From Minisyncoccota bacterium (GTDB taxonomy: Bacteria > Patescibacteriota > Minisyncoccia > Phycocordibacterales > UBA918): DNA of 64,000 bases. Where the stretch lies: contig JALHRC010000005.1 of assembly GCA_022841645.1 (NCBI GenBank), positions 2,804-66,803 on the forward strand, in the 5' to 3' direction. The translations under genes and the position numbers were made by a program. Positions 1 through 64,000 of this stretch are shown here, piece by piece (the stretch's first letter is position 1; every line of letters begins with the position of its first letter). The notes beneath the pieces are model-generated. The model ran no database searches, was not told the origin of the DNA, and saw nothing but the letters and a program-made list of their open reading frames with translations.

Positions 1-620
1 ACTGTTACCGTGCTTCCCAGCCGAGCAAATGCTTGAGCCATTTCAATTCCAATCGGACCACCACCAAGGACTAGTAGTCGGCGCGGTAGTACGTCCATGG
101 TAAAAATCGTTTCATTGGTATGGAGATTTTGCACCTGTTCAATTCCAGGTACCGTGAGGGTACGAGGACGCGAACCAGTGGCGAGCACGATGCGCTTGCT
201 GGTATAGACGGTATCCGCTACCTGCACCTGGTTTTTGCCTACAAACCTCGCTTCGCCTAATACCACCGTCATTCCCTGCGAGCGAAACCATGTTGCATTC
301 TCATGTTCTCGTATTGTCGACTGCACACCAGCAATGTACTCCCGCACTCGCTCCCACACCACCGCCCCGCCAACCGACAGCCCGTAGGCGGCCGCGCGCC
401 GCGCGGCCGCTACCTCACGCGCTATGTGGAGGAGGGCTTTGGAGGGGATACAGCCAAAGTTAAGACAATCACCCCCAATGGTCTCATCACGCTTATCGAT
501 AAGCAGCACCGAGAGTCCAATCCGGTTCATAAAGGCGGCTATGGTGAGTCCACCTGAACCAGCACCGATAACAATGAGGTCAAAGCTGGTCTTAGCGCTT
601 GTGACTTTCGTGGTGTCCAT
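1..620 (-). CDS. Pyridine nucleotide-disulfide oxidoreductase (dihydrolipoamide dehydrogenase / mercuric reductase-like), N-terminal 206 aa; the 3' end lies beyond the window
   Basis: The reverse-strand translation begins MDTTKVTSAKTSFDLIVIGAGSGG (FAD-binding GxGxxG) and contains the redox-active CLNFGCIPSK disulfide motif. A second Rossmann motif (VLGGGPIGIEMAQ) follows. The start codon sits at 618-620. Confidence 0.7.
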   Translation of the reverse strand, partial: MDTTKVTSAKTSFDLIVIGAGSGGLTIAAFMNRIGLSVLLIDKRDETIGGDCLNFGCIPSKALLHIAREVAAARRAAAYGLSVGGAVVWERVREYIAGVQSTIREHENATWFRSQGMTVVLGEARFVGKNQVQVADTVYTSKRIVLATGSRPRTLTVPGIEQVQNLHTNETIFTMDVLPRRLLVLGGGPIGIEMAQAFARLGSTVT

Positions 621-1269
621 AATGGCGTTGCAGATAGCGACCTAATAATACTACTCCACCCACGAGAACCAAGGCACCGACAATATGAAGCGGCTTTAAC
701 ATCGTGATAGCATCGCCAAAATAAACAAAGGCAAACGTACCAGGCACGATACCAAGCACCGTTGCGAATATATAGTCACGTGTCCGCACCGAAGTAAAAC
801 CAAGGGCATAATTGAGCGCACTAAACGGCACAATGGGAGTGAGGCGTAGAATCAGCACAGTCAAAAATCCCGAGCGAGTGAGGCGTGCATCATACAATGC
901 TAGCTTTTGGTGCCAGCGATTGGTTGCGGGGGCACGCTCTGTTTTATCGCCACGCCGAAATAGCCGAACGAGAAGAAATGAACCAGTAGCGCCAATACTC
1001 GCTCCCACCACCGTGGCCACCATACCAATAAGTGGCCCAAACAGCACACCACCAGTGAGGGTAAAAGCTACTCCGGGGAGAGCAAACATCACACCTCCTG
1101 CATACACAAAAACGTACACCAGAGGTGCATATACACCGTATCCGGCAACCAGTTCTCGTAGTGCCATTGGCGTGATGATTCCACTACGGTGTACGTAGAT
1201 CACAATGAAGACTGCTGCTACGATCACCACGATCGCTAGTAACGACCGCCACAAGACTGAAAGCATCAT
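592..1269 (-). CDS. DedA/TVP38 (SNARE-associated) family membrane protein
   Basis: The 225-aa product is polytopic and hydrophobic with DedA-like motifs (LVRLF..GDK..R, LRLTPIVPF..NYALG). It overlaps the upstream oxidoreductase start by 29 nt. Confidence 0.7.
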   Translation of the reverse strand: MMLSVLWRSLLAIVVIVAAVFIVIYVHRSGIITPMALRELVAGYGVYAPLVYVFVYAGGVMFALPGVAFTLTGGVLFGPLIGMVATVVGASIGATGSFLLVRLFRRGDKTERAPATNRWHQKLALYDARLTRSGFLTVLILRLTPIVPFSALNYALGFTSVRTRDYIFATVLGIVPGTFAFVYFGDAITMLKPLHIVGALVLVGGVVLLGRYLQRHYGHHESHKR

Positions 1270-1274
1270 AAGGT

Positions 1275-3257
1275 TTACTCAACCATGGACAGCCAGTGGG
1301 CGTAGCCAAGCGCCGACATCTCGGCCTTAGGAATAAAACGTAGTGCCGCACCATTCATGCAGTACCGTTTACCACCGCGGTCGATCGGCCCATCATCAAA
1401 GACGTGCCCAAGGTGCGAGTCGGCGAACCGTGACCGCACCTCAGTGCGCACCGAAAACAACTTCCGATCTTCGTGGTGCGTCACCACTTCATCACTTAGC
1501 GGTCGTACAAACGACGGCCACCCCGTACCCGAATCAAACTTATCGCGCGAGGAGAATAGCGGTTCGCCAGATATCATGTCAACGTACAAACCGGGTTCAT
1601 AGTGTTGGTCAAGCGCGCTGGTACCAGCACGCTCTGTAGCATCTTCGCGCATCACCCGAAAGGCCACCTCAGAAAGTAATGTTCGCAACTCTTCGTCGAC
1701 TGGTCGTATATACGTCTCCCATGAAGAAGGGGTAAATTGGTTACGAGTAGCTGAATCCATAGTGGTGTTTGTTGCCAGATTGTCCGAATAAGTAAATTTT
1801 TTAAGGTCACTTCCCCACGTTGATTCTATGAAGGCTGTTCGACCGGAAGCACTGCGATACAAACTATATCGTAGTGGATTCTTTAGAGCGTAGTCTTGGT
1901 GGTAGTCTTCGGCTGGGTAGAACGGCGGTCGCGCTACTACTAGCAGCGGAAGCGGCGCTGGAAAAATCCCACGAGCGTCAACGGCTGCGATCACCGCCAG
2001 TGCCGCTCTCTGTTCCTCCTTTGTTTGATAATAAATAGCTGGAGCATACTCACTGCCACGGTCTTTAAACGAACCATGAGCGTCAGTCGGGTCACCATGC
2101 TTAATAATATGTTCCACCAGATTCGCGTAGGATACGATTGACGGGTCATACACCACCTGCACGACTTCGCGGTGACCGCCGTCATCGTAGTTCTTGTAAT
2201 CTGGATTTTCGGTAGTACCGCCAGCATATCCAGAGACAACATCAATGACCCCCGTCACCTTCGCTAGATCGTGCTCGACGCACCAGAAACAGCCGTTGCC
2301 AAACAAGGCGTTGGCAGTTTTAGTTGGTTGTGGTGGTGCGGGTGGGGTTACTGGTTCTCGAAGTACTGCAACTATTTGACTACCACTAGTCATCATCTGG
2401 TCATCCACTTCTTTAGCATCAAGGGTTGTGCTGGTAGCCTCTGTCAAATCTGTAGTCGCTAACGTCACTCCACTCTCAGCACTCATTGGTTGAGGTAGCG
2501 GAAGCGGTGAGGGGACCGATTCGGCTGGTGCAAACTGACGCAGGAGTTCTTCTTCAAATTGGATAGTGGCTCCATAGCCACTATCAAGAACGAACGACTC
2601 AAACTGCTTGTCCCAGCCCATCACCACCGCCACTCCAACACACAGCAGGAGTACGCCAAGGCCCTGGCGCACTCGCGCAGTAGTGGTAAGCCGTTTTAAG
2701 AGTACGTTGACAAACTGCTGACCAAAGTAAGCAATCAGAAAGAGAACAAGGACCAATCCCAACACAAATCCTCCCAAATACCACAACCCCAGCGCAAGTG
2801 ATGCTGGTAATACGGTCGCAATAATAAAGAGATAGGTTGGACTACAGGTCGAGAACACCGGACCAAGTGCCACCCCCATCAGCACATCCCCGCGCCAGCT
2901 GTTAGCCTGGTAGCCGCCACCGACTGCCCGATTGCTTAGCCGTGCTATCCGGCCCACAAGCGGCACTCTACCCCACCACGTCGGTACCAGAAGCGACAAA
3001 CCAAGGAGCGCAAGCACGCCTCCGGAAAACCACGTCCAAACGCTTGGCGGAATGGTAATCAGTAGCGTCGTCGCTCTAAGAAGGAGCGTAAAGACAATCA
3101 CCGATGCAGCGAGCACGAGAATCACTACCACTGACCGCCGTGAGAGATGGCGCGCTCCTGGCTCACTTGCACCGATCACGACCGGCAACAGCGGCAAAAT
3201 ACAGGGGGCCAGGACCGTGAGTGCCCCAGCCAAAACGGAGATAAGAAAGAAGGACAT
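1275..3257 (-). CDS. msrAB: Tri-domain fusion: CcdA/DsbD-type thiol-disulfide transporter TM domain - MsrA - MsrB (membrane-bound peptide methionine sulfoxide reductase A/B)
   Basis: The N-terminal six-TM region carries the CcdA motifs LAPCILPLLP and FSTCSPTY. A Pro-rich linker follows. The MsrA motif GCFWCVEH and the MsrB motifs GTGWPSF, HLGHVFDDGP and RYCMNGAALRF complete the 660-aa product. Confidence 0.85.
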   Translation of the reverse strand: MSFFLISVLAGALTVLAPCILPLLPVVIGASEPGARHLSRRSVVVILVLAASVIVFTLLLRATTLLITIPPSVWTWFSGGVLALLGLSLLVPTWWGRVPLVGRIARLSNRAVGGGYQANSWRGDVLMGVALGPVFSTCSPTYLFIIATVLPASLALGLWYLGGFVLGLVLVLFLIAYFGQQFVNVLLKRLTTTARVRQGLGVLLLCVGVAVVMGWDKQFESFVLDSGYGATIQFEEELLRQFAPAESVPSPLPLPQPMSAESGVTLATTDLTEATSTTLDAKEVDDQMMTSGSQIVAVLREPVTPPAPPQPTKTANALFGNGCFWCVEHDLAKVTGVIDVVSGYAGGTTENPDYKNYDDGGHREVVQVVYDPSIVSYANLVEHIIKHGDPTDAHGSFKDRGSEYAPAIYYQTKEEQRAALAVIAAVDARGIFPAPLPLLVVARPPFYPAEDYHQDYALKNPLRYSLYRSASGRTAFIESTWGSDLKKFTYSDNLATNTTMDSATRNQFTPSSWETYIRPVDEELRTLLSEVAFRVMREDATERAGTSALDQHYEPGLYVDMISGEPLFSSRDKFDSGTGWPSFVRPLSDEVVTHHEDRKLFSVRTEVRSRFADSHLGHVFDDGPIDRGGKRYCMNGAALRFIPKAEMSALGYAHWLSMVE

Positions 3258-3264
3258 GAAATGA

Positions 3265-3906
3265 TCACTCTACCTGCGCTACGACACTCGCTAGCGTCGA
3301 GCCACCACTCCACTTTTTGATGAGTGTGCCGTCGGCGGACACCTGTACCAGGGTATGTTGGGTAGTCACTCCATACTTTTGTTTCAGTGCCGTGCTGGTA
3401 TCGTAGTCGACATTAAAAATAGTCAGCCCCGCTGGAATACTGGTCAATTGATTTTTAATGTCACCCTCCAGCGTACGACAGCTTGGACACCAGCTAGCGT
3501 AGAAAAACAATACCGCGTCGCCCGCCGTGGCTGCCGCTGCTACCGCAGCAGCAGAGTATGTGGTATAGCTACCTGTAGCAGCAGACGCTGGCATGTCCTT
3601 TTTCATGGTGTCGTCACCCATCATAGCTACACTTTTCGGTGTATCACTCATGTCATCTGCCATGGTGTTTGCAGAATTAGTAGATGACATCTCGGGTTTA
3701 GGAGGTGATATCGTCGTCGCGCCACTGTTCATTGCCGTTTCTTCATCCATCATCTCATCTGGTTTACCCTCCATCTCTGCTGCTCCAGTATCCGACACTT
3801 TCAACATCTCTGATGTAGCAACCGACGGTGCATTATTCGACTGACTTGCATACCACACGCCACCAAACAAGGCTACAACTACCACTCCAATTAAAAGATT
3901 AACCAT
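3265..3906 (-). CDS. Membrane-anchored thioredoxin-like protein (WCPSC active site) with a Met-rich linker
   Basis: It has an N-terminal TM helix and about 14 Met within an 80-aa acidic linker. The C-terminal thioredoxin fold carries FFYASWCPSCR. It lies immediately upstream of the CcdA-MsrAB fusion on the same strand. Confidence 0.8.
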   Translation of the reverse strand: MVNLLIGVVVVALFGGVWYASQSNNAPSVATSEMLKVSDTGAAEMEGKPDEMMDEETAMNSGATTISPPKPEMSSTNSANTMADDMSDTPKSVAMMGDDTMKKDMPASAATGSYTTYSAAAVAAAATAGDAVLFFYASWCPSCRTLEGDIKNQLTSIPAGLTIFNVDYDTSTALKQKYGVTTQHTLVQVSADGTLIKKWSGGSTLASVVAQVE

Positions 3907-4010
3907 AGTGCAAAAGTAGAGAAAGGTTTAAGGTCTTTACTAAACTGCTACAGTCAGTATAGCCGACTTTACATACATGTAAAGTCGGCTATACACAGTA
4001 TCCTCTACAT

Positions 4011-4379
4011 CTATTCAAGGTAGAGTCTTGAAATATGCTTGACGAGCACCATAGCAGCGAGGGCCACCGGAATCCACGGATCAATGGTGTGTGTGAGGGT
4101 CTGGAAAATAAGGGCACAGAGTAACACTGCCAATCCAGCCAGGTACGCCAGGCGTCCCGACTGCACCCGCAACTGCACTTCACGCTCATCGGCGGCTGTT
4201 TCAGAAAGAACGAAACTCGCCCAAACAACGAGCAGCACGGTCACACACACAAGAGCCACCAGCTCTCCCATCATTGGCATCCAAAACGGCACCAGATCGG
4301 CAATAACGATCAAGAAAAAACTAATTAAAATCGCAACGGTGGTGTGCATGATAGTTTTGTGCATGAAAATCTTATTCAT
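4011..4379 (-). CDS. Small polytopic membrane protein (DUF2178-like) co-transcribed with an XRE regulator
   Basis: The 122-aa product has 3-4 hydrophobic helices. Its start overlaps the stop of the XRE gene (ATGAATAA overlap). Confidence 0.55.
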   Translation of the reverse strand: MNKIFMHKTIMHTTVAILISFFLIVIADLVPFWMPMMGELVALVCVTVLLVVWASFVLSETAADEREVQLRVQSGRLAYLAGLAVLLCALIFQTLTHTIDPWIPVALAAMVLVKHISRLYLE

Positions 4380-4620
4380 ACGTCAGGGTAAATAAATCTT
4401 CTACTGCCACCTCAAAATAACGCGCGAGAGTAAGCGCAAGTAGCACCGAGGGCGTGTAATTACCCTTTTCGATAGAAATGATGGTTTGCCGCGTTACGCC
4501 CACAGCAATCGCCAACTCTTCCTGCGTTAGGCAGCGCTCGGTACGAAACTGATTAACACAATTAGTAACTTTATAATGCACACTCATCGACAGCAGCATA
4601 GCAAACTGCATCACAATCAC
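4372..4620 (-). CDS. XRE-family helix-turn-helix transcriptional regulator (an alternative start at 4587 gives 71 aa)
   Basis: It carries the Cro/C1-type HTH signature LTQEELAIAVGVTRQTIISIEKG. Confidence 0.75.
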   Translation of the reverse strand: MIVMQFAMLLSMSVHYKVTNCVNQFRTERCLTQEELAIAVGVTRQTIISIEKGNYTPSVLLALTLARYFEVAVEDLFTLTYE

Positions 4621-4713
4621 AATGGCTGTGAAGTGATGGTCGGCAGTCGGGAGTGGCTCATAGGGTCCATGCTAAAAACCCTGCCGCTTCTATCGTGCAC
4701 AATGACCACTCAC

Positions 4714-5079
4714 TCACCACGTCAATAAAAAGTCGGCTGGTTCTCCGGCGCGACCAATGCCATACCAGGTATAGCCTAGTGGGCCACGGCGCTCGGTCAC
4801 GGTGACCGTCCCCGCACTAGCTTCATGAGCGCGAACGACCGTCTGCGCCGTCACTATTTCACCGGCTACCAGGAAGGACACCCGGACACGTTGCCACGTT
4901 TGGCCATCAATAGTGGAATCAAGACCAGTGTAACGACCAGTTTCTACGACGACCGCCTCGCCACTCCCTACCACGCCACTTAAAAAGCGGTCAATACTCA
5001 CGAGTGCCCCCACCAAGAAAAATACTAAGGCAAGAAATGAAAGCGGGAGTAAAAGGATTCGGTCGCGCGAAGCGGGCAA
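4714..5079 (-). CDS. Hypothetical membrane-anchored protein
   Basis: The 121-aa product has an N-terminal TM helix followed by a beta-rich soluble part. No recognisable motif was found. Confidence 0.4.
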   Translation of the reverse strand: MPASRDRILLLPLSFLALVFFLVGALVSIDRFLSGVVGSGEAVVVETGRYTGLDSTIDGQTWQRVRVSFLVAGEIVTAQTVVRAHEASAGTVTVTERRGPLGYTWYGIGRAGEPADFLLTW

Positions 5080-5310
5080 TGGTGAGACAAGTCGCTCTCT
5101 CCCTAGCCACTAAGGGTGTAGGGCAACCGTCGTAAAAAGCGCCGCAATGCGTACGACCCTACGCCCAAGGCCAAGGTAAAAACGAATAATCCAATGTTTG
5201 AAATGACTGCTGCCCAACACCACTCAACAACGTGAACTACCATGGTTTTTATTATAGCAACTGTAAGGAGTCGTTTAGTAGCCCGTCATCACTGGGTATA
5301 ACTAATAATT

Positions 5311-5871
5311 ATGCCTACCACCATAAAAATGCCGTTATTGTATTCATTTATTTTAATTATTGCCGTCTTTTTCACTGTTCTTCCCACAGAGCGAGCAGAA
5401 GCCCTCAGCTGTCTGCCGGTAGCCGACTACCTTGAACAGGTAGTTGGTGGTGATGAGTTTGTCTTTATCGGGAGCATGAATGGCGGTAGCGATACTACTG
5501 GCTATTTTACCGAGCACGTGACTGTTACCAAGGCCCTTCAGGGCTATGTACCCGAGCAAATGATGCTCTACCACCGCACCGACGATACGTGGGGCTACTT
5601 CTGCAACCAGGGACCGGGCGAAAAGGGTGAGGCAGGACTCTACGTCGTCGGCTTTGATGAGTACGGCAAATATGTCGTGCACCAACGCCTCGCCCTCACT
5701 GATCCACTAGTAAAGACGCTTGAGAATGATCTTAAGGAGGCCGAAGTCACGGGTGGCATTAGCGAGCACTCGGCTAAGGACCTACGTAACCAGATTGCCG
5801 ACAAGATCCGTACCCTGTTTGCCGAAATTCTTCTCCTTATGAGCGAGTACCGCTACTGGGAAGGACGATAA
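5311..5871 (+). CDS. Hypothetical secreted protein
   Basis: It has an N-terminal signal-peptide-like segment (LLYSFILIIAVFFTVLPTERAEA), two Cys residues, and a TATAAC promoter-like sequence upstream. Confidence 0.5.
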   Translation: MPTTIKMPLLYSFILIIAVFFTVLPTERAEALSCLPVADYLEQVVGGDEFVFIGSMNGGSDTTGYFTEHVTVTKALQGYVPEQMMLYHRTDDTWGYFCNQGPGEKGEAGLYVVGFDEYGKYVVHQRLALTDPLVKTLENDLKEAEVTGGISEHSAKDLRNQIADKIRTLFAEILLLMSEYRYWEGR

Positions 5872-5892
5872 AGAACAGTCAATGTACGTTGG

Positions 5893-5928
5893 CGAAAGCG
5901 GGCGGTCCCTAAAGGGACCGCCCGCTTT
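5893..5928 (+). terminator. Intrinsic terminator hairpin (aaagcgggcggtccc-taaa-gggaccgcccgcttt)
   Basis: A perfect 15-bp stem lies directly downstream of the 5311..5871 CDS. Confidence 0.6.
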
Positions 5929-6087
5929 CATTTCCGGTCATCACTCTACCATAGCCGCTTTTCCCCACCCCTAGTTGACGAGAACGGGGATGGCGGAGTA
6001 TTGTTGATTTGCCAAGGGGTTCTAGAGCAATCTTAACCCCAAGGCGTATCGCCGCACTCACGCGGCAACAGCAGGAAGGACACGACG

Positions 6088-6273
6088 ATGAAGACCCGTT
6101 TCCACCCGCGCCTCGGCGCATCCATGGCGGTCGAACCCGGTGCGAAGAAGCTCGGCACGCACACCCGCCCGATGGCCGTCGGCGCCGCTGCGACGCTGCA
6201 TGGCCAGGCCGCCGAGATCGCGCTGTTCGCCACCGCCCCGTCCCACGCCGCCGGCGGCTTCCTCGGCACCTGA
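6088..6273 (+). CDS. Hypothetical 61-aa Ala/Gly-rich protein in the GC-rich pocket
   Basis: An SD (AGGAAGGA) lies 7 nt upstream of the ATG. The ORF is followed by a perfect 11-bp hairpin (ccctctcgcag-caaaca-ctgcgagaggg, about 6295-6322). Coding status is uncertain because of GC bias. Confidence 0.25.
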   Translation: MKTRFHPRLGASMAVEPGAKKLGTHTRPMAVGAAATLHGQAAEIALFATAPSHAAGGFLGT

Positions 6274-6563
6274 AGCGCCGGCTGCTTCGGCCCTCTCGCA
6301 GCAAACACTGCGAGAGGGATCCCCGTTCTTTCACCCAAACCAAGAAGGAAACACGCACGACTGCGGCGAGGTGACTTCCCTTTTGAGTTTCTCCCCAATC
6401 AGGGAAATGCACCTCGCCGCTCGGCCTTACTTTTGGCCCAGCGGTTTTTTCTTTATATACTTTTTCACTTTCGACTTTAAAATTTTTAACTTTTCTCTTT
6501 TTAATTCTTCATTTTCAACTCTTCACTTTTCACTTTTATCTCTTCCTATTCCCTCCCCTTCAT

Positions 6564-6593
6564 TTGACAGTAAAAGCTGCCTGCCAGTATAGT
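6564..6593 (+). promoter_or_regulatory. Near-consensus sigma70-type promoter: TTGACA-N18-TATAGT with an upstream AT-rich UP-like tract
   Basis: TTGACA lies at 6564-6569 and TATAGT at 6588-6593. A 130-nt T-rich tract with repeated cttttcac motifs sits at 6430-6560. Confidence 0.45.
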
Positions 6594-6668
6594 AAAAGCG
6601 CCTGGGGAGCAAACACTTCTTTGGCAGCTGGGCGGATTCCCCGCCCAACAAACCAACAGGAGAGAACG

Positions 6669-6896
6669 ATGGGATGTGGGCAGGGCGGAAGTGGGCGTGG
6701 CGCTCCCAGGTCGTCACCCGGTACGGGCAACAGTGACATCGCGCCGACGTTGTCGGTCTTCGGGCGGATGTCCGGTCAACGTGGCCCTGATGATGTCGGC
6801 GGCGGCAATGGCGGCAGAGCGCTCGTCCTCGGCGGCATGGCTACTGCGATCGTGAGCGCGAGCGACGGGCGGGCCGTGCCCCACGTGGTGCGCTGA
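6669..6896 (+). CDS. Hypothetical 75-aa Gly-rich protein with a long structured 3' UTR
   Basis: A strong SD (AGGAGA) lies 5 nt upstream of the ATG. Nested perfect hairpins follow downstream (6918-6952, 6967-6998, 7000-7030). The ORF could instead be a GC-bias artefact within an ncRNA. Confidence 0.25.
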   Translation: MGCGQGGSGRGAPRSSPGTGNSDIAPTLSVFGRMSGQRGPDDVGGGNGGRALVLGGMATAIVSASDGRAVPHVVR

Positions 6897-7052
6897 CAAT
6901 GCGAAAGAGCGGCCGGTAGCTCCGAAAGCTACCAGTAACCGGCATGACGGGAAAGGCCCAGCGGACGAGCACCGCTCGCACCGCTGGGTCTCCATTCCAA
7001 AAACGATTTGAGGGATGGAGCACTGCTCACCCACTACAATTGCCCGCACAGC

Positions 7053-7079
7053 CACCCGGCCGTCGGGCGGTTTTTATTT
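7053..7079 (+). terminator. Intrinsic terminator (ccacccg-gccgt-cgggcgg then TTTTTATTT)
   Basis: A GC stem plus T-run ends the transcription unit that starts at the 6564 promoter, about 475 nt. Confidence 0.45.
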
Positions 7080-7379
7080 ACGCCACATACATTCAACCGC
7101 CGGCACTCCAAAATATAGCGAGCGCCCTACCGGTCAACCACCTCTCTCCTACTATCATGCATGATAGTAGGAGAGACGATTAGAGAGTGCTGTATTAGTC
7201 GCGTAGTTTTGACAATATTTTATATTGGCATACTATGCAGCTGCCATTTAACGAAATGGTCCCTGAAACCTTTTTTAGGGCGCTAGCGAGCAGAGAGGGA
7301 GTTAAGTTGCCCCCCAACCCGGCTCTTAATCTCATTCGCGTCAAACTCTTCGGCCACCCCTCGGGGTGACCGAACTTTT

Positions 7380-8468
7380 TTATGACTCCTCGTCGAGGCG
7401 CGCCGGCTTATCGAGGGTGAGTACATCCACACCGGCCGACTCGCCCGTGATGCGCAGCACGTCCTTGTCTACCTTCGCTAGTTCTTTATACCCAGCGTTG
7501 TAGTGATTGACGCTCGTCGCAAGCGCGTTGCCGAGCTTTTGGTAGTAGTCTTCATACTTGCCAATATGCGTTCCTAGTTTTTCCACGTTCTTGATGATAT
7601 CGATAGCCTTCTCTTCGATCTCAAGCGCTTTAAGGCCCTGGAGCACGGTCTGCAGGTAGGCGAGGAATGACGTGGGCGAAACAATAATCACCCGATACTT
7701 CCCGGCTGCCCGTTGGATGAGGTTCTCTTCCCCGCCAGTAATGGTATTGGAGAGGAGGTCGTAGTAGACACCTTCCGAAGGAATAAACATGAAGGCAAAG
7801 TCCATCGTCTTTTCACTCGGTCGGATGTACTTGGCGGTTTCGGTAATGCGCAACTTAAGGTCATTGATGAAGGTTTTTTCTAAAGTAGCGCGTTCTGTCG
7901 CGTCGCGCGCTTCAATGAGGCGATTGTAGTTTTCGAGCGAAAACTTTGAGTCAATCGGAATCACTTTGTCTTTCACAAACACCACAGCGTCGACAATTTC
8001 GGCATTGCCAAAGGCGTACTGCATTTGAAAGCTGCCGGGTGGCAGCACATTTTGCAGTACCGTTTCGAGGTAGTACTCGCCCAAAATTCCCCGTTGCTTC
8101 GGATTTTTAAGCACGTCTTGCAGTTGCTTGAGCTGCTCCGCAAAACCAATCACTTGGCGGTTGGTTTCTCCGAGGCGCGTCAACCCTTCCGTTACCTCGC
8201 GCACAATTTTCGACGACTCCGAGAGTTGGCTCTCGACCGTGCGCTGGATGGTACGACTCGATTCGCCGAGGCGCGCGTCGAGCGTGCGGGTGGAATCAGC
8301 GAGCCGTTCGTTCATCGTACGCGCGAGTTCTTGCATACCTTGCTGGAGGAGCAGGATACTTTGATCGGCCTCGGCTGGCTTTTCAGTGCGTTTTCGAAGA
8401 AGTAGGTACACCAAAAAGCCGTTTCCGAGGAGGAGCGCGACCACCAACACAATAATCAGCCATTCCAT
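7380..8468 (-). CDS. rmuC: DNA recombination protein RmuC (the ORF extends to 8516; the start is chosen at MEWLII)
   Basis: An N-terminal TM helix is followed by a long coiled-coil and the RmuC core (IPIDSKF, MFIPSEGVYYD, VSPTSFLAYLQ). Confidence 0.8.
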   Translation of the reverse strand: MEWLIIVLVVALLLGNGFLVYLLLRKRTEKPAEADQSILLLQQGMQELARTMNERLADSTRTLDARLGESSRTIQRTVESQLSESSKIVREVTEGLTRLGETNRQVIGFAEQLKQLQDVLKNPKQRGILGEYYLETVLQNVLPPGSFQMQYAFGNAEIVDAVVFVKDKVIPIDSKFSLENYNRLIEARDATERATLEKTFINDLKLRITETAKYIRPSEKTMDFAFMFIPSEGVYYDLLSNTITGGEENLIQRAAGKYRVIIVSPTSFLAYLQTVLQGLKALEIEEKAIDIIKNVEKLGTHIGKYEDYYQKLGNALATSVNHYNAGYKELAKVDKDVLRITGESAGVDVLTLDKPARLDEES

Positions 8469-8567
8469 AATTGAATTGCCACCAGAATACCATACCCTCC
8501 CTTGCCCACCGGGCACCTAGGGTCTATGCTGGTTTTTGGAGGACGCGGTTCCTCACAGGAGGCAACG

Positions 8568-8741
8568 ATGACCATCGCTGAAAGGGCCGGGGCAGACACT
8601 CGCTACGACATACTCGGCGAGTACGTGTTGGCACTCCTCGGACTAATCGCTGGGCTCATGCTGATCTGCTTCGTTGGTTTTTCTTTCGAGTCAACGTCCC
8701 CACGGGGGACAACCTGCACAGTTGAAAGGACAGTCCGATGA
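8568..8741 (+). CDS. Small single-TM protein 1 of 6 (57 aa)
   Basis: An SD (AGGAGG) precedes the ATG. The TM segment is YVLALLGLIAGLMLICFVGF. The stop overlaps the next start (ATGA). Confidence 0.45.
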   Translation: MTIAERAGADTRYDILGEYVLALLGLIAGLMLICFVGFSFESTSPRGTTCTVERTVR

Positions 8742-8875
8742 GTCTTGAGTCAGCACCGCCAAAAACCGGTCGCGACTTGCTTGGCGCGTTGGTCGCCATT
8801 GTGCTCGCGCTACTGGTGTACTTCTCAAAACCACGCACCACCAACCCCAACGCTAGGGAGGAGAACCATGACTGA
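8738..8875 (+). CDS. Small single-TM protein 2 of 6 (45 aa)
   Basis: An SD (AAAGGA) precedes the ATG. The TM segment is LLGALVAIVLALLVYF. It overlaps both neighbours. Confidence 0.4.
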   Translation: MSLESAPPKTGRDLLGALVAIVLALLVYFSKPRTTNPNAREENHD

Positions 8876-8999
8876 AAACAGCGACCACTGGTGGATTTCG
8901 CCTTTGTTTCTTTTCATTTTGTTCGCGCTCATCCTGTGGGCGCGGAGCATCGCACTCAAGGATCACCGGTTTCCCCGTGATCCACGAAAGGGTGAATGA
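8868..8999 (+). CDS. Small single-TM protein 3 of 6 (43 aa)
   Basis: An SD (GGGAGGAG) precedes the ATG. The TM segment is WWISPLFLFILFALILWA. Confidence 0.45.
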   Translation: MTENSDHWWISPLFLFILFALILWARSIALKDHRFPRDPRKGE

Positions 9000-9000
9000 C

Positions 9001-9183
9001 ATGGCCATGATGGAGGAGCTGCTCGGGCGGGCCTATGGAAACTGGCACTGGCTGGCAATAATGGGCGTGGTGGTCCTGCTCATGCTCCTGGTGCCGAAGT
9101 CTCACTCCACCGGGATGTACACCGCCTCAACAGAGGAAGACAACGAAGCTGGGGAGGATGATCACCATGTTCCTGACCCCTAG
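9001..9183 (+). CDS. Small single-TM protein 4 of 6 (60 aa)
   Basis: An SD-like AAAGGGTG precedes the ATG. The TM segment is WHWLAIMGVVVLLMLLV, followed by an acidic tail. Confidence 0.4.
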   Translation: MAMMEELLGRAYGNWHWLAIMGVVVLLMLLVPKSHSTGMYTASTEEDNEAGEDDHHVPDP

Positions 9184-9382
9184 GGAGCTCGCAGAAGCGA
9201 CGCTGGACGCGTGCTGTTCGGGGTTCCGGTTGTGGCTCACTCTTATCTGGGGATCGTCGGCGGGATACATTATCCCCGTTCATGAACGTCGCGAACCGAC
9301 GATCAGGACCCTATCCGGTGCCAAAGTGATCTCGCTCTGCGAAGTGCGTGCACAGCGCAAGAAAGCAGGAGGGATGCGTTGA
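9167..9382 (+). CDS. Small protein 5 of 6 (71 aa)
   Basis: An SD (GGGGAGG) lies 9 nt upstream of the ATG. The product has a CC pair and an amphipathic or hydrophobic segment (FRLWLTLIWGSSAGYIIPV). Confidence 0.35.
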   Translation: MFLTPRELAEATLDACCSGFRLWLTLIWGSSAGYIIPVHERREPTIRTLSGAKVISLCEVRAQRKKAGGMR

Positions 9383-9524
9383 CTGCGTCCATCCCCTAAC
9401 TGCGCCCGGACCCTTATTGGCCCGGGCGCTCTACGTTAGTACCAGTATTTTCTTGGCAGATAAAAACGAACCGGTGTATAGTGCACGCGGCTACGCGTTG
9501 CAAACATTGGACAAGAGGGGTGTC

Positions 9525-9620
9525 ATGGGGTTGGAATGGCTCATTTTCGCTGGTGTGGTGGTGGTCGCGGTGGGCGGCTTCCTCTTCTGGCTCGTCGGTC
9601 GCTTGTTTTTCAGCGACTAA
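9525..9620 (+). CDS. Small single-TM peptide 6 of 6 (31 aa)
   Basis: An SD (AAGAGGGG) precedes the ATG. The TM segment is WLIFAGVVVVAVGGFLFWLVG. Confidence 0.4.
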   Translation: MGLEWLIFAGVVVVAVGGFLFWLVGRLFFSD

Positions 9621-9660
9621 TCGTCCGCGGGGCGGCTGGTAATGAACGAAACTTCGTTCA
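9617..9660. terminator. Long perfect hairpin (gcggctggtaatgaacgaa-ac-ttcgttcattaccagccgc), probably a bidirectional terminator
   Basis: A 19-bp perfect stem ends the small-protein operon and separates it from yqeY. Confidence 0.5.
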
Positions 9661-9681
9661 TTACCAGCCGCCCTTAAAGTT

Positions 9682-10152
9682 ATGCTAAACTACTCCCATA
9701 TGACCCTCCACGAAACACTCAAAGATACGCTCAAAGAGGCACTGAAGGCTCGCGACGAAGTACGCCTACGCACCGTGCGCAGCGTCCTTACGGCGATCAC
9801 GAACGAACTAGTCGCTACGGGCAAAACCCCTCAAGACATCATCGACGACAACGGCTTTCTTTCCGTGGTAAAGCGCCAGGCCAAGCAGCGCCGTGAGTCG
9901 ATCGCACAATTTGATGCTGCGGGCCGCACTGATCTCTCAGAGCCCGAGAAGGCCGAGCTCGCCATCCTTGAAGCCTACCTCCCTACCCTCATGAGCCAGG
10001 AAGCCATCCGTCCGATTGCTGAAGCCAAAAAGGCCGAACTCGGTGTTACAGACAAGAGCAAGCTTGGGCAGCTCGTGGGCGCCGTTATGAAAGAACTCCA
10101 GGGCAAAGCAGATGGCGGCGACGTGAAGGTGGTGGTGGAAAGTTTATTTTAG
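9682..10152 (+). CDS. yqeY: GatB/YqeY domain protein
   Basis: It carries YqeY signatures (LKEALKARD, LTAITNE, ILEAYLP, GQLVGAVMKEL). The start could instead be at 9700. Confidence 0.8.
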   Translation: MLNYSHMTLHETLKDTLKEALKARDEVRLRTVRSVLTAITNELVATGKTPQDIIDDNGFLSVVKRQAKQRRESIAQFDAAGRTDLSEPEKAELAILEAYLPTLMSQEAIRPIAEAKKAELGVTDKSKLGQLVGAVMKELQGKADGGDVKVVVESLF

Positions 10153-10163
10153 CTCCTTCGTCC

Positions 10164-10406
10164 ATGTCTGAAGCACTACCATCTCATTCCCGTGAAAACT
10201 TAGTTTCATTAGAGCAGGAGACTTTTGAGGCGCTGAGAGAGCAGCTTACTCCCAGTAGTAATCGTGAGGACGTACGCAGGCTTGTCTTTAGTTACCTACT
10301 TGAAAATAAACATATGATGCCAGCTGACAATGTTGAGACAATCACAGATATGATTATGAACCGGGTCGGAAACGACGAACCCTACCGTGGGCCACATTCA
10401 AAATAA
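10164..10406 (+). CDS. Hypothetical protein (80 aa)
   Basis: The ORF lies 12 nt after yqeY and has a weak SD. Confidence 0.3.
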   Translation: MSEALPSHSRENLVSLEQETFEALREQLTPSSNREDVRRLVFSYLLENKHMMPADNVETITDMIMNRVGNDEPYRGPHSK

Positions 10407-10507
10407 TTCTTAGCCAAATGCTTGACTGGTGTAACGTAGGTAGCGTATAACGTTTCCGTGCCACCCGGTGGGGATCGGGGCGAGGCACAAGCACCTGGGA
10501 GGGGTTC

Positions 10508-10840
10508 ATGCTTATCATTGAGTTGCGTCGTGACTGCTTGGCCGTCTGTGGCACCAGCGAGAAGCTGGGGCCAGGCAGGTACATGTCAGTGGAACTGGGC
10601 AAGGTCGGGGCGACGAGCGTGCAGTTCTGGCGCGATGAAGAAACTGCCAGCCGGGAAGTGCGCCTGATGTGCAGCAAACCTGGACGTCTCCTCGCACTAG
10701 TCAAGGAGGTAATCCGGCGCTGTCACGAAAAGTGTCGTATGGCTGCGGGTCAGGCACAGAAGCGCACCGGGACAGCGAAGCGCCCGGGCTCGGGCACAGC
10801 TCGTGGCCACACGGTCAGCGAGCGGTCGGGCATGCACTGA
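10508..10840 (+). CDS. Hypothetical protein (110 aa) in the second GC-rich pocket
   Basis: A promoter-like TTGACT-N18-TATAAC (about 10418-10447) and an SD (GGGAGGGG) precede the ATG. A GC hairpin plus T7 terminator sits at about 10865-10905. Confidence 0.35.
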   Translation: MLIIELRRDCLAVCGTSEKLGPGRYMSVELGKVGATSVQFWRDEETASREVRLMCSKPGRLLALVKEVIRRCHEKCRMAAGQAQKRTGTAKRPGSGTARGHTVSERSGMH

Positions 10841-10966
10841 ATCGGCGTCGCCGACACGAAGGTTCCGGGCGGCACGCATTCGCGCGCCGCCACGGAGCTT
10901 TTTTTATTTATACTTGCTCACCACTACCCTTTTACGCTATAACAGTGGCGGCAACTGGAGGGGGAC

Positions 10967-11251
10967 GTGGAAGAAAAACTGATCAAAGTAAAAATCTGCA
11001 GAACCGAAGTGGTAATTAGTGGCGAACGACCATGTCCATACTTTTATGACACCGCTGTGCGGGAATGCGTACGATTTTTCCTCGACACAGCCGCCAAGTA
11101 CCACTGTCGCATCGACATGCGCGCAAAAGATGACACCTATCGCATCGCGCTGGTGCGTCAAAACGGCTGCGACATAGCTGCAGTAGCAGTGGACGTAATC
11201 TGCTGGCTTAACCACCGACAGATTCCGCACACCGTGAAAAAAATACTCTAG
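10967..11251 (+). CDS. Hypothetical Cys-rich small protein (94 aa, GTG start)
   Basis: An SD (GGAGGGGG) lies 4 nt upstream of the GTG. The product has six Cys residues. A perfect terminator hairpin (ccccgagacgc-cag-gcgtctcgggg) follows at 11252-11277. Confidence 0.4.
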   Translation: MEEKLIKVKICRTEVVISGERPCPYFYDTAVRECVRFFLDTAAKYHCRIDMRAKDDTYRIALVRQNGCDIAAVAVDVICWLNHRQIPHTVKKIL

Positions 11252-11332
11252 CCCCGAGACGCCAGCGCGTCTCGGGGTTGCTACATTTTAAATAGTGTTG
11301 TAAAAATAGAAGCAGACGTTAGGAGAAACGCT

Positions 11333-11767
11333 ATGTCGAACGATCGAGAGGGGCGCATGCCGGCGCTCGCTGTAGGATACGAAATGCGCAAGATTCTCAG
11401 TGACCCCGCAACGCTGGAAATATACTTCACTGCCCTACTTCGGGCTTGCCGGCCGAAGGGAAAGCCGCAGGAAGCCTGCCCTGAGAGTCCAATAGTTGAC
11501 TGGGTGATGGCGGTCACCGAACTCCCCTACGAGATGTGGTTCCTTAAAGACCCACGGTGGGAGAATGCCTGGTGGGTCAAGTGGCGTTGCCCAGGAGACG
11601 AGACTTGGAAGTTCGGGGGAATCATCAGAACCCCTGACGGCGTGATTTGGATCAGTGATGCCAACAAGGAGATCGTCGAGTGGGTAGGACCACCAAATCC
11701 GTTCTTCGGAGATGAGAGGGTCGCGCCATCCACCGTTGATCCGTTTCGTGACGAAGGCAAACTATGA
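11333..11767 (+). CDS. Hypothetical Trp-rich protein (144 aa)
   Basis: An SD (AGGAGA) precedes the ATG. Confidence 0.5.
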   Translation: MSNDREGRMPALAVGYEMRKILSDPATLEIYFTALLRACRPKGKPQEACPESPIVDWVMAVTELPYEMWFLKDPRWENAWWVKWRCPGDETWKFGGIIRTPDGVIWISDANKEIVEWVGPPNPFFGDERVAPSTVDPFRDEGKL

Positions 11768-12020
11768 TGAAAGGACCCCAAGGCGGCGGCGCACATGCGT
11801 CGCCGTCTTCGCTGCTTTACTAGTCGGTCCAGAATACCTCGTGGGCTCTGCTTCGAGGCTGAATGGACAAAGAATACGTAACGGCTCTGCGCGTATCATG
11901 ACATTTAGTCATGATACGCCCTCTGCTAGCAAAAACACCCTGGTGCCGCCCGCGTAATGCCCCGCCCTGTTCTGCTACGAGGTGAGCGTGGCGGATGTTT
12001 TTACTAAAATCCCTTCTTCC

Positions 12021-13298
12021 TTACCACACCAGTGCTCCAGGATCGAGAATCAGAAACGCTCCCAGCGCCAGCATGAGAATGCCTCCAATGAGAAGTGAGT
12101 AGTTGGCGTACTGCCCTCCCACCGCTTGGAGGCGACTATAGCCCCAGATCGCGAGACCAAACACAATCACGTCATCGAACATGTAGCCCAGGGTGTACAT
12201 CAGGATGTAGAACTGGCGGTCGAGGAAGGAGAGCATATTCATCTCGAGAATTTTTGTATAAGCCTGCGGGATACCAATCGAGCACGCAAACTCGATCACG
12301 TTTACTGAAAAGGCTATCGCGATAATTGAAATAATAGAAACAATCGTAATCGGCTGGTTAGCAATCGCTTTAAATTTGGCAATCACCTTCCCCTGGGTCT
12401 CAAGGTCGGTCACGTCACAAATAAGCGCGGCATCGCGATTTTTATACCAACGCCAGAGGAAAAATGAACCGCCGCCGACCGCGAGTGCACCGACGAGCGG
12501 CGTTACGATCGCGTCCAGTGCTACCCAGTCCCAGGTCTTGTACCAGACATTGAGGATAAGGTTGTACATGATACCCTCGGCGAGCATAAAGAGGCCAGCG
12601 AGGAACACCATCTTGCGCCGACTACCGGCCTGCGAAAGGAGCACACAGAAGGTGACCAGCACCCACATCGCACACGGGTTAAAACCGTCGATTACCCCCA
12701 GGAGTACCGAAAGCGAGAACAGTGAAAACGTTTGCAAATCAACAATGCCTACGAATGGCAGATCAAACACAAATGATGCGCTGTCGGCACTACACGAAAT
12801 ATCGGTACACCCCGTGCCCGAAAGGCCCGACTGCACCGGCGCACGCTCAAGGTGATCTTCAATTGTCCGAATGTCCCCACTCTGCGCCGCCACGAACGCT
12901 TCGCGCAGTGCCTTTCCTGTCGTTTCGGGGCCATTAAAACCCACCACTACCCGCTCCCCTACCACAGTAATAGGCGTCACCTTGGTAAGGTCATGCTTTT
13001 TTACCAACTCACCAAAGAGACGCGCGGCTTCGTCATCTTCGATAACATTGAGGTAGACGTACGGCAGTCCCGTGCTTTTAAGCCAGGCAAACTGCTCTTG
13101 GCAGTAGCCACAACTATCGCGGCCAAACATGATAAGGGGTACCGCCTCGCCCTGCGTTATTTCAGCCGCTTCTGCCACTACTGGTACGGCGGCCGGTGCG
13201 CTACCAAAAAGCGCTGGCCCATACCACCACAAGGCGAGCACCATCCCCACCACCATCCAGCCACCCCACCACAGTTCCCGCGCACTAAATGACATCAT
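12021..13298 (-). CDS. Glutaredoxin/thioredoxin-fold domain (CGYC) fused to a CcdA/DsbD-family thiol-disulfide transporter
   Basis: An N-terminal signal anchor is followed by SCGYCQ (glutaredoxin-like) and then a polytopic domain with FNPCAMW and a second Cys-containing TM segment. Confidence 0.8.
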   Translation of the reverse strand: MMSFSARELWWGGWMVVGMVLALWWYGPALFGSAPAAVPVVAEAAEITQGEAVPLIMFGRDSCGYCQEQFAWLKSTGLPYVYLNVIEDDEAARLFGELVKKHDLTKVTPITVVGERVVVGFNGPETTGKALREAFVAAQSGDIRTIEDHLERAPVQSGLSGTGCTDISCSADSASFVFDLPFVGIVDLQTFSLFSLSVLLGVIDGFNPCAMWVLVTFCVLLSQAGSRRKMVFLAGLFMLAEGIMYNLILNVWYKTWDWVALDAIVTPLVGALAVGGGSFFLWRWYKNRDAALICDVTDLETQGKVIAKFKAIANQPITIVSIISIIAIAFSVNVIEFACSIGIPQAYTKILEMNMLSFLDRQFYILMYTLGYMFDDVIVFGLAIWGYSRLQAVGGQYANYSLLIGGILMLALGAFLILDPGALVW

Positions 13299-13315
13299 AC
13301 CGGTACTATAACAAA

Positions 13316-13915
13316 CTACACCTGGCCAAGAAAATCGCCATACCCCTCTGCCTCCATGTCTGCCTTAGGTATAAAGCGCAGTGCTGCCCCATTCATACAG
13401 TACCGTTTGCCTCCTCGTTCTTTTGGACCATCTTTAAAAACATGGCCGAGATGATTGTCAGCAATTACCGACCGCACTTCGGTACGCAGCTGCCAAAAGA
13501 GCGAACGATCATCGTGCTCGGCTACTACCCCTTCAGCAATTGGCTTCACAAAAGACGGCCAGCCAGTGCCGGAATCAAATTTATCTTTGGAAGAAAAGAG
13601 GGGTTCTCCCGAAAGCACATCAACATATATTCCTGGTCCATACTCCTTATCAAGCGGACTGCTTCCAGCGCGTTCAGTACCTTCGGCCTGCGTTACTTTA
13701 TAGGTGAGCGGATCAAGCGTCTGCCGCAAAACTTCGGGCGCAGGTTTACTGTACATATGCCAACTATTCATAGTGGTAGTAGGTGTCGTTGCTAGATTGG
13801 TAGTAGAAGCCGTTGCCACTATTTCGGCGATATTTTCTTGGTAGACGAGATAGGCACCGGCACCCACACCAAAGATCGCGGCTGCTGCAAGTGCCACTTT
13901 AGTACTCGGTGCCAT
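13316..13915 (-). CDS. msrB: Membrane-anchored peptide methionine sulfoxide reductase MsrB
   Basis: It has an N-terminal TM helix and the SelR motifs GTGWPSF, HLGHVFKDGP and RYCMNGAALRF. It lies 17 nt upstream of the Grx-CcdA gene on the same strand. Confidence 0.85.
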   Translation of the reverse strand: MAPSTKVALAAAAIFGVGAGAYLVYQENIAEIVATASTTNLATTPTTTMNSWHMYSKPAPEVLRQTLDPLTYKVTQAEGTERAGSSPLDKEYGPGIYVDVLSGEPLFSSKDKFDSGTGWPSFVKPIAEGVVAEHDDRSLFWQLRTEVRSVIADNHLGHVFKDGPKERGGKRYCMNGAALRFIPKADMEAEGYGDFLGQV

Positions 13916-13940
13916 ATACTAGCGTTAAACCTAACGAAAA

Positions 13941-14591
13941 ATGTCATCACTCACTACTACGCGCCAGGCGCTCGAACATTTCAAAGCCGTTGATAAGCGG
14001 ATGGCTGGCATCCTCGAGGCCAGTCTTCAAAGTAGAGCACCCATCACCCTCCCTGTCCCCAAGCCACCGGCTGAATATTTTGAGAGTGTCGTACGGTCGA
14101 TCGTGAGCCAGCAGATCAGTGTGAAGGCAGCCGAGGCGGTGTTCAGGCGAGTACGCGCGCGTGTGGTCGGCGATCAGGGCGGTGCCCTCTCGCCCGCCGC
14201 CGTTCTTACCGTCCCCGAAGACGAGCTGCGCGCCTGTGGCCTCTCAGGACAAAAAACCCGCTACATACGGCGCAATGCCGAAATCTGGCCTGCGCTCGAG
14301 ACTAGCCACTTCTCCGCCCTGTCAGACGAAGAAGTTATCACTGAACTCACCAAGCTCTACGGGGTGGGCCGCTGGACGGCTGAAATGTTTCTGATGTTTA
14401 CCCTCGCGCGCCCTGACGTATTTTCGTTTGGTGACCTTGGTCTCATGCAAAGTATTTATCAGCACTATAAAGAGCTACGCCCGCACCACACGAGAAAAGT
14501 GGCGGCGCTCGTCGCGGCCTGGTCACCCTACCGTACGCTCGCGGCTCTCGCTCTGTGGTGGCACAAAGACGGCGGGCCGGTGGTGCTCTAG
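13941..14591 (+). CDS. DNA-3-methyladenine glycosylase II (AlkA-like, HhH-GPD family)
   Basis: It carries the HhH-GPD motif (LYGVGRWTAEMFLMF..RPDVF..GDLGL). Confidence 0.75.
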   Translation: MSSLTTTRQALEHFKAVDKRMAGILEASLQSRAPITLPVPKPPAEYFESVVRSIVSQQISVKAAEAVFRRVRARVVGDQGGALSPAAVLTVPEDELRACGLSGQKTRYIRRNAEIWPALETSHFSALSDEEVITELTKLYGVGRWTAEMFLMFTLARPDVFSFGDLGLMQSIYQHYKELRPHHTRKVAALVAAWSPYRTLAALALWWHKDGGPVVL

Positions 14592-15068
14592 TGTTATGCA
14601 CGACGCGCACGCACTATGGGCAGAGCATAGCGCAGCGAGTGCCCCACGACTGGTCCCCAAGGCACGTTCGTGGCGGCGGAGCGCCTCTGACCGCACCAAG
14701 GCATCGGGCATAATGGCCAGCACCTCCTCCCAAAAGGCCGCACTGTGATTGAGATGACGCAGGTGGCAGAGTTCGTGCACGATGATGTAATCACTAAGAC
14801 ACGGGGGCAAAAATAGTAGCTTGTAGTTGAAGTTTAAATTTCCCTTGGCCGAACAGCTGCCCCAGCTGCGCCGCGTGTTGCGAATGGCAATGCGGCGCAC
14901 GGCAAAGCCGTGCGCCGCCGCCAGCACGTGCGTCCGGGTGGTAATAAATGCGCGCGCTGTTTCTTTGTGCGCCAAATATGCCTGTGTACTGGGCGAAGGC
15001 GCGCCCCGCGCTCGCCCCTTACGCGAGCGAGTACGGCGACGCCAGAACTGTTTCCACAATCCCTCCAT
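14523..15068 (-). CDS. YgjP/DUF45-type (M48/WLM-like) zinc metallohydrolase
   Basis: It has the HExxH motif IIVHELCHLRHLNHS within a YgjP-like context. It overlaps the convergent alkA-like gene by 69 nt. Confidence 0.6.
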   Translation of the reverse strand: MEGLWKQFWRRRTRSRKGRARGAPSPSTQAYLAHKETARAFITTRTHVLAAAHGFAVRRIAIRNTRRSWGSCSAKGNLNFNYKLLFLPPCLSDYIIVHELCHLRHLNHSAAFWEEVLAIMPDALVRSEALRRHERALGTSRGALAALCSAHSACASCITLEHHRPAVFVPPQSESRERTVG

Positions 15069-15070
15069 AG

Positions 15071-16761
15071 TTACTGAGCGCGCCGCGCCAGTGCCCGCAA
15101 CACCCGCAAGACGTTGTAATCGTATTTTTCCTCGAGTTCAAGAAAAAGGGGCTTGAGCGCCGCCTCACCGTGCACGGCAGCGGCCCGGGCGTAATCAGCG
15201 AGCGCCGCATCGAGATCAAAGGTGTGGCCAAGTACGACGCGCACCTGCTCCTTATTTAGCTCCCTTTCATCAATGAGCGTTTCGAGGTGAGTAAAAATAG
15301 TCGAGGCAGTGAGTCCCCGCGCGGCAGCGATGTCGGGGACGATGCGCCCTTCGACCGCAAGGAGTCGCGTCAATTCTTCAGTGCGTTCCTTTTTAAGCCG
15401 CGCTGCACTGCCCCGCGCCTTGAGCACCTCTCCCACTGCTGGCAAGCGGCCGCCGTTTCGCAGTACAAACGCCCGCTGTAGCTCGACCAGGTCTTCTTCT
15501 GTGCGTTCCGATAGCTCAGCCTCTAGGGTGGCTGCTTCAACACGAAATCGTTCGTCGTGCGCGACTACCCGTGGATCGACCATGAGGGCCTGTGGCCCCA
15601 CCCCCAGTACCTTGAGTCCCGCGAGTGTCCGCACCCGCGAGAGCGCTACATACCCCTGACCATAGACGAACGCGCGTGAAAGGTCGACTTCAGCGGCATC
15701 AAGCGACATCCCCTGACTCTTATGCACCGTAATCGCCCAGGCGAGACGCAAGGGGACCTGCATGATGGACGCGAGCACCTTACCCTCATCGACCACTTCC
15801 CACGACACGGGGCGGATAGTAATTTTCCGCTCGTCGGCAGTGAGAATCACCGGAAAGCCGTCATCTGGATCAAAGCCCACGACGCGGCCAAGCGTGCCAT
15901 TAACATAGCCGGTTTCAAAATTATTTTTCGTACACATCACCATCGCCTCTTCCTTGAGGACCAAGGCCTGCGGCGAAAGGCAGTTGCGCATCAGACTCTC
16001 CACCATAGGCTTACTGCCCTTTCCGGCCATAGTGAAGGTGCGACCATAGCCCTGGAGTACCTTTAATTCACGATCATTCACCGCGTCAACATCAGCGTTG
16101 TGGGTGTAGAGCCTCGTAGGGACAATGCCTTCGTGAGCGATAGCAGTTTGCTCGGAGAGGAGGGTGTAGTGGTCGTCCTCGACGGCGGCGCGGCGAATCG
16201 CCGAAAGGAGCCCCGCGAGCATTTCATCTTCATGACGCCACTGCTCACTTAAGTAACAGATAAGCGGCCGCGCCGCCTCCCACGCTCGACTGGCAAACGC
16301 ATAACGCATGGCCGCGCCATTACGGGCAATCGGTGGGAGCTGGAAAAAGTCTCCCACGAACACCACCTGCACACCGCCAAAAGGCTCGCTTTTCCCGCGC
16401 GCAGTTTTGAGAATCAGGTCGACCATATCGAGAATCGTGCCATCAAGCATCGAGATTTCATCAATTACGAGTACGTGCGTGCGCAAAAAGCGTTTTACCA
16501 GTTTCTCCTTCTGGGTAATTTGATCGAGGTCGTAACGCGAGAGCGTATCGCGTACCCCCAGACCACTCCAGGAATGAATCGTCATGCCACCGATGTGCGT
16601 CGCCGCAATACCGGTAGAGGCTGTCACCGCCACCGAAAGTCCCGCCGCCTCGAGCCAGGCAATGTACTGGTTGAGCACATACGTTTTACCTGCTCCCGGC
16701 TCGCCAGTTAAAAATACATTAGCGCCAGTTTTTAGTGCCGCGAGCGCGAGTGATTGAATCA
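15071..16761 (-). CDS. PIF1/RecD-like ATP-dependent DNA helicase with a C-terminal winged-helix extension
   Basis: It carries Walker A (GEPGAGKT), Walker B (VLVIDEISML), helicase motifs (VFVGDFFQLPP, TVHKSQG) and a C-terminal HTH-like tail. The first 204 codons of the raw ORF (to 17374) are antisense to the divergent oxidase gene and were rejected. Confidence 0.8.
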
Positions 16762-16811
16762 TTGGGAATAAGCGTACCACGTGTCGGCGCCGTGGGGTAC
16801 AATGATGCGTA

Positions 16812-18785
16812 ATGGTTGAACGTTCTTCAGTGGCAATACCAGTGGCAACAACCGAAGAGCTATCTTCGGTCACGAAAGTGACGCTCGCTCCTAAAGCACC
16901 CCGGCCAAAGACCACTGCTGGCAAAAAGCGCGTAGCAGCCAAGAAATCTCCGGCAAAAAAAGCACGCAGAGCGACTACTAAGAAGGCCACTGCAGCTGGC
17001 CACGAGCACGACCACAAAAGCAGTACGGCGCGGAGTGCAGCCTTCACACCCGCCATGCCCCAGCTTCGCCCAGGGCAGCGCATCAATTTTAAGCGGGACC
17101 CTTTGGGACATCTCCTCGTTGAGAAACTCCTTCGTGAAGCCGGCTTCCGCGGTACCGTTTCTTCTGAAAAAGCGACGCTCGAAAAATACAGCACTGATGA
17201 AAGTATTTTTTCCGTCACCCCGCAGGTAGTGCTCATTCCCAAGAATCGTCGCGACATCGAAATCGCTGCTGCCGTAGTGGCGCGCGAGACCAAGCGCTTC
17301 TCGTCACTCTCAGTAACGCCGCGCGCAGCCGGCACTGGCCTTTCTGGCGGTTCGCTCACCGACTCCATCATCATGGACGTCTGCCCGCACCTTCATCACA
17401 TCAGTGAGGTGGTAGTGAAGAAAGACAAAATCACTATTACCTGTGAGCCAGGTGCGATGTGGCGTGATGTCGAGAAAAAGCTGAAGGCCCATGATGCGTA
17501 CCTCCCTTCCTATACTTCTTCAAAAGACATCTGCTCGATCGGTGGCTCGATTGGCAACAACGCCGCTGGTCCTGACTCGCTACGCTACGGCCACTGCGCT
17601 GACTGGGTGGAATCACTTGAGATGGTACTTAGTGACGGCCACACCTACACCGTAAAGCCGCTTTCTCTGCGCGAGTATCAGGCACTCGCCAAGCAAAAGC
17701 ACGAACACGCCCGCATCGCCCGCGAAATTTTCAAACTCATCGAAGAAAACGAACAAACCATCATCACCGGCAAACCCCCAACACCGAAAAATACTGCCGG
17801 TTACAGCCTGTGGAGAGTTTTTAGCGATGGCGTCGCACAGTTTAAGAAGGGTGTCGGTACCTTCGACCTAACCCGCCTCATCTGCGGTAGCCAAGGCACC
17901 ATCGGTATCATTACCGAAGTCACTATGCGGGCCCTGCCAATTCACCACCAGACAACGCTACTGGCTATTCCGATCTTCGATCTACAAGACGCGGCCGCCG
18001 TGGTACAAAAAGCTCTGGTCTTTAACCCAATCAACATTGAAATTTACGACGCTCTCACTTTTGACATGGCGCTTAAGAACCCGACCTTCTTCAAAGCGCG
18101 CCTCGCCGGGCTTGCCTACTACCGCACCATGCTTTCGATGTACGGCACTTTCCATGTGCGCTACGGTCGCAAGACTCCCGAGTTTACTATTTTGGTTACT
18201 CTGGATGAAGACACCGTTGCCAAACATTCCCTCCCCGAGCTTGCTATCGCCATGAGCGGCGGCGGCGCCCGCGCCCGGGTAGTGACCAACAAAATCGAAA
18301 TCGAAATGCACCTCCAGATCCGCCGCGCGAGCTACCTTCTTTCGAAGCTCATCGACCCCGGCAAGCGTCCAGCGGCCTTCCTCGAAGACATGACCGTCCC
18401 GCCCGAGCACCTTGGAAAGTTTTTCCTTGAAATCAAGAACCTTTTAAAGGAATTTAATGTTACCTCGGCGGTGCATGGCCATGGCGGTAATGGTCACTTC
18501 CATTTCTACCCCTTACTCGATTTTACGAACCCCACCACCCCGCTTCTCGTCGAGCGGATGGCCGAGCGCTTCTACACCACGGCCATCAAGTACAAGGGAA
18601 ACATTTGTGGCGAGCACAACGATGGCATTATCCGTACACCGCACCTCTCTAAGATGTTCAGCCCGAAAATGCTGGAGCTCTTTAAAACTACCGAGCACAT
18701 TTTTGACCCCGATGATATCTTCAACCCAGGCAAGAAGGTCAATCCTCGTTTCGACATCAAGGAAACAATGCGAAAAACCAATTAG
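16812..18785 (+). CDS. FAD-linked oxidase (glycolate oxidase/D-lactate dehydrogenase-like, FAD_binding_4 + FAD-oxidase_C) with a Lys/Ala-rich histone-like N-terminal extension
   Basis: The first ~70 residues are a K/A-rich tail (~90-residue N-terminal extension before the FAD-binding domain). The FAD-binding PCMH domain follows (VVLIPKNRRDIEIAAAVV, RAAGTGLSGGS), then a C-terminal oxidase domain. The true start could be internal. Confidence 0.7.
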   Translation: MVERSSVAIPVATTEELSSVTKVTLAPKAPRPKTTAGKKRVAAKKSPAKKARRATTKKATAAGHEHDHKSSTARSAAFTPAMPQLRPGQRINFKRDPLGHLLVEKLLREAGFRGTVSSEKATLEKYSTDESIFSVTPQVVLIPKNRRDIEIAAAVVARETKRFSSLSVTPRAAGTGLSGGSLTDSIIMDVCPHLHHISEVVVKKDKITITCEPGAMWRDVEKKLKAHDAYLPSYTSSKDICSIGGSIGNNAAGPDSLRYGHCADWVESLEMVLSDGHTYTVKPLSLREYQALAKQKHEHARIAREIFKLIEENEQTIITGKPPTPKNTAGYSLWRVFSDGVAQFKKGVGTFDLTRLICGSQGTIGIITEVTMRALPIHHQTTLLAIPIFDLQDAAAVVQKALVFNPINIEIYDALTFDMALKNPTFFKARLAGLAYYRTMLSMYGTFHVRYGRKTPEFTILVTLDEDTVAKHSLPELAIAMSGGGARARVVTNKIEIEMHLQIRRASYLLSKLIDPGKRPAAFLEDMTVPPEHLGKFFLEIKNLLKEFNVTSAVHGHGGNGHFHFYPLLDFTNPTTPLLVERMAERFYTTAIKYKGNICGEHNDGIIRTPHLSKMFSPKMLELFKTTEHIFDPDDIFNPGKKVNPRFDIKETMRKTN

Positions 18786-18796
18786 TCAGAAACTTT

Positions 18797-19213
18797 TTAG
18801 TTAAGCAACGTTACGAGGTGTGGCATAAACACCAAGAGACCAATCACAAGCGCAGTGAGAGCGGCCAGCAACACCGCCCCGGCTGCCACATCCTTCGTGT
18901 CGCGAGCGTACGGGTGATACTCGGGTGAAGTAAGGTCTATATCAATTTCAATGGCGGTATTAAACGCCTCGGCCACGAAAACAAAACCAGCAGCCAGTAC
19001 AATCAGCGCCCACTCAAGAGTTGAGAGGGAAAAATATATTCCCAGCGCCACTACCACGAAGAGCGCCAACACATGGAGCCACGCATTGTGGGTCGTTCTA
19101 ATGAAAAGCAACACCCCACGGCCAGCGTGCGCAAAACTTTTTGCGCGCTTTAAAAGTGAAAATTCCTCCGGTGTGTCAATGCGTTCTTCCATAGTAATCA
19201 GTCTAGCACGCAA
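18797..19213 (-). CDS. dgkA: Diacylglycerol kinase / undecaprenol kinase (DgkA family)
   Basis: The 138-aa product has three TM helices and the conserved AEAFNTAIE and EL..LLK motifs. Confidence 0.8.
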   Translation of the reverse strand: MRARLITMEERIDTPEEFSLLKRAKSFAHAGRGVLLFIRTTHNAWLHVLALFVVVALGIYFSLSTLEWALIVLAAGFVFVAEAFNTAIEIDIDLTSPEYHPYARDTKDVAAGAVLLAALTALVIGLLVFMPHLVTLLN

Positions 19214-19230
19214 TAACAGAGCACGTTATG

Positions 19231-19854
19231 CTACTTAACATTCATTCCCGCAGCCGCAGCAAGGGCAATGAACTCTTCAAAGGAACCCGGCTGCGGCAGA
19301 TCATGCATCGGAAGAACCTTTCCTACCCGCTTAAATTGCTCTGCGAACGAGAGTGCTTCGGTGGGCCCAAAGGTATAGTGACCACCGACTGGTATCATAG
19401 CTACATCAACCTCGAGTGGTGACACATCAATACCCGAGGGAACGTACATGTCACCCGCAAAATAAATAGTTTCGCCGTCAGCAGAAAACAGGAAGCCGAA
19501 GTTCTCCTTTGGGTGCGCCGAGGTATTGGGGCCATGATCCACCACAAATACTTGCACTGAAATATCCCCAGTGGTGAACGTCTGCCCTGCCTGAATAGTA
19601 ACCATGTCGCCCACGAGCGTCTCCTCTCCCAGCCGCTCCTCACACTCGTGACTAAGATAGACCTGCTGTGGCGACAGTGCCCGCAGATGTTCGGGTGAAA
19701 AATGATCACCATGGAAATGGGACACGAGCGCCGCATCTACCCGAAGGCCGGCAAGCCTCTCAAGCGGGGTATAGCTACCAATATCTACCGCCAACCGAAA
19801 TCCGCTTTTCGTTTCGATAATACACCCCGACTGCTCTAGTTGTGTAATTATCAT
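19231..19854 (-). CDS. MBL-fold metallo-hydrolase
   Basis: It carries the HFHGDH motif and downstream His/Asp ligands. Confidence 0.75.
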   Translation of the reverse strand: MIITQLEQSGCIIETKSGFRLAVDIGSYTPLERLAGLRVDAALVSHFHGDHFSPEHLRALSPQQVYLSHECEERLGEETLVGDMVTIQAGQTFTTGDISVQVFVVDHGPNTSAHPKENFGFLFSADGETIYFAGDMYVPSGIDVSPLEVDVAMIPVGGHYTFGPTEALSFAEQFKRVGKVLPMHDLPQPGSFEEFIALAAAAGMNVK

Positions 19855-19885
19855 GCGGCGATTCTATCACAAGATACGGTGCCTG

Positions 19886-20368
19886 CTACTTACCCACAAC
19901 AAGATTAAGGGCGGCTAGTGCGTAGCGATAAGTATCGGCACGCAGACGTTCGTCACTATCGCGTAGCGCATCAAGCTCCACTCGAGTCAGCCAACGACAG
20001 TCGGTACCCTTATCGGCCTCAGTCTGAGGGTTGATCACACGTGAGGATGCGTGAGCCACAAAAATAAAACTAGAGTGATCGTGAGTAACGGTGATAGGGT
20101 GACGATTTACAAACAGAGGAGGCACAAGGTCTTTATTCCCGTCAGTATCCTCACGCTGCCATCCTGCCGGCCCAATCAGCTCAATGGGCAAGCCGACTTC
20201 CTCCCAGGTCTCTCGTACAGCAGCTTCGTTTGCATCCTCGCCTGGATCGATATGTCCGCCAGGAGCGCCCCAAATATTGTATTTTTCATGAAGGCGCAAC
20301 AAGACAGCATCTCCTTCTACAACGTAGACATCAACACAAAGATCGAGGTAGTAATTGTTATGCGCCAT
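19886..20368 (-). CDS. NUDIX hydrolase
   Basis: It carries the Nudix box [24 protein letters not shown]. Confidence 0.75.
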
Positions 20369-20373
20369 AATAT

Positions 20374-20898
20374 TTATGCTAGCGGGTACTCAATAAAAAC
20401 ATGAGGCTCACTACTGTCGTACCACTCATCAATCGTGCGTACGGCCTTGGCACCAAACGCCTCGTAAAGGCGCACATGTTCAACAGGCACATGCGCCACT
20501 ACTTTGGTGTACCCGCGTCTCATCGCTTCATCGGTAAGTGCCTTGATGACACCCGACGTATGTAAAACGCGATGTGGTGGAGCAATTGCAAACGTTTCAA
20601 TGTACAGATCGGTAGAACGCGGGGTAAATTGTTGATCGTTCTCTACCAAACTCGCATCCGTCGCAGTAGTGGGTATAGCCAAAATATAACCAACGGTTTC
20701 CTTCTGTGCGCTACGTATAACAGCCACCACGTTATCTGGATTCTGTAGTGACTCTGATAGCTCCTCCATGTCATCATCTGACACTTCCCAGTCAAACGTA
20801 CTGCGCTCAAGATTAACTATCTGCTCAACTTCCTCTGCGCTTGGGTTTTCAAGGACGCTCACTGATGGGCGACCCAGCGATTCTGGTGATTCACTCAT
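20374..20898 (-). CDS. Putative GNAT-family acetyltransferase
   Basis: It has a GNAT-like core ([24 protein letters not shown]). Assignment is weak. Confidence 0.4.
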
Positions 20899-21005
20899 GG
20901 TGATATTGTTTATGACTGACTTTCGCCACTACGACCTTTACTACTTGAGCGATTAATGTGTCATTTTGTAGTAACATAAACTATAATTTGTACAAGCACT
21001 ACCCA

Positions 21006-21188
21006 TTAAGCCTTCTCCTTCCAATCTCTAATGGTAAAGGTCTGTCCACGCTTTTCTACCACCACTTTTTGATCTTTCTTCCATCCCAACTCGCGCACCT
21101 GCTCGATGGGGAGCGTTACATACATGCTCCCGCCGCCTGTTTTCGACAGCTTGCGAATATGTCGCTCTTCTTGTTTACGATTTGCCAT
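21006..21188 (-). CDS. AbrB/MazE/SpoVT-family DNA-binding protein (antitoxin-like, 60 aa)
   Basis: It carries a swapped-hairpin beta-barrel signature (MYVTLPIEQVRELGWKKDQKVVV). Palindromic operator P1 lies 16 nt upstream of its ATG. Confidence 0.6.
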   Translation of the reverse strand: MANRKQEERHIRKLSKTGGGSMYVTLPIEQVRELGWKKDQKVVVEKRGQTFTIRDWKEKA

Positions 21189-21203
21189 ACCCTATTCTAT
21201 CAC

Positions 21204-21243
21204 CCGCGTACACCAATAAATACGTATTTATTGGTGTACGCGG
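21204..21243. promoter_or_regulatory. Operator/promoter module P1: a perfect 40-bp palindrome (ccgcgtacaccaataaatacg|tatttattggtgtacgcgg) followed by a TAGAAT -10-like box and the start codon
   Basis: It sits 16 nt upstream of the AbrB-like ATG. A near-identical module, P2, lies upstream of the 22543..23175 gene. Confidence 0.6.
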
Positions 21244-21248
21244 TACTG

Positions 21249-22553
21249 TCACGGTCTTCGCGCTTTGAAAACAAGGCCACTAGGAACCTTTCTTCCTCCA
21301 TCAGGTACCCACAGGTGAGGATGTTGTGGCAGTGTCGGCCAGCGCACGTAGTGATAGTTACCGTATGACTTTATCTTTCGAGACCCATCATCGGCGCTGA
21401 TTTCCCTGGTAACAATTTTTGCTGACTGACCTCCATCGAGAAAATAGGCCCACGATACACCCAACTCTGCCATGTGCGTTGCCACCTCATGGGGTGAAAT
21501 ACCTGCACACAGTGCGGACCGTGGTAGACCATCAAACAGTCTGGTGTGCAACGTTCCTCGTCCATCCATATAAATAACATTACGAGCAATTCGATTTGTT
21601 CCAAAAGGCACATTATCGCCAAGTGAAGAATCGTGATTTATGGGATGGTCACTGGTATGCAAGAAGTGAGCAACATTGGGTCCAATACAAAATCCTGAAG
21701 TAACGCCACTAATGTCGATTCCCTGGATACTGGAAAGGGTGATCGCATCCCCGGGCGTTACGGTGCTCGGGGCCAGTACTTGTAATACACCCAACTCTTG
21801 ATAAACAGAGCTGCCTCCCCCCGGTCGGGTAGCCTTCACATATAAATCCCCTTCACTATTCTGCGCAATCACCATATCAATGACACCATTCTTAACCGGC
21901 GTAGTAACAGGCTTCATGACCCGCATCGACCCAGCCTTGTCAGATTTTTCATGCTTCACAACACCGGAAGCAGACGTATAAAGTACGGCCTCCCCATTTG
22001 TGGCTTCTGACTGAGAACCTCGCCAGGTATACCTGCTGCCGCCAATTACTACCTCACCCGCAGCAGTCACTTCCGCTACTGCAACCCCTCCTTCTACGCT
22101 ATATAAAAATGGCCTATCAGCAACTGGCAGCGAACTGATCATTCCGTTGCGTATCTCTAGTTGCAAATTATGATTACCATGTTGCTCGACCGCCATTTGA
22201 TCAGCTAACAAAAAGAAGCCGCCATTGGTCACTGCCACAACCGAGGGGTCGTTCTGGATAATTCGCTTTAGGAGCAGTGGGGTGTCGGTAGAAAACAATT
22301 CAACAGTCACCCTTTCGCTCGATGTGCGAGCGAGATCATAAAAGTTCACATACGAACCATCAGTTCCTAGCGAAAGCGAACCCATCTCAAGTTGCAGACC
22401 AGGAGCAAGATCAACGATCTCGCTCGATTGCTTTCGCTCCAAAGCACTTCTGGTATGCAAAAGTGTCTCCAGGGGAGGAACATCTATACCATTCTCTTCC
22501 GCAAAGCGCCGGCGCCGTTCCTCATTGAACCGTTTATACATCTCATGCGCCAT
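21249..22553 (-). CDS. Phosphodiester glycosidase family protein (DUF2233/NAGPA-like)
   Basis: It has the VTNGGFF motif and beta-rich repeats. The start is chosen at MAHEMYKRF, overlapping the upstream stop by 11 nt. The 73-codon N-terminal extension of the raw ORF was rejected. Confidence 0.6.
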   Translation of the reverse strand: MAHEMYKRFNEERRRRFAEENGIDVPPLETLLHTRSALERKQSSEIVDLAPGLQLEMGSLSLGTDGSYVNFYDLARTSSERVTVELFSTDTPLLLKRIIQNDPSVVAVTNGGFFLLADQMAVEQHGNHNLQLEIRNGMISSLPVADRPFLYSVEGGVAVAEVTAAGEVVIGGSRYTWRGSQSEATNGEAVLYTSASGVVKHEKSDKAGSMRVMKPVTTPVKNGVIDMVIAQNSEGDLYVKATRPGGGSSVYQELGVLQVLAPSTVTPGDAITLSSIQGIDISGVTSGFCIGPNVAHFLHTSDHPINHDSSLGDNVPFGTNRIARNVIYMDGRGTLHTRLFDGLPRSALCAGISPHEVATHMAELGVSWAYFLDGGQSAKIVTREISADDGSRKIKSYGNYHYVRWPTLPQHPHLWVPDGGRKVPSGLVFKARRP

Positions 22554-23175
22554 GATGTCCTTTTGTGAGTGCACTAATAACTGCGTCCTGCTGTAGTAAG
22601 TAGCGGACTGGATACGTGATATTTTTTGGGAGTGCTGACAGAGAATACCAAGCGAACCGACTCCCTTCTTCATCGAGCATAACCGATGGATCAGTAATAG
22701 TAGCGTGATAGAGATGCCAGGTGTGAATATCTGCTCCGCCCATGCACTCGTCACCCTCAATTGTTCCCTCAAAAATTAACCGCGCATCGTCTAATAGAAT
22801 ACCTACTTCTTCAAAAGCTTCTCGCAGTGCTGCTTGTTTTGGCTTCTCAGATGGTGTCATGTGTCCACCAGGGATGGTCCACAGAAAAGGATATTTGGTG
22901 CGCAAAAAGAAGAGCAACTCGCCTCGGCCATTTTCAATAATAATTCCAGCCCCTTCGTGTACCAAATTGTCACACGTATCAAAATACTGAATCATGTGAG
23001 GATCCCAGATATTTACTCGATCAGCTATGTGGTGGCAGGCCTTGCAATAAAATTGTACCCGTGGACCATCTACAGTATCCACCGTCAACTTCTCAACTGA
23101 CGCGGCGCCGCACTGGAAACAATACTTGGTGTGAACATTAGGAAGTGTGGCAGGAAAATTAGCTCGTTTAGCCAT
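22543..23175 (-). CDS. NUDIX hydrolase with an N-terminal zinc ribbon (NudC-like)
   Basis: It has a Cx2C..Cx2C zinc ribbon (CFQCG..CKAC) and the Nudix box GGHMTPSEKPKQAALREAFEEVGI. The start is chosen at ATG 23173-23175 (MAKRANF). Confidence 0.7.
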   Translation of the reverse strand: MAKRANFPATLPNVHTKYCFQCGAASVEKLTVDTVDGPRVQFYCKACHHIADRVNIWDPHMIQYFDTCDNLVHEGAGIIIENGRGELLFFLRTKYPFLWTIPGGHMTPSEKPKQAALREAFEEVGILLDDARLIFEGTIEGDECMGGADIHTWHLYHATITDPSVMLDEEGSRFAWYSLSALPKNITYPVRYLLQQDAVISALTKGHHGA

Positions 23176-23192
23176 ATCCCATTCTACCACCG

Positions 23193-23228
23193 ACGTACAC
23201 CAATAAATACGTATTTATTGGTGTACGT
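23193..23228. promoter_or_regulatory. Operator/promoter module P2: a perfect 36-bp palindrome (acgtacaccaataaatacg|tatttattggtgtacgt), a TAGAAT box and the start codon
   Basis: It sits 17 nt upstream of the NudC-like ATG. Sequence identity with P1 extends through the -10-like box into the first codons (MA[N/K]R). Confidence 0.6.
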
Positions 23229-23241
23229 GGATGGACGGTGC

Positions 23242-23492
23242 TCACCGGCTCTTTCGGCCAATAATTTGCAGCCAGTTAGTCGCATTTGATCCTTTGTTAC
23301 CTTCCCAGATAATTTCGAGCTCAAGTTTTAGAAAATGGGACCGGAGCTCCTCCAGCGTAAAGTAACTAAAGAAACGCTCGTACTCATATCCGTAATCATT
23401 CTCGACCCTTACCTCTTCGGCCACCAGGTGTCGGCATTGTGGTCCCGCACCCAATCCTCGGCGATGCGGTCGTAGGTAGCTTTCAAATCCAT
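23242..23492 (-). pseudogene. Remnant of a class I SAM-dependent methyltransferase (frameshifted and internally deleted)
   Basis: An N-terminal fragment (MDLKATYDRIAEDWVRDHNADTWW) in one frame is followed by a C-terminal-like fragment (EVRVENDYGYEYERFFSYFTLEELRSHF) in another. Together they total under 100 aa. Confidence 0.4.
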
Positions 23493-23545
23493 GAGTCCAG
23501 TATAGCAATGCGGTGAAGTCGAACCAAACCGCCAGCTTGGCACAC

Positions 23546-23575
23546 AAAAAGCATCCTGCAGGATGCTTTTTGTTA
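23546..23575. terminator. Perfect hairpin terminator (acaaaaagcatcctgcaggatgctttttgt)
   Basis: A 13-bp stem is flanked by A and T runs, making it bidirectional. Confidence 0.55.
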
Positions 23576-23809
23576 GTTCATGAGTTGTCAGCCTTGAGTG
23601 TTCTACTCGCTCTTCGATTTCTCTACTTTTTAACTTCGGCGGCTGGAGCGGGATGAGTACTTGGTGCTGGGGTAGCTGGAGTCGTTGCGACTTTTTTCTC
23701 GTCAGACATAACAATGTATGTTAGCTACTAAGCCGCGGCTAGACCATTATACTCCCGAAAATCATAATCACCTAACCTCTATTTTTCTGCAACTACTCAA
23801 ACGGCCGAC

Positions 23810-24259
23810 CTAAAGAAAGAAGCTCGCCATCAGAGCAACGAGCATGAGAATCACGAGGTGAGAAAAAATATCAGAGAAGAATTTTTTCCACACAATCGTG
23901 CGATCACAATTACTCCACAGGAGTGCCGAACCAACGACTGGCACCATAAAACACAACCAGTTAAGCGCCACAAAACCTGCCGCCACCCCAAATGGCACAC
24001 CATTTTGCATACTGGTCTGCACAATAAACACCACCGCCACTGCGGTAATGAGCGAGAGTACAAACTGACCTGCGTACAGCTTCCACATGGTTGGCTTGGC
24101 CTCGGCAATTTTTCGCTGCTGTTCCTCGGGTGTGAGCTTATCAAAACCAAGATACTGCATATGCAGTCTTCCCATCGGCGTGCCTGGACTGTACCAGATC
24201 GTACCGACTACCGCAGCAATCACGGCGCCGCCGAGGGCGAGCAAAATAATAGTGATCAT
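23810..24259 (-). CDS. Hypothetical polytopic membrane protein (DUF1761-like)
   Basis: The 149-aa product has four hydrophobic helices. Confidence 0.5.
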   Translation of the reverse strand: MITIILLALGGAVIAAVVGTIWYSPGTPMGRLHMQYLGFDKLTPEEQQRKIAEAKPTMWKLYAGQFVLSLITAVAVVFIVQTSMQNGVPFGVAAGFVALNWLCFMVPVVGSALLWSNCDRTIVWKKFFSDIFSHLVILMLVALMASFFL

Positions 24260-24362
24260 AAGCTACAAAAAGGTTAGATAAAATGAGAACTCAAGAGTAA
24301 TCATACCTCCACGTATCTGTTGTGCAGGTCGCTGGGCTGTGACTATGTGGCTTCTGAGGGGT

Positions 24363-24689
24363 CTAGCGCAGCTTAACGGCAGTACCGTAGACCAGTATCT
24401 CTGCCCCACCGGTAAGGACTTGCGCCGTAGAATAGCGCAGACACACCACCGCATCGGCGCCCAGTGCGCGAGCTTCCGTCAGCATACGCTCAGTAGCCTC
24501 TTCACGGGCCGCATTAAACGCCACCACATACCCTTTTACTTCTCCGCCGACGAGCGAGCGTAGGGCGGCCATGATGTCGCTACCAATATGGCGGGTTCTG
24601 ATGGTACTGCCCTTGACGAGTCCCACTACCTGCGCAATCTCGCGCCCAGCGATAGTCTCGGTCGTCACCATAAAAATGTCGCTTTTCAT
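24363..24689 (-). CDS. YbjQ/UPF0145 family protein
   Basis: It has UPF0145-like motifs (ETIAGREI..VGLVKGSTIRTRHIGSDI..LVGGE..GADAVVCLRY). The start is chosen at MKSDIF. Confidence 0.7.
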   Translation of the reverse strand: MKSDIFMVTTETIAGREIAQVVGLVKGSTIRTRHIGSDIMAALRSLVGGEVKGYVVAFNAAREEATERMLTEARALGADAVVCLRYSTAQVLTGGAEILVYGTAVKLR

Positions 24690-24768
24690 ACGCTCAGTAT
24701 ACCAAATTTGACCTCCCTCTTCCAAAAATAAAACTCGTCTCTATATTTCAAAAAAGCACCGCTGGTGC

Positions 24769-25296
24769 TTGCTATACTGGCAGTACATGACCAGCCACCA
24801 CCCTGCCTGGCGACTTATCGGCGTCACTCTCGCATCCGGCTACAGCCTCTACTACGCCAGCACAGCAACGGCGTGGCATTTTATTGACTACACCAATCTA
24901 ATTTTCCACGAAGCCGGACATGCCCTCTTCATGTTCTTTGGGGAATTTATCCAGATCGCCATGGGATCGGGGCTCCAGGTGCTCCTACCTCTCTCGATCG
25001 CTACGTATTTTTTCACGAAGGACCAACCCATTTCTGGCGCAATTTGTCTTATGTGGACCGGCATCAATTGTATAAATGTGTCAATCTACGCCGGCGACGC
25101 TTCCACTCTTGCGCTGCCGCTCCTCGGTGGCGAAGCAGTCATACACGACTGGAATTACCTACTGGGGGCGCTCGGCCTCCTCCACCGCACTTCCGAGGTG
25201 GCGGCAGTGCTTTATAGCCTCGGCATCATAGCCATCATCGCCGGCATCGGACTCTCCTATCACTTTGCACTTCAACAGTATGAGAGAACTATTTAA
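24769..25296 (+). CDS. Hypothetical membrane protein with an intramembrane HExxH motif (putative M50-like metalloprotease fold)
   Basis: It has the HEAGHALF motif and six hydrophobic helices. Confidence 0.4.
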   Translation: MLYWQYMTSHHPAWRLIGVTLASGYSLYYASTATAWHFIDYTNLIFHEAGHALFMFFGEFIQIAMGSGLQVLLPLSIATYFFTKDQPISGAICLMWTGINCINVSIYAGDASTLALPLLGGEAVIHDWNYLLGALGLLHRTSEVAAVLYSLGIIAIIAGIGLSYHFALQQYERTI

Positions 25297-25373
25297 CAGT
25301 GCGGTCACGTCGTCCACCAGAACTATCCAAGTCAAGACCCCAAGCGAAATACCGACCCTCTCCGCTGCGTACA

Positions 25374-26510
25374 ATGATTAGTATGCCCAAAGCACTATTA
25401 GTGATCGTACTAGCACTTGTGTTGGTCTGCGGTGGAGCACTCTTCTTGCTCAATAAATTTGTTTTTCAGCGCTTCACTGATATACCAGTGCAAGTGTTCA
25501 CCCAAAATGTCAGCCCCGCCGCAGAACACGACGACGCGCCACCCCTTACTACCTACGTACGCGACAGGCGTGTCATCTGGGCAATTGACTTTTTACCAGA
25601 TGGCCGGATGATCTTTACCGAGCGTGCAGGTACCGTAAGTGTCGTCGAGACAAACGGTGAAGTAAACGAAGTAGCCAGTGTTCACGTACACACTACTAGC
25701 GAAAGTGGCCTTCACGGCATCGCGGTGGATCCAAAATTTTCCGAGAATCGTTTCGTCTATCTCTATTACACCTATCGCAGTGACGACATGGGTACCCAGA
25801 ACCGCGTCTCACGTTATGTCCTTGAAGATACGGGCCTTGCCGGTGAGACAATCATCGTCGACAACATCCCTGGCGCTTCTACCCACGACGGCGGACGACT
25901 GAAGTTTGGTCCCGACGGGTTTCTCTATATCACCACCGGAGATGCGCAGGCACCCTCACTATCACAAGACCAAGCGTCTTTGGCGGGCAAAATCCTGCGA
26001 GTGACGAGAGACGGCGCAGCCGCGCCAGGAAATCCGTTTAATACTCGCATCTATTCCTTCGGCCACCGCAACCCGCAGGGCATTGCCTGGGACAACGACG
26101 GTAAACTGTGGGCCACCGAGCATGGACCTTCGGCACGTGACGAACTTAATCTCATTGAAGCCGGTGGTAATTACGGCTGGCCAGAGCTTACGGGCACCGA
26201 CACGAAAGACGGCTTCCAGTCTCCGATCATTCAATCGGGTGCCGGCACCTGGGCCCCGGGAGGACTAGCGTTTGCGGAGGATGCCATCTTTTTTAGTGGC
26301 CTGCGTGGTAGCGCTCTCTACGAATACAACCACGCTACCGGCGAGCTCACGGAACACCTCAAAGATAATCTCGGAAGAATTCGCGACGTCGTACTTGGAC
26401 CCGACGGCTCTCTGTACATCGCCACCAGTAATCACGACGGACGTGGCGTACCCACGCGTGATGATGACCGAATTTTAAGGATTAATCTTCAAAAACTCGA
26501 CGAACTTTGA
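25374..26510 (+). CDS. PQQ-dependent sugar (glucose/sorbosone) dehydrogenase, membrane-anchored (SGDH family)
   Basis: It has beta-propeller SGDH motifs (GLHGIAVDP, FGHRNPQGIAWD, GWPE). The start is chosen at MISMPKALL. Confidence 0.7.
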   Translation: MISMPKALLVIVLALVLVCGGALFLLNKFVFQRFTDIPVQVFTQNVSPAAEHDDAPPLTTYVRDRRVIWAIDFLPDGRMIFTERAGTVSVVETNGEVNEVASVHVHTTSESGLHGIAVDPKFSENRFVYLYYTYRSDDMGTQNRVSRYVLEDTGLAGETIIVDNIPGASTHDGGRLKFGPDGFLYITTGDAQAPSLSQDQASLAGKILRVTRDGAAAPGNPFNTRIYSFGHRNPQGIAWDNDGKLWATEHGPSARDELNLIEAGGNYGWPELTGTDTKDGFQSPIIQSGAGTWAPGGLAFAEDAIFFSGLRGSALYEYNHATGELTEHLKDNLGRIRDVVLGPDGSLYIATSNHDGRGVPTRDDDRILRINLQKLDEL

Positions 26511-26571
26511 TTGGGTCTAATTTTCACTACACTTACCAAGACCCATCACTGGATCTTTCACTGCACATGTT

Positions 26572-27624
26572 CTAGTTTTTTGACAGTTCATTCTGATACC
26601 GCTCACCAAACATTACCCAAAGGGAAAGGAAAAAAGCGGCGATGATGGGACCGATCACAAAACCCGAAATTCCAAACGTAGCGAGTCCACCCACCGTGGC
26701 AAGCAGGGTGATACTGTCAGGCATTTTTGATCCCCGCCCAACCAGAATCGGTCGCAGAAACTCGTCCACCAGACTCACGAGTAATACGCCCACGACTAAT
26801 ATACTGACACCCTCCCACACCGAGCCCGTAGCAAGCAGTATGACACTGGCCGGAAACCAGATAACTGCTGGGCCGACTGCGGGAATGATCGACAGTAATG
26901 CCATCGCGACTCCCCACAGTACCGGGCTCGACACACCCACCGCCCAAAAGGTGAGGCCGCCCAATAGCCCCTGCAGAGCGGCGATGGCAACGGTTCCTTT
27001 CATAACGGCCCGAGAGGTCTCGGAAAAACGCGAAAACAGGCGCCGTTCGTATGTATCACCAATCGGTAGATAGCGCACCAGTGTCTCTTGCAACTTTTCT
27101 GCGTCACGGAAAAAGAAAAACAGAAGGTACAGCATGATGGAAATCGCGATAAGAAGCGAGAAGGTCTGCTGACCAATCGCCAAAAGTGATGAGGCAAGTG
27201 CCTGTGAGGCGCCCGCCACCCCTTCCCGGAGTCGAGTGACTACTGCTTCCTGTGATATACCATAGGGCTCTAGATACGTGACAAATTGCCCCGCTTGATC
27301 GAGTAAACTAAATCCTTCGATCCCGCCCGCTCCTTCGGTCAGGTTTTGGTAAAGTCCTAGCGATTCCCGCACCACGAGCCCACCGACGATAATAAGTGGC
27401 ACTACCACTGTTAACACCACCGCTACAATGGCTACGATTGACGCTAGTGAAGCGCGACCGCGCAGCAACCGATTAATTTTGAGATAGAGCGGATAAAAAA
27501 CAATGGCGATAACAATAGCCCAGAATACTGGCAATAAGTACGAACCAATCACCCAGAAAAAAGTGGAGGTGGTGGCAATGAGTAAACTGAAAAAGAAGAA
27601 CTGCTGGATATAAGCAAACTTCAT
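26572..27624 (-). CDS. AI-2E family transporter (PerM/YhhT-like)
   Basis: The 350-aa product has eight TM helices in the AI-2E arrangement. Confidence 0.75.
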   Translation of the reverse strand: MKFAYIQQFFFFSLLIATTSTFFWVIGSYLLPVFWAIVIAIVFYPLYLKINRLLRGRASLASIVAIVAVVLTVVVPLIIVGGLVVRESLGLYQNLTEGAGGIEGFSLLDQAGQFVTYLEPYGISQEAVVTRLREGVAGASQALASSLLAIGQQTFSLLIAISIMLYLLFFFFRDAEKLQETLVRYLPIGDTYERRLFSRFSETSRAVMKGTVAIAALQGLLGGLTFWAVGVSSPVLWGVAMALLSIIPAVGPAVIWFPASVILLATGSVWEGVSILVVGVLLVSLVDEFLRPILVGRGSKMPDSITLLATVGGLATFGISGFVIGPIIAAFFLSLWVMFGERYQNELSKN

Positions 27625-27750
27625 AGGGAGTAAATTATGTAGTGAACTACGGGTAGTAATCGTTACCGTATAGTATATCCCTTAAGGGTCACTGGGTGAC
27701 CAACCTGGCCAGACCGTAGACACCGAGAGGGTTCTCTCGTCCAAGTGCGT

Positions 27751-27936
27751 CTAACACACCTTCCCCCGACCCGAGCCACCTGGCTTTTTGCCACCGCCAT
27801 CCTGTTTGTTTACCGTAGCCCAGGCTCTGGCTTCTGCCTCATCTTCGGGCATGCCCTTTTTTAGGTACCCCTTTTCAATATGAGAGGCCTGACGCTTTTG
27901 CTTGTCGGTGTACTTTGATTTATTCCCCTGTGTCAT
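27751..27936 (-). CDS. Small basic Lys/Gly-rich hypothetical protein (61 aa)
   Basis: It has a short conserved-looking KGY/KKG-rich sequence. No recognised family motif was found. Confidence 0.35.
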   Translation of the reverse strand: MTQGNKSKYTDKQKRQASHIEKGYLKKGMPEDEAEARAWATVNKQDGGGKKPGGSGRGKVC

Positions 27937-27979
27937 AAACGATGCGTACTCCTAACTGGCACATAATGCCACCCTCCAA

Positions 27980-28072
27980 TTACCGAAAGAACAGGAAGTA
28001 AATGATCGCAGCCAGGATAAGTCCGCCGCCAAAGAAAGAGGCAATTCCATATGAAGCAATGAGTTCAATCAT
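27980..28072 (-). CDS. Putative 30-aa hydrophobic peptide (MIELIASYGIASFFGGGLILAAIIYFLFFR)
   Basis: A TTTACT-N16-TATACT promoter-like sequence lies upstream. The SD (AGGAGGT) is 25 nt from the ATG, which is too far for canonical initiation. The ORF is below the ORF-track length cutoff. Confidence 0.2.
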   Translation of the reverse strand: MIELIASYGIASFFGGGLILAAIIYFLFFR

Positions 28073-28257
28073 ACGTTGTGATATTTACTAGGTAACTACC
28101 TCCTAAGTATACCAAATGAGCGAATTCAGTAAATAATATTTAATAACAAATATCTGATGCATAGGCTCCACGACTCCCTGAATCGCACTCTGGTGAGCAG
28201 GGTGGGCACACAGAGGAAATTATGCGCTATACTGTACCCATAAAATAATGTATCACT

Positions 28258-28641
28258 ATGCACCAAGGAAACTGGAAATGTAGTAGCTGCGGCGGAGCCA
28301 TCACTGAATTGCCGTTTATGCCCCGAAGCGAGTCCGGCCTTACCTGCCGTACCTGCTACGCCAAGAAAAAAGGCGGCGGCACTGCAGGTGCTGCACCTGC
28401 TTTTACCAGCAACAGTAGTGCCGAAGCGCCCGACATTCCTTTCGACGCTCCTCTAGCGAACGAACCCCACGGCACTGACGACCTTGGAATGGGTGAGGTA
28501 CCCGTAAGCTCAGAGCGACCAAAGGTAGCGGGTAATTGGCGTTGTGCTGGGTGTGGCGCCACTATCACCTCCCTTCCCTTTACTCCGCGCGACACGAGTA
28601 ACTTGAAGTGCCTCGATTGTTACAAGCGCAGTAAGGCTTAG
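28258..28641 (+). CDS. Tandem zinc-ribbon protein (two GNW[KR]C-x2-CG..I..LPF-x8-12-C-x2-CY repeats)
   Basis: Two internally repeated Cx2C-x17-Cx2C units are separated by a low-complexity linker. Confidence 0.5.
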   Translation: MHQGNWKCSSCGGAITELPFMPRSESGLTCRTCYAKKKGGGTAGAAPAFTSNSSAEAPDIPFDAPLANEPHGTDDLGMGEVPVSSERPKVAGNWRCAGCGATITSLPFTPRDTSNLKCLDCYKRSKA

Positions 28642-28653
28642 TGAGCCCCGCGC

Positions 28654-28689
28654 AACAAAAAACTTCCGCCGGGCGGAAGTTTTTTGTTG
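28654..28689. terminator. Perfect hairpin terminator (caacaaaaaacttccgcc-cgg-gcggaagttttttgttg)
   Basis: A 16-bp stem sits between convergent genes. Confidence 0.6.
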
Positions 28690-28800
28690 CCTCTGTTTGT
28701 ACGTGGAAGAAATAGTAAAAACATCCGCCACGCTATCCACGCCGCAGAGCGGACGTGGCATTCTGGACCGACTAGTAAACCTACAAACACGGCGACCGCT

Positions 28801-29835
28801 TTAAAACTGAGCCACAATCTTCTTATTCTGTGCATCAATACGCACCTGTTGTCCGTACGGCATGGGGATTTGTGGGTCAGTGTGGCCAAAGTTCATATTC
28901 TGAACAATGGGAATATGTTGGTTGTATAAGCGCACAGCATGCACGACAGCCTCTTGCTGCTGCTTTCGGTAAGCCTCTTTCTGTTCTGTGGTATGAGGCT
29001 TATCAAATTCCCACGCTTTTGCTCGACCAACGAGCACGCCCTGCACACGCCCAAGAGTTCCCCGCTCACCAAAAGCGCGCAGTACACGGAACACATAGTC
29101 GGCTGAAGGGATCTCTTCAGACGTCTCAAGTAGTAGAACAATCTTCTCAAATTGCTCGAGGGTGGGGATCGGCACACCATGGCGTAACATTTCATCAACT
29201 GACTCGACACAGCCACCCCACAGCACCCCTTCTCCGGCGTGCTCCCCATTCCAAATATGACCTTCGTTCGACCAATGTGGCCGCTTTGCTTTTAGAAGCT
29301 CGATATTGCCCCAATCAAGGCCCTGGTCGTTATAGGTTTCTGAGGCAGTTAATTCAAACTCCCCCTCCTCAAAGAGGGCCCGTTTGAGATAATCGACAGT
29401 GTACGTATCCATTTCGCCCTGCATGGCGTACTGCGTAAATAGGGATCCGCCATAATACGAGGGAATACCATTTAAAAACAGGAAGTTACAGAGGTGCGAA
29501 TTATCACTGTAGCCAAAGAATGGCTTGGGGTTCGCAACAAACGGGTCGGCAGATAGATTCTTAACATACGTCACTTGGTCATCACCACCAATACTGGCAA
29601 TCACCGCTTTAATATTCGGATCAGAAAAGGCAGCCACTAAGTCGGTCGTGCGCTCGGCGGCCGAAGCGCCAATTTTCGCTGTCGTCGGATACTCTACCGG
29701 CACCAGACCAAAGACGGTGGTAAGTCTCTCAAGTCCGAGTTTATACACTTCCGGAAAGCGTCCCGGTGCAGCAAAACTCGGTGACACAATTGCCACCGCA
29801 TCTCCCTTCACTAACTTTGGTAGTTTCTTTAACAT
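28801..29835 (-). CDS. LD-carboxypeptidase (peptidase S66, MccF-like)
   Basis: It has S66 motifs (VAIVSPS, FFGYSDNSHL, catalytic Ser context). The start is chosen at MLKKLPKL. Confidence 0.7.
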   Translation of the reverse strand: MLKKLPKLVKGDAVAIVSPSFAAPGRFPEVYKLGLERLTTVFGLVPVEYPTTAKIGASAAERTTDLVAAFSDPNIKAVIASIGGDDQVTYVKNLSADPFVANPKPFFGYSDNSHLCNFLFLNGIPSYYGGSLFTQYAMQGEMDTYTVDYLKRALFEEGEFELTASETYNDQGLDWGNIELLKAKRPHWSNEGHIWNGEHAGEGVLWGGCVESVDEMLRHGVPIPTLEQFEKIVLLLETSEEIPSADYVFRVLRAFGERGTLGRVQGVLVGRAKAWEFDKPHTTEQKEAYRKQQQEAVVHAVRLYNQHIPIVQNMNFGHTDPQIPMPYGQQVRIDAQNKKIVAQF

Positions 29836-29879
29836 TAACGTAGTGTATGTCAGCCATCGCTTTATGCAATAGCACTTCC

Positions 29880-31148
29880 CTACGCATTCATTCCTGCAAT
29901 ATAGCCTGTGGTCCAACACAGCTGGAGCGAGTAGCCGCCCGAAGGACGACGAATGTGGAGCAAGTCACCGGTGATAAAAAGATTGCCAATCTTTCGTGAA
30001 CGCATCGTTTTAGTGTCGACTTCACCCAGGTGCACCCCACCGTCAGCGACCACCGCTCGATCAAAGCCCATCAGCCCGGTGATGGTGAGCGGTAGGGCCT
30101 TCAGCGACCGACAGAGAAACCGTCGTTCTTCCTTGGTAACACTATGCACTTTCTTTTCAGGGTCAATGGTCGGAAGCGCGGAGAGCAGTGCCGAATAGAC
30201 CCCGGGCAAAAGCGTCTTCAGGGCATTTTTCAAGGTTTTATTTTTCTCGGTAGTAAAAAGGGCGAGCATCTCGGCCGCGAGCGCCGCTTCATCGAGGTCA
30301 GGAAAACAATCGAGCTTTGCTGTCACACTCCCCTTCCATAAAAGATCAGCCACCCTGGGGGAGGCATTGAGAACCGTCGGCCCAGAAATGCCAAAGTGGG
30401 TAAAGAGAATATTCCCCGTTTCGGCAAAGGCCTTTTTCTCATCTACGAGAAACGTCACTTTACCGCGCAGGCTTTTTCCTGAAAGCGCGTGCGACCACCC
30501 CTCGCTGGTCGCCAGTGGCACTATGGTGGGCGACGGTGGACTGACTGTATGTCCGAGGTCAGAAAGCCAGGCAAAGCCGTCACCGGTCGAGCCAGTTTCC
30601 GGGTGCGAAACGCCGCCAGTCGCAAGAACATACGACCGCGCGGTATACTCGACACCTCCCGCCGTCACGCTGGTGATGGTGCCGTCACGCACCATCACCT
30701 TTGTCACCGCTGCAGCTGTCTTTACCACCACCCCGGCTGTCTTGAGTGCTTTTTCAAATACACGTACTACGTCTGGAGCTTTTTGGCTTTTTGGAAACGC
30801 TCGCAAGTTTTCTTCGACGACAAGGGGGAGCTGTCGTTCTTCGAAGAACGCGAATGTTTCCGGCACTCCAAAACGCGCAAAGGCAGCGTAGAGGGCCTGT
30901 TCGGCCTCACCATATTTTTTAAGCAGTGTACGCACATCCATCTCGGCGTTTGTGATATTGCACCGCCCACCGCCCGAGATACGCACCTTATTGCCTAGTT
31001 CTCGGTTTTTCTCGAGTAGGAGCACCCGTTGCCCACGTTCGGCGGCCACAGCAGCGGCCATCAGGCCCGAAGCTCCACCCCCAATGACAATGACATCATA
31101 TGTTTCATTGCCGCCAATCTTTTTAGCAACCCCACTTTTCATGGTCAT
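29880..31148 (-). CDS. HI0933/BaiN-like NAD(P)/FAD-dependent oxidoreductase
   Basis: It has an N-terminal FAD Rossmann motif (DVIVIGGGASGLMAA) and HI0933 family signatures (GGGRCNITN, LFITGDLL). Confidence 0.8.
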   Translation of the reverse strand: MTMKSGVAKKIGGNETYDVIVIGGGASGLMAAAVAAERGQRVLLLEKNRELGNKVRISGGGRCNITNAEMDVRTLLKKYGEAEQALYAAFARFGVPETFAFFEERQLPLVVEENLRAFPKSQKAPDVVRVFEKALKTAGVVVKTAAAVTKVMVRDGTITSVTAGGVEYTARSYVLATGGVSHPETGSTGDGFAWLSDLGHTVSPPSPTIVPLATSEGWSHALSGKSLRGKVTFLVDEKKAFAETGNILFTHFGISGPTVLNASPRVADLLWKGSVTAKLDCFPDLDEAALAAEMLALFTTEKNKTLKNALKTLLPGVYSALLSALPTIDPEKKVHSVTKEERRFLCRSLKALPLTITGLMGFDRAVVADGGVHLGEVDTKTMRSRKIGNLFITGDLLHIRRPSGGYSLQLCWTTGYIAGMNA

Positions 31149-31724
31149 TTAGTATATACCCGAGGCCATAAACTTCCTTAGGTTCGCACCCTGCCTCCAG
31201 ACCACTCCCTCTCGCAGTAAATAAAATAGTGGTGTGAACCAGCCAGTAGCGCTAAGCTCCAAGACGGTGGCATCAATTATGCGCAACTCTCCAGAGTCAA
31301 TAATAAAGATATTGGTGAGACCGCCAGTAAACACGCCTTCTCGGCCGATCAGATCAATATGACACTTCTCAGAATCAACCATTACGCTATACCTACGCAT
31401 TAGCTCGGCAAACTGATTTTTTATACCTATGTCCTCTAAATCCTTACGCATGAGCGGACGGCCGACAATCTTTGGCTGGATATGCACGACATGTCTACCA
31501 CTAGCAGATACCGCGATGTCTGTCTCCAAAACAAAATTCTCCAAATATTTCTTGCACAACTCATAATCTTGCCTTGCCTTTCCTGCAGCTTTACGACCGA
31601 GAAAGTAATACAATAGCGAAAACTTTATGACTTGATTGTTTCCATAGTCATACACTATATGCTCACCTCCCCATGCAAGAAGTTTACCGATTTTTGATCT
31701 ATCGTACGTAATCATTGGATTCAA
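31149..31724 (-). CDS. Hypothetical protein with a protein-kinase-like (RIO/Kdo-kinase-like) catalytic motif
   Basis: It has HIDLIGREGVF..NIFIIDSG..IID, resembling the catalytic loop and DFG-equivalent of atypical kinases. Assignment is weak. Confidence 0.35.
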   Translation of the reverse strand: MNPMITYDRSKIGKLLAWGGEHIVYDYGNNQVIKFSLLYYFLGRKAAGKARQDYELCKKYLENFVLETDIAVSASGRHVVHIQPKIVGRPLMRKDLEDIGIKNQFAELMRRYSVMVDSEKCHIDLIGREGVFTGGLTNIFIIDSGELRIIDATVLELSATGWFTPLFYLLREGVVWRQGANLRKFMASGIY

Positions 31725-31888
31725 GAAGTGTAATAAGTTCTAGTGTTCAATACTCTCTTTCAATATACCGGTCTAAAAGTAGAGGTACCGCCGCCCACAC
31801 TAACGTCGTAGAACGTCGAATCATTCCCCTCCTTTACTTTCAAACTTCTCATGCCCTTTGAGTATATACCCTCTAAACGTCATAACTT

Positions 31889-31926
31889 CATGTACTGCAT
31901 TAAATACGTATTTAATGCAGTACATG
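31889..31926. promoter_or_regulatory. Palindrome P3 (catgtactgcattaaatacg|tatttaatgcagtacatg), same core TAAATACGTATTTA and GTAC ends as P1/P2
   Basis: It is a perfect 38-bp palindrome in the intergenic region about 165 nt upstream of the kinase-like gene. Confidence 0.45.
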
Positions 31927-31977
31927 AGAATATAGCTAGAACGTTACCAAAGCCTGATCTGGTTCACGGCAATAAAA

Positions 31978-32505
31978 CTATTCTTCAACTGCCTCAAGCA
32001 GCGTAAAGGCAGCGCCTTTTGCTTCGATATCGGCCATGGTTAACCCGCCCTTACTCGCACCATAGCGCTCCATGAGCACCTTCTTCAATGACTCAGGGTC
32101 AGTGATAGTTCCAATCGAGTGCTCAAAGTATTTGGGCGAAAGTGTATCGATGGGCAGATTATGTTCCGCGAGAGTGCACTTCATGACCCGCGCCCCTACG
32201 AGAGAGAGGAGCGGTGGCCTCTCCTCGCTGTGGGCAGTTTTGTACGTGCCGTGACGAATGATCGTAACCAAAAGATAGTTGCTGCCAGCACGGTGAATGG
32301 TGGCGCCCAAATTAAAGTGACCAATCACCGGCTGGCCATCCGCTACCGCGGCAAACTCGGCCTTGGGTATGCGAATAAGACACGCCACGCCATAGCGCTT
32401 GAGCACCTCCTCGTACGGCACCAGCACCTCCTTCTCTCCCTCGAGCAAAAATACCATTCTCGGTGGCGTAGGCGGCACGGTAGCGGTAGCGAGGGTTTCA
32501 GACAT
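31978..32505 (-). CDS. Hypothetical protein (175 aa)
   Basis: It is a clean ORF with no recognisable motif. Confidence 0.45.
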   Translation of the reverse strand: MSETLATATVPPTPPRMVFLLEGEKEVLVPYEEVLKRYGVACLIRIPKAEFAAVADGQPVIGHFNLGATIHRAGSNYLLVTIIRHGTYKTAHSEERPPLLSLVGARVMKCTLAEHNLPIDTLSPKYFEHSIGTITDPESLKKVLMERYGASKGGLTMADIEAKGAAFTLLEAVEE

Positions 32506-32570
32506 GGTGGGAAAACTAGTATAAACAAGCTGCTACTTTTTGCCAGGCCAGTACTTCCCAGTCACCCCTA

Positions 32571-32786
32571 TCAATTCAACACCACAATCATCGCATTAAG
32601 GTAGGTGGCAAATGCTACCCACAGCAGGTACGGGACAAGCAGCGCAGCAGCAAGCGTGCTCCAGCGAGCAAAGACCACGAGCGTAGTAACGAAAGTAGCA
32701 AAAGTGCCGCAATAACTACGAGCGCTAGCTCTATTGAGCACATGGTAGTAGTGGTTCCCTACATTAACCCGAGCAGCTCGCGGCAT
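32571..32786 (-). pseudogene. Chimeric remnant: 24 codons of a RAYT/IS200-like transposase N-terminus fused to the C-terminal end of a TspO/MBR-like protein
   Basis: The N-terminus (MPRAARVNVGNHYYHVLNRASAR) matches the HUH Y1 transposase N-terminal pattern. The C-terminus (LVPYLLWVAFATYLNAMIVVLN) resembles a TspO C-terminus. Confidence 0.4.
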
Positions 32787-32828
32787 TGATTAACTGTATC
32801 ATAAAGGCTCCTGACCCTTTTTGCGAAG
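32719..32828 (-). mobile_element. Repeat copy A: about 110-bp fragment carrying the promoter and 5' end of a RAYT/IS200-like transposase gene
   Basis: It is about 80% identical to copy B at 34427..34546 in the same orientation. Confidence 0.45.
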
Positions 32829-32905
32829 CTAATCTCCGGAGCTGCAAAACATCACTCTAAAAATTGGTACGGCTGCTAGCTGCCTGGGCTGATGTTAGAA
32901 ACCAT

Positions 32906-33337
32906 TTAATGCATTAACCCATTAGCTACTAGGTAGCGAGCCACTGCTACTCTCGTGTACTCACTTGCAAAGATGACGCGTATAGCCTCATATTCCTGCT
33001 GCCCAGCTAGGTACTTATAGAGATATGAATTGACCATAGCTAGACGAGAAATTTCTTCCCCCAACGCTTCGTCACCTATAGCGAGGTAGGGTGCAAGGTA
33101 TCTCTTAAGTTTTCTTCCCTCCTCACTGGAAGCCATTTGCTTTAGTGCATGGTCTGCACTCGCTGAACCTTCACTATCACCATCAGTGTAAAGGAGGTGC
33201 GTTACATCAGTCTGTAACCGAGACATTATCCGCATCATTTCCTCCATCCTAGGATCAATAATAAATCCTTGGATTGGTAAATTTGAGACGTAATAGCCTT
33301 TTGACATTGCACTAGTGTAGCATTTATGGTTGTCCAT
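32906..33337 (-). CDS. Hypothetical protein (143 aa)
   Basis: It is a clean ORF with no recognisable motif. Confidence 0.4.
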   Translation of the reverse strand: MDNHKCYTSAMSKGYYVSNLPIQGFIIDPRMEEMMRIMSRLQTDVTHLLYTDGDSEGSASADHALKQMASSEEGRKLKRYLAPYLAIGDEALGEEISRLAMVNSYLYKYLAGQQEYEAIRVIFASEYTRVAVARYLVANGLMH

Positions 33338-33366
33338 TTGGGACTAGGCTGGAACACTTCCCTGTC

Positions 33367-33681
33367 TTGGACGATGTTAGAACTCTTCTGGTTCCCATGC
33401 GCTACAATAACGATATGCAGTCGCTGGAATATGTAACCGTTTTAATAGGTGCCACATTGCCAGCTCTAAGCTTTCTAATGCAATATCATTTCAGTGCTAA
33501 AGCCGGTACCCTGGATGCATTCAAAAGACACCAAATGGTGTACTGGGGGGACTGGCTTCTTGTACCCTTCGCTGCAATAGTTGGGCTACTCGTCAACTGG
33601 GCGAACATTGCATGGCTGTTAGCACCCTGCCTAAAAGTCAATATCTGCTGGCCGTCTGGGACGAGATTAGAATTTTTATAG
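33367..33681 (+). CDS. Hypothetical membrane protein (104 aa)
   Basis: It has two or three hydrophobic helices. Confidence 0.35.
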   Translation: MDDVRTLLVPMRYNNDMQSLEYVTVLIGATLPALSFLMQYHFSAKAGTLDAFKRHQMVYWGDWLLVPFAAIVGLLVNWANIAWLLAPCLKVNICWPSGTRLEFL

Positions 33682-34317
33682 AAAAGTCTTAATATCAGAA
33701 AGTTCATGCACAACTTTCCAAGCGGATTCTTTCACAACCTCCGGCGCATTGGTAAAAGTAACTCCTCGATTAGTTGCCTTGAAAAGCTCAATATCATTTG
33801 CTCCATCACCAATACAGAGACACTCCGACATGTCTATTCCCTCCCGTGAACAGAAGTTTTCTAGATGCTGGAGCTTTGCGTATTTTTCCTCTCCCTGACT
33901 CGCCACTTCCGAGAGAAATCCCGCATCATCAAAAAGTAATCTGGTGTTGGCTTTACGTAGTGGAATAGTCAATTTATCAGCAACTAAATCTACCAGCACA
34001 TCAAAAGAACCAGAAATAATTGCCGATTGATAGTTCTTTTGATGAAGATACGTGACCAGATCTGTGGCTCCCTCCTTCAACTCATAAGCGGATAAGGCAG
34101 TGATTATATTTTCTCTCGTAGCAAGTCCACGCTCCTTGTACAAAGTCACTAGCTTGGACGTCCACTCGTCGTATGGCAACTCCCCTCTCACGTACGCTTC
34201 GTACATTTCCAAGTCCTCTTCAGGAGTAATACCGAGTGCGATATTTAAAACATACCAACTGTTTTGCTTTATGAGAGTCTCATCCATATCAAAACAGATG
34301 AGTTTGACCTTATTCAT
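33676..34317 (-). CDS. HAD-superfamily hydrolase (subfamily IB, phosphoserine-phosphatase-like)
   Basis: It has the HAD motifs I (ICFDMDETL), II (SGS), and III/IV (K..GDGANDIE). Confidence 0.75.
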   Translation of the reverse strand: MNKVKLICFDMDETLIKQNSWYVLNIALGITPEEDLEMYEAYVRGELPYDEWTSKLVTLYKERGLATRENIITALSAYELKEGATDLVTYLHQKNYQSAIISGSFDVLVDLVADKLTIPLRKANTRLLFDDAGFLSEVASQGEEKYAKLQHLENFCSREGIDMSECLCIGDGANDIELFKATNRGVTFTNAPEVVKESAWKVVHELSDIKTFL

Positions 34318-34368
34318 AGTGAAAGTATAGCAAAAGTTCTGCCGTCACCGACCGGTACCAAATTTTCG

Positions 34369-34494
34369 CTATGAGAAACAAGTTTCAAAGAGCCCGTACG
34401 CTTCCTTCGTATCAAATAAAATCAAACGAGCGCTGGCTCGGTTGAGCACATGGAAATAGTGGTTTTTTACATCCACCCGAGCAGCCCGTGGCAT
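34369..34494 (-). pseudogene. Remnant of a RAYT/IS200-like transposase 5' end (41 codons, MPRAARVDVKNHYFHVLNRASAR...)
   Basis: It is the N-terminal Y1-transposase pattern only and lies within repeat copy B (34427..34546). Confidence 0.4.
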
Positions 34495-34546
34495 TGATAG
34501 ATTGTATCACAAAAGGCTCCTGACCCCTTTTTGCCCCTTTTTGCAA
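34427..34546 (-). mobile_element. Repeat copy B of the RAYT/IS200-like 5' fragment
   Basis: It aligns with copy A and has an internal tandem duplication (cccctttttg x2). Confidence 0.45.
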
Positions 34547-34566
34547 TTGTTGCTTTCATAAGCTAA

Positions 34567-34782
34567 CTAAATGAAATCTTGAGGAGTGAGTTGCGACTGC
34601 CGCAAAATGGAACGAAATGTGCCGTGCGGTATCTCTTTCTTATTGGCCGGAACAATCACTGTGAGAGTTTCCTCCTCGCCGATTTTGCGGTATTTCACAT
34701 GACTGCCCCTTTGGGACACAAAGTTAAAATTGTTTCTCTCTAGAATGGAAATTATACGGTCAGAGGAATGTAATCTCGGCAT
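34567..34782 (-). CDS. hicA: HicA family mRNA interferase toxin
   Basis: It has the YcfA/HicA signature (IISILERNNF..RGSHVKY). It lies 3 nt downstream of hicB. Confidence 0.75.
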   Translation of the reverse strand: MPRLHSSDRIISILERNNFNFVSQRGSHVKYRKIGEEETLTVIVPANKKEIPHGTFRSILRQSQLTPQDFI

Positions 34783-34785
34783 GCA

Positions 34786-34989
34786 TTACACCGAGACTAT
34801 TTCAGGTTCTTCTACTATAAAAACGACATCATCGGATGCGTCTTCAAAATAAAGTTCAAGAGCTTCTCGGAGATTTTTGAGTGCTTCTTCCTTTGAAGAT
34901 CCGAAGCTTGAAATATCCACATTTAAAGACTGAGCAACGTATTGATTGCCTTCTTTCCAAACTACATTTTTAAAATCTGCAATATCCAT
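34786..34989 (-). CDS. hicB: HicB family antitoxin (UPF0150)
   Basis: It is a small acidic protein upstream of and adjacent to hicA with HicB N-terminal-domain-like sequence. Confidence 0.65.
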   Translation of the reverse strand: MDIADFKNVVWKEGNQYVAQSLNVDISSFGSSKEEALKNLREALELYFEDASDDVVFIVEEPEIVSV

Positions 34990-35090
34990 ACCTTACAATA
35001 ATACAATACTTTAGACTAAAAGTATAGCAAACACGAGCAGAAAATTGGGGGGCATCCACTATTTCCCGTATTCTTGTGATGTAGTTTTTG

Positions 35091-35161
35091 CTGCCGGTCA
35101 GGGACTCGAACCCCAATAGCTGGTACCAGAAACCAGAGTCCTACCATTAGACGAACCGGCA
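35091..35161 (-). tRNA. tRNA-Gln (anticodon CUG)
   Basis: It folds as a cloverleaf with U1-A72, G73 discriminator, D-loop AATGGTA, anticodon loop UUCUGGU and TpsiC loop TTCGAGT. Confidence 0.8.
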
Positions 35162-35218
35162 ATGTCTTCTTATCAGCCCTCTTCTGGTCGCACTATAGTG
35201 CCAGAAAATGACAAAAAC

Positions 35219-35851
35219 TCAAGGCTTGAGGTGCGAACTGCGGCCGTGGGAAAGGAGGTGCCAGGTGCACTTCTCTTTTCCGTCTTCAGTGCTACAGCGC
35301 AAGTGCGTTACACCAGTATTCTTGTGCGTCAGGATACGCAAAAAGCGCCACGCGGCTTGCGGAAGCGGCATGCGCTTCTCCCGACTGCGGTACGCAACAA
35401 AAAAGTTAATGAGGACGGAGTGTGAGACCACAACTATTCGTGCGTCTTTCGGAAACGATTCTAGGTACTGCCGGGCCGCCAAAAGACGCTCTATAAACTG
35501 CACGTACGTCTCGCCATCGCCGTAGCTGGCGCCATAAAACCAACCTATGATGTACTTGAGCGTCTCGAGTCCCACAAAGCGCCGACCAATGATTTCGGTC
35601 GGGCGATGCAGTTCTTCAAACAGTACTTGTGTGTCGGGGATGAGCCCGGTCGCGTCCGCAATCGCCCGCGCCGTTTCTACCGCCCGAAGATTGGTACTAG
35701 TGATGAGGTGGGTCGGAGCAAAATCAACCACCACTGAAAGCAGCTGCTCGACCTGTACCTTTCCTATTTCATTAAGCTTCGTATTGGGGTGCTGGTGTCG
35801 CCGCGCCCGGTTGCCATCGGTTTGTCCGTGGCGGATCAAGAGTACGTCCAT
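35219..35851 (-). CDS. Histidine phosphatase family protein (phosphoglycerate-mutase-like)
   Basis: It carries the RHG catalytic motif (LLIRHGQTDGN) and a downstream His. Confidence 0.75.
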   Translation of the reverse strand: MDVLLIRHGQTDGNRARRHQHPNTKLNEIGKVQVEQLLSVVVDFAPTHLITSTNLRAVETARAIADATGLIPDTQVLFEELHRPTEIIGRRFVGLETLKYIIGWFYGASYGDGETYVQFIERLLAARQYLESFPKDARIVVVSHSVLINFFVAYRSREKRMPLPQAAWRFLRILTHKNTGVTHLRCSTEDGKEKCTWHLLSHGRSSHLKP

Positions 35852-35854
35852 AGC

Positions 35855-36901
35855 CTACTTGCCCTCCTTGGTTGTCACATCGATAATGGCGAGCTCAAAG
35901 GGCAGTGACGGTATGGGGGAACGAGCCAGCTGCTCGGAAGCGGTGAGAAAACGCAGGAGGAGGTGGGAATTAAGCGGTGAGGCGGCGCCACTTTTCGCGA
36001 GCGTGGTGAGCGACTCTCTCGCCGCCTCACCGAAGGGAGCAAGGATGTCCGCGGTGCTCCCCGGCATATGCCGAAGCAGCAGCACCGCGCGGACATGCTC
36101 GAGAAACAGCCGCATAAAAATATCCATACTCACATGGGTGGCGGTAGCGTCGGCGACAGCCGAGAGCGCCTCGGCAGTGTCTTTCTCGTGAAGGGCGCCA
36201 AGGAGGCGCAGGAGAAGGGCCACCCTGGGCGCACCGATGATGGCCGCTACTTCATCGGCACTTCCGATGGTGTCGCCAGAGGCGAGGATGACCTTCTGTG
36301 TGATTCCGAGCGCGTCGCGGAAGGAACCATCGGCCGCCACGGCAATCAAATCGGCCGCGTCGGGCGCAAGAGCGAAGCCTTCCTTGCGGGCCACTTCAGT
36401 TACTGTTTCTGCGAGAACCGCCCGACTGGGCGCCCGAAAGCGAAAGACCTGACAGCGCGAAGTAATGGTATCGAGGAGCTTGTCTTCTTCGGTGGTCGCT
36501 AAAATAAACACCACATGCGCGGGCGGTTCTTCGAGGGTCTTGAGGAGCGCATTGAACGCCTCTTTAGTGAGCATGTGCACCTCGTCGATGATGTACACCT
36601 TGTACTTTGATTCGTACGGCACAGTGTGGACCGCTTCGCGTAGTTCACGCACGTCGTCGATACCACGATTACTCGCGGCATCAATTTCGTAGAGATCGAG
36701 CTCGCTGGTACCCAGAGCGCGGGCAAATAGCCGGGCTGTACTGGTCTTCCCCGTACCACGCGAGCCACAGAAAAGGAGCGCGTGCGGAATCTCGCCCTTC
36801 TTGAGTGCTCCTTCAAGCACACGAATAATGTGCTCTTGGTCACGCACTTCGGCAAAGGTCTGCGGGCGGTATTTGCGGTAGAGGGCGGTGGCGGCGGTCA
36901 T
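35855..36901 (-). CDS. dnaX: DNA polymerase III subunit gamma/tau (short form, no tau extension)
   Basis: It has YRPQTFAEV, Walker A (GSRGTGKTS), DEVHML and SRCQ motifs. The start is chosen at [14 protein letters not shown]. Confidence 0.85.
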
Positions 36902-36923
36902 AACGCGGTCTAGTATACCAGGT

Positions 36924-37799
36924 TTATTCAAAACGAATGGACGTGGCCACAAATTCCCGTAGCGTCGCTGTGTCGGCTGCCAAATTCTCACTCCCCAGTA
37001 TCACGTAGCCAATCGGCCGCCGGCCGGCCCGGAAGGGTTCGTCGAAGAAGGCAAGAATGGTCCGGCCGGCGGCCTGCGTATACCCATGCTTGCCCCCGAG
37101 GTACGCTCCTTCGCTCGCCACCGGACTATTGTTTACCCAGCCTGTCTTTGCCCCAATATGCTGCGAGAGACTCGAGAGGCTCATAAGATACTTCTCTTCT
37201 TTAAACAGTCGTGTACCTAAAAGCGTGAGATCGTAAGCACTCGCTACATTGCGGTCACTGAGACCCGAGGCGTCCACAAACTGCGTCGCACCGGTGCCGG
37301 CAGAACTGGCGTAGGCGTTCATGGCAGCAATGAGCGCACCCTCCTCTGCACGCTCGAGGGCAGCGGCAGCGTCGTTCGATGACTCGAGGAGCAAGGGAAA
37401 TAAAAGTTCACGATAGCTGTACTGCTCGCCGGCCTCGAGCTTCCCTGCCCGCCCCTCGGCGGCTACATCAGCGGCCGTGACAACCGTCGTGGCTTCCAGG
37501 TCGACCAGTGAGCGGAGAGCGGCGGCAGCGGGCAGCTTGGTCACTGAGGCTATGGGGTACGGCGTCTCGATATCTGCCCCAGCGAGCAAGGCACCGGTGC
37601 TCGCGTCAAACACAGCAAATGCTCGCGCGGTCGAAAGAGCCGGCGGCGCGGCGTCAATATGAAAGACGGGTGTCGGCGACAGAGTACTCTCATAGTGCTC
37701 CGCTGCAACAATTGCCAGATACAAACTAAAAGCTACCGAACATAAAAAGATGAGCGATACCTTACCGACCAAAAACCAAAAAACGAAACGACGAACCAT
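36924..37799 (-). CDS. D-alanyl-D-alanine carboxypeptidase (peptidase S11, PBP5/6-like)
   Basis: It has SxxK (ASVTK), SxN (SSN) and KTG motifs and an N-terminal signal anchor. Confidence 0.75.
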   Translation of the reverse strand: MVRRFVFWFLVGKVSLIFLCSVAFSLYLAIVAAEHYESTLSPTPVFHIDAAPPALSTARAFAVFDASTGALLAGADIETPYPIASVTKLPAAAALRSLVDLEATTVVTAADVAAEGRAGKLEAGEQYSYRELLFPLLLESSNDAAAALERAEEGALIAAMNAYASSAGTGATQFVDASGLSDRNVASAYDLTLLGTRLFKEEKYLMSLSSLSQHIGAKTGWVNNSPVASEGAYLGGKHGYTQAAGRTILAFFDEPFRAGRRPIGYVILGSENLAADTATLREFVATSIRFE

Positions 37800-37830
37800 A
37801 ACAGTGACTCCCCCATACTAGCAACTCCCC

Positions 37831-37858
37831 GCCGTTTGGCGGGGAGTTGTGTCCACTG
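37831..37858. terminator. Perfect hairpin terminator (caactccccgcc-gttt-ggcggggagttg)
   Basis: A 12-bp GC-rich stem sits between convergent or tandem genes. Confidence 0.55.
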
Positions 37859-37872
37859 TCTAATGCCGGGGT

Positions 37873-38382
37873 CTATTTCTTGGTTACCTTCTTCGAGACA
37901 GCCTTCGCTGGAGCCTTCCTGGCGACTGCTTTGACTGCCGTCTTCACGGCGGCTTTTGCCTTAGCTTTCGCCTTAGGAGCTTCTGGCATCGCACGTTTGG
38001 CAGCGGCTACAGCGCCTACTGCATTTTTAGCGATTACTTTCCAACCATCCTTCATTTCCTTCTGAAACTTAGCGAGGTCAGTCTTGGAAATTTTCTTAAT
38101 TTCGGCATGTGCCTTGCCTACCTTATCGATAAGATCTTTGTATTCCTGCTCGCTCATCGTCTTGGCTTTCTCAAGGCCCTTTACCACTTCTTTCTTGGCA
38201 TCCTCTACCCACCCAGCAACGGTCTTGCGATTTTGCTTGGCATTCTTACTGCCGTAAAGAAAGTAGGCTCCGGCAGCGGCTACCGCCGCTGCGGTAAGTC
38301 CTGCCCCCACACCCACCTTTGCACCCGTACTTATCTTTGCTTTCTTATCGACCGCAGCTGACTGTTTTTTTGGTGTTGCCAT
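37873..38382 (-). CDS. Membrane-anchored Lys/Ala-rich (histone H1-like tail) protein
   Basis: A TM helix is followed by a coiled region and a C-terminal KAKAKAAVKTAVKAVARKAPAKAVSKK tail. Confidence 0.5.
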   Translation of the reverse strand: MATPKKQSAAVDKKAKISTGAKVGVGAGLTAAAVAAAGAYFLYGSKNAKQNRKTVAGWVEDAKKEVVKGLEKAKTMSEQEYKDLIDKVGKAHAEIKKISKTDLAKFQKEMKDGWKVIAKNAVGAVAAAKRAMPEAPKAKAKAKAAVKTAVKAVARKAPAKAVSKKVTKK

Positions 38383-38403
38383 AGGAATGATAGTTAGAAG
38401 TTT

Positions 38404-38700
38404 TTATTCGTCATCTTGTGTGTCCACAGACTCGGCCGCCTTGCCCTTGCGAGAACGCGCGCGTGGTGAGGCGCCGAAGAGACCTAAGATGCGGGCCACG
38501 CCGCCGCGCATGAAATTGCGCACAAAAGCGACATCATCGGCAATCACCTCACTACCCTCTTCGATACGTTCAACGATACGTCGCAGCGAACGGACGATCT
38601 TGTACGCGTGGTACAAGATAAAGCATACGAACACACAAAACAGAACGGTCGCCACACTAGCAATAACAAAGAATATATTGGCGTGCAGTATTTCGTTCAT
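38404..38700 (-). CDS. Hypothetical membrane protein (98 aa)
   Basis: It has one TM helix and a basic C-terminus. Confidence 0.4.
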   Translation of the reverse strand: MNEILHANIFFVIASVATVLFCVFVCFILYHAYKIVRSLRRIVERIEEGSEVIADDVAFVRNFMRGGVARILGLFGASPRARSRKGKAAESVDTQDDE

Positions 38701-38839
38701 TACTTCTAGTGTACCAGTGAATCGCTAAAGCACGAAAGCCTATACACAAACGTGATCAAAAATGAGAGGTCGGTGAGGAAAGTAAAGTGAGTAATGCATA
38801 AGGGCGCTGGCTTCGCCAGCGCCCTACTTCCTCTCCATC

Positions 38840-39451
38840 TCACGAATCCTCCACCCAAGCCCGCAATTTAGCGAGCTTTTTTGGTGCAAGAATTGCGTGA
38901 CCACTGCGATGTCGATCAAACATGACCTGGTAGATTTCCGCAGGTGTTGCGAGGACAGTGAGTGGTACGCCCACGTCGGCAAACCGCTTTTTTGCTTCGG
39001 CCGGCCGGTGAGCAACCAAACACAACGCTTCAGTAACTACCGCCCCCGCCCGACGCAACGTCTCGATCGCCCCGATCAGCGATCCACCTGTTGTCACGGC
39101 ATCTTCGATGACCACCATCCGCCGACCCCTGACCGGCCCTCCTTCGATCAACTTGCGCAAGCCATGCGATTTTGCTTCGCCACGAACGGCAAAGTGAGCT
39201 CGCTTGGTAAGCAGCGCAACCGCGGGAGAGAACATGACGCCACCCAAAGCCACTCCGGCTAGAGCATATTTATCCAGTTCGGATAGGTATTCAGCAATGG
39301 CTACAGCAGCAGCCGGAAAACACCGTTCGTCACCGCACACCTTACGACAATCAACATACACCGAGAGAAGACGACCTGACTTGCCTCTGGTCGGTCTACT
39401 GCGGACCTTCACTGCACCAGCTATCACCACTATTTCTGCTATGGTAGGCAT
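38840..39451 (-). CDS. Phosphoribosyltransferase (orotate PRTase-like)
   Basis: It has a PRPP-binding motif (MVVIEDAVTTGGS). Confidence 0.7.
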   Translation of the reverse strand: MPTIAEIVVIAGAVKVRSRPTRGKSGRLLSVYVDCRKVCGDERCFPAAAVAIAEYLSELDKYALAGVALGGVMFSPAVALLTKRAHFAVRGEAKSHGLRKLIEGGPVRGRRMVVIEDAVTTGGSLIGAIETLRRAGAVVTEALCLVAHRPAEAKKRFADVGVPLTVLATPAEIYQVMFDRHRSGHAILAPKKLAKLRAWVEDS

Positions 39452-39524
39452 TTTGTTTTTCTCCCCAACCGCGTCTCTAAAAAACTACTCTAGCGCATTG
39501 CACAAAAAACACAATCAGGCTGAT

Positions 39525-40640
39525 TTACTGACCCGTCAGAAATGCGTGGACAACGGCTTCGACGTCGGCGGGAGTTTCGGTGGCCATAAGTGCGCTGCGC
39601 AGTTCGGCAGCACCAGGGAAACCACCCACGTACGCTTTGTAGTGCTTCTTCATGGTGGCAAAGTTTTTAAAAGGCAGAAGTTCGCAAAATAGTCTCGTGT
39701 GTTCGCACAGTACCAAGAGGCGTTCGCGTAGCGTCACGTACTCTACACCCGCTTCACTGGTGTCGTGTTCCATTATTGTGTCGCGATTGACGCCATGGGT
39801 CGGCAGCGCCGTAAGGCGCGTGGGTAAACGACGCGTTGGATGAAAAAACCACGGGTTCCCAAACATTGCGCGGCCTACCATCGCACCGTCGGCACCGGAA
39901 AGCTGCGCTTTCCGGTGCCCGTCCTCAAGCGAAAGCACATCCCCATTCCCGATAATTAGCGTATTTACGCCAAGGCTATTGCGGATCTCGACCGCGCGCG
40001 CCACCCGCTCCCAGCGCGCCGGTACCTTGCTCATCTCCTTGCGCGTACGGGCGTGAATGGTGAGGGCGGCCGGTGCAGAGGCCAAGAGGTGCGGAATCCA
40101 TTCTTCAAGTTGATCTTGATTGTAGCCAATACGCGTTTTGACCGAGACCGGAATGCCATCTACCTCCCCCATGCGGGCGCCGCGTTTGGCGGCTGCAATA
40201 ATGTCACTCGCTACCCGCGGTGTTTTAATCATCGCTGCCCCGCACCCCTGCTTTTCAATCGAAGCGTCCGGGCAGCCCATGTTGATATCGACACCATCAA
40301 AACCCAGCTCACGACACAGTGCCGCTGCGTATTCCATATGACCCACATCACTCGAGAAAAGCTGTGCCACAATCGGCCGCTCTTCATTGGTATAGATAAG
40401 GTCAGCCAGCAGTTTTTTCTTCCCCTCCGGGGTAGCGCGCACGAGGCCATCGGCCGAGACAAACTCGGTCCACATGACGTCGGGTCCTCCCACAGTGCCG
40501 TCAGTACGCTCGTGCGCGCTGTATTTGGCAATCAACCGCCGAAACGGCGCGTCGGTGACGTCAGCCATCGGCGCCACAACGACAAAGGGTTTTGGTAGCT
40601 TTTCCCAAAAATTCATAGGGGTACTGTACGGTGAATGCAA
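39525..40640 (-). CDS. dus: tRNA-dihydrouridine synthase
   Basis: It has the Dus TIM-barrel motifs (VVAPMADVTD, catalytic Cys in INMGCP, K..R). Confidence 0.85.
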   Translation of the reverse strand: MHSPYSTPMNFWEKLPKPFVVVAPMADVTDAPFRRLIAKYSAHERTDGTVGGPDVMWTEFVSADGLVRATPEGKKKLLADLIYTNEERPIVAQLFSSDVGHMEYAAALCRELGFDGVDINMGCPDASIEKQGCGAAMIKTPRVASDIIAAAKRGARMGEVDGIPVSVKTRIGYNQDQLEEWIPHLLASAPAALTIHARTRKEMSKVPARWERVARAVEIRNSLGVNTLIIGNGDVLSLEDGHRKAQLSGADGAMVGRAMFGNPWFFHPTRRLPTRLTALPTHGVNRDTIMEHDTSEAGVEYVTLRERLLVLCEHTRLFCELLPFKNFATMKKHYKAYVGGFPGAAELRSALMATETPADVEAVVHAFLTGQ

Positions 40641-40757
40641 TAAAAAGCAAGTATTTAAAGGTCTTTCCGGGTAAAAGTGTTTGACTTATAGTAAAAAACT
40701 GTTATTATACTTTTGCAACAACATCGTTGCAGCCCGCAGGATGTCAGGAGACACGAG

Positions 40758-41150
40758 ATGGGTGCTTTGTCACATGAACTGCTCGACCGAGGGTTTTTCT
40801 CCGCTCTCGGCACAACTGAGCGCGCAAGTTTCCCGAACGGGGGATACCTGGTGGAGCACAAGGGGCCCTACACCTGGGACACCAACAACGGGGTTCTGGT
40901 CGTTTACGATGAGGAGGGGCGACCGTGGCTGAGGCGCACCATGACCAGTGAGGGACAGCCTTTCGTCGAGTCGGATGCGTGGCGAAAAATCTGCTCGTGC
41001 GTTCTCGTCGACAGCGCCTGGAGCAGGAACACCAAACCGGAACTGACTCGGGGTGCCTACGTTCCCCACTCGAATGATGGCGGCCTGTTCCTGAAGGCCC
41101 TCGAGTTACTCTTCCAGGCAGGCAAGCGGGAGCTCATGATCAACCGCTGA
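40758..41150 (+). CDS. Hypothetical protein (130 aa)
   Basis: An SD (AGGAGA) precedes the ATG. A GC hairpin plus T-run terminator follows at about 41167-41215. Confidence 0.45.
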   Translation: MGALSHELLDRGFFSALGTTERASFPNGGYLVEHKGPYTWDTNNGVLVVYDEEGRPWLRRTMTSEGQPFVESDAWRKICSCVLVDSAWSRNTKPELTRGAYVPHSNDGGLFLKALELLFQAGKRELMINR

Positions 41151-41212
41151 TAGACCCCCAACAGATGCCGCAGCCGCCCCCGGCATTTCTAAGTGGGCGG
41201 CATTTTCGTTTT

Positions 41213-42193
41213 TTAATTTTCCTCCGTACTAAAAATCGCCGTAGCAGCTTGTAGCTCATTAGTGAGGGCAACATCTTCATCCACCGGTATTGTCGCCATC
41301 ATCTCGTTGGTAGTGCTCGCTGTACTGGAGGCAGCCAAGAGTGAGACGTCCACCTCACTTACATACACTTTATTACCAAAACGTAGGTCGATGTAGTGAA
41401 AGTCACTTTCGCGCAGGTGCGTGAATTCTTTAGCAGCTAAAATGGTATGGAGATTGTCAGCGACCTGCTTGGCTGGATCCTTAAGCGTCACCCGCAGCTC
41501 GCCGCCGGTCGTAAGACGATAGTACACGTCTCCCACCGCATCGACCTCCACCGCCGCCACATATAATTCATCTTCAGCTAACAGCTCGACAAACGTAATG
41601 GTATTCCAAAACTCATCAAGCGACAGCACCACTTGACCTAGCTCGGGCGCGGCCGCAGCACTGCGATAACGGACAAAGCTTCCCCCTTTTAGCTGCGGCG
41701 CTGGGGCAAAGGCATACCCTTCGTCATTTATAAATAGACAGCTACCGTCACTCTGGATTTCCGCCTCAATACACCACAGCGCAAACGGACGATGCTCATT
41801 GTAGCTAATATGGAGCTCGTTCTTTCCTCTGCGATCGATTACCACATCACGTATGCGCTCGACCTTCTCCACCTCAGCCAGCATGGCGGCCTGCGGATAA
41901 AAGAGAAAAAACCGTTTGGGGATGAGGGCGCTGTAGGTACCCTCAAGCACCGTCTCTGCACGCATCTCCACTTCGGAGGCATCAATGGTTTCGCCGCCAG
42001 AGGCAGTAACGCTTGTCAAAGTGAGTGACGGAAGGCGAGTGAGCTGATAGATCCCTGTAATCACTAACGCCAGCGAGGCAAGAACACCGACACCAATTAC
42101 TGTTTGCTTTATCAACACTCGCGCCGTTGGAGAGAGCTCAAAGCGCTTTTTTGGTGGTTTGGTAAGTGGGCCAAGGTTTTTTGGCATTGGCAC
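41213..42193 (-). CDS. Putative cell-division protein FtsQ/DivIB-like (POTRA-containing), membrane-anchored
   Basis: It has an N-terminal TM helix and a periplasmic POTRA-like domain. Assignment is weak. Confidence 0.4.
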   Translation of the reverse strand: MPMPKNLGPLTKPPKKRFELSPTARVLIKQTVIGVGVLASLALVITGIYQLTRLPSLTLTSVTASGGETIDASEVEMRAETVLEGTYSALIPKRFFLFYPQAAMLAEVEKVERIRDVVIDRRGKNELHISYNEHRPFALWCIEAEIQSDGSCLFINDEGYAFAPAPQLKGGSFVRYRSAAAAPELGQVVLSLDEFWNTITFVELLAEDELYVAAVEVDAVGDVYYRLTTGGELRVTLKDPAKQVADNLHTILAAKEFTHLRESDFHYIDLRFGNKVYVSEVDVSLLAASSTASTTNEMMATIPVDEDVALTNELQAATAIFSTEEN

Positions 42194-42300
42194 TAGCTTA
42201 CCACGCTAGAAGAAGGCTTTTAAGCGAGGGTTGGCGGCAATTCTTGCCCAGACTACATTCAGTACGATTGGTTTGTAGTTCGAGTTGCAGGCAGGACCAT

Positions 42301-42338
42301 GGCTAGTACCGTTATCATATATGATAACGGTACTAGCC
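42301..42338. terminator. Perfect 38-nt palindrome (ggctagtaccgttatcatat|atgataacggtactagcc) overlapping the serS stop codon
   Basis: A 19-bp loop-less stem may act as a terminator or a protein-binding site. Confidence 0.4.
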
Positions 42339-43592
42339 AATATGAGCTTTTCCTAAATACTTCTGGAGTGCCTCCGGCACCTTGATAGTGCCATCAGCCT
42401 GCTGGAAATTCTCCACGAGTGAGACAAGGATGCGCGGCGTGGGAATGGCGGTGCAGTTAAGCGAGTGGGCGTAACGCATCTTCCCTTCCTTATCGCGATA
42501 GCGAATGTTGAAACGGCGGGTCTGAAAATCGTGGAAGTACGAGGCAGAGCTGATCTCGCGATATTTCTGCTCGTCTGGCACCCACAGTTCGATGTCATAT
42601 TTCTTCACTTGCCCCTGACCGATGTCACCACCACAATTTAAGACCGTGCGGTACGGGATACCGAGTGATTCGATAAACTCTTCGGTATTACGATTGATCG
42701 TCTCGTGCCACTGCACACTCTCCTCGTGCGAGGCTTCGCAGAGCACGACTTGCTCTACCTTGAAAAATTCATGGACACGGATAAGCCCTTTGACGTCTTT
42801 GCCGTGGCTCCCCGCCTCACGCCGGTAGCAGGGTGAGAAGGCCAGGAATTTAATCGGAAACTGCGCGTGGTCGAGTACCTCGTCGGCAAAGTAGCCCATG
42901 GTAGAGACTTCGCTCGTGCCAATCAGGTAGTCGTCGTCTTGCGTGCGGTAGACGTCGTCGGCATCATTGGGGAGATGTCCCGTGCCATAGAGATTGCTCT
43001 TGCGCACAATCGACGGCACCAGGAGTGGATCAAAACCTTTCGTCTGAAAAAACTCATTGGCGTAATTCCAAATAGCCCAGGAGAGACGCGCTCCGTCACC
43101 AAGGAGGTAGTAGCCGCGGAAGCCGTGTACTTTCGTACCGCGTTCAAAGTCCACCATCTTATGTCGGACCATCAGTTCGGTGTGATCGAGGGGCGTGAAG
43201 GAAAATTGTGTCTGCTCACCCCAATTTTTCACCTCCACGTTATCGGCGTCGCTGTCGCCATCAGGGACCGACATGTCGGGGATGTTCGGCACCTGGAGCA
43301 TGAGCGCCTGCCACTCCTCCATAATTGGTTTGACCTTTTCTTCCTCGGCTTGGATGTCGGCTTTGAGGGTTTGCATCTGTGTGATCAACTCCTCACGCCG
43401 CGCGCTGTCGGCCTGCGCGATTTCTTCAGAGACTTTATTTTGCTCGGCCTTCTTGCCCTCAACGGCACTTAAAAGCGCGCGGCGCTCATCATCGATAGAA
43501 AGCAGCCGATCAATATCGACCTTGATCTTTTTCTTCCGTGCCGCCTCCTTCACAAGATCAGCATTCTCCCTGATGAATTTAATATCGAGCAT
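42333..43592 (-). CDS. serS: Seryl-tRNA synthetase
   Basis: It has an N-terminal coiled-coil tRNA-binding arm and class II motifs 1-3 (e.g. GTSEVS, FRRE..GS..GL..HEF, GG). Confidence 0.9.
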   Translation of the reverse strand: MLDIKFIRENADLVKEAARKKKIKVDIDRLLSIDDERRALLSAVEGKKAEQNKVSEEIAQADSARREELITQMQTLKADIQAEEEKVKPIMEEWQALMLQVPNIPDMSVPDGDSDADNVEVKNWGEQTQFSFTPLDHTELMVRHKMVDFERGTKVHGFRGYYLLGDGARLSWAIWNYANEFFQTKGFDPLLVPSIVRKSNLYGTGHLPNDADDVYRTQDDDYLIGTSEVSTMGYFADEVLDHAQFPIKFLAFSPCYRREAGSHGKDVKGLIRVHEFFKVEQVVLCEASHEESVQWHETINRNTEEFIESLGIPYRTVLNCGGDIGQGQVKKYDIELWVPDEQKYREISSASYFHDFQTRRFNIRYRDKEGKMRYAHSLNCTAIPTPRILVSLVENFQQADGTIKVPEALQKYLGKAHIG

Positions 43593-43599
43593 ACGCGGC

Positions 43600-43955
43600 T
43601 ATATATAAAAGTGTATGCGAAAGATTATACATGAAAAAAGAAAAAAGCCGGGTCGAGGGATGCGCTGCGGCAAACCCCCTTCCCGGCCTGCCAGCGAATT
43701 TCACGCCGACATTTTTACCATTTGACCGGCTAGCTTTTCTGGCCGCCGGAACTCTACTATGTAGTAATTTGCTTTGACTCTCTACCCGAGCTTACCACCC
43801 CGTCGGGCGGCGTCTGGCTGCTACAGGTCGGGTGAGGGCGCAACTCCCCTTCTTGCACGCCCGTGAAGTGCCGCTTTAGTAAGCAAGCCACCTTCCGGGA
43901 CTTGTCGTAGCCGCTGCAGCGACTAGTGAGGACGACGGTCCAGAATGATCACCTC
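43600..43955 (-). promoter_or_regulatory. Structured about 330-nt leader upstream of serS with its own promoter and an attenuator-like terminator; T-box riboswitch candidate
   Basis: On the minus strand a promoter TTGACT-N16-tgTATAAT sits at about 43958-43990. The GC-rich hairpin-dense RNA has a GGAA tetraloop, a specifier-like AAAGCG (AGC is a Ser codon), and a T-box-like AAAUUCGCUGGCAGGCCGGG whose UGGC would pair with the tRNA-Ser GCCA end. A GCCGGG/CCCGGC stem plus UUUUUUCUUUUUU lies 45 nt before the serS ATG. No ORF is present. Confidence 0.3.
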
Positions 43956-44016
43956 ACATCCTTATTATACACAATCAACTACAAAAGTCAATAGGCAGAG
44001 TGCTACAATAAAATCA

Positions 44017-44889
44017 ATGGTGTTTGAGACCATTACCAAGCTTCTTCCGAGCGAGTGGCCACCTGCCTTCGCCCCACTGTTTGAGACGCCCGAACCACCG
44101 AAAGAACTGTGGGCGCTTGGTACTTTGCCCCCGCCGGACCTCACCCTCCTTACCGTCGTTGGCTCCCGCAACTACACCACCTACGGCAAGCAGGTAATCG
44201 AGCACCTCATTGGTGGACTGCGTGGTTATCCGATTGGCATCATCTCGGGTCTCGCTCTCGGGGTCGACGGCCTCGCGCACGAGGCGGCACTAGCAAATGG
44301 CCTCTATACCCTGGCGGTACCGGGGAGTGGACTGGGTGAGGACGTGCTCTATCCAGCGAGTCACAAGAAGTTAGCGGGGAGGATAGTCGAACAGAGCGGC
44401 GGCCTCCTCTCGGAATATCCACCCACGGCCGCCGCCGCGCGGTGGACCTTCCCGGCGCGCAATCGCATTATGGCTGGCCTTGCGAAAGCCACCCTGCTTA
44501 TCGAGGCCAGCAGTAAGTCGGGTACCCTCATCACTGCTCGCATGGCCGTCGACTATAATCGCGAACTCCTCGTTGTCCCTGGCAATATCTTTTCCAAAAA
44601 CTCGTACGGGGTGCACCAATTTATAAAACTCGGCGCCACGCCAGTCACTTCCGCCGAGGACATTCTCTACGCCCTTGGCCTTACCCCCGAAGAGCGCCCG
44701 CCCGTCCCATTACGTACTCTCTCACCCGAAGAACAAAAGGTACTAGCGCTCCTTAACGAACCGCGCGACCGCGATGAACTGATTCGCCTCCTCGCCCTCC
44801 CTACTGCCGAAGCCACCACCCTCCTTATGATGATGGAAATAAATGGTCACATCGCCTGCGACATCAACACCTACCGCTCACTTCGCTGA
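44017..44889 (+). CDS. dprA: DNA processing protein DprA (Smf)
   Basis: It has the DprA Rossmann-like domain (VVGSRNYTTYG, IISGLALGVDG, VVPGNIFS) and a C-terminal winged helix. The start could instead be at 43945. Confidence 0.8.
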   Translation: MVFETITKLLPSEWPPAFAPLFETPEPPKELWALGTLPPPDLTLLTVVGSRNYTTYGKQVIEHLIGGLRGYPIGIISGLALGVDGLAHEAALANGLYTLAVPGSGLGEDVLYPASHKKLAGRIVEQSGGLLSEYPPTAAAARWTFPARNRIMAGLAKATLLIEASSKSGTLITARMAVDYNRELLVVPGNIFSKNSYGVHQFIKLGATPVTSAEDILYALGLTPEERPPVPLRTLSPEEQKVLALLNEPRDRDELIRLLALPTAEATTLLMMMEINGHIACDINTYRSLR

Positions 44890-44895
44890 GCCGCA

Positions 44896-46356
44896 TCAAC
44901 TCATCTGCACTCGGAGAGCGAGCTTGGTGCCAGTCGCATCGATAAATAGCAGCGCGACCGCATCACCCGACCAGAGGTCGTGAAGGCGGCGTGGCAAATT
45001 GGGGTCAACGATCAAATCACCCGAGGTACTGGGAATGGTAACAGCTTGTTCATAGTCCCAACCACCAGAGAAACCACCGGAGCGCACTCCCCCTTCGTGA
45101 AATTGAAAAAGAAGCGTGTAGGGCGAACCATCAGCATGGCGTGGCCACCCATTTCCTTGTGCCCACGCTGGCCAACCGCCCAATTTATCGCACAGAAGCG
45201 GACCAGCGTCGTCACTGTTGACGGTACTACTCGCAGTATCAGCCACAGCCGGCGCATCTTGGTCATCAGGATCTTCTTGATACTCGTCCCATCCGGTAAT
45301 CGCACCCGGAGCAATCACCGCATGTCTGTCTGCAACGGGGTCATGGAGTGTTGTGAGTCCAGTCGATTTTTCTAGTACCAAAGCACACACTCCCTCATCA
45401 CTCTCAGCAAACACCTTACAACCACGATCGGCATTGGCGCAGACAAATAGTTGCGCCAGCCCGGCAGTCGGTGACGGGAGCGGAGCCGGAATCGCTTCGA
45501 GGTCGAGTGTCAGGAGGTGTACCAAGGGCTCACCGCAGGAGCGACAACGCGGCCACTCTCCACCCGCTAGACGCAGCGCCGTCGTACCGCCTAGCATACT
45601 GTTTGCTCCATCAGAAGAACCGACTGTCGGTATAAAGACCGGTCGTGGATCGATCGTTGGGACTGGCCGCTTGGAAAGCGGTGGCGCGAGGCGCGGGGAG
45701 GGCAGCGGCGCTGGGGTAGGTACTTCGGGCAGCAGCTCTTTGTGTACCACCACACTACCATCGTGCGACACGTGCACAACCGGCACAAAACCGCTCGCCG
45801 TACGCAGCTGCAGTGAAACCAATCGGGGTTTTCCCTCCGCGTTTATTCCAGCCTCGAGGGCCAGACCAAATTGCACCATTGATAATTCGCTGTGCTGGGC
45901 GTCGAGATATTCCCGCGCCGCAGCAAGACTCGAGGCTGCACATCCAATGAGTAACTGCTGCCCGGTCATAGCTGCATTTACCACCAGTTGCAAATCTTCA
46001 TCAGACATTAGTTCTTTTGCGGGCAGTTCAATAATGGCAATCGTATCGGGATCTTGGCGCATGAGGGCCCGCAGCGCCGCTCCAAAATTAAGTGGAGCAG
46101 CCGCTCCATCCCCTGCCGGTGCCGAACGCACGAGCACTTCCCCACTACTAGTCGTGGTAACTAGAAAAACATTTTTGTTTAGAGCGGGAAAGGTGTCAGT
46201 CAGGCGCGTGGTGATCGGTGCCAACGCTTCTTTAGCACCATACACCAACACATGGGCATATCCCTGAGTGTATAAAAGAAATCGCAGCACGCGGGTAAAG
46301 TCACGCTGTGATTCGTCCTCTAGAAAATCATCAAGGGCGGTGAGATCGTTTGACAT
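44896..46356 (-). CDS. Hypothetical two-domain protein with a C-terminal DUF1963 (YwqG-like) domain
   Basis: The C-terminal region (GGWPAWAQGNGWP..LLFQF) is typical of DUF1963. The N-terminal domain is unassigned. Confidence 0.5.
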   Translation of the reverse strand: MSNDLTALDDFLEDESQRDFTRVLRFLLYTQGYAHVLVYGAKEALAPITTRLTDTFPALNKNVFLVTTTSSGEVLVRSAPAGDGAAAPLNFGAALRALMRQDPDTIAIIELPAKELMSDEDLQLVVNAAMTGQQLLIGCAASSLAAAREYLDAQHSELSMVQFGLALEAGINAEGKPRLVSLQLRTASGFVPVVHVSHDGSVVVHKELLPEVPTPAPLPSPRLAPPLSKRPVPTIDPRPVFIPTVGSSDGANSMLGGTTALRLAGGEWPRCRSCGEPLVHLLTLDLEAIPAPLPSPTAGLAQLFVCANADRGCKVFAESDEGVCALVLEKSTGLTTLHDPVADRHAVIAPGAITGWDEYQEDPDDQDAPAVADTASSTVNSDDAGPLLCDKLGGWPAWAQGNGWPRHADGSPYTLLFQFHEGGVRSGGFSGGWDYEQAVTIPSTSGDLIVDPNLPRRLHDLWSGDAVALLFIDATGTKLALRVQMS

Positions 46357-46480
46357 ACGTACTTATACTACCACACAGCAAACCAAAGTGGGTCATTGCG
46401 CCACATAGCACGTAGATACACGCTTTTCTAAGTAATTATTTGACAGATATATGTAAAGTGGGTAATTGTTACAGCTATCC

Positions 46481-48874
46481 ATGAAGAAAAACACCCTCGT
46501 CATCGTCGAGTCGCCCTCAAAGGCTAAAACTATTGAAAAATACCTTGGCCCCGGCTATAAGGTGATGTCGTCGATTGGTCACGTCCGTGACCTCCCTAAA
46601 AGCAACACCGACGCAGTCGATACCGAGCATGGCTTTGTCCCTACGTATATTGTATCGCCCGGAAAGAATAAGGTGATTGCGGGACTACGTGCCGCGGCCA
46701 AAAGCGCTGACGAAGTGCTCCTGGCGTCCGACCCCGACCGCGAAGGAGAAGCGATCGCCTGGCATGTGGCAGAACTCATCAAAGACCAAAACGACAACTT
46801 AAAGCGCGTCGTCTTTCACGAAATTACAGAAGAGGCGGTAAAAAACGCCATCGCCCACCCGCGCGATCTTGATCTCAATCTCAAAGAAGCACAGGAAGCA
46901 CGGCGCGTACTCGATCGCCTGGTGGGCTACGACCTCTCGGGCCTCATCTGGAAAAAGGTGCGCTATGGCCTATCAGCCGGGCGGGTACAATCGCCAGCGC
47001 TGCGCATCGTGATGGAGCGCGAGCGACTAATTCGAGAGTTCATCCCCGAAGCGTTCTTTGTGCTGACCGCAGAGACACTCACGCCCCAAAAAACTCCTCT
47101 CACGCTTGTTTGTAGCGAGGAGCCCAAGGAGCGCAGTGAGGCCGAACGTATCGAACGAGTAGGTAAGAAGCACCCGTGGGCAGTGGCCGCCATTACCGAA
47201 AGCGAACAAGCTCGCCTGCCCCGCGCGCCCTTCACCACCTCTACCCTGCAGCAAACGGCGTCAACGCGTCTGGGCTTTTCGCCGTCACGCACCATGGGTG
47301 CGGCGCAGAAGCTCTACGAAGCTGGGCACATCACCTACATGCGTACCGACTCAACGACCCTCAGTGCCACCGCACAGAAGGATATGATTGCGCTCATTGC
47401 GAAAGAATTTGGAAAAGATTACGTCAGTCCCCGCCAGTACAAAACCAAAAGTAAGTCTGCTCAAGAAGCGCACGAGGCGATTCGACCCACCCGCGCCTTC
47501 ACCCGCAGTGCTGGTAGCACCGCCGACCAGAAGGCGCTGTATGAGCTCATTTGGGGGCGCGCTATCGCCTCGCAAATGCGGGAGGCCCGCACGCTGCGCA
47601 CTAAGGTAAGTGGCAATGTAACCGGGACGAGCGAAGCCATTCCCAACTTTGAAGTCCACGGTTCGCGCATTATCGACGAAGGCTGGCTCCGGGCCGACCC
47701 GCGCGCCCGCGGTGAGGAAGTGGAAGTACCCAAGCTAAAAGTCGGTGATCCCCTTTCCCTCACCGCACTTTCAATCGAAGACAAATTCACCCAGCCACCT
47801 AGTCGCTATACCGAAGCGGGTCTCATTAAAGAACTCGAGAAGCGCGGCATCGGGCGCCCCTCGACCTACGCTTCCATCATGAACACCATCACCGAGCGTG
47901 GCTATGTGGTGAAGGAGGGTCGTACCCTTATCCCGACCGCCACTGGTGACGTAGTCTCCACTTTCCTCGAGCAACATTTTGCCGACTACATTAGCGACAC
48001 CTTCACGAGTGAGATGGAAGACGAGCTCGATGAAATCGCTGAAGGCAAACGCACGTACGTGAAAACCTTGGAAGATTTTTATCGTCCGTTTCAGAAGGCC
48101 GTAGCAAGCAAGGAGTCGATTGAAAAACTCACCAACCTGGGGCCAGGACCAAAGAAGTTCCCCTGCCCTAAATGTGGGAGCACGATGGTGATAAAGCTCG
48201 GCAAGTCGGGCACCTTCCTTTCCTGCGACCGCTTCCCCGACTGCGATGGTGCCCGCCTTATTGACGGTAGCGAGGTCAAGCCCGAGGAACCGATTGGTCT
48301 CCATCCCGAGACCCAAGAGCCGATCTTCGTCATGAATGGTAAGTACGGTCCCTACCTACAGCTCGGCCTGACGCCTGAGAAAGTAAAAAAGGTGAAGGGC
48401 AAGAAAACTCCTAAAGTTGAGGCGGTTCCTCCACCGCGGCGCGCTGCTTTGCCGCCCAGTGTAGACCCCAGTACCGTCACGCTCGAACAAGCGATTATGT
48501 TCCTTAAGCTCCCGCGTACCCTTGGCGAACATCCCGACACGGGCGAACCAGTGGTGGCGAACACTGGCAAGTTTGGTCCTTACATCGCACATGCCGGCGA
48601 CTACCGTTCACTTAAAGGCGCCGACAACCCCTACGACATTACCTTTGAGCGCGCGCTAACGATTTTCAAGGAGCCAAAGAAAATGCGTAAGGGAGAAAAA
48701 CTTCTTAAAGAACTCGGGGTAAACCCCACCACCAAGAAAATGGTAAACGTTTTTGAATCAAAGTCTGGTCGCTACCTCAAAAAAGGCTTTCGCCGTATCA
48801 GCATCCCCGACGAAGTAAAGACTGAAGATATCACCATCGAACTTGCGATGTCACTCCTTAAGGGTGGGCGCTAA
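46481..48874 (+). CDS. topA: DNA topoisomerase I
   Basis: It has the TOPRIM motif (LVIVESPSKAKTI), the catalytic Tyr region (GHITYMRTDS) and C-terminal C4 zinc ribbons (CPKCGS..C..C). Confidence 0.9.
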   Translation: MKKNTLVIVESPSKAKTIEKYLGPGYKVMSSIGHVRDLPKSNTDAVDTEHGFVPTYIVSPGKNKVIAGLRAAAKSADEVLLASDPDREGEAIAWHVAELIKDQNDNLKRVVFHEITEEAVKNAIAHPRDLDLNLKEAQEARRVLDRLVGYDLSGLIWKKVRYGLSAGRVQSPALRIVMERERLIREFIPEAFFVLTAETLTPQKTPLTLVCSEEPKERSEAERIERVGKKHPWAVAAITESEQARLPRAPFTTSTLQQTASTRLGFSPSRTMGAAQKLYEAGHITYMRTDSTTLSATAQKDMIALIAKEFGKDYVSPRQYKTKSKSAQEAHEAIRPTRAFTRSAGSTADQKALYELIWGRAIASQMREARTLRTKVSGNVTGTSEAIPNFEVHGSRIIDEGWLRADPRARGEEVEVPKLKVGDPLSLTALSIEDKFTQPPSRYTEAGLIKELEKRGIGRPSTYASIMNTITERGYVVKEGRTLIPTATGDVVSTFLEQHFADYISDTFTSEMEDELDEIAEGKRTYVKTLEDFYRPFQKAVASKESIEKLTNLGPGPKKFPCPKCGSTMVIKLGKSGTFLSCDRFPDCDGARLIDGSEVKPEEPIGLHPETQEPIFVMNGKYGPYLQLGLTPEKVKKVKGKKTPKVEAVPPPRRAALPPSVDPSTVTLEQAIMFLKLPRTLGEHPDTGEPVVANTGKFGPYIAHAGDYRSLKGADNPYDITFERALTIFKEPKKMRKGEKLLKELGVNPTTKKMVNVFESKSGRYLKKGFRRISIPDEVKTEDITIELAMSLLKGGR

Positions 48875-48922
48875 GCATTTCATTACCTTGCCAAGCACAC
48901 TTACACTCACTAGAATGAGCAA

Positions 48923-50527
48923 ATGATAACCGCTAAGCAAATTATCGCGACGGTCAGTGCAGCCACCCCCACTGACGCAGAACTCATTGAACGAGCGTTT
49001 GCCTTTGCCGAAAAAGCCCACGAAGGGCACACCCGCTACTCGGGCGAGCCCTACATGAACCACGTAGCAGCGGTGGGCCTCAAGCTCGCTGAGATGGGTA
49101 TGGGACCACGCACCATCGCGGCCGGCCTCCTGCATGACACCGTTGAGGACACTCCAGTGACTTCGGAGGATATTAAGAGAGAATTTGGCGACGAAATCCT
49201 GTTTCTCGTTGAGGGGGTAACCAAACTTTCTTCGGTGCGTTACTACGGTAGCGACCGCCACAACGAGTCCCTACGAAAACTTTTCGTCGCAACGAGTCAG
49301 GACATCCGCGTCCTCATCATTAAGCTCGCGGACCGACTCCACAACATGCTCACCCTGGAGTATGTAAAGCCAGAGAAACAACTACGCATCGCGCGCGAGA
49401 CACTCGAGATATATGTACCCGTTGCCCACCGCCTTGGAATGGGTCGAATTCGCAAGGAGCTTGAGGACTTGGCCTTCCCCTACGTCTACCCCGATGAGCA
49501 CAAGCGCGTCGCGGCACTCCTCGAGCAAAAATTTGGCAGCAGCAACGAGGTGCTTGAGCGCGAACGCAAGGTACTGCAAAAGCGTCTGGCTGATGTAAAA
49601 CTGCTCGACTTTTCTACTTCTTTCCGCGTCAAGGGTCTCTACTCACTCTTCCATAAACTCAAGCGCAAAGAATGGGACATCAATACTGTCTACGATCTGC
49701 TCGCCATGCGGGTGATTGTTTCTTCGATGGAAGACTGCTATCGCACGCTCGGTATCGTCCACGAGCTGTGGCGACCCCTGCCCGGACGAGTAAAAGACTA
49801 CATTGCCTTCCCTAAACCAAATGGCTACCAATCGATTCACACCACCGTCACCACGCACAATGGTACGATTATGGAAATCCAGATCCGCACGCGCAAGATG
49901 CACCACGAAGCCGAGTTTGGTGTCGCTTCACATATTGCCTACAAGGCTCCGGCGGTAGAAGGCGCCAAAGCACCCGTCTCACCCTTCAGTACACTCTTAC
50001 CACTCCTCTTTCGACCTTTTTCGTGGCGACAAAGTGCCAGCGCGAAAATTGAGGAGAAGCGCGAGACTCCCCACCAGCAAAAAATTCCCTTGTGGATTTC
50101 AGAAATTGGGCAGATTTACCAGAAGGACAAGGCCCCGACGGCGCAGTTTATTGAGGATATTCGCAACGACTTTTTTAGTAACCGCATCTTCGTCTTTACC
50201 CCCACCGGCGACGTGGTTGATCTCCCGGTTGGTGCCACCCCTATCGACTTTGCTTATGCTATCCATTCAGAAGTAGGTAATCACACTTTTGGTTCGAAGG
50301 TAAATAAGAAACTTGTGCAACTTGATAGTGAACTAAAGAACGGTGACATTGTCGAAATTGAAACACGCAAATCTGCCGCCCCGACCAAGCGGTGGCTCGA
50401 TTTTGCCAAAACGTCGCTAGCGCGTCGCCGTATTCGCAACGCTCTCGGACTCGATAACGGTCCAACGCATGAAAACAAGAATCCTGAAGAAAAGCGCCGG
50501 CCGCCTAGACGCGCGGGGAAAAACTAG
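48923..50527 (+). CDS. Bifunctional (p)ppGpp synthetase/hydrolase (short Rel/SpoT homolog with HD, synthetase and TGS domains)
   Basis: It has an HD domain (HD..EDT), the synthetase motifs (RVKGLYSLFHKL, GYQSIHTTV) and a C-terminal TGS-like segment. Confidence 0.85.
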   Translation: MITAKQIIATVSAATPTDAELIERAFAFAEKAHEGHTRYSGEPYMNHVAAVGLKLAEMGMGPRTIAAGLLHDTVEDTPVTSEDIKREFGDEILFLVEGVTKLSSVRYYGSDRHNESLRKLFVATSQDIRVLIIKLADRLHNMLTLEYVKPEKQLRIARETLEIYVPVAHRLGMGRIRKELEDLAFPYVYPDEHKRVAALLEQKFGSSNEVLERERKVLQKRLADVKLLDFSTSFRVKGLYSLFHKLKRKEWDINTVYDLLAMRVIVSSMEDCYRTLGIVHELWRPLPGRVKDYIAFPKPNGYQSIHTTVTTHNGTIMEIQIRTRKMHHEAEFGVASHIAYKAPAVEGAKAPVSPFSTLLPLLFRPFSWRQSASAKIEEKRETPHQQKIPLWISEIGQIYQKDKAPTAQFIEDIRNDFFSNRIFVFTPTGDVVDLPVGATPIDFAYAIHSEVGNHTFGSKVNKKLVQLDSELKNGDIVEIETRKSAAPTKRWLDFAKTSLARRRIRNALGLDNGPTHENKNPEEKRRPPRRAGKN

Positions 50528-51681
50528 ACGCCAAAATTTTTGATTGAGTAGAGATCGCTCTCGTCAATTTCCGGTTCTGATTCGGTAAGCGTAGTTTCGG
50601 GTGGTACTTCCATAACCGCTTCGCTCTCGTGTTCATACAGTGCACCGAGAGATTCACTGTGCGCAACGTCGGGTGGCAAGGCTGTCGCGGCAGGCAGAGC
50701 GCCTGAAGCTTCAGCGGAAATCACTAGTGGCGTGGCCGCAGTCAAGGCAGCTGCACCTCCGGTTGCGCTGGCCGCTTCGTGGCTACGCACCCGCTCGAGC
50801 ATGCTTTCGAGGTCGGCAATGGAGAAATAGTCGATAGTCAGTCGGCCCCCAAAATCAGTACGCTGGATCTTTACCCGCGTCCCCAGGCTGTCCATAAACT
50901 TCTTTTCCATGTCCATCAGATCAGCCTCCTGCTCAAGGTAGTCCTTCTTGCGCACTTTCTCGGTAGCAATACTGCGCGCAATCCGCTCCACCTCGCGCAC
51001 CGACAGCTTCTTTAGCAAAATCTCTTTAAAGAGCACTTCTTGCTCCTCTGGTCTATCAGACAGCATGAGGAGTGTACGCGCATGTCCCTCACTGAGTTTC
51101 CCGAGCTGTAATGCCTCAAGCACGGCCGGTGGAAGTGCCAGTAGGCGAATAGTGTTGGAGACATACTCGCGGCTGCGACCGACTTTTTCAGCCACCTGCG
51201 TGTGCGAGAGGCCAAAGACATTGGACAGCTGTTGAAACGCCATGGCGCGGTCCACCGCATTAAGATCCTCGCGCTGCAGGTTCTCGATAATGGCGAGTTC
51301 AAGTTTTTCTTGTTCTGTCTGTTCACCTTCACGAATAATGACCGGTACCAGGGTGAGCCCCGCGATCTTCGACGCACGTAAACGCCGCTCACCGGCGATC
51401 AATTCGTACTCTGAGTAGAAGGTGCCGTCTTCACGACTGCGCTCGTGCCGTGTCACCGTAAGTGGCTGCAGAATGCCGTACATACGCACTGAATCAGCCA
51501 GTTCTTTGAGCTTCTGCTCATCAAACTCCCGCCGCGGCTGAAACGGATTGGGAACAATTTTCTCTACTTCTACCCAGTAGATGGAGTCGCCATGAAATGC
51601 CATAGGAAAATACGCCGGATTACCTCCGCACCACCCGGTGCGAATTTCTGCCATTTTATCACGCCCCATGAGGCCAGGCAC
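50524..51681 (-). CDS. parB: ParB/Spo0J-like chromosome partitioning protein with an extended acidic C-terminus
   Basis: It has the ParB box (GERRLRA) and an HTH (LSHTQVAEKVGRSREYVSNTIRLL). Confidence 0.8.
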   Translation of the reverse strand: MPGLMGRDKMAEIRTGWCGGNPAYFPMAFHGDSIYWVEVEKIVPNPFQPRREFDEQKLKELADSVRMYGILQPLTVTRHERSREDGTFYSEYELIAGERRLRASKIAGLTLVPVIIREGEQTEQEKLELAIIENLQREDLNAVDRAMAFQQLSNVFGLSHTQVAEKVGRSREYVSNTIRLLALPPAVLEALQLGKLSEGHARTLLMLSDRPEEQEVLFKEILLKKLSVREVERIARSIATEKVRKKDYLEQEADLMDMEKKFMDSLGTRVKIQRTDFGGRLTIDYFSIADLESMLERVRSHEAASATGGAAALTAATPLVISAEASGALPAATALPPDVAHSESLGALYEHESEAVMEVPPETTLTESEPEIDESDLYSIKNFGV

Positions 51682-51743
51682 ACTGTTTATAACTGGGCGT
51701 TTTTCTGCTAGACTCTGTGGGATCTAGGGATTGTTTGTAGTAT

Positions 51744-51826
51744 GCCGCGGTGGCGGAATGGTAGACGCTGCGGACTCAAAATCCGTTTCCTTCACCGGAG
51801 TGAGGGTTCAAGTCCCTCCCGCGGCA
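51744..51826 (+). tRNA. tRNA-Leu (anticodon CAA)
   Basis: It has a 7-bp acceptor GCCGCGG/CCGCGGC with discriminator A, anticodon loop CUCAAAA, a long variable arm and TpsiC TTCAAGT. Confidence 0.85.
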
Positions 51827-51960
51827 CACTGCACGTAATGTTTATGGATCCGTTTTTTACAATGAGCTCAATCATGCTTGACTTGTTTATATTATCAGAG
51901 TTGCCTTAGGAGACGATAATCTTCCACGACGGAAAGTCTATTTAGGATACACTCCGCGCC

Positions 51961-52875
51961 ATGCCGAAACCAACACTCATCGCTATCGTCGGCCCTACCG
52001 CCTCGGGCAAAAGTGCACTTGCAGTCGAGCTAGCCCTTGAGCTGGGTGGCGAGGTGATTTCTGTGGATTCACGGCAGGTGTATCGTGGCATGGACATTGG
52101 CACTGGCAAGATTACCCAGGCAGAGATGCGCGGCATTCCCCACCACCTGTTTGATCTTGTCGATCCGGTAAATGACACGTACACCGCCACCGACTTTGAG
52201 CGCGACGCCAACGCTGCTATCAGTGATATTCTTGCGCGCGGTAAACAGCCGATTCTCTGTGGTGGCACTTTCTTTTACCTCGACGTTTTGCGTGGACGCA
52301 TGTCACCAGCTCCTGTCCCTCCGAACCCGCAACTTCGTGCACAGTTAGAGGCACTTTCCCTTTCTGAACTAGAAGTGCGACTGACACAACTCGACCCCGA
52401 ACGGGCGGCCACCATCGACAGCGAAAACCCCCGTCGCCTGATTCGGTCTATCGAAATCGCTACCGCCCTTGGTCATGTGCCAAAGGCTACGCCGGTGGAA
52501 TCACCATACGACTGGCACAGTATCGGCATTGATGTACCGCCAGCGACTTTGCGCCAGCGGATTAGTGAACGACTCGACGAACGATTAGCAGCGGGCATGG
52601 TTGATGAGGTGGTGAAGCTCCACGACGATGGAGTGTCGTGGGATCGGCTCGTATCGTTTGGCCTCGAGTACCGCTACATTGCCGAACATCTACAAGGCAA
52701 GCTTTCATACGGCAACATGCGCACCCAGCTTTTTTTCGCAATTTGTGGGTACGCCAAACGCCAGCGCACGTGGCTCCGCCGCGACCCGAACATACGGTGG
52801 TATCCGTTTCCGGTTGACGTACAAACGGTACTCAAGGAACTTTCTAACTACAATTCCCCAGAACCCTTCGGTTAA
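51961..52875 (+). CDS. miaA: tRNA dimethylallyltransferase
   Basis: It has the P-loop IAIVGPTASGKS and MiaA motifs (DSRQVYRGMDIGTGK). Two perfect palindromes follow (52860-52885, 52896-52917). Confidence 0.9.
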   Translation: MPKPTLIAIVGPTASGKSALAVELALELGGEVISVDSRQVYRGMDIGTGKITQAEMRGIPHHLFDLVDPVNDTYTATDFERDANAAISDILARGKQPILCGGTFFYLDVLRGRMSPAPVPPNPQLRAQLEALSLSELEVRLTQLDPERAATIDSENPRRLIRSIEIATALGHVPKATPVESPYDWHSIGIDVPPATLRQRISERLDERLAAGMVDEVVKLHDDGVSWDRLVSFGLEYRYIAEHLQGKLSYGNMRTQLFFAICGYAKRQRTWLRRDPNIRWYPFPVDVQTVLKELSNYNSPEPFG

Positions 52876-52946
52876 CCGAAGGGTTCGCACTCTTAGTTCA
52901 GCCCGTTAGTACGATCGATCGTACTAAGTGCGCCTGCCTCTTTTTT

Positions 52947-53017
52947 AAAATTCTGTTCTCGAAAACCGATCAATGTGGTAAGATGGCCCGCATCACGGGC
53001 CTATAGTTTAGTGGTAA
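52947..53017 (+). repeat. 71-nt duplicate of the tRNA-Trp promoter region plus the first 21 nt of tRNA-Trp (identical to 53184..53254)
   Basis: There is exact 71/71 identity. The copy stops in the D-loop and is followed by unrelated sequence. Confidence 0.7.
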
Positions 53018-53030
53018 GAAGCTAGTCGCT

Positions 53031-53180
53031 TCTTCCTTTCTGCGCTCACTCGGAAATCCAAACCTCATCGGCTTGGACTTCGCTCGTTTCGCTTGAAGAA
53101 AGCCTCCGGCAGGTCTTCCTTTCTGCGCTCACTCGGAAATCCAAACCTCATCGGCTTGGACTTCGCTCGTTTCGCTTGAA
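53031..53180 (+). repeat. Tandem direct repeat: two identical 67-nt units (53031-53097 and 53114-53180) separated by 16 nt
   Basis: The unit is tcttcctttctgcgctcactcggaaatccaaacctcatcggcttggacttcgctcgtttcgcttgaa, seen twice. Confidence 0.7.
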
Positions 53181-53233
53181 AGTAAAATTCTGTTCTCGAA
53201 AACCGATCAATGTGGTAAGATGGCCCGCATCAC

Positions 53234-53304
53234 GGGCCTATAGTTTAGTGGTAAAATTCTGGTCTCCAAAACCAGCGTCCTCCGTTCGAGTCGGAGTGGG
53301 CCCG
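53234..53304 (+). tRNA. tRNA-Trp (anticodon CCA)
   Basis: It has acceptor GGGCCUA/UGGGCCC with discriminator G, anticodon loop CUCCAAA and TpsiC TTCGAGT. A TGn-TAAGAT promoter-like sequence lies upstream. Confidence 0.85.
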
Positions 53305-53580
53305 CAGTCATATACAAAAAGTTAAGCACGGCACTTGCTTTGATCAGTTTTTATTTCGCCTGCCCTCACGGTATTTCGGTCAAAACCTTTCCCTAATCGA
53401 CCTTTTTCCAAGTGATGGCGAACATACAACCCCTTTAACTAGTTGGTGGAGCGCAATGCCAATGAGCACTACGGCTGTCAGCATCGGGGCCTTCCCAGGT
53501 ACACATAGTATTGGGCGATACACGATAACCAGTAAACCCCCCAAAACTCCGTAACCGCTCGTAGGCAGTTTGCCCTGTTC

Positions 53581-54318
53581 TCATCCAGTCATAAAAACAG
53601 GGCTATTACGTGAACTCAAATCAAGCGCTTGCCCTCCCCCGTGAGCACCCACACCGGTTGGATTACCTGGCGTGCGCACACCACTCGATACTTGTACGCC
53701 GCAAGATTGCTGCATCGCAATTTGACATTCTCTCGCCAATCGGGCAATTTCTTCAAGGCGAGCCGTCGATACTCCCGCTAGCTGCACTCCAGGCTGCACA
53801 ATTACTCCGGCCGCCGTAAGAATGCGCTGTGCATCAGCTGCGGTCGCCGGGTCAGGTGCTTGGCCAGGAAAACGTGGCGCTATCGCCGCACCTTGCGGCG
53901 ACTCTGGCCGATTAACATCGGGCACGGTTTGCGCAAAACACTCAATACGACTCCACGGCAATGGTCCACCTTGCATACCCTGCACTCCCAAACCCCGGAT
54001 CAACGTATCAACAGCAATCCAGGCACCTAAAATAATGAGCAGCCCAATGAACGCACTTACAAAACTTTCCTTTGCATCTTTTAGAGCGCTAGGGTTGCCA
54101 GCAGACGTCACCAGTTTGAAACCAGCTATGACAGCCAGCACCCCAAACCCGACTAAAAGTACTCCAATGAGCCAATCAATAATTGTGTTTGCCATCATCA
54201 CAAAGTCGCACGCACTGCACGTGGCTCCACTACAGGGTACAAAACCTTGTGCCTGAGTAAGATTGGGAATAAATACAAGGACAACTAGTAACTTTGTCGC
54301 TAACCACAATCGAAGCAT
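53581..54318 (-). CDS. Pilin-like protein with VirB2/TrbC-like topology (signal peptide, CxxC, two-helix hydrophobic hairpin) plus a C-terminal soluble domain
   Basis: Its N-terminal 95 residues are paralogous to 54909..55832 (LVP.C.G..C..C, DWL, AGFKL[VL]TS[AG]GNP, second hydrophobic helix). Confidence 0.4.
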   Translation of the reverse strand: MLRLWLATKLLVVLVFIPNLTQAQGFVPCSGATCSACDFVMMANTIIDWLIGVLLVGFGVLAVIAGFKLVTSAGNPSALKDAKESFVSAFIGLLIILGAWIAVDTLIRGLGVQGMQGGPLPWSRIECFAQTVPDVNRPESPQGAAIAPRFPGQAPDPATAADAQRILTAAGVIVQPGVQLAGVSTARLEEIARLARECQIAMQQSCGVQVSSGVRTPGNPTGVGAHGGGQALDLSSRNSPVFMTG

Positions 54319-54323
54319 AAAAT

Positions 54324-54887
54324 TTATTCAACGAGAGTAACTGCACTGGGACAAAAGCTGAGACCCACGTTTTGACCACCATAAAGCTCACTTGCATTGT
54401 TGGGTACAACAACACTCACCCGTAGCGTACATAGCTCACTGGTACCTAGTTTAACAAGACTTATTAGCCGATTTTCTGCTTCGCGTCGGTAAAACGAAAG
54501 GGGCTTCTGCCAAAGACTGATGGTGAAGCTTGTATCAAAATCGCTATACGTTATGGTATAGGGAGGTAATGGCAAACTTGGATCTAACGTTCCTGCCAAG
54601 TAATAAAATCCTTCATTATTTACGTCCGGTTCTACCCCTGCGTCTTCTCGAAAGTCGGTAAGTAAAATTTCAGTGTTGTCATTTCTGGTAATCGTAAGTG
54701 GGGTTCTAACTGAGGATGTTGCATTCGGCAGATTCTGTTGGTTGTCGGGTGGGAAGATGGTCACTGGCAGCACTGGCTGCTCATATACCTCGCCCTCATC
54801 AACACCAACGACCAGAATCTGCCCCAACACAAACATGGTCAGGATGAGAACTGCAGTCGCAATAGTTAAAAGAAATGTTTTTTTCAT
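54324..54887 (-). CDS. Hypothetical secreted or membrane-anchored protein (187 aa)
   Basis: It has an N-terminal signal anchor and sits between the two pilin-like paralogs. Confidence 0.4.
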   Translation of the reverse strand: MKKTFLLTIATAVLILTMFVLGQILVVGVDEGEVYEQPVLPVTIFPPDNQQNLPNATSSVRTPLTITRNDNTEILLTDFREDAGVEPDVNNEGFYYLAGTLDPSLPLPPYTITYSDFDTSFTISLWQKPLSFYRREAENRLISLVKLGTSELCTLRVSVVVPNNASELYGGQNVGLSFCPSAVTLVE

Positions 54888-54908
54888 AACTAGTTAATTT
54901 AAGTGATA

Positions 54909-55832
54909 TTAACGACACCCATTACGAGGATTAGTATATGCGCCCCAATGATTAAACCCTTGTCGTGTGCGCAACAAATCTTGCGCTACAGCAGTGTTGC
55001 AATCAATATTTTGGGCTGCCCGTACACATTGGACATATAAATCTCGATTGAGAATGACGGCGTCGTAATTTCTGCCCCGAAAAGCACTCGTGCAATCGAG
55101 ATTTCGCCCACCGTTAAGACGCGTGCAAGCTGGTTGATTTAAATTATGAACAGTAAGGTTGACTTGATACAGACCAACCGAAAATGAATCACCGGAAGCA
55201 CGTAATCGATCGGTTGAACTAAGCGCACCAGGCATGCATGCACTTTCACCCCGAATAATGCATGACATTGTTTCAGCTGCCGCGCCCCAAGTGCCACGAA
55301 GAGCATCTGGTGAGCAGGCGCCGCTAGCTAAACGTGTTGGATCAATTAAATTGCTCGAGCTAGCATTTGTAGGAGAAAGTCCACCCTGGAGATCTGGCTG
55401 CGCCACACACTGAATCTGATTCCAGGTACCGTATATTTGTCCAGTAACCAGCGCCTTAAGCAAGGTATCAATAAGTAGCCAAGCCGCCAAAAGAACTAAA
55501 AAACCAATTGCTACGTCGTAAAAGCGTTGTTTAGCCCAGCTCCTTGCCTCAGGGTTACCGCCAGATGTAAGTAGCTTAAAGCCCGCCATCATAAAGATAA
55601 GGGCGGCAACCATTGCGAGAATAAGTACCAGCCAGTCGACAACATTGTTGATGAGCAGTACTAAATGACAGAACTGGCAGGGATTTGCTATTCCACCACA
55701 CTGTGGCACGAGCCCCGCTGCCATAGTGGTGTCTGGCGTAAATAAAAATACCGTCGCCAGAACGACGCCAAGCCCCGCCGCCAAAAACCAACGTCTCATT
55801 ACGCCCATGGTACCATGGCGCCTCACTTCCAA
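54909..55832 (-). CDS. Pilin-like (VirB2/TrbC-like N-terminus) protein with a Cys-rich C-terminal domain bearing lytic-transglycosylase-like motifs
   Basis: Its N-terminus is paralogous to 53581..54318. The C-terminal domain has ES (RGESACMPG), GLYQ (SVGLYQVN) and AYT (NHWGAYTNP) motifs reminiscent of the SLT family, plus 12 Cys. The start could instead be at the internal MGVMRR. Confidence 0.4.
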   Translation of the reverse strand: MEVRRHGTMGVMRRWFLAAGLGVVLATVFLFTPDTTMAAGLVPQCGGIANPCQFCHLVLLINNVVDWLVLILAMVAALIFMMAGFKLLTSGGNPEARSWAKQRFYDVAIGFLVLLAAWLLIDTLLKALVTGQIYGTWNQIQCVAQPDLQGGLSPTNASSSNLIDPTRLASGACSPDALRGTWGAAAETMSCIIRGESACMPGALSSTDRLRASGDSFSVGLYQVNLTVHNLNQPACTRLNGGRNLDCTSAFRGRNYDAVILNRDLYVQCVRAAQNIDCNTAVAQDLLRTRQGFNHWGAYTNPRNGCR

Positions 55833-55888
55833 AATATCTGCCTGTGTGCTACCTTGTACGGGCTTTTATAGCACGAAGAAGAGTAGTT

Positions 55889-55936
55889 GCGCCGGTGGTG
55901 GAGTGGATGAAAAGTGAAGCGTTTCACTTTTCATCC
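55889..55936 (+). repeat. 18-nt fragment matching the tRNA-Tyr 5' end (gcgccggtggtggagtgg) fused to a perfect 14-bp hairpin
   Basis: It matches the acceptor/D-arm of tRNA-Tyr (17/18). The hairpin is ggatgaaaagtgaa-gcg-ttcacttttcatcc. Confidence 0.5.
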
Positions 55937-56061
55937 AGTCTTCCGCTAGTGCGGAAGAAGGGTCGTTGTGAGTACATGCGGAGCTTGCACGAACAGACCC
56001 TAGGAGGAATCGCGGACGAACGCCCATAGAAATCAAAGCGTTCCAATTAAAATCTATATTA

Positions 56062-56098
56062 CGTCGGTGGTGGAGTGGTCAATCACAACAGACTGTAA
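56062..56098 (+). repeat. 37-nt exact duplicate of the 5' half of tRNA-Tyr (through the anticodon), followed by a hairpin-rich 150-nt insert
   Basis: It is identical to 56252..56288. Serial perfect hairpins follow downstream (atgtgtcttc/gaagacacat, gtcgc/gcgac, aaatct/agattt). Confidence 0.65.
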
Positions 56099-56250
56099 GA
56101 CTGACGCTTCGCGCACCAGGCAGTCTTTCTGGCAGATGTGTCTTCCACCGAAGACACATTAAAAAGTCGCTATAGCGACACACCAGTAAATCTTACAGAT
56201 TTCCAGTCTAGATAGATTACGAAAAACATTTGAGTTACAATTGCATATCT

Positions 56251-56333
56251 GCGTCGGTGGTGGAGTGGTCAATCACAACAGACTGTAAATCTGTCGGCTT
56301 CGGCCTACGAAGGTTCGAATCCTTCCCGGCGCA
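56251..56333 (+). tRNA. tRNA-Tyr (anticodon GUA)
   Basis: It has acceptor GCGUCGG/CCGGCGC with discriminator A, anticodon loop CUGUAAA, a long variable arm and TpsiC TTCGAAT. Two terminator hairpins follow. Confidence 0.85.
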
Positions 56334-56455
56334 CAGGTCGTGAAAAACTTGACGTTTTTCCTCAGAAAGCTCTTGTATATCAAGGGCTTTTTTGGTGCCG
56401 AACCTACCTAGACTATCGCCAAGCTTCTTATAAACATTTTGAAAGCCGATTAGTT

Positions 56456-56854
56456 ATGTTTTGCACTAACTGCGGAAACAAAATCGACATAAATGAAAAG
56501 TTTTGCACAAATTGTGGACTTGAAGGTTTGGGCATTAACAACAAAAACCCACAAACTGCTCGAGAAACAGCTATCAGCGTAAAGAAAGATGAAAAATTGT
56601 ATCACAGATTAGGTGTGGTAATTTATGTGATAGCCCACCTTCCATTACTTGTTATTGTTCCTGTGGTTTGGTCAGAAAATGCAAGGTACTACAGTAGCTA
56701 CACTAAAACATACTCCGGCTCTGATTTTGAAGCGTTTTTGTATTCAGTCTTAACTATTATTATTTGCCTCTTAGTGCTTCGTCTGATTAAAATGGCGACT
56801 AAATATATTGTGATAGGTATAAAGCCCAAGATGCGAGATTTGATATTTTTCTAA
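56456..56854 (+). CDS. Zinc-ribbon domain membrane protein (132 aa)
   Basis: It has an N-terminal CTNCG-x10-CTNCG zinc ribbon and two TM helices. Confidence 0.5.
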   Translation: MFCTNCGNKIDINEKFCTNCGLEGLGINNKNPQTARETAISVKKDEKLYHRLGVVIYVIAHLPLLVIVPVVWSENARYYSSYTKTYSGSDFEAFLYSVLTIIICLLVLRLIKMATKYIVIGIKPKMRDLIFF

Positions 56855-56884
56855 AAAGAACCAACCAAGTACAACAACACTAGG

Positions 56885-57214
56885 ATGGCAACTTTTAAAG
56901 TCACACAGGAAGCAAAAGAACTTTTTGACAAGCTTGTCGCGGAAGGGATTTTTGCTGAACTAGAATACTGGGACGGGTACAAACACGTCGATATACACAT
57001 CCCATTAGCAAAACTTTACATTGAAGTCGATGGAGCCCAACACTTCACAAATCCCAACCAAATAGCCAGTGATTTTCTCAGAGACCACTACTCAGACAAT
57101 AGTGGCTACGACACCTTCAGAATTCCAAACCAAATAGTTAGAGATAAAATGAATACTGTAGTAAAAGCTATTTTAAAGATTGTTTCTGAACGATCTCACC
57201 ATCAGATTTTGTAA
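56885..57214 (+). CDS. DUF559 endonuclease-domain protein (Vsr/restriction-endonuclease-like fold)
   Basis: It has the VDIHIP..KLYIEVDGAQHF motif characteristic of DUF559. Confidence 0.55.
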   Translation: MATFKVTQEAKELFDKLVAEGIFAELEYWDGYKHVDIHIPLAKLYIEVDGAQHFTNPNQIASDFLRDHYSDNSGYDTFRIPNQIVRDKMNTVVKAILKIVSERSHHQIL

Positions 57215-57334
57215 AGGCAAGATACAAACCAGAAAGACTTTCTAAATCCAATTGAGCTTGAGAGTCAGAAATCGCAACCTTATACTGTCTAAACATGTAA
57301 TCTTGATATTTTGTTACTAATTTTACAGTAAACC

Positions 57335-58315
57335 TCATACAATTTTGGTGTCTGGTGACTCAAAAAGATCAGGATGTGTCAAAACTTTAGTCCCAATTTT
57401 TGAACATATTACTTTTTTTTGCGCGCAAGCTACACGCAAAGAAAGTATTGGCTTACCTGTGATTTTTGACACTTCTGATAAAGACAATAATTTTTTTATA
57501 TCATTAAATCTATTACAAATAACCACATCAAGTGCTATTGCTAGACTCTTATTAATAATCTCTTCTAGTTGCAAGGGTGGCTTTACAAACGGATCTTTGA
57601 AATTGTTTTTGATAATCGTTTGAACTATTGGATCGGCATGTTCGAGCGCATCTATATATTCTTTTCTGTCTTTTTCGCTACCCTTTATAGCAATGTTTGG
57701 ATAACCGTGCGCAACTAAAATAAAATTCATCAAGATTCTACCGACACGCCCATTACCATCAGGAAAAGGGTGAATTTGCTCAAACATATCGTGGACTATT
57801 GCAAGCTTTCTCACCAAATAATCCGTAGGCGTAGGCGTATTAGCAACCTCAATAAGCCCTTCAATATGACGCTCAATTTCAAAAGGTGATGAAGTTTTGA
57901 CCTTCGCACCTGTAATCTCTATGTCTCCCTTTCGCCATTCTCCAGGTGTGTAAGAAAAATTTGGGTCTCCTCTAAACATCAAAGAGTGAATTTGACGAAT
58001 AATTGCTTTAGACAATTTAAACTCTTTTGTCTGGAATTGCTGAAAAGCTAATTCGTACGCCGCAAATGCGGCATCAAAATAACCAAGTACTCGATACTCA
58101 GTTTTTGAGTATTTTGGATTATCAATAATATCAATAATATCTGTTCGACTGACAAAATACCCTTCTATCATTAATGAGTTTCTTGTATCCTCTTTAAGAA
58201 GATCCATCCACTCTTTATTTCGAACAGAAACACCACTCAACCCTCCCACATGAAAAAACCACTCAAATCTAAGATTTGCAGTTGAATTTGGTATGATTCT
58301 TCGTTTTATTGTCAT
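57335..58315 (-). CDS. Fic family protein (AMPylator-type motif HPFPDGNGRVGR)
   Basis: It has the canonical Fic motif HPFx[DE]GNGRxxR at HPFPDGNGRVGRIL. An extremely AT-rich multi-TATAAT upstream region spans 58316-58520. Confidence 0.75.
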   Translation of the reverse strand: MTIKRRIIPNSTANLRFEWFFHVGGLSGVSVRNKEWMDLLKEDTRNSLMIEGYFVSRTDIIDIIDNPKYSKTEYRVLGYFDAAFAAYELAFQQFQTKEFKLSKAIIRQIHSLMFRGDPNFSYTPGEWRKGDIEITGAKVKTSSPFEIERHIEGLIEVANTPTPTDYLVRKLAIVHDMFEQIHPFPDGNGRVGRILMNFILVAHGYPNIAIKGSEKDRKEYIDALEHADPIVQTIIKNNFKDPFVKPPLQLEEIINKSLAIALDVVICNRFNDIKKLLSLSEVSKITGKPILSLRVACAQKKVICSKIGTKVLTHPDLFESPDTKIV

Positions 58316-58537
58316 GTAAATTTTCTATTTACTAAGCAAGATCTAATACTTTTATTTACAAAGCATTATTTTAAGCCCTCTTTACTCAATGTTGATATAA
58401 TATCATATAATACTAAACTCGCAATAATCTATTATAATATAGTTTATATGGCTTAAAATATAAGTATATTACAAAAGTATAATAATCTCTTATTTTATCA
58501 TAATTATACATTTATATTTGAATATTACCCCACACAA

Positions 58538-58561
58538 AAGTGTCGAACCAACTCCAGCTCG
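58538..58561 (+). repeat. 24-nt direct repeat R1 (aagtgtcgaaccaactccagctcg) at the 3' flank of the rhuM-doc gene
   Basis: It is 23/24 identical to R2 at 59581..59604. Confidence 0.6.
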
Positions 58562-58573
58562 GCGCACAGAAAA

Positions 58574-59554
58574 CTACCGCAACATTTGTGTTACAAGCGC
58601 TACCATCTGCTCTTTCTTCTTTGGATCACTTTCGGCTATCAAAAGCGTAAGGGCAGTGAGTGCTGCTGGATTAATATTCTTTGCTCCTTTCACTCCCACC
58701 TTACGTAAGAACCACACAAAGGCAAACGCTCCTGAGCGCTTGTTGCCATCAGAAAATGGATGGTTCTTTACCATAAAGTAGAGCAGGTGTGCCGCTTTTT
58801 CCTCGACAGTTGGGTACACCGACTTACCACCAAATGACTGCATGACGTTACCGACGATACCTTCAATATTTCCTTCTCGCCGCTCGCTAGCAAACAAATC
58901 AGTGGCCTCCCCTTTCTTTATAAGTTCGCGCTTTAGTTCACTGATTACCAAGAGTAAATCACCTCCAACAAGCGCGACCTTCTTTTTAGTTACCCCCTTT
59001 AGTTCAAGGGTCTCCTTATCATACGCATCAAGGGAAACCCAGGTACCAGCAAATTCTTTTATTAGCTCAAGGACGGCTTTGGGGTCAAGGGTAACCTGAT
59101 CAGGTAACAAAGCTTGTACATCCGACACCGCTTTCATAAAAGCATCGTAATTTTGTGCAACTCGTTTTCGGTTTACGGTATACCCTTTGGTGACATGTTC
59201 ACGCAGAGTCTTAGTAGCCCACTGTCGAAAAGTAGTGGCTTTTTTGCTATTTACTCGATAACCAACAGAAAGAATCATATCGAGGCTGTAGTGATTTACT
59301 TCGCGCTCAATCTGACGCTTTCCTTCAAGCTGAAGTATCCGGAATTTCCGGATAGTTGCTTTTTCGACCAACTCTTCCGTCTTATAGATATTCTTAATGT
59401 GCTCGTTAATAGTTCGCACATCTACATCAAAAGCTAGGGCGATCTGTACTTGTGTTGCCCACACTGTTTCCATTTCCGAATCGCCCCGCAACTCCAAAGC
59501 ACCAGACTTAGTCTGGTAAATTACCATTTTTTGTTCCGACTTTTTCTTAGCCAT
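58574..59554 (-). CDS. RhuM-family N-terminal domain fused to a Doc-type Fic domain (HPFSDGNKR)
   Basis: It has a RhuM-like N-terminus (KMVIYQTKSGALELRGD..VWATQ..IA) and a Doc-type motif HPFSDGNKRSGAFAF. Confidence 0.7.
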   Translation of the reverse strand: MAKKKSEQKMVIYQTKSGALELRGDSEMETVWATQVQIALAFDVDVRTINEHIKNIYKTEELVEKATIRKFRILQLEGKRQIEREVNHYSLDMILSVGYRVNSKKATTFRQWATKTLREHVTKGYTVNRKRVAQNYDAFMKAVSDVQALLPDQVTLDPKAVLELIKEFAGTWVSLDAYDKETLELKGVTKKKVALVGGDLLLVISELKRELIKKGEATDLFASERREGNIEGIVGNVMQSFGGKSVYPTVEEKAAHLLYFMVKNHPFSDGNKRSGAFAFVWFLRKVGVKGAKNINPAALTALTLLIAESDPKKKEQMVALVTQMLR

Positions 59555-59580
59555 ATTAAGTGCATTTTAACATGAAGCAG

Positions 59581-59604
59581 AAGTGTCGAACCATCTCCAG
59601 CTCG
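59581..59604 (+). repeat. 24-nt direct repeat R2 (aagtgtcgaaccatctccagctcg) at the 5' flank of the rhuM-doc gene
   Basis: It is 23/24 identical to R1 and lies 26 nt upstream of the start codon. Confidence 0.6.
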
Positions 59605-59667
59605 TCACCACTTACGATCACTGCAAGCTCTACCAATCATACCTAAAATCATTGCTATACTGGACCT

Positions 59668-61578
59668 ATGTCAGTTTCTGCCGCGCAAAAACACAATCGT
59701 ATCCAGCTACTCACTGCCGTTCTGATGATAGTTATGCTCAGCAGCTATTTTGCCTACACTTCTCTTAAGAATAATCTCCCTCCCCCACCACCGGAGGCTA
59801 TGTATAGAAGTAAAGACGTGCCTACCATGGAGCGTGTCACGGATCTTTTGTCGTACATGTCACTTGAAGAGAAGATCGGACAGATGGCTCTCGTAGAGAA
59901 AAATAGTCTGCGCGCGGTTGAAGATATCTCAGCTTATGGCCTCGGTGCGCTCTTAAGTGGCTTTGGTGGGAGACCTGAAGATAATAGTCCCGCGGGATGG
60001 AAGACGATGGTTGAAACCTTTACTTCGGCAGCACGCTCGTCCCGCCTCGGCATACCCATCTTGTATGGCATCGACGCCATACATGGCCACAGTAATATTC
60101 CCGGTGCCACTATCTTTCCACACTTTATTGGACTTGGAGCGAGCGGTGACGCAACCCTCGTCGAAAACGTTGCGCGCGCCACCGCCAATGAACTTCTCGC
60201 GACCGGCGTACGCTGGAGCTACTCCCCCACCTACGACATGCCCGAAGATATTCGCTGGGGCCGCGTCTACGAAACTTTTTCTGACGACCCAGTGCTCGTA
60301 AGTAAGCTCGGAAGCGCCTATATCCGTGGCTTACAGAAAGCTCAAGGTCAACGTGCGGGAACTTCTTCTCAAGTAATGGTGCTCGCAACACCCAAACACT
60401 ACCTTGGTGCCGGTGGGATGCTGTGGGATACGTCGAGTAACGAGAACTTTAAAATTGATCAGGGTCTAACGCCGGAAGACGAGGCCAAATTGCGTGAGCA
60501 GTATCTGCCGCCATTTAAGAAAGCAATTGAAACCGGAGCGCTCAGTGTGATGGCGGGACTCAATAGCTGGGGTGATACAAAAATTGCCGCTTCCTCATAC
60601 CTCATTACCACCGTACTCAAAGCAGAACTTGGATTTAAAGGTTTTGTCGTCTCTGACTGGTACGGGGTGTACGAGATTCCGGGAAGTGATTACGAGGCTG
60701 CGGTCACCGCGATTAATGCGGGCGTCGATGTGGTCATGCTGCCGTTTGATTACCAGGACTTTGTGAGAAATGTGCGCCGGGCAGTACGACGAGGCGACAT
60801 ACCGGAAGAAAGAATTAATGACGCGGTACAGCGCATTTTAACTGCCAAATTTGAGTTGGGATTATTTGACAATGACACCACAAGAGACATCTCAGAGATT
60901 GGCTCACCGGAGCACCGTGCACTTGCCCGCGAAGCAGTCGCGAAGTCGCTGGTACTTTTAAAAAATGACGCCCGCCTCCTCCCGCTTCGCAGGACTACCG
61001 CTACGATCCGGGTCGCAGGAAGCGCTGCCGACAACATCGGGCGACAAACGGGCGCGTGGACAGTCGAGTGGCAAGGCATCGACGGCAACTGGTTGCCTGG
61101 CGCGACGTCAATTCTCGCCGGCATCAAGGAGGCAGCTCCACCTGGAACGACCGTGGAATTTGATAGCGGCGCATACTTTCCAGAAAATTCACCGAAGGCC
61201 GCTGTCGGTATCGCCGTCGTAGGCGAGGCTCCGTACGCCGAAGGCTGGGGCGATACTCCAATCCCCTCTTTAACTGAGGAAGACCGGGCGACGATCGAAC
61301 GCCTCAGAGCGGCAAGCGAGGTAGTGGTCGTGGTCTTGGTGACCGGCCGACCACTCTTTATAACCAACGAGATAAAAGATTGGGACGCAGTTGTCGTGGC
61401 CTGGCTTCCTGGCAGCGAGGGCGCTGGCGTGGCCGATGTGCTGTTTGGCAAAAGGCCCTTTACCGGAAAACTTCCCCTTCCCTGGCCGAGAACAACCGAG
61501 CAGCTCCCGATCACGGGCAGTGCCACAGCTGACGGCACTAATCCCCTATTTCTCCGTTACTATGGCCTAGGTATCTAA
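59668..61578 (+). CDS. Glycoside hydrolase family 3 (beta-glucosidase / beta-N-acetylhexosaminidase-like)
   Basis: It has an N-terminal signal anchor and GH3 N- and C-domain motifs (KHYLGAG, GFKGFVVSDW with the catalytic Asp, C-terminal alpha/beta sandwich). Confidence 0.85.
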   Translation: MSVSAAQKHNRIQLLTAVLMIVMLSSYFAYTSLKNNLPPPPPEAMYRSKDVPTMERVTDLLSYMSLEEKIGQMALVEKNSLRAVEDISAYGLGALLSGFGGRPEDNSPAGWKTMVETFTSAARSSRLGIPILYGIDAIHGHSNIPGATIFPHFIGLGASGDATLVENVARATANELLATGVRWSYSPTYDMPEDIRWGRVYETFSDDPVLVSKLGSAYIRGLQKAQGQRAGTSSQVMVLATPKHYLGAGGMLWDTSSNENFKIDQGLTPEDEAKLREQYLPPFKKAIETGALSVMAGLNSWGDTKIAASSYLITTVLKAELGFKGFVVSDWYGVYEIPGSDYEAAVTAINAGVDVVMLPFDYQDFVRNVRRAVRRGDIPEERINDAVQRILTAKFELGLFDNDTTRDISEIGSPEHRALAREAVAKSLVLLKNDARLLPLRRTTATIRVAGSAADNIGRQTGAWTVEWQGIDGNWLPGATSILAGIKEAAPPGTTVEFDSGAYFPENSPKAAVGIAVVGEAPYAEGWGDTPIPSLTEEDRATIERLRAASEVVVVVLVTGRPLFITNEIKDWDAVVVAWLPGSEGAGVADVLFGKRPFTGKLPLPWPRTTEQLPITGSATADGTNPLFLRYYGLGI

Positions 61579-61602
61579 GCCTGTACCAACAGACCCGATG
61601 CA

Positions 61603-63210
61603 ATGCTACACTGGAAGCCAATGACCATTACTCCGCTCACTCGTTTTATCCTGCTCGCGACCGTTACCGCAACCGGTGCGGGCGTACTGATTCTCGAGGT
61701 ACTCGCCGTACGGCTCCTCTCGCCCCACTTTGGGACGTCGATGTACGTACTTTCGAGTGTTCTTACCATTGTTCTCGCCGCGCTGGCCTGTGGCTACTAC
61801 GCCGGTGGGCGCCTTTCCGACCGCTACCCCACACCACTCCCTCTCTACCTCATTCTTGCCCTCGGGGGTCTTGCGATCGCGTTCTCGTACGCGCTCGCTA
61901 AGGTGTTCCTCCCCTTTGCACCGCAATTATTCCCTATCACTACCGGGCCACTCATCCTCTCGCTTTGCCTCTTCTTTATTCCGGCATTTCTCCTCGGCAT
62001 GGATTCACCGTACGTCATCAAGCTGCTCACCCACGGGCGCGACGGTGCCACTGCCGGTGCCGAGACTGGTACGACTTTTTTTTGGAGTACCGTCGGCAGC
62101 ATCGCGGGTAGTTTATCGGCCGGATTTTTCTTCATCCCGTTTGTCGGCATTGAGGCAACGTTGCTCGGTGTAGCCGTAGTACTCTCGCTCGGGGCGGCTC
62201 TCGCTGAAACCTTCCTACGATCAACCACCATCGTACCGATGCCAAAAGTAGCTAAACGGCAGTTTTTACTTATTATCGCAGCGGCCACTATCCTCCTTAC
62301 CATCGCCACCTTCACTATGGAGCGACCGTCAAAAGACGGCCCGGGAGTAACGACTATTTATGAAAAAGACGAGCGCTACGGACACGTCCGTGTGTACGAA
62401 CTTGCCTTCTCTCCTCTGCGCCCACCGGCGCGATTTTTACAGCGCGAAGTGAACTCTGAGTCAGCTATTTTCCAAGATAGCTACGAGCACCCTTTTGAAT
62501 ATACACGTTTTGCCGACCTCTACCCGCAGCTCCGACACGGCACCACAACGCGAGCCCTCGTACTCGGTGGCGGTGCTTATAGCATTCCCCGCTCACTCCT
62601 GGCTAACAATCCTGATCTTTTGGTTGACGTCGCCGAACTTGACCCAGCACTCTACCCACTGGCTCAAACGTATTTTGATCTGCGCGTGACTCCACGACTA
62701 CGCAACTTCGTGACCGATGCGCGGTTGCTCATAAATACCGCCGACACTACCTACGACTTTATTTTCATGGACACGTTTAATTCTGGCCTCTACATTCCCG
62801 CCCACCTCACTACGCTGGAATATTTTGCGGCGGTGCGAGAGCGACTCAGTAAGGACGGTCTTCTTATGATCAACTTCATTGGCGCTCGTGATTTGCCGGG
62901 TACGACCCTGACCGATTCTTTTCGCACGACACTACAAGCAGTATTTCCAAATGTGCAGGGATTTGTGGCCCGACCAGAGGAACTACACGAGCTTCAGAAT
63001 ATTATGTTTATTGCTGACGCGACTGACGAATCTCTAGATGTTTCTGGTATCACTGTCGCTACTAACCAGCGCGACGACGCTCCCCTTACCGAACTACAGA
63101 TTCCACTCACCGCACGCGACGAAGCAGCGCAGGTACTATTCACTGATGATCGTTCACCGGCCGAGTACTTGGTCGCCAAGCAGCTCGCGGCCGCCAAAAA
63201 AGCCCGCTAG
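61603..63210 (+). CDS. Fused polytopic membrane domain - spermidine synthase-like aminopropyltransferase
   Basis: It has about seven TM helices and a C-terminal class I fold (VLGGGAYSIPRSL, DVAELDPAL, FIFMD). Confidence 0.7.
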   Translation: MLHWKPMTITPLTRFILLATVTATGAGVLILEVLAVRLLSPHFGTSMYVLSSVLTIVLAALACGYYAGGRLSDRYPTPLPLYLILALGGLAIAFSYALAKVFLPFAPQLFPITTGPLILSLCLFFIPAFLLGMDSPYVIKLLTHGRDGATAGAETGTTFFWSTVGSIAGSLSAGFFFIPFVGIEATLLGVAVVLSLGAALAETFLRSTTIVPMPKVAKRQFLLIIAAATILLTIATFTMERPSKDGPGVTTIYEKDERYGHVRVYELAFSPLRPPARFLQREVNSESAIFQDSYEHPFEYTRFADLYPQLRHGTTTRALVLGGGAYSIPRSLLANNPDLLVDVAELDPALYPLAQTYFDLRVTPRLRNFVTDARLLINTADTTYDFIFMDTFNSGLYIPAHLTTLEYFAAVRERLSKDGLLMINFIGARDLPGTTLTDSFRTTLQAVFPNVQGFVARPEELHELQNIMFIADATDESLDVSGITVATNQRDDAPLTELQIPLTARDEAAQVLFTDDRSPAEYLVAKQLAAAKKAR

Positions 63211-63230
63211 CGCGCGGGCGTTTTTGGCGG
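63191..63230. terminator. Bidirectional terminator hairpin (ccgccaaaaaagcccgc-tagcgc-gcgggcgtttttggcgg)
   Basis: A nested perfect stem with a T-run on both strands sits between convergent genes. Confidence 0.6.
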
Positions 63231-63250
63231 CGTTTCTGCCTATCCACTAT

Positions 63251-64000
63251 TTACACTGCGGTTCCCACTGGGCGGCGTCGTTTTGAAAGCGGGCTCCGTA
63301 TCGGACGCTTCCTCACATCAAACACGAGTTCATCCTTCTTCATCGCCACCTTCACAATTCCGCCATGGAGCATCCCTTCACCGATCATCATGTTCGCGAC
63401 GGGGGTGAGAATCTTGCTTTGGATAACACGCTTTAGGGGACGTGCGCCAAACTTAGGATCGTAGCCCTCTTTGGCAAGGAATTCGAGCACCTCATCGGTC
63501 ACCGAGAGAAGAATTTGCTTCTTCTCCAGCCGCTTCTTTACATCCTCTACCTGGATACCGACGATACTGCGAATCGTTTCGGGCGAGAGAATGTCAAAGA
63601 CAATAATTTCATCAAGACGATTAAGAAACTCGGGGCGGAAGAAGAGCTTGAGACTCTCCATCACCTTGCCCTTGGCATGTGAGTACTGCGCCTGCTCTCC
63701 CTTCTCAATCGCAAAGCCGAAGTTTGACATGCGGTCGATGTGCTCGGCACCAATATTCGAGGTCATGATGATGACGGTATTGCGGAAGTTTACCTTGCGA
63801 CCCTTGGCATCGGTCAAGTGACCAGAATCAAGCACCTGAAGGAGAATATTGAATACTTCTGGGTGCGCCTTCTCTACCTCGTCGAGCAAAATGACGGAGT
63901 ACGGACGATGACGCACCCGCTCAGTGATAGTACCTCCTTCCTCATGCCCAACGTAGCCTGGTGGTGAGCCAATGATCTTAGACACCGCGTGCTTTTCCAT
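63251..64000 (-). CDS. Clp-family AAA+ ATPase (ClpB/ClpC-like), C-terminal 249 aa; the 5' end lies beyond the window
   Basis: It has the D2 AAA+ sensor and ClpB_D2-small motifs (SPPGYVGHEEGG, VILLDEVEKAHPEVFNILLQVLD, RNTVIIMTSN, VVFD...L). Confidence 0.8.
   Translation of the reverse strand: MEKHAVSKIIGSPPGYVGHEEGGTITERVRHRPYSVILLDEVEKAHPEVFNILLQVLDSGHLTDAKGRKVNFRNTVIIMTSNIGAEHIDRMSNFGFAIEKGEQAQYSHAKGKVMESLKLFFRPEFLNRLDEIIVFDILSPETIRSIVGIQVEDVKKRLEKKQILLSVTDEVLEFLAKEGYDPKFGARPLKRVIQSKILTPVANMMIGEGMLHGGIVKVAMKKDELVFDVRKRPIRSPLSKRRRPVGTAV

Follow-up and report, generated by a model that had tools for sequence, protein, structure and literature searches.

The question raised by this locus is what function is served by three long palindromes, termed here P1, P2 and P3, in the window (i.e. 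the whole stretch of 64,000 nucleotides that was analysed). We consider it probable, with a confidence of roughly 70%, that they serve as operators bound by a 60-residue protein of the AbrB/MazE fold, which is encoded at 21006-21188 and is termed here mini-AbrB. Comparison with the sequences of other contigs largely supports this interpretation, which had been put forward in an earlier note on this DNA. Recalculation confirmed that P1 (21204-21243) and P2 (23193-23228) are perfect palindromes, as had been noted. P1 is loopless and 40 bp long (CCGC-GTACACCAATAAATAC|GTATTTATTGGTGTAC-GCGG), with a 32-bp family core at 21208-21239; it begins 5 nt after the stop codon of a gene for a NAGPA-type phosphodiester glycosidase and spans positions -55..-16 with respect to the ATG of the abrB-like gene, the core occupying -51..-20. 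P2 is perfect over 36 bp and extends to 48 bp at 92%; it has the same 32-bp core as P1 (23195-23226) and lies 13 nt past the end of an ORF remnant. P3 also exists, but it is one base wider on each side than its previously noted extent of 31889-31926: it is a perfect 40-bp palindrome (31888-31927; TCAT-GTACTGCATTAAATAC|GTATTTAATGCAGTAC-ATGA), located 50 nt downstream of the stop codon of the ORF at 31978-32505, and it does retain the 14-bp core and the GTAC ends ascribed to it, in the pattern GTAC-N5-TAAATACGTATTTA-N5-GTAC. The variants differ at three positions of the N5 block, each difference being mirrored on the opposite arm, and the flanks (CCGC/GCGG in P1, TCAT/ATGA in P3) are palindromic though not conserved in sequence.

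Analysis of the surroundings of P1 and P2 reveals that their likeness extends beyond the palindrome for about 30 nt on the gene side and only about 4 nt on the opposite side. On the minus strand the identity continues through TGATAGAAT / TGGTAGAAT and then through the codons ATGGCAAATCG / ATGGCTAAACG, so that the repeat unit (21178-21243, minus strand, and its partner 23165-23230) comprises the palindrome, an extended -10 element and the first codons: 66 nt at 88% identity, running through TGnTAGAAT into the start codons, in agreement with the duplicated promoter-operator module of about 65 bp described earlier. The element TGATAGAAT of the abrB-like gene (21194-21202, minus strand) is separated by 5 nt (AGGGT) from the ATG at 21188, and TGGTAGAAT of the NUDIX-NAGPA operon (23181-23189, minus strand) likewise by 5 nt (GGGAT) from the ATG at 23175; the abrB-like promoter combines the extended -10 (TGnTAGAAT) with the absence of a -35 box. 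Both start codons are backed by alignments of homologs (MAKRANFP vs M[ST]KRSDFP in the NUDIX protein, MANRK vs the family consensus MxRRK in the abrB-like protein). Since the gap between the -10 element and the ATG is just 5 nt, the abrB-like mRNA is expected to be leaderless or to have a 1-nt leader, and the leaderless extended -10 layout is recognizable in the sequence of both genes. Leaderless starts appear to be the norm in the window: TAnnnT is found 5-8 nt before 22 of the 51 first ATGs, against a background of 6.3% (p 1e-13), and none of the 51 genes has a Shine-Dalgarno motif. As both palindromes have their centre at -35.5, counted from the A of the ATG, this signature agrees with the claim that the operator would lie over the -35 region of a near-leaderless promoter. 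No -10/ATG module abuts P3; a TATACT box with an ATG at 31852 would put its centre at about -55.5. The target of P3 is uncertain: it may be the p191/HI0933-like operon, or P3 may be a relic.

The protein encoded next to P1 (21006-21188, minus strand; MANRKQEERHIRKLSKTGGGSMYVTLPIEQVRELGWKKDQKVVVEKRGQTFTIRDWKEKA) is a stand-alone AbrB/MazE-fold candidate of 60 aa. One source annotates it with 39 aa; gene callers that require a Shine-Dalgarno motif cut such genes too short. Against the Pfam family PF04014 mini-AbrB itself reaches 20.2 bits (E 5.9e-4), short of the cutoff of 24.7; of 40 aligned members of its family, 34 match with E<=0.01 (the strongest at 1.7e-10). The best profile match of the family among solved structures is the N-terminal domain of AbrB (1z0r, E 0.008). 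With two orthologs as the sole input, a sequence search of the PDB gave nothing useful and the AF2 model was poor (pLDDT 62). In the AF2 monomer model with pLDDT 82.5, residues 14-16, 22-24, 42-47 and 50-55 form strands and residues 28-34 a helix, i.e. the predicted beta-beta-alpha-beta-beta arrangement of the swapped-hairpin fold. Foldseek places MazE, VapB, AbrB-N and SpoVT structures at ranks 1-7 and at most of the first 35 ranks (TMq 0.57-0.70, with probabilities as high as 1.00), with E-values that are weak because the protein is small. The Arg equivalent to R8 of AbrB (R12) is invariant in the family, which comprises 312 clusters at 50% identity. Its members (57-63 aa) stop a few residues past the last strand, and as the protein ends directly after the barrel, the toxin-binding C-terminal tail is missing. 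In the window and in contigs L021, L036, L037 and L039 there is no conserved co-transcribed toxin or partner gene beside mini-AbrB: the downstream genes encode a GNAT protein (107 nt away, in the window), a fatty-acid hydroxylase (L021), a nitroreductase-like protein (L036), RecO (L037) and a C5 methyltransferase (L039). With neither an adjacent toxin gene nor a C-terminal extension, the identification of mini-AbrB as a type II antitoxin of the MazE/VapB/PemI type was rejected.

Analysis of the promoters of orthologous and paralogous mini-AbrB genes links the palindromes to this family. In L021, where the ortholog is 73-76% identical and the neighbouring genes are 66-72% identical in DNA, we found GTACTGCATTAAATACGTATTTAATGCAGTAC, identical in 32 of 32 positions to P3 of the window, ending 18 nt before the mini-AbrB ATG (centre -34.5) and followed by a different -10 element (TACAAT). 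In L039-L042 (P0152) the family member is about 52% identical and is directly preceded by GGGTACGTATTTAAATACGTATTTTAAAC-ATG, i.e. by GTAC-N5-TAAATACGTATTT, which is invariant in 6/6 aligned sites from four organisms. These occurrences suggest that P1-P3 belong to a family of sites for one regulator, as had been proposed. More divergent members have different dyads: in L036 the ATG is preceded, at a spacing of 7 nt, by TATACT and, at -53..-18 (centre -35.5), by a perfect palindrome of 36 bp, loopless and unrelated in sequence, and L037/L038 have an inverted and direct repeat at -59..-38. In the proteins, residues 6-10 are xEERx in the three that go with TACGTA sites, and HNR/ENR in the two that go with different dyads. 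Within -62..-3, a dyad whose arms measure 9 nt or more is thus present in 5/5 mini-AbrB lineages, vs 2/49 other genes of the window (Fisher p 6.6e-6), which argues for the adjacent AbrB/MazE-like protein as a candidate autoregulator, the role assigned to it in the earlier note, and for a putative DNA-binding function of the family. The full pattern GTAC-N5-TAAATACGTATTTA-N5-GTAC has no match in 185,579 species-representative genomes or in viral contigs, and a single one, L016, in the JGI metagenomes scanned. Its match to the L039 operator in 22/22 nt makes L016 a probable member of the family rather than an AT-rich tandem repeat. Among the sampled contigs of relatives (L003-L031) only L021 has a mini-AbrB gene, and the contigs around the closest HI0933-like homologs (L022-L031; 71-81% identical) contain no family palindrome. 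Look-ups of the exact mini-AbrB and of the same NUDIX protein yielded only short contigs, all of which break inside the palindrome.

An explanation at the level of RNA only would regard the palindromes as 3'-end hairpins (terminators or stabilisers) of upstream transcripts, and their closeness to promoters as a by-product of a compact genome. The predicted hairpins are indeed stable (-30 to -32 kcal/mol, z -5 to -7.6), upstream genes end close by (5 nt from P1; 13 nt from P2, if the ORF remnant is counted; 50 nt from P3), and pairing is preserved by the differences between variants and by the extensions into the flanks; moreover, in other CPR loci an ordinary terminator is found at the corresponding place upstream of the NUDIX gene. 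Yet no copy is followed by a T-run on either strand and the scan with a terminator consensus reports none of them, whereas the evident terminators of the window (23544, 28652, 63190) carry A/T tracts. In L021 a separate canonical terminator (GC hairpin and T-run) already stands immediately upstream of the palindrome. Loopless perfect symmetry through the centre is unnecessary for an RNA hairpin, and neither the core at the L039 mini-AbrB starts nor the dyad at the same position in L036 is explained. We therefore consider this reading very improbable, and the identification as intrinsic terminators was rejected, given the AT-rich stem centre and the missing T-run. P1 may nevertheless have a dual role: since it begins 5 nt past the end of the NAGPA gene, the hairpin that it forms in RNA (-30 kcal/mol) may in addition terminate the transcript from upstream or make it more stable.

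The operon behind P2 reveals a different distribution. Its first gene (22543-23175, minus strand) encodes a zinc-ribbon-NUDIX hydrolase of 210 aa (Pfam NUDIX, 1.5e-15), in which a four-cysteine zinc ribbon with invariant C19, C22, C44 and C47 precedes the NUDIX domain. The second (21249-22553, minus strand), whose first 11 nt coincide with the last 11 of the NUDIX gene, encodes the NAGPA-type phosphodiester glycosidase of 434 aa, and the two genes are adjacent in every CPR locus examined. The label "NudC-like" given to the NUDIX protein had to be dropped: the NudC equivalog model NF001299 does not match it, its best NCBIfam match is a generic Nudix hydrolase (33.8 bits vs a cutoff of 200), and the resemblance consists of the zinc ribbon ahead of the NUDIX domain and no more. 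The palindrome is absent from the orthologous NUDIX promoters in about 13 of 13 CPR loci or genomes, a result that rules out a conserved NUDIX regulon and indicates that P2 is a recent, lineage-specific acquisition. The expectation that the sites recur in orthologous promoters of relatives thus holds for the abrB-like promoter of the closest relative (L021) and fails for the NUDIX promoters.

The palindromes could also be copies of a selfish or recombination element, either REP/MITE-like or comprising att-like repeats that bracket a mobile NUDIX-NAGPA cassette, any link to regulation being secondary. P2 and P1 flank exactly the NUDIX-NAGPA pair, two genomes have identical 32-mers at positions that are not orthologous, the repeat is a point at which assemblies break, and gene debris is present at 31.9-34.5 kb (a C-terminal fragment of TspO and two copies of a 23-codon ORF start). 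Other direct repeats bracket the same pair in L017 (a 33-nt hairpin with a T-run), L004 (53 nt including the 3' end of tmRNA) and L009 (75 nt), although a tandem duplication, which comprises a second NAGPA start, accounts for the last of these. The random scatter that the earlier note had associated with a REP-like repeat is not seen: there are three copies in 64 kb, all perfect, and one in 11 kb, with no degenerate copies. In the window the 32-mer GTACACCAATAAATACGTATTTATTGGTGTAC occurs exactly twice (P1, P2; expected 0), the 14-bp core with up to 2 mismatches only at the P1/P2/P3 sites (expected 0.10), and, when as many as 3 mismatches are tolerated, the degenerate family pattern only at P1, P2 and P3; isolated half-sites are absent from the 64 kb. 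Like REP/BIME elements and intrinsic terminators, the palindromes are intergenic, follow stop codons and can form stable hairpins, but they differ in their few copies and fixed distance to downstream starts, and in having no T-run and no RAYT. Searches of the window with Pfam and NCBIfam revealed no transposase, integrase or RAYT; on the grounds of copy number, perfection and the lack of a Y1_Tnp match, REP/BIME identity was rejected. The same applies to att, dif and attC sites, as the core, with TACGTA in its middle, is symmetric throughout and offers a recombinase no polarity, and the window encodes no integrase or Xer protein. The likeness of P1 and P2 is one-sided, reaching into the promoter and the start codons. 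A selfish element would leave unexplained why the placement at mini-AbrB genes in unrelated contigs is fixed at -35.5 / -34.5, and we find this origin decidedly unlikely.

Another possibility is that the palindromes are operators of some other regulator, whose gene lies elsewhere, and that mini-AbrB is a regulated target rather than the source of the binder. Mini-AbrB is the binder by inference, the search covered part of each genome, and the window and L021 contain further loopless perfect palindromes at promoters (7143, 42300 and L021:1702-1729), so that other palindrome-binding factors probably exist. Nevertheless, the core motif travels with mini-AbrB genes despite wholly different neighbours (GNAT; fatty-acid hydroxylase; MazE-Fic and C5 DNA methyltransferase), and divergent members have divergent dyads at the same place, as expected if each recognises its own promoter; on this evidence a foreign regulator appears distinctly improbable. 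The XRE regulator named earlier for binding assays turned out to be unrelated: its gene (4372-4620) lies at a distance of 17 kb and is associated with another palindrome, which differs from P1-P3.

If mini-AbrB is the binder, it resembles several known systems without coinciding with any. AbrB is a DNA-binding transcription regulator that also autoregulates; its C-terminal domain serves multimerisation, and the many sites to which it binds are loosely defined, whereas mini-AbrB would be a DNA-binding domain throughout, with sharply defined perfect palindromes as sites. The likeness to the B. subtilis protein lies in its N-terminal domain (1z0r/1yfb/2k1n), the best profile match, and in the invariant R8 equivalent. 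The C proteins of restriction-modification systems are small autoregulators with palindromic C-boxes immediately before their own, often leaderless, gene. The L039 member stands, comparably, directly upstream of a C5 DNA methyltransferase, but C proteins have a helix-turn-helix (XRE-type) and not an AbrB fold, and no restriction-modification genes lie beside the copies in the window, L021, L036 or L037. Sso7c4 is discussed as a chromatin-type protein and is not known to possess a cognate palindromic operator at a leaderless promoter of its own gene. With C68 of pSSVx and C56 of pSSVi it is described (PMC3159460) as a protein of about 55-68 aa that equals one swapped-hairpin, dimerising DNA-binding domain, as in mini-AbrB, and stand-alone archaeal AbrB-fold proteins are among the Foldseek matches (3o27, 7xi6, 5itm). 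MazE, VapB and AbrB autoregulate via (pseudo)palindromic operators in their own promoters (PMC4333400, PMC5389673, PMC9477884). MazE (E. coli MazE; M. tuberculosis MazE6) shares with mini-AbrB this position of the operator (PMC4333400, PMC9477884) and the swapped-hairpin AbrB-type fold (best Foldseek match 1ub4_C, TM 0.70; family match to PF04014); mini-AbrB differs in having no toxin partner and no toxin-binding tail, and in its variable downstream genes. For VapB (C. crescentus VapBC1, 5l6l; R. felis VapBC2, 3zvk) AbrB-fold dimers on pseudo-palindromic operators of their own promoters are described (PMC5389673, PMC3326315), but co-repression involves the VapC toxin in hetero-octamers, and there is no VapC-like gene here. 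Our literature searches found neither the core motif nor leaderless promoters with operators in Patescibacteria.

According to the operator model, mini-AbrB would bind the palindrome as a dimer, probably with two or more dimers across 32 bp, recognising the invariant blocks GTAC ... TAAATAC|GTATTTA ... GTAC. Bound to P1, at -51..-20 of its own promoter, it would block RNA polymerase and act as a repressor of its own gene, whose mRNA would begin at the ATG 5 nt past the -10 element. The 66-nt copy (88%) before the NUDIX/NAGPA operon would have subjected these genes to identical control, a change confined to this lineage, and P3 would be a variant site. Several observations argue against this model. 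Known AbrB-fold operators are shorter and less exact than a perfect palindrome of 32-40 bp (the MazE6 operator of M. tuberculosis has 18 bp), and the non-conserved palindromic flanks and mirrored N5 changes fit a hairpin/cruciform constraint or DNA-level symmetrising at least as well as they fit base-specific contacts. Moreover, P3 has no adjacent promoter module, the P3-type site occupies non-orthologous positions in the window and L021, and no mini-AbrB gene is visible on the 3.8-kb contig of L016. An unlikely variant of the model is a portable promoter-operator cassette (palindrome, extended -10 and leaderless start), which would have been copied and pasted from P1 to P2, capturing NUDIX-NAGPA. 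Its perfect symmetry, with that of the flanks and the mirrored N5 changes, would be maintained at the DNA level or for cruciform extrusion, mini-AbrB would read DNA structure or supercoiling in addition to sequence, and the element would also terminate the upstream transcript.

The operator model thus describes a switch of an ordinary kind in a poorly studied bacterial group. Because the CPR/Patescibacteria are mostly uncultured, their control of transcription is almost unexplored, and the locus offers a concrete predicted regulator-operator pair, the 60-aa protein and GTAC-N5-TAAATACGTATTTA-N5-GTAC, with a defined promoter geometry (centre at -35.5 of leaderless extended -10 promoters). It also points to a fairly large family, as yet uncharacterised, of AbrB-fold proteins that stand alone and appear to bear their own dyad operators, and to a regulon that apparently gained an operon via duplication of a 66-nt promoter-operator module. 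Three further readings gained no support. The ORFs at 23242-23714, considered as a possible methyltransferase remnant, have no Pfam or tblastx match, and the 23-codon ORF starts at 32786 and 34494 have no Pfam support as IS200/RAYT-like N-termini. The repeats of L010, considered as an integron-like cassette, align in a manner that resembles not attC but the repeated promoter/leader of paralogous small genes.

All genes relevant to P1 and P2 are encoded on the minus strand. In transcription order, an ORF remnant (23242-23714) is followed by P2, a perfect 36-bp palindrome (23193-23228), a zinc-ribbon NUDIX gene (23175-22543), a gene for a NAGPA-type phosphodiester glycosidase (22553-21249), P1, a perfect 40-bp palindrome without spacer (21243-21204), and a 60-codon AbrB/MazE-like gene (21188-21006), termed here mini-AbrB, downstream of which lie genes for a GNAT protein, a second NUDIX protein and an MBL-fold hydrolase, in that order. 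P1 and P2 share an identical 32-mer, for which no occurrence is expected by chance, and P3 (31888-31927) is a perfect 40-bp palindrome of a related type. The 14-bp core is found in the window only in P1, P2 and P3 (0.1 expected), and neither a degenerate family pattern with 3 mismatches nor half-sites revealed any further sites there. The likeness of P1 and P2 extends over 66 nt (88%), reaching ~30 nt gene-ward and only 4 nt on the opposite side; on the coding strand, both palindromes are followed by G-N2-GGTG-N-TAGAAT-N-GG-N-T and then by ATGGC-N-AA-N-CG. Because alignments of homologs identify the ATGs of both mini-AbrB and NUDIX as true starts, the TGn-preceded -10 hexamer ends 5 nt before the start codon in both promoters; the palindromes are centred at -35.5 (counted from the A of the ATG). 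P3 has no abutting -10 box and ATG; the nearest candidate (TATACT, 8 nt, ATG at 31852) would place the centre of P3 near -55.5.

The gene content of the window (serS, topA, relA/spoT, dprA, parB and four tRNAs) is that of ordinary chromosome, the closest named homologs belong to Parcubacteria/Patescibacteria (CPR) MAGs, and the species itself has no entry in the species-representative genome set. A TAnnnT box precedes the first ATG by 5-8 nt in 22 of 51 genes, compared with a rate of 6.3% over every ATG of the window (p about 1e-13), and a Shine-Dalgarno motif, sought before the same number of genes, was found in none (0/51). These sequence features point to leaderless transcription from extended -10 promoters as the apparent norm in this genome, and transcription from P1 and P2 would start accordingly close to the ATG; generic promoter sequence therefore accounts for part of the P1/P2 likeness, namely TGnTAGAAT and its distance from the ATG. 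A single perfect AAGGAGG stands in front of a 25-codon ORF (31824-31747) directly downstream of P3. The palindromes and the duplicated promoter-operator module described in an earlier sequence-only note are confirmed, its guess of near-leaderless starts is backed by the -10-like boxes and the missing Shine-Dalgarno motifs, and its "NudC-like" protein is a NUDIX protein other than NudC.

The 60-aa mini-AbrB product alone scores under the Pfam threshold. An exhaustive profile search delineated a family of 312 clusters, mostly of 57-63 aa, in which 34 of 40 aligned members match PF04014, and among solved structures the family profile picks out the N-terminal domain of AbrB (E 0.008). The predicted structure (pLDDT 82.5) has a beta-beta-alpha-beta-beta layout, and its best structural neighbours are MazE, operator-bound VapB, AbrB-N and SpoVT. 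The protein is predicted to consist of nothing but an AbrB-type DNA-binding domain, which has a basic arm at its N-terminus. The 60-aa form is kept across the family; one public source annotates the gene as a 39-aa product starting at Met22 (P0025), which probably arises from the missing Shine-Dalgarno motif ahead of the real start, and such mis-calling is likely for short leaderless genes in such genomes. We ruled out mini-AbrB as the antitoxin of a toxin-antitoxin system, since none of the five contexts looked at has a toxin gene beside it.

In contig L021, from the nearest relative at hand (mini-AbrB 73-76% and an HI0933-like protein about 80% identical; 66-72% DNA identity to the window in conserved genes), GTACTGCATTAAATACGTATTTAATGCAGTAC stops 18 nt short of the ATG of the mini-AbrB ortholog, with its centre at -34.5. 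This site is of the P3 variant (32/32 positions identical), which thus occupies different genomic positions in the two organisms, and its -10 box (TACAAT) and flanks are unlike those of P1. A canonical terminator (GC hairpin and T-run) lies immediately upstream, so the L021 palindrome does not merely serve to terminate the gene before it. The possibility that the palindromes are purely RNA hairpins or terminators is disfavoured by this separate terminator, by the lack of T-runs at the palindromes, and by the fact that the motif recurs where mini-AbrB genes begin. In L039-L042, contigs from other samples, a family member about 52% identical is preceded by GGGTACGTATTTAAATACGTATTTTAAAC-ATG, and GTAC-N5-TAAATACGTATTT does not vary across six aligned sites from four organisms. 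A single metagenome match (L016) possesses a perfect 34-bp palindrome built from TACGTATTTAAA with a 12-bp period, which has 22/22 nt in common with the L039 site. In L036 (protein about 55% identical) the region -53..-18 is taken up by a perfect 36-bp palindrome that is loopless and unrelated in sequence, again centred at -35.5 and followed by TATACT, 7 nt and ATG, and L037/L038 have an inverted and direct repeat at -59..-38. Between -62 and -3 relative to the start, dyads whose arms are 9 nt or longer occur in 5/5 mini-AbrB lineages vs 2/49 other window genes (Fisher p 6.6e-6), where the fully independent lineages number four, since the window and L021 genes are orthologs; both background dyads are GC-rich terminator hairpins. 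An operator for some other factor is less likely, as the motif accompanies the mini-AbrB gene in neighbourhoods that are otherwise unrelated to one another. In one of these (L039:2249-3635), the gene and its TACGTA-type site are flanked by a MazE-Fic pair on one side and a C5 cytosine DNA methyltransferase (Pfam E 6.5e-38) on the other; the operator there holds GTAC, ACGT and TACGTA, typical target sequences of type II restriction-modification systems.

We assign a probability of roughly 0.7 to the palindromes being operators of mini-AbrB. The earlier interpretation (an operator and an AbrB-like autoregulator) is essentially right, and the palindromes and mini-AbrB would join the known kind of autoregulated AbrB-fold repressors with a palindromic operator, here with clearly defined motif and geometry in an under-studied phylum. 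From the observed sequences, geometry, fold and comparative association we infer that mini-AbrB would be the binder, occupying the dyad as one dimer or several; more than one is suggested by the 12-bp TACGTA period (L016, L039) and by the 12-bp distance that separates TAC/GTA triplets within every arm of P1-P3. The site spans -51..-20 of a promoter without a -35 box, and bound mini-AbrB would hinder RNA polymerase, resulting in negative autoregulation, as is known for MazE, VapB and AbrB (PMC4333400, PMC5389673, PMC9477884). Via P2, mini-AbrB would control the NUDIX-NAGPA operon too.

In all CPR loci examined, NUDIX and NAGPA are neighbouring genes, in either order. Because the P1/P2-type palindrome is absent at the NUDIX orthologs of 13 other CPR loci, and the P2 promoter is closer to the P1 promoter than the orthologous L021 promoter is, the NUDIX-NAGPA site is a copy, made recently within this genome, of the promoter-operator module of the regulator itself, apparently a case in which a regulon has grown through duplication of such a module. 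P2 and P1 bracket the gene pair, and other direct repeats flank the same pair exactly in several genomes (L004:3477-3529 and 6056-6108; L017:7909-7941 and 10069-10101; L009:2548-2622 and 4613-4687), as would suit a selfish repeat or cassette boundary. Besides a hairpin whose arms measure 26 nt, the L004 repeat takes in the 3' end of tmRNA, the hallmark of an integrated islet, and in L004 and L017 the hairpin loops are inverted between the two repeat copies. However, the L009 repeat is a product of tandem duplication, no recombinase or transposase was found in the window, the palindrome copies are few and all perfect, and their symmetric core has no polarity. The ORF remnant, located between a bidirectional terminator (23544-23573) and P2, comprises two overlapping 101-codon ORFs with no family match and no homolog in the fetched loci; it may be a decayed gene, possibly with a methyltransferase-like N-terminus.

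Known AbrB-fold operators are far shorter and less perfect than P1-P3. The palindromy of P1-P3 reaches into flanks that are not conserved, and each of the three N5 differences between variants has its mirror image on the opposite arm, which suggests a structural constraint (hairpin/cruciform) or a symmetrising process at the DNA level, in addition to protein recognition. Loopless perfect palindromes of 20 bp or more number 8 in the window (0.045 expected) and 2 in L021, vs only three, of 20-34 bp, in the remaining ~190 kb of non-redundant fetched CPR DNA (L010, L016, L022). Others of unrelated sequence in the window are at 42300-42339, 7143-7176, 52861-52886 and 52906-52927: one of 40 bp, with GTAC in each arm, overlaps the serS stop codon, one of 34 bp lies ~40 nt upstream of a near-consensus TTGACA/TACTAT promoter without an obvious ORF, and two lie between miaA and a tRNA cluster. 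In L021 (1702-1729) and L010 (1634-1657), perfect palindromes with a TATATA -10-like box at their centre lie directly at gene starts; in L021, TTGTTACTCAGTAT joined to ATACTGAGTAACAA finishes at the A of the HI0933-like ATG, and the window ortholog keeps TATATACT and lacks the palindrome. A 38-bp palindrome, GTATAGCCGACTTTACAT-AC-ATGTAAAGTCGGCTATAC (3957-3994), lies after XRE (HTH_3) and 122-aa genes and before a thioredoxin-like/MsrAB/VTT operon (4372-4620, 4011-4379, 3265-3906, 1275-3257 and 592-1269, all minus strand). The relative L022 has the same gene order and, at the same spot (752-771), ATGTAAAGT-AT-ACTTTACAT, whose 9-nt half-sites are the same but arranged the other way round (everted). 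The window palindrome is probably the operator of the XRE protein.

An 88-nt repeat (82% identical; 32718-32805 and 34426-34513), some 0.8 kb away from P3, comprises two copies of a 23-codon ORF start, MPRAARV(N/D)V(G/K)NHY(Y/F)HVLNRASAR, the first fused to a TspO C-terminal fragment (32571-32786, minus strand; NCBIfam E 2e-6). This region looks like gene debris; the N-terminus presumably resembles IS200/RAYT-type proteins, a likeness with no support in Pfam. Partial duplications lie around tRNA genes of the window (52946-53264, 53031-53180 and 56062-56296): an 82-nt repeat (95%) includes the upstream region and 5' part of tRNA-Trp, with a perfect 67-nt tandem repeat between its copies, and the 5' part of tRNA-Tyr falls within a 45-nt repeat (93%). 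A 67-aa DUF7387 gene and the HicA toxin gene (71 aa) that follows it (34567-34989, minus strand) probably form a HicAB-type toxin-antitoxin pair.

Follow-up and report, generated by a model that had tools for sequence, protein, structure and literature searches.

Two truncated Y1 transposase repeats beside a HicAB pair are probably solo left ends of TIRtron elements in a Minisyncoccota genome

A 64,000-nt stretch of contig JALHRC010000005.1 from a Minisyncoccota bacterium (the window, i.e., the whole of the DNA that we analysed) carries two short, similar sequences on either side of a small gene block. What are these repeats, how did they come to lie there, and could they still be doing anything? 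Alignment with blastn placed 32718-32824 against 34426-34534 at 83.5% identity over 109 columns (E = 1.6e-26). The original prediction had described two ~80% identical copies in the same orientation at 32719-32828 and 34427-34546, and both the description and the coordinates are essentially right. The repeats (copies A and B, 107-109 nt) lie in direct orientation 1708 nt apart, have their coding sense on the minus strand, and are the sole two in the window; blastn found no third copy within the 64 kb. Each unit holds a start codon (minus-strand ATG at 32786 in copy A and at 34494 in copy B) and ~40 nt 5' of it, which comprise a left terminal inverted repeat and a -10 box. Logan contigs from four other sequencing runs matched the window with 100% identity; L001 and L002 span both copies, and L003 and L004 are limited to copy B and the neighbouring HAD gene. 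The arrangement is thus not an assembly artefact.

The copies had been read as 5' remnants of a Y1 HUH transposase gene. The transposase part of their peptides (41 aa for copy B and 71 aa for copy A) matched nothing in Pfam, NCBIfam or the PDB, and a word-index homologue search with the relic peptides returned none. These null results are what would be expected if the likeness were fortuitous, that is, if the 23 residues shared by the copies were unrelated to Y1 enzymes and the repeat were some other regulatory or leader-peptide element. However, a phmmer search with the 41-aa peptide against 1.84 billion proteins gave 36 matches at E ≤ 1e-3, and the longer relatives among them are members of PF01797 (P0005 at 5.8e-16), with relatives that have the relic N-terminus matching this profile at E values down to 7e-19. 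Six full-length relatives scored 48-68 bits against PF01797 (cut-off 23) over positions 2-121 of 121; the Y1 match falls within residues 9-126 and is followed by a C-terminal extension of ~100 aa. Because the peptides have no direct match in Pfam, NCBIfam or the PDB, the family membership of the relics rests on transitive homology, and it is via these relatives that they are homologous to just the first ~15-33 positions of the PF01797 profile. We then built a family HMM from the 80 relatives that exceed 200 aa, almost all of which are full-length proteins. Relic A aligned to model positions 1-23 at 29.1 bits, and relic B aligned to positions 1-39 at 44.6 bits. In tblastn searches with 72-75 different full-length family proteins, the only matches in the window were relics A and B, relic A corresponding to residues 1-23 of the full-length relatives. 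Together with the family-specific upstream repeat and -10 box, which are present at the correct spacing (below), the phmmer, PF01797, left-motif and family-HMM results have already effectively refuted chance similarity, and we give it next to no credence. The reading of the copies as Y1 5' remnants therefore stands.

The relatives of the relics are only 55-67% identical to them over ~40 residues. A full-length parent of more than 70% identity was not found; a metagenome scan for one gave just two distant full-length genes (43-46% identity), and a scan of genome contigs with the two-copy alignment matched 19 stretches, none of which was confirmed. Copies A and B are each other's nearest relatives (87% aa identity, versus at most 74% to any database protein). 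Intact transposases with this N-terminus do exist, contrary to the outcome that would have refuted the original prediction: we counted at least 563 family loci in one-genome-per-species contigs, mostly from Patescibacteria, and some intact relatives carry the exact motif YHVLNRASAR.

The family loci share a compact architecture around a protein of 214-234 aa (typically ~224 aa). The left motif, [GT]G[TA]CAG, was found within 90 nt upstream of the gene at 70 of 75 loci, at distances of 30-68 nt (mostly 30-50) from the ATG; the background rate is 0.06 per 90 nt. Left and right repeats agree at 14 or more of 16 positions in 65 of 68 loci, and they covary: the mean match is 15.4, and it falls to 12.6 when the pairings are permuted. 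In 51 of these 65 loci the right repeat overlaps the stop codon. A TATAAT-like box (at least 5/6) lies within 30 nt of the ATG at 52 of 78 loci, and at 32 of those 52 it ends 6-9 nt upstream of the start codon. The predicted hairpin of the left repeat is weak (-3.8 to -3.9 kcal/mol, z -0.2 to -1.6), so it is covariation alone that argues for the stem. Within the proteins, the HUH motif PNH[FW]HL (residues ~58-62) aligns with H67/H69 of ISDra2 TnpA, and the catalytic tyrosine in RY[VI]xxNP aligns with Y132 of the same enzyme.

Judged by these sequence features, the family belongs to an already published class, TIRYT/TIRtron, which resembles RAYT more than IS200; in the scheme of Quentin et al. 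2018 (PMC6006769) it is probably TnpAY1 subclass 2.1. The original 2013 account of these elements drew on a few dozen genomes (Di Nocera et al., PMC3733652), and they are marked by the consensus GGGGWSAS (PMC3733652, PMC6006769) in repeats that overlap the gene ends. The relatives found here are likewise RAYT-like Y1 proteins that are longer than RAYTs owing to a C-terminal extension; their inverted repeats contain GGGGWSAS (here GGGGTCAG, GGTGTCAG or GGGGACAG) and may overlap the 3' end of the gene, and reiterated or dimeric copies lie beside genes. The TIRYT/TIRtron C-terminus has been reported as HTH-like, whereas single-sequence scans of our relatives gave no HTH Pfam match at E ≤ 5. Because the published sets predate most Patescibacteria genomes, the dominance of Patescibacteria among our loci extends the known range of the class.

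The placement nearer to RAYT than to IS200 agrees with what had been proposed. The nearest NCBIfam model, REP_Tyr_transpos (NF047646), gave the relatives 37.5-51.8 bits and the IS200/IS605 model (NF033573) gave them 16.5-25.1 bits, both below the respective cut-offs of 80 and 55 bits; the relic peptides themselves did not match NF047646. Like RAYT/TnpA-REP systems, the family belongs to the Y1 HUH fold and has a gene flanked by an inverted, partly self-complementary short sequence. It differs from them in having no GTAG/GTGG tag and no dispersed high-copy REP family within the 64-kb window, in which the flanking motif occurs just twice, once at each relic. More than one family copy is present in at least some genomes (CP060229.1 has two). 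The HUH motif and tyrosine also align with IS200/IS605 TnpA proteins (ISDra2 2xm3, IS608 and Sulfolobus 2ec2), with which the family has PF01797 in common, but IS200/IS605 elements end in subterminal hairpins of one orientation whereas the family ends are inverted repeats, and the family proteins are ~90 aa longer.

Against this architecture, each relic can be read from its left end inward. Relic A has its left terminal inverted repeat at 32803..32824 (GCAAAAAGGGTCAGGAGCCTTT on the minus strand), with a core, AGGGTCAG, that matches the TIRYT consensus at 7 of 8 positions. A degenerate extended -10 box (TGATACAGT, 32793..32801, minus strand) ends 6 nt before the ATG; its hexamer is degraded to TACAGT, the family counterpart of the box being TGATATAAT. 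The first 23 codons of the transposase gene follow at 32718..32786 on the minus strand (MPRAARVNVGNHYYHVLNRASAR). The left repeat of relic B (GCAAAAAGGG GCAAAAAGGGGTCAGGAGCCTTTT on the minus strand, 34511..34544) has the core GGGGTCAG, an 8/8 match to GGGGWSAS, and its outer 10 nt are reiterated (repeat families D4 and D19), as similar end-motif reiterations are at many family loci. The extended -10 box (TGATACAAT, 34501..34509, minus strand) again ends 6 nt before the ATG, and the reading frame (34369..34494, minus strand, MPRAARVDVKNHYFHVLNRASARLILFDTKEAYGLFETCFS) retains the first 41 codons of the gene before a stop at codon 42, i.e., 18 codons of transposase sequence more than relic A. The copies had been thought to retain nothing beyond the N-terminal pattern; this understated them, as copy B has 41 codons and both keep a left repeat and a putative promoter. 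The tblastn alignments of relic B ran on into the start of the HAD gene, and the DNA alignment looked suggestive, but we rejected homology past codon 41 because including that tail does not raise the family-HMM score.

Neither the 3' part of a transposase gene nor a right repeat was found in the window. At 46189 the window contains a left-motif-like GGTGTCAG; this falls within a gene, and we took it as a chance occurrence. The HUH motif is missing from both relics, which end at residues 23 and 41, and the catalytic tyrosine is missing from the relics and from the whole window. The original prediction had seen a degenerate HUH pair in YHV and suspected that even the parent may be inactive. YHV, however, lies at residues 14-16 and is not the HUH motif; the true motif is intact in the relatives and lies beyond both truncation points. 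The window thus differs from a described TIRtron in holding two left-end stumps without an enzyme and without a right repeat. Being short, non-autonomous transposon derivatives, the copies resemble MITEs, as had been suggested, but a MITE needs both terminal inverted repeats around a short non-coding core and the window copies have the left one only. They are single-ended and therefore not mobilisable. As solo ends that record past mobile-element activity, the copies fit the earlier description. Decayed family copies of other kinds occur elsewhere (truncated, internally deleted or 3'-reiterated, at loci L006, L089 and L019), including MITE-like internally deleted copies at L089 475-897 and L006 1343-1532.

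Copy A had also been described as fused to a TspO remnant, and this was borne out. The 71-aa ORF A (32571-32786, minus strand) consists of the 23 transposase residues and, in frame with them, the C-terminal 48 codons and stop of a TspO gene (32571..32717, minus strand). Residues 24-71 correspond to the last ~47 positions of the TspO profile, including the LLVPYLLWVAFATYLN helix (PF03073 positions 98-144 of 145; NF047825 positions 107-148 of 152). On the strength of its PF03073 score, 38.8 bits against a cut-off of 24, we regard the TspO piece as a genuine fragment. A complete TspO/MBR protein is a five-helix domain of ~145 profile positions, whereas ORF A lacks ~100 N-terminal residues, and its product is therefore not a functional five-helix TspO; 48 of ~150 residues amount to a quarter to a third of the membrane protein. 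A weak probe for the TspO N-terminus found no match elsewhere in the window. Searching for a related locus with the TspO tail returned only ORF A itself, and a search with ORF175 returned one near-identical protein and a second homologue (64% identity) whose 966-bp contig was uninformative. Among the homologues of ORF175 and the TspO tail there was no related genome with an intact TspO gene or an empty site.

The block between the relics (32906..34317, minus strand) comprises ORF143 (32906-33337, minus strand), which has no family match, a doubtful ORF104 (33367-33681, plus strand) and a HAD-family hydrolase gene (33676-34317, minus strand), which begins 51 nt from the end of relic B. Phage and defence profiles found nothing relevant in the block genes. 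Beyond copy B lies the HicAB pair that the original prediction had placed there: a HicA toxin (34567-34782, minus strand; PF07927, 57 bits against a cut-off of 27) sits beside an upstream 67-aa HicB-like antitoxin (34786-34989, minus strand; PF24113 (DUF7387), 28.9 bits against a cut-off of 27.9), which also has a weak HicB_lk match (E = 0.11), so that a HicA toxin domain adjoins a HicB-type antitoxin. PADLOC gave no match to HicAB. A tRNA-Gln gene (CTG; 35090..35161, minus strand; ARAGORN, and Rfam at 50.4 bits) follows, and its 3' end abuts a 2.4-kb low-GC island (32718-35089 by GC profile). GC is 0.42-0.46 in the inter-relic block and 0.52-0.60 in the flanks. These features suggest that the island beside tRNA-Gln, with its HicAB pair, is a small dumping ground for mobile DNA. 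No att-type duplication of tRNA-Gln was found at the island edge. An attC-like reading of a 21-nt triple motif was rejected, the fold being no better than that of shuffled sequence.

This setting bears on whether the two repeats arose in a single event, either a Campbell-type integration at the shared ~110-nt 5' segment or a tandem duplication. By the former route, circular or linear DNA with a TIRtron left end, the HAD gene and ORF143 would have recombined with a resident TIRtron; either route would leave two direct repeats bracketing a 1.6-kb insert. The repeats are indeed direct and each other's closest relatives, the block between them is low in GC, and the homology between A and B stops exactly where the transposase-derived part of copy A stops. 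The order at locus L006 is comparable: first a truncated copy, next a cargo gene, and finally a full copy. However, with 83% nucleotide identity and a dS of 0.74, the copies have diverged too far to be a recent duplication or to recombine efficiently by homology. Copy B also continues as transposase for 18 codons past the point where copy A gives way to TspO, junctions that a simple reciprocal exchange would not produce, and no target or att duplication flanks the block. We therefore consider a single event unlikely.

Between A and B, dN/dS is 0.11 (8 synonymous versus 4 nonsynonymous changes; Fisher p = 8e-4), which suggests that the copies diverged under coding constraint and decayed afterwards. 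The same value would also be consistent with selection still acting on the fragments. Each relic is in frame with the gene that follows it (A through its fusion, B in that its start and that of the HAD gene, 177 nt apart, share a frame), which would occur by chance about 1 time in 9; this placement hints that retention of the relics may not have been wholly neutral.

We accordingly weighed the idea that the left-end module (repeat, near-leaderless promoter and start codon) has been selected as a portable expression signal, for the HAD gene after copy B and for the TspO chimera and ORF175 after copy A. Both relics keep the ATG, a -10 box and an open frame in register with the next gene, the spacing of 6 nt between promoter and ATG is that of the family, and the two assemblies from other runs that span both relics preserve the arrangement, all of which, together with the low dN/dS, would fit such a role. 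A low dN/dS is expected anyway if divergence preceded truncation, though, and the -10 box of copy A is degraded, copy B stops at codon 42, the HAD gene has its own ATG and its own -10-like TATACT, and what follows copy A is a minor part of TspO. Moreover, the neighbourhoods of other family genes contain 3' relics at least as often as 5' ones, and the family as a whole thus shows no bias towards retaining left ends. Exaptation of this kind strikes us as improbable, slightly more so than a single event.

The reading that we favour, at a probability of roughly 80%, is that both repeats are inert solo left ends of two TIRtron copies that were truncated separately after diverging as working genes. 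An intact TIRtron consists of a ~224-aa RAYT-like Y1 HUH transposase gene between inverted repeats of ~16-20 bp with a GGGGWSAS core, arranged as left repeat (AAAAGG-GGTCAG-NNN-CCTTTT), -10 box that ends ~6-11 nt before the ATG, gene, and right repeat, the last usually overlapping the final two codons and the TGA stop. By analogy with RAYT and IS200/IS605 enzymes, the transposase would be expected to bind the ends of the repeats and to cleave single-stranded DNA by means of its HUH metal site and catalytic tyrosine. A and B most likely diverged as working genes and were then truncated in separate events, because their breakpoints differ. Copy A has lost all sequence beyond codon 23 and copy B all sequence beyond codon 41; with the HUH motif, tyrosine, C-terminal extension and right repeat gone, neither copy can encode an enzyme or move as a unit. 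In copy A, the deletion would have run into a co-oriented neighbouring TspO gene and so created the in-frame 71-aa chimera. Both this order of events and the deletion mechanism are what we infer from the present junctions. The sole plausible residual activity is that the predicted promoter of each relic reads into the DNA downstream.

For the annotation of this genome, the 71-aa 'TspO' ORF would become a chimeric pseudogene, the 41-aa ORF a transposase stump, and the interval 32.7-35.1 kb beside tRNA-Gln a small mosaic of mobile DNA. One could go further and propose that TIRtrons are the main, still-active small transposon of Patescibacteria and that their left-end module has repeatedly been left behind and reused as an expression cassette for genes that lie nearby or were captured. 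We hold this broader proposal to be improbable; if it were true, the relics in the window would be functional donors of promoters and translation starts, not debris, and one-ended events that captured cargo would account for the succession of stump, cargo and next copy both here and in L006. As a modest by-product, the analysis indicates that TIRYT/TIRtron elements are very common in Patescibacteria and have left many decayed derivatives. Their sharp architecture, in which the inverted repeats covary, the stop codon forms part of the right repeat and the promoter sits directly against the start codon, offers a clean sequence signature for masking relics, and the set of loci provides data for testing how TIRYT enzymes recognise their ends.

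A blastn comparison of minus-strand positions 32824-32718 with 34534-34426 showed 83.5% identity over 109 columns (E 1.6e-26), confirming the two-copy repeat of the original prediction; no third copy was found in the 64-kb window at the DNA or peptide level. The reading frame of copy A (ORF A, 71 aa, minus strand, 32571-32786) starts with MPRAARVNVGNHYYHVLNRASAR and then runs on as the 48 C-terminal residues of a TspO protein, a remnant borne out by profile search (PF03073, 38.8 bits, cut-off 24, matching 98-144 of the 145 profile positions; NF047825, positions 107-148 of 152). That of copy B (ORF B, 41 aa, minus strand, 34369-34494) reads MPRAARVDVKNHYFHVLNRASARLILFDTKEAYGLFETCFS. ORF143, a doubtful antisense ORF104 and a HAD hydrolase gene lie between the copies, while HicA (PF07927, 57 bits), a HicB-like DUF7387 protein and tRNA-Gln lie beyond copy B, so that the HicAB pair proposed as its neighbor also stands. 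Logan contigs from four other sequencing runs were 100% identical to the window, and two of them (L001 and L002) span both relics, which rules out an assembly artefact for this layout. GC content is 0.40-0.46 at 32.8-35.1 kb versus 0.52-0.60 in the flanks, and this low-GC stretch abuts the tRNA-Gln 3' end; we looked for an att-like duplication of tRNA-Gln and found none. Within the inter-relic block, a 21-nt motif occurs three times on the plus strand (32880-32900, 33362-33382 and 33652-33672; CTGCCTGGGCTGATGTTAGAA, CTGTCTTGGACGATGTTAGAA and CCGTCTGGGACGAGATTAGAA) and is absent from the rest of the window. Each copy sits at a gene boundary (4-6 nt past the HAD and ORF143 stop codons, and 25 nt ahead of the ORF143 start), and copies 1 and 3 have ~42 nt in common. 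We rejected an attC-like identity for this motif because it folds no better than shuffled sequence.

The transposase part of the peptide matched nothing in Pfam, NCBIfam or PDB directly, and a word-index search for homologues was also negative. With the 41-aa peptide as query, exhaustive phmmer searching of 1.84 billion representatives recovered 36 proteins at E<=1e-3, nearly all aligning from their own residue 1, and the longer matches are members of Pfam Y1_Tnp (P0005, 5.8e-16; P0036, 2e-13). Six full-length relatives span the Y1_Tnp profile along its whole length (positions 2-121 of 121, residues 9-126) and carry a ~100-aa extension after the Y1 domain that has no Pfam match. Relatives score 38-52 bits as REP-associated tyrosine transposases (cut-off 80) and 17-25 bits as IS200 (cut-off 55), and are thus closer to RAYT than to IS200 but formal members of neither. 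Scanning one-genome-per-species contigs revealed at least 563 related loci, the best 80 of which encode ~224-aa proteins, mostly from Patescibacteria with some from Planctomycetota, Omnitrophota and Elusimicrobiota. A profile built from these 80 scored relic B at 44.6 bits (model positions 1-39) and relic A at 29.1 bits (positions 1-23), and the exact string YHVLNRASAR occurs in two metagenome genes encoding intact 233-237-aa proteins. Intact transposases with this N-terminus therefore exist, and the copies are, as proposed, 5' remnants of a Y1 HUH transposase gene. In tblastn with full-length family proteins, the relics were the sole matches in the window and were never supported past query residue 41. 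The start codons of relic B and HAD are 177 nt apart and hence in the same frame (minus strand, 34317-34494), and tblastn alignments read across two stop codons to reach the start of the HAD protein (MNKVKLI versus MPNHFHLV); we consider this a coincidence, as the family HMM gives it no support.

In the family alignment, the HUH motif is PNH[FW]HL, near residues 58-62, and RY[VI]xxNP holds the catalytic tyrosine (about residue 121). These align with residues of ISDra2 TnpA that we take to be H67/H69 and Y132, consistent with the printed alignment (2xm3, profile versus PDB, E 9.5e-4). The YHV previously read as a degenerate HUH lies at residues 14-16 and is a conserved first-strand motif. Both relics stop upstream of the active site, and the suggestion that the parent might be inactive is not upheld: the parent family looks catalytically intact.

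Homology between the copies extends ~40 nt 5' of the ATG, and this part is conserved at unrelated loci. A left core, [GT]G[TA]CAG, is present 30-68 nt (mostly 30-50) 5' of the ATG in 70/75 family loci (background, 0.06 per 90 nt), in the context AAAAGG-GGTCAG-NNN-CCTTTT. Together with the phmmer matches and the 80-relative profile scores, this motif excludes chance similarity to transposases. The reverse complement of the left motif forms a right repeat at the 3' end (at least 14/16 matches in 65/68 loci; 45 perfect). Left and right repeats match at a mean of 15.4 versus 12.6 ± 0.17 in permuted locus pairings, demonstrating that the two ends covary (GAGCC/GGCTC, CCACC/GGTGG, GAACC/GGTTC and others). 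For 51 of these 65 loci, the right repeat starts 9 nt ahead of the stop-codon end, which places the last two codons and the TGA stop within the repeat. The short internal stem of the left repeat is 88% paired, compared with <=68% in shifted controls. One of its pairs is A-T in 33 loci and T-A in 23, and as a hairpin the stem has little thermodynamic stability (about -3.9 kcal/mol). In 49/78 loci a -10 box (often TGATATAAT) lies with its end 6-11 nt 5' of the ATG, a position that suggests a very short or absent leader.

Both relics retain this left end. The left repeat of relic A (32824-32803, minus strand) is GCAAAAAGGGTCAGGAGCCTTT and that of relic B (34544-34511, minus strand), whose outer part is reiterated, is GCAAAAAGGG plus GCAAAAAGGGGTCAGGAGCCTTTT; a -10 box follows six bases before the ATG (TGATACAGT in A, TGATACAAT in B). 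No right repeat or 3' gene fragment was found anywhere in the 64-kb window, and the relics are thus solo left ends and not the MITE-like elements once suspected, although internally deleted, MITE-like family copies with both ends do exist (L089, 475-897; L006, 1343-1532). A left-repeat-like AAAGGTGTCAG at 46189-46199, inside a long ORF and without neighboring transposase-like coding sequence, was judged a chance occurrence. The doubled GCAAAAAGGG of relic B resembles many of the 80 loci (L008-L087), whose flanks carry tandem partial reiterations of the end motifs, as in L014, L016, L031, L051 and L086 (L086 has three to four copies of AAATGGGGTCAG on the upstream side and five or more of TGACCCCAATTCC on the downstream side). 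The reiterations have the appearance of footprints left by repeated processing of the ends.

The 23 codons common to A and B contain 8 synonymous and 4 nonsynonymous differences (dS 0.74, dN 0.08, Fisher p=8e-4), and the dN/dS of 0.11 suggests that the copies diverged under protein-level constraint. This pattern favors two paralogous genes truncated later over recent duplication of a dead fragment, and the breakpoints are also unequal (codon 23 in A, codon ~41 in B). A single Campbell-type or duplication event is likewise disfavored as the source of both copies, which are too diverged for it, and B carries 18 additional genuine codons. Even so, neither copy has a closer relative than the other, and both have an unusual NRASAR in place of the family NRAN[AG]R; they probably belong to one within-lineage subfamily. 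At its junction, copy A joins TspO in frame at residue ~100, and no TspO N-terminus was detectable elsewhere in the window with a weak probe, a Rhodobacter sequence. The simplest origin of the fusion would be a deletion from within the transposase gene into a co-oriented downstream TspO gene.

It is possible, though unlikely, that the relics have been exapted as promoter-and-start cassettes, since both keep the -10 box, ATG and open frame and are in frame with the next gene. However, the -10 box of A is degraded, B runs into a stop codon, and HAD carries start signals of its own. Furthermore, near other family genes, 3' relics (L006, three in L019, L061, L067 and L086) are at least as frequent as 5' relics (L006).

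Other repeats were seen elsewhere. L006 (1166-3106; ENA ERZ27301261 k141_556853) is a nested cluster of family elements in which a 5' stump of ~45 codons is split by a 190-bp internally deleted mini-element of another repeat subtype (GGGGTCAGCCACC), followed by a 217-aa unknown gene, a full 223-aa transposase gene and then 88 nt that exactly repeat its 3' end and right repeat; in L019, the gene is followed by three reiterated 3' fragments. The window contains perfect 32-40-nt palindromes at 21201-21240, 23194-23233 and 31888-31927 (GTACACCAATAAATAC with GTATTTATTGGTGTAC twice, and the variant GTACTGCATTAAATAC with GTATTTAATGCAGTAC, whose arm changes are compensated on the opposite arm). Two independent Logan contigs stop within the third, at 31898, and the palindromes could be a terminator-like or REP-like structured repeat. 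In the regions 52946-53305 and 56062-56334, respectively, tRNA-Trp and tRNA-Tyr each have ahead of them a second copy of their 5' part and upstream sequence (52946-53027 versus 53183-53264, 95%; 56062-56106 versus 56252-56296, 93%), and two perfect copies of a 67-nt repeat occupy 53031-53097 and 53114-53180, 83 nt start to start. These features may be a scar of integration or of local duplication at tRNA genes.

RAYT-like genes between terminal inverted repeats have been named TIRYTs, and the whole units TIRtrons, with a common GGGGWSAS motif and repeats overlapping the gene ends (Di Nocera et al. 2013, PMC3733652); TIRYTs were later equated with TnpAY1 subclass 2.1, long proteins with a C-terminal extension (Quentin et al. 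2018, PMC6006769). The family architecture matches this class, which makes the two relics further examples of decayed TIRtron ends, a kind already known. Among the papers retrieved, none tied RAYT or IS200 elements to Patescibacteria (unrelated microbiome papers for RAYT, incidental mentions for IS200), and the abundance and uniform architecture of TIRtrons in Patescibacteria seem not yet to have been written up. Their presence there represents a wider taxonomic range for TIRtrons rather than a new mechanism.

Follow-up and report, generated by a model that had tools for sequence, protein, structure and literature searches.

The intergenic region of about 420 bp that separates dprA from serS, in a genome of Kaiserbacteria-like Patescibacteria (CPR), contains a transcription unit which we hold, with moderate confidence, to be an independent small RNA (sRNA) gene. 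Its structured product of about 320 nt would be dispensable and lineage-specific, and would represent a family outside Rfam, here called family A. The window, that is, the whole stretch of 64,000 nt of DNA that was analysed, also includes a DUF1963 gene and then topA in the neighbourhood of the two genes. According to the proposed scheme, a strong sigma-70-type promoter would fire adjacent to the dprA start, and the transcript would fold into hairpin H1 (UCUGG loop), hairpin H2 (UGCA loop), the linker ACGACAAGUCC, hairpin H3, a variable centre and hairpin H7, and would end at a strong intrinsic terminator of its own, serS being transcribed separately from the TGTATAAT promoter just downstream (Table 1). 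We infer that the RNA is made and stable, and that it would act in trans, alone or in an RNA-protein complex, by means of the conserved unpaired UCUGG, UGCA and ACGACAAGUCC segments. The original prediction had put forward a T-box-type leader of serS and had kept an independent sRNA as its fallback; it is the fallback which the evidence favours.

Table 1. Features of the dprA-serS intergenic region and its flanking genes (positions in the window)
Feature	Position	Strand	Basis and details
serS, seryl-tRNA synthetase, 419 aa	42333..43592	(-)	Pfam Seryl_tRNA_N and tRNA-synt_2b
serS own promoter	43624..43631	(-)	TGTATAAT -10 box without -35; TGTATAAT in 13/13 close-clade loci
Family A structured non-coding RNA, predicted transcript of ~320 nt	43634..43957	(-)	Homologues; no conserved ORF; no Rfam match
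Intrinsic terminator	43634..43687	(-)	Compound hairpin 43687-43647 and U6CU6 43646-43634
Hairpin H7	43690..43710	(-)	GUCGGCG-UGAAAUU-CGCUGGC; helix table
Variable central domain	43711..43859	(-)	Poor alignment between homologues
Hairpin H3, long and irregular	43860..43899	(-)	Outer stem CCCG/CGGG conserved; tip variable
Conserved single-stranded linker	43898..43908	(-)	ACGACAAGUCC; alignment
Hairpin H2	43908..43925	(-)	7-bp stem, conserved UGCA loop; covariation test
Hairpin H1	43926..43957	(-)	Stem sequence differs in each homologue; loop with UCUGG 43944-43940
RNA-gene promoter	43964..43991	(-)	TTGACT 43991-43986; 16-nt spacer ending TGTG; TATAAT 43969-43964
dprA, divergent from serS	44001..44889 including promoter box; CDS end 44889	(+)	Pfam DNA_processg_A

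The anatomy that had been predicted for the unit, comprising a near-consensus promoter, an untranslated body, a terminator with its U-run and a TATAAT box further downstream, was found in place. The promoter of the RNA gene agrees with the consensus at 11 of 12 positions and stands back-to-back with that of dprA. The 64-kb window has two matches of at least 11/12, where shuffles lead one to expect 0.8, so that the match is by itself not significant. The terminator hairpin (GCCGGG...CCCGGC) has an energy of -25.1 kcal/mol when folded alone, and its U-run ends 42 nt 5' of the serS ATG; a simple terminator scan misses it, the "loop" being itself a nested hairpin. The region had also been described as GC-rich and hairpin-dense: the hairpins are there, while the GC-richness is marginal, with a G+C of 0.56-0.57 in the unit against about 0.54 in the flanks (some 2-3 points). 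The folding energy gave a z-score of -2.0 relative to shuffles for the window RNA, and of -0.8 and -0.9 for two homologues. None of these properties, be it folding stability, G+C or promoter match, is convincing alone, and the unit appears credible through comparison with its relatives. It stands above chance because the promoter is kept at the same place in relatives (the same box at the same position in L048, L055, L051, L053, L059, L061 and L064, among the serS loci compared) and because its helices carry compensatory changes. With regard to coding potential, stops occur in all frames, and no ORF is common to the four homologues on either strand. An ORF of 48 aa on the plus strand (43631-43777) was considered and rejected, being antisense to the terminator and not conserved in L048.

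On the opposite strand, the ATG of dprA is located at 44017, and the box TGCTACAAT at 44001-44009 ends only 7 nt 5' of it, owing to which the dprA mRNA is probably leaderless. The spacing from TGCTAYAAT to the ATG of dprA is the same in L036 and L048 as in the window. The reading frame that the ORF tool begins at 43945 (a 314-aa product on Logan contigs) over-extends dprA by 24 codons, into the promoter of the RNA. Three promoters and one terminator are accommodated within some 420 bp, which illustrates the compactness of these intergenic regions.

Homologues of the RNA were identified in L048 (1176-1493), L055 (1176-1463) and L063 (1-333, cut at the 5' end), the seryl-tRNA synthetases (SerRS) of these lineages being 91%, 88% and 87% identical, respectively, to that of the window; identical copies of the window RNA are carried by five Logan contigs (L043-47). 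All homologues came from contigs of the closest SerRS relatives and are confined to this range of 87-91% identity, i.e., to a few closely related uncultured Kaiserbacteria-like bacteria. The nearest species-representative serS loci belong to metagenome-assembled genomes annotated as Kaiserbacteria, Paceibacteria or Parcubacteria, and BLASTN of the RNA against 42 species-representative loci returned nothing. An nhmmer profile built from the four RNAs detected no further relative among 65 loci, including those with other units at the same site. Metagenomes scanned with a pattern that runs from the terminator into the serS promoter gave a single matching contig, L055, and two viral scans yielded one chance match, inside a coding region and without the H2 stem.

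Comparison of the homologues reveals a conserved 5' part (H1, H2, the linker and the base of H3) and a conserved 3' part (H7 and the terminator), which enclose a variable centre. In H2, 100% of the cells are paired and both sides have changed in five of the seven pairs, a result equalled by 2 of 500 shuffles and lost in the slid controls, where pairing collapses; RNAalifold likewise recovered H2 from the full MAFFT alignment, in which the variable centre is misaligned. One compensatory pair and no broken pair were observed in the outer stem of H3, one compensatory pair in its mid-stem (L048/L055), two in helix H5 of the central domain (L048/L063) and two in the outer stem of the terminator, while H7 exhibits one compensatory and three wobble changes, again with none broken, and takes the form CCGG-loop-CCGG in L055 and L054. 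Over the six helices, the register of which was chosen by hand, this amounts to 12 compensatory pairs and 0 broken. Since only four homologues from a single narrow clade are available, the statistical power is low; nonetheless, helices with compensatory changes and no common reading frame, in these four to five sequences, are the signature of a functional folded RNA.

Several unpaired elements are also retained. UCUGG is present in the H1 loop of 4/4 homologues, and is complementary to the CCRGG of the terminator 5' strand and to a central CCAGA, with which it may pair. The linker ACGACAAGUCC shares its first base with the end of H2 and its final two bases with the beginning of H3, and its AAG(U/A)CC changes together with the GG(-/U)CUU that stands at the terminator's 3' end; there are two states, which may reflect a single event. 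The 5' strand of the terminator, GGCCRGGAAGGG, is unusually conserved, beyond the needs of termination alone. Folding energies of the terminator hairpin in the four homologues are -25.1, -20.0, -23.0 and -16.5 kcal/mol; the U-tract is poor in L055 (UUCUUUCG), for which reason read-through into serS is likely in that lineage. The central domain may hold a pseudoknot module, GUGCAA..GGGGAGUUGCGCCCUC at about 43858-43834 (pseudoknots were inferred by eye), and a central block of 13 nt, GGGAGUUGCGCCC, is common to the window and L055, at a different position in each. The tip of H3 holds the strings GGAA and AAAGCG, and differs in both sequence and length in L048, L055 and L063.

The distribution of the RNA is patchy even among close relatives. 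In a SerRS tree, the lineages that bear it are interspersed with empty ones and with others that carry different units, L048 standing beside L036, and L055 beside L053 and L054. The RNA is absent or deleted in four loci: L036 and L062 have a short, empty dprA-serS gap and an intact serS, L056 has a hairpin only, and L054 retains a remnant composed of the last two hairpins of the RNA. The deletion in L054 removed the 5' third of dprA together with about 230 nt of the RNA. At the level of the locus (L054 1290-1470), mid-dprA, at about codon 100, is joined to the two remaining hairpins, which leaves a truncated dprA of 196 aa and, before the serS promoter, nothing but the terminator. This lineage can evidently dispense with both dprA and the RNA. 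That sister lineages have no such RNA, or something else in its place, indicates more generally that the RNA is dispensable. The tree suggests that it is ancestral to the clade and has repeatedly been lost or replaced, with serS unaffected.

The search of Rfam 15 that the original prediction called for, with emphasis on the T-box, SRP, 6S and RNase P models, was performed on the whole window at gathering thresholds, and on the locus (601 nt, 43500-44100) and its homologues at E<=10. At the former level, no family match was obtained in the region of the RNA. At E<=10, the T-box, SRP, 6S, RNase P and bacterial tmRNA models gave no match in the window locus or the three homologues, and the matches that did appear were of chance level only (mir-4429, Rev44, cyano_tmRNA at 9 bits and Hammerhead_HH9 at 14 bits), three of them in the search of the 601 nt.

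A strong promoter and a length of some 320 nt would suit a highly divergent housekeeping RNA, whether RNase P RNA, SRP RNA, 6S RNA or tmRNA, and certain motifs add to the impression. The size of family A, a hairpin directly before GAcAAGUCC, and GACAAGUCC with a possible pairing of AAGUCC to a 3' GGCUU all recall RNase P RNA and its P4 helix, the comparison being with E. coli M1 RNA, and CCGGAAGG recalls helix 8 of SRP RNA. The likeness to P4 is superficial, however, and is due to the co-variation of the linker with the 3' end of the terminator: in family A, unlike RNase P RNA, the 3' partner is part of the terminator stem. The RNA also lacks ACAGAA (CR-V), the P1/P2 closing helices and a conserved GNRA loop, and ARAGORN detected no tmRNA. 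Its absence or deletion in sister lineages is, moreover, incompatible with an essential RNA. A housekeeping identity is consequently regarded as very improbable. RNase P RNA (RF00010/RF00011), 6S RNA (RF00013) and tmRNA were each rejected on account of the missing covariance-model or ARAGORN matches and the four loci without the RNA, to which the missing CR-V and P1/P2 elements are added in the case of RNase P. SRP RNA (RF00169/RF01854) was rejected on equivalent grounds. The SRP-like character once ascribed to the unit thus dissolves, as the GGAA is not a conserved tetraloop, CCCGGAAGG being replaced in the homologues by GCCGGAAGAAC, GUUGGAGCAG and CCUGGACAC.

A T-box riboswitch sensing uncharged tRNA-Ser was suggested by the position of the unit upstream of an aminoacyl-tRNA synthetase gene, by its several hundred nucleotides of stacked hairpins followed by an intrinsic terminator, and by the string AAAUUCGCUGGCAGGCCGGG, which is indeed present at 43701-43682 and resembles the T-box sequence weakly. 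Genuine T-boxes do occur upstream of serS in two CPR relatives, and served as positive controls: RF00230 was detected in L027 (757-921; 48.4 bits, E 3e-8) and in L031 (2770-2883; 26.4 bits), both from Campbellbacteria-like CPR with short leaders and a plain AGGGUGGCACCGCGG box. With the same model, positions 43500-44100 of the window, L048, L063 and L055 all yielded nothing at E<=10. Family A also has no AGGGUGGNACCGCG box. The UGGC proposed to bind the tRNA-Ser end is paired, as the 3' strand of H7, and has CGGU as its counterpart in L048, L055, L063 and L054; the wider candidate, CGCUGGCAGG in the window, corresponds to CGCCGGUAGG, GACCGGUAGG, CAUCGGUAGG and GACCGGUGGG in these four, in the same order. 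The AAAGCG proposed as the Ser specifier falls in the non-conserved tip of H3, and no conserved Ser codon was found in the equivalent loop among the homologues. Finally, terminator and serS are separated by a conserved promoter, and the RNA is absent from sisters in which serS is intact. Most of what the original prediction had named as refuting a T-box has been observed: covariance scores are below threshold, and comparison marks the downstream TGTATAAT as the conserved promoter of serS. The T-box reading is refuted, and the probability left to it is close to nil. For a T-box, it is not sufficient that a terminator precede an aminoacyl-tRNA synthetase gene, and a tempting mis-annotation is hereby corrected. 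As a separate observation, the T-boxes of L027 and L031 contain a UUUAGCA(C/G)AGUGGAG segment with a possible AGC Ser specifier; routine annotation would miss them because their scores are below the Rfam gathering score of 93.

The promoter of serS itself bears on a broader question, namely whether the RNA is a leader of another type. The TGTATAAT box ends 31 nt 5' of the serS ATG, which predicts a 5' UTR of about 25-30 nt. The box recurs 29-39 nt 5' of the serS ATG in 13/13 close relatives, L036, L062 and L056 among them, whatever lies upstream, and its retention with or without an upstream unit shows that serS has its own conserved promoter. The distal promoter could still be a second serS promoter (P1), from which a cis-acting, non-T-box leader or attenuator would be transcribed. 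Such an RNA would respond to some signal by permitting or preventing formation of the terminator. The UCUGG of H1, which mimics the CCUGG/CCCGG of the terminator 3' strand, could compete for CCRGGAAGG and so serve as an antiterminator. The RNA abuts serS in the same orientation in all homologues; UCUGG is conserved while the stems around it diverge, and 5-8 bp can form between it and CCRGG, which in L063 is the pairing of minimum energy for the truncated transcript. The unusual conservation of that strand and the weak U-tract of L055 point the same way, as do the T-box leaders of the more distant CPR relatives, which demonstrate that attenuation of serS exists within the group. Nevertheless, the intervening serS promoter is found in every close relative, and L036 and L062 do without an upstream unit altogether. 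Folding of truncated transcripts gave a different partner of the terminator 5' strand in each homologue, although the UCUGG/CCRGG pairing, which does not resemble that of a T-box, is possible in all four. A loop contact of 5 bp is also weak beside the -16 to -25 kcal/mol of the terminator hairpin. In sister lineages, the sequence that stands between promoter and terminator at this site is unrelated, and no conserved core resembling a ligand pocket was found in the RNA. An attenuator is considered rather unlikely, though it is the main rival of an independent gene. If the RNA did gate read-through into serS, it would be an attenuator of a new type.

The independent sRNA gene, which we prefer, accords with the features by which such genes are generally recognized: a promoter and a terminator of its own, a non-coding body and compensatory substitutions, here drawn from four to five sequences. 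In the comparison of loci, a gene separate from serS is favoured by the conserved promoter of serS, by the interspersed distribution of the RNA on the SerRS tree and by the unrelated interiors that other lineages have at this site. Stand-alone sRNAs such as 6S RNA and the Ms1 RNA of mycobacteria are likewise discrete, non-coding units that measure a few hundred nucleotides, begin at a strong sigma-70-type promoter, end at an intrinsic terminator and keep their structure through compensatory changes. Family A differs from 6S RNA in not being a rod with a central bubble, and from the stand-alone sRNAs in having no sequence or structure match in Rfam and a very narrow, patchy distribution. Antisense action on the starts of serS or dprA was examined and rejected, as the energies of RNA duplexes with these regions were no better than those of shuffled controls and the interacting segment of the RNA differs in each lineage.

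The CPR, or Patescibacteria, are a very large bacterial branch, uncultured and with tiny genomes. To our knowledge, few regulatory RNAs have been described from them, and a literature search found no paper on non-coding RNAs of the CPR. Family A is a concrete candidate, with support from covariation, for a new RNA family in this group and, should it act in trans, would give access to biology that is specific to the CPR. Its immediate impact is modest, given that the family is narrow.

The site occupied by the RNA is conserved more widely than the RNA. Fourteen lineages have a TTGAC(A/T)-N16-TGTATAAT promoter beside the dprA start, and an all-against-all BLAST of the unit interiors (150-360 nt) showed them to be unrelated except for family A. 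Such a pattern would be expected of a transcript without a function of its own, where the promoter, for example as the divergent partner of that of dprA, or the act of transcription is conserved, and where a fast-drifting body ends at a terminator that protects serS. The centre of the RNA, which aligns poorly even among homologues, and the weak folding z-scores are compatible with such a filler. Compensatory double changes, in contrast, keep H2, H3, H5, H7 and the terminator paired without a single broken pair, and the stems change around loop and linker motifs that stay the same. Filler is expected to show neither pattern, and this reading is quite improbable.

As the promoter and the junction of terminator and serS promoter are kept while the bodies differ, the site acts like a slot that accommodates small accessory transcription units. 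Two bolder readings are of low probability: that the site is a dedicated, strongly transcribed slot, with bodies that are swapped or diversified and the 320-nt RNA as one cassette among them, or else that a new class of serS attenuator is at work through competition between a hairpin loop and a terminator strand, seems decidedly unlikely to us. The conserved-promoter/variable-body pattern is a more intriguing lead than the RNA family itself. Were the slot reading true, fast-evolving RNAs of host-dependent CPR bacteria would be deployed in a cassette-like manner, for instance in the interaction with phage or host.

Other units at the dprA-serS site were seen in L007, L014, L042, L051, L053, L059, L061, L064, L008, L009, L013, L017 and L018. 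Each has a strong promoter and a terminator, and some resemble non-coding RNAs of 100-360 nt that are mutually unrelated. In L007, L014 and L042, at about 250-400 nt upstream of serS, the units encode small hydrophobic peptides (MIYRRIYFGWYWFF... in L007, MFRIFSGWFWLF... in L014) preceded by a GGAGG ribosome-binding site (Shine-Dalgarno). The unit upstream of serS in L009 (about 2610-2650) begins with GUCAGGGUUCGAUUCCCUAGCUGAC, a perfect hairpin resembling a tRNA T-arm (GGUUCGAUUCC); no tRNA or tmRNA was reported there at Rfam gathering thresholds.

A second gap, of about 570 bp, lies at 40641-41212 of the window, its neighbours being a dihydrouridine synthase gene and the gene that follows downstream of serS. 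Its G+C reaches about 0.6 towards the 41000-41200 end, and Rfam gave no match within it. A promoter-like TTGACT-N16-TATTAT is located on the plus strand at 40681-40708, and at the corresponding place relatives carry a small plus-strand gene (71-82 aa as called).

A conserved hairpin of a different kind occurs just before the serS start in L004, L011, L015 and L019, within the last 45 nt or so (about 2955-3000 of the locus). It reads AAGUAAAAUA-UAGUCGCUNCGCUC-UUAUUUUUACUU and is followed by AAUG, and its stem co-varies to GCAAAAAAUA...UUAUUUUUUGC in L019. This hairpin, which is unrelated to the RNA of the window, could be a translational operator of serS.
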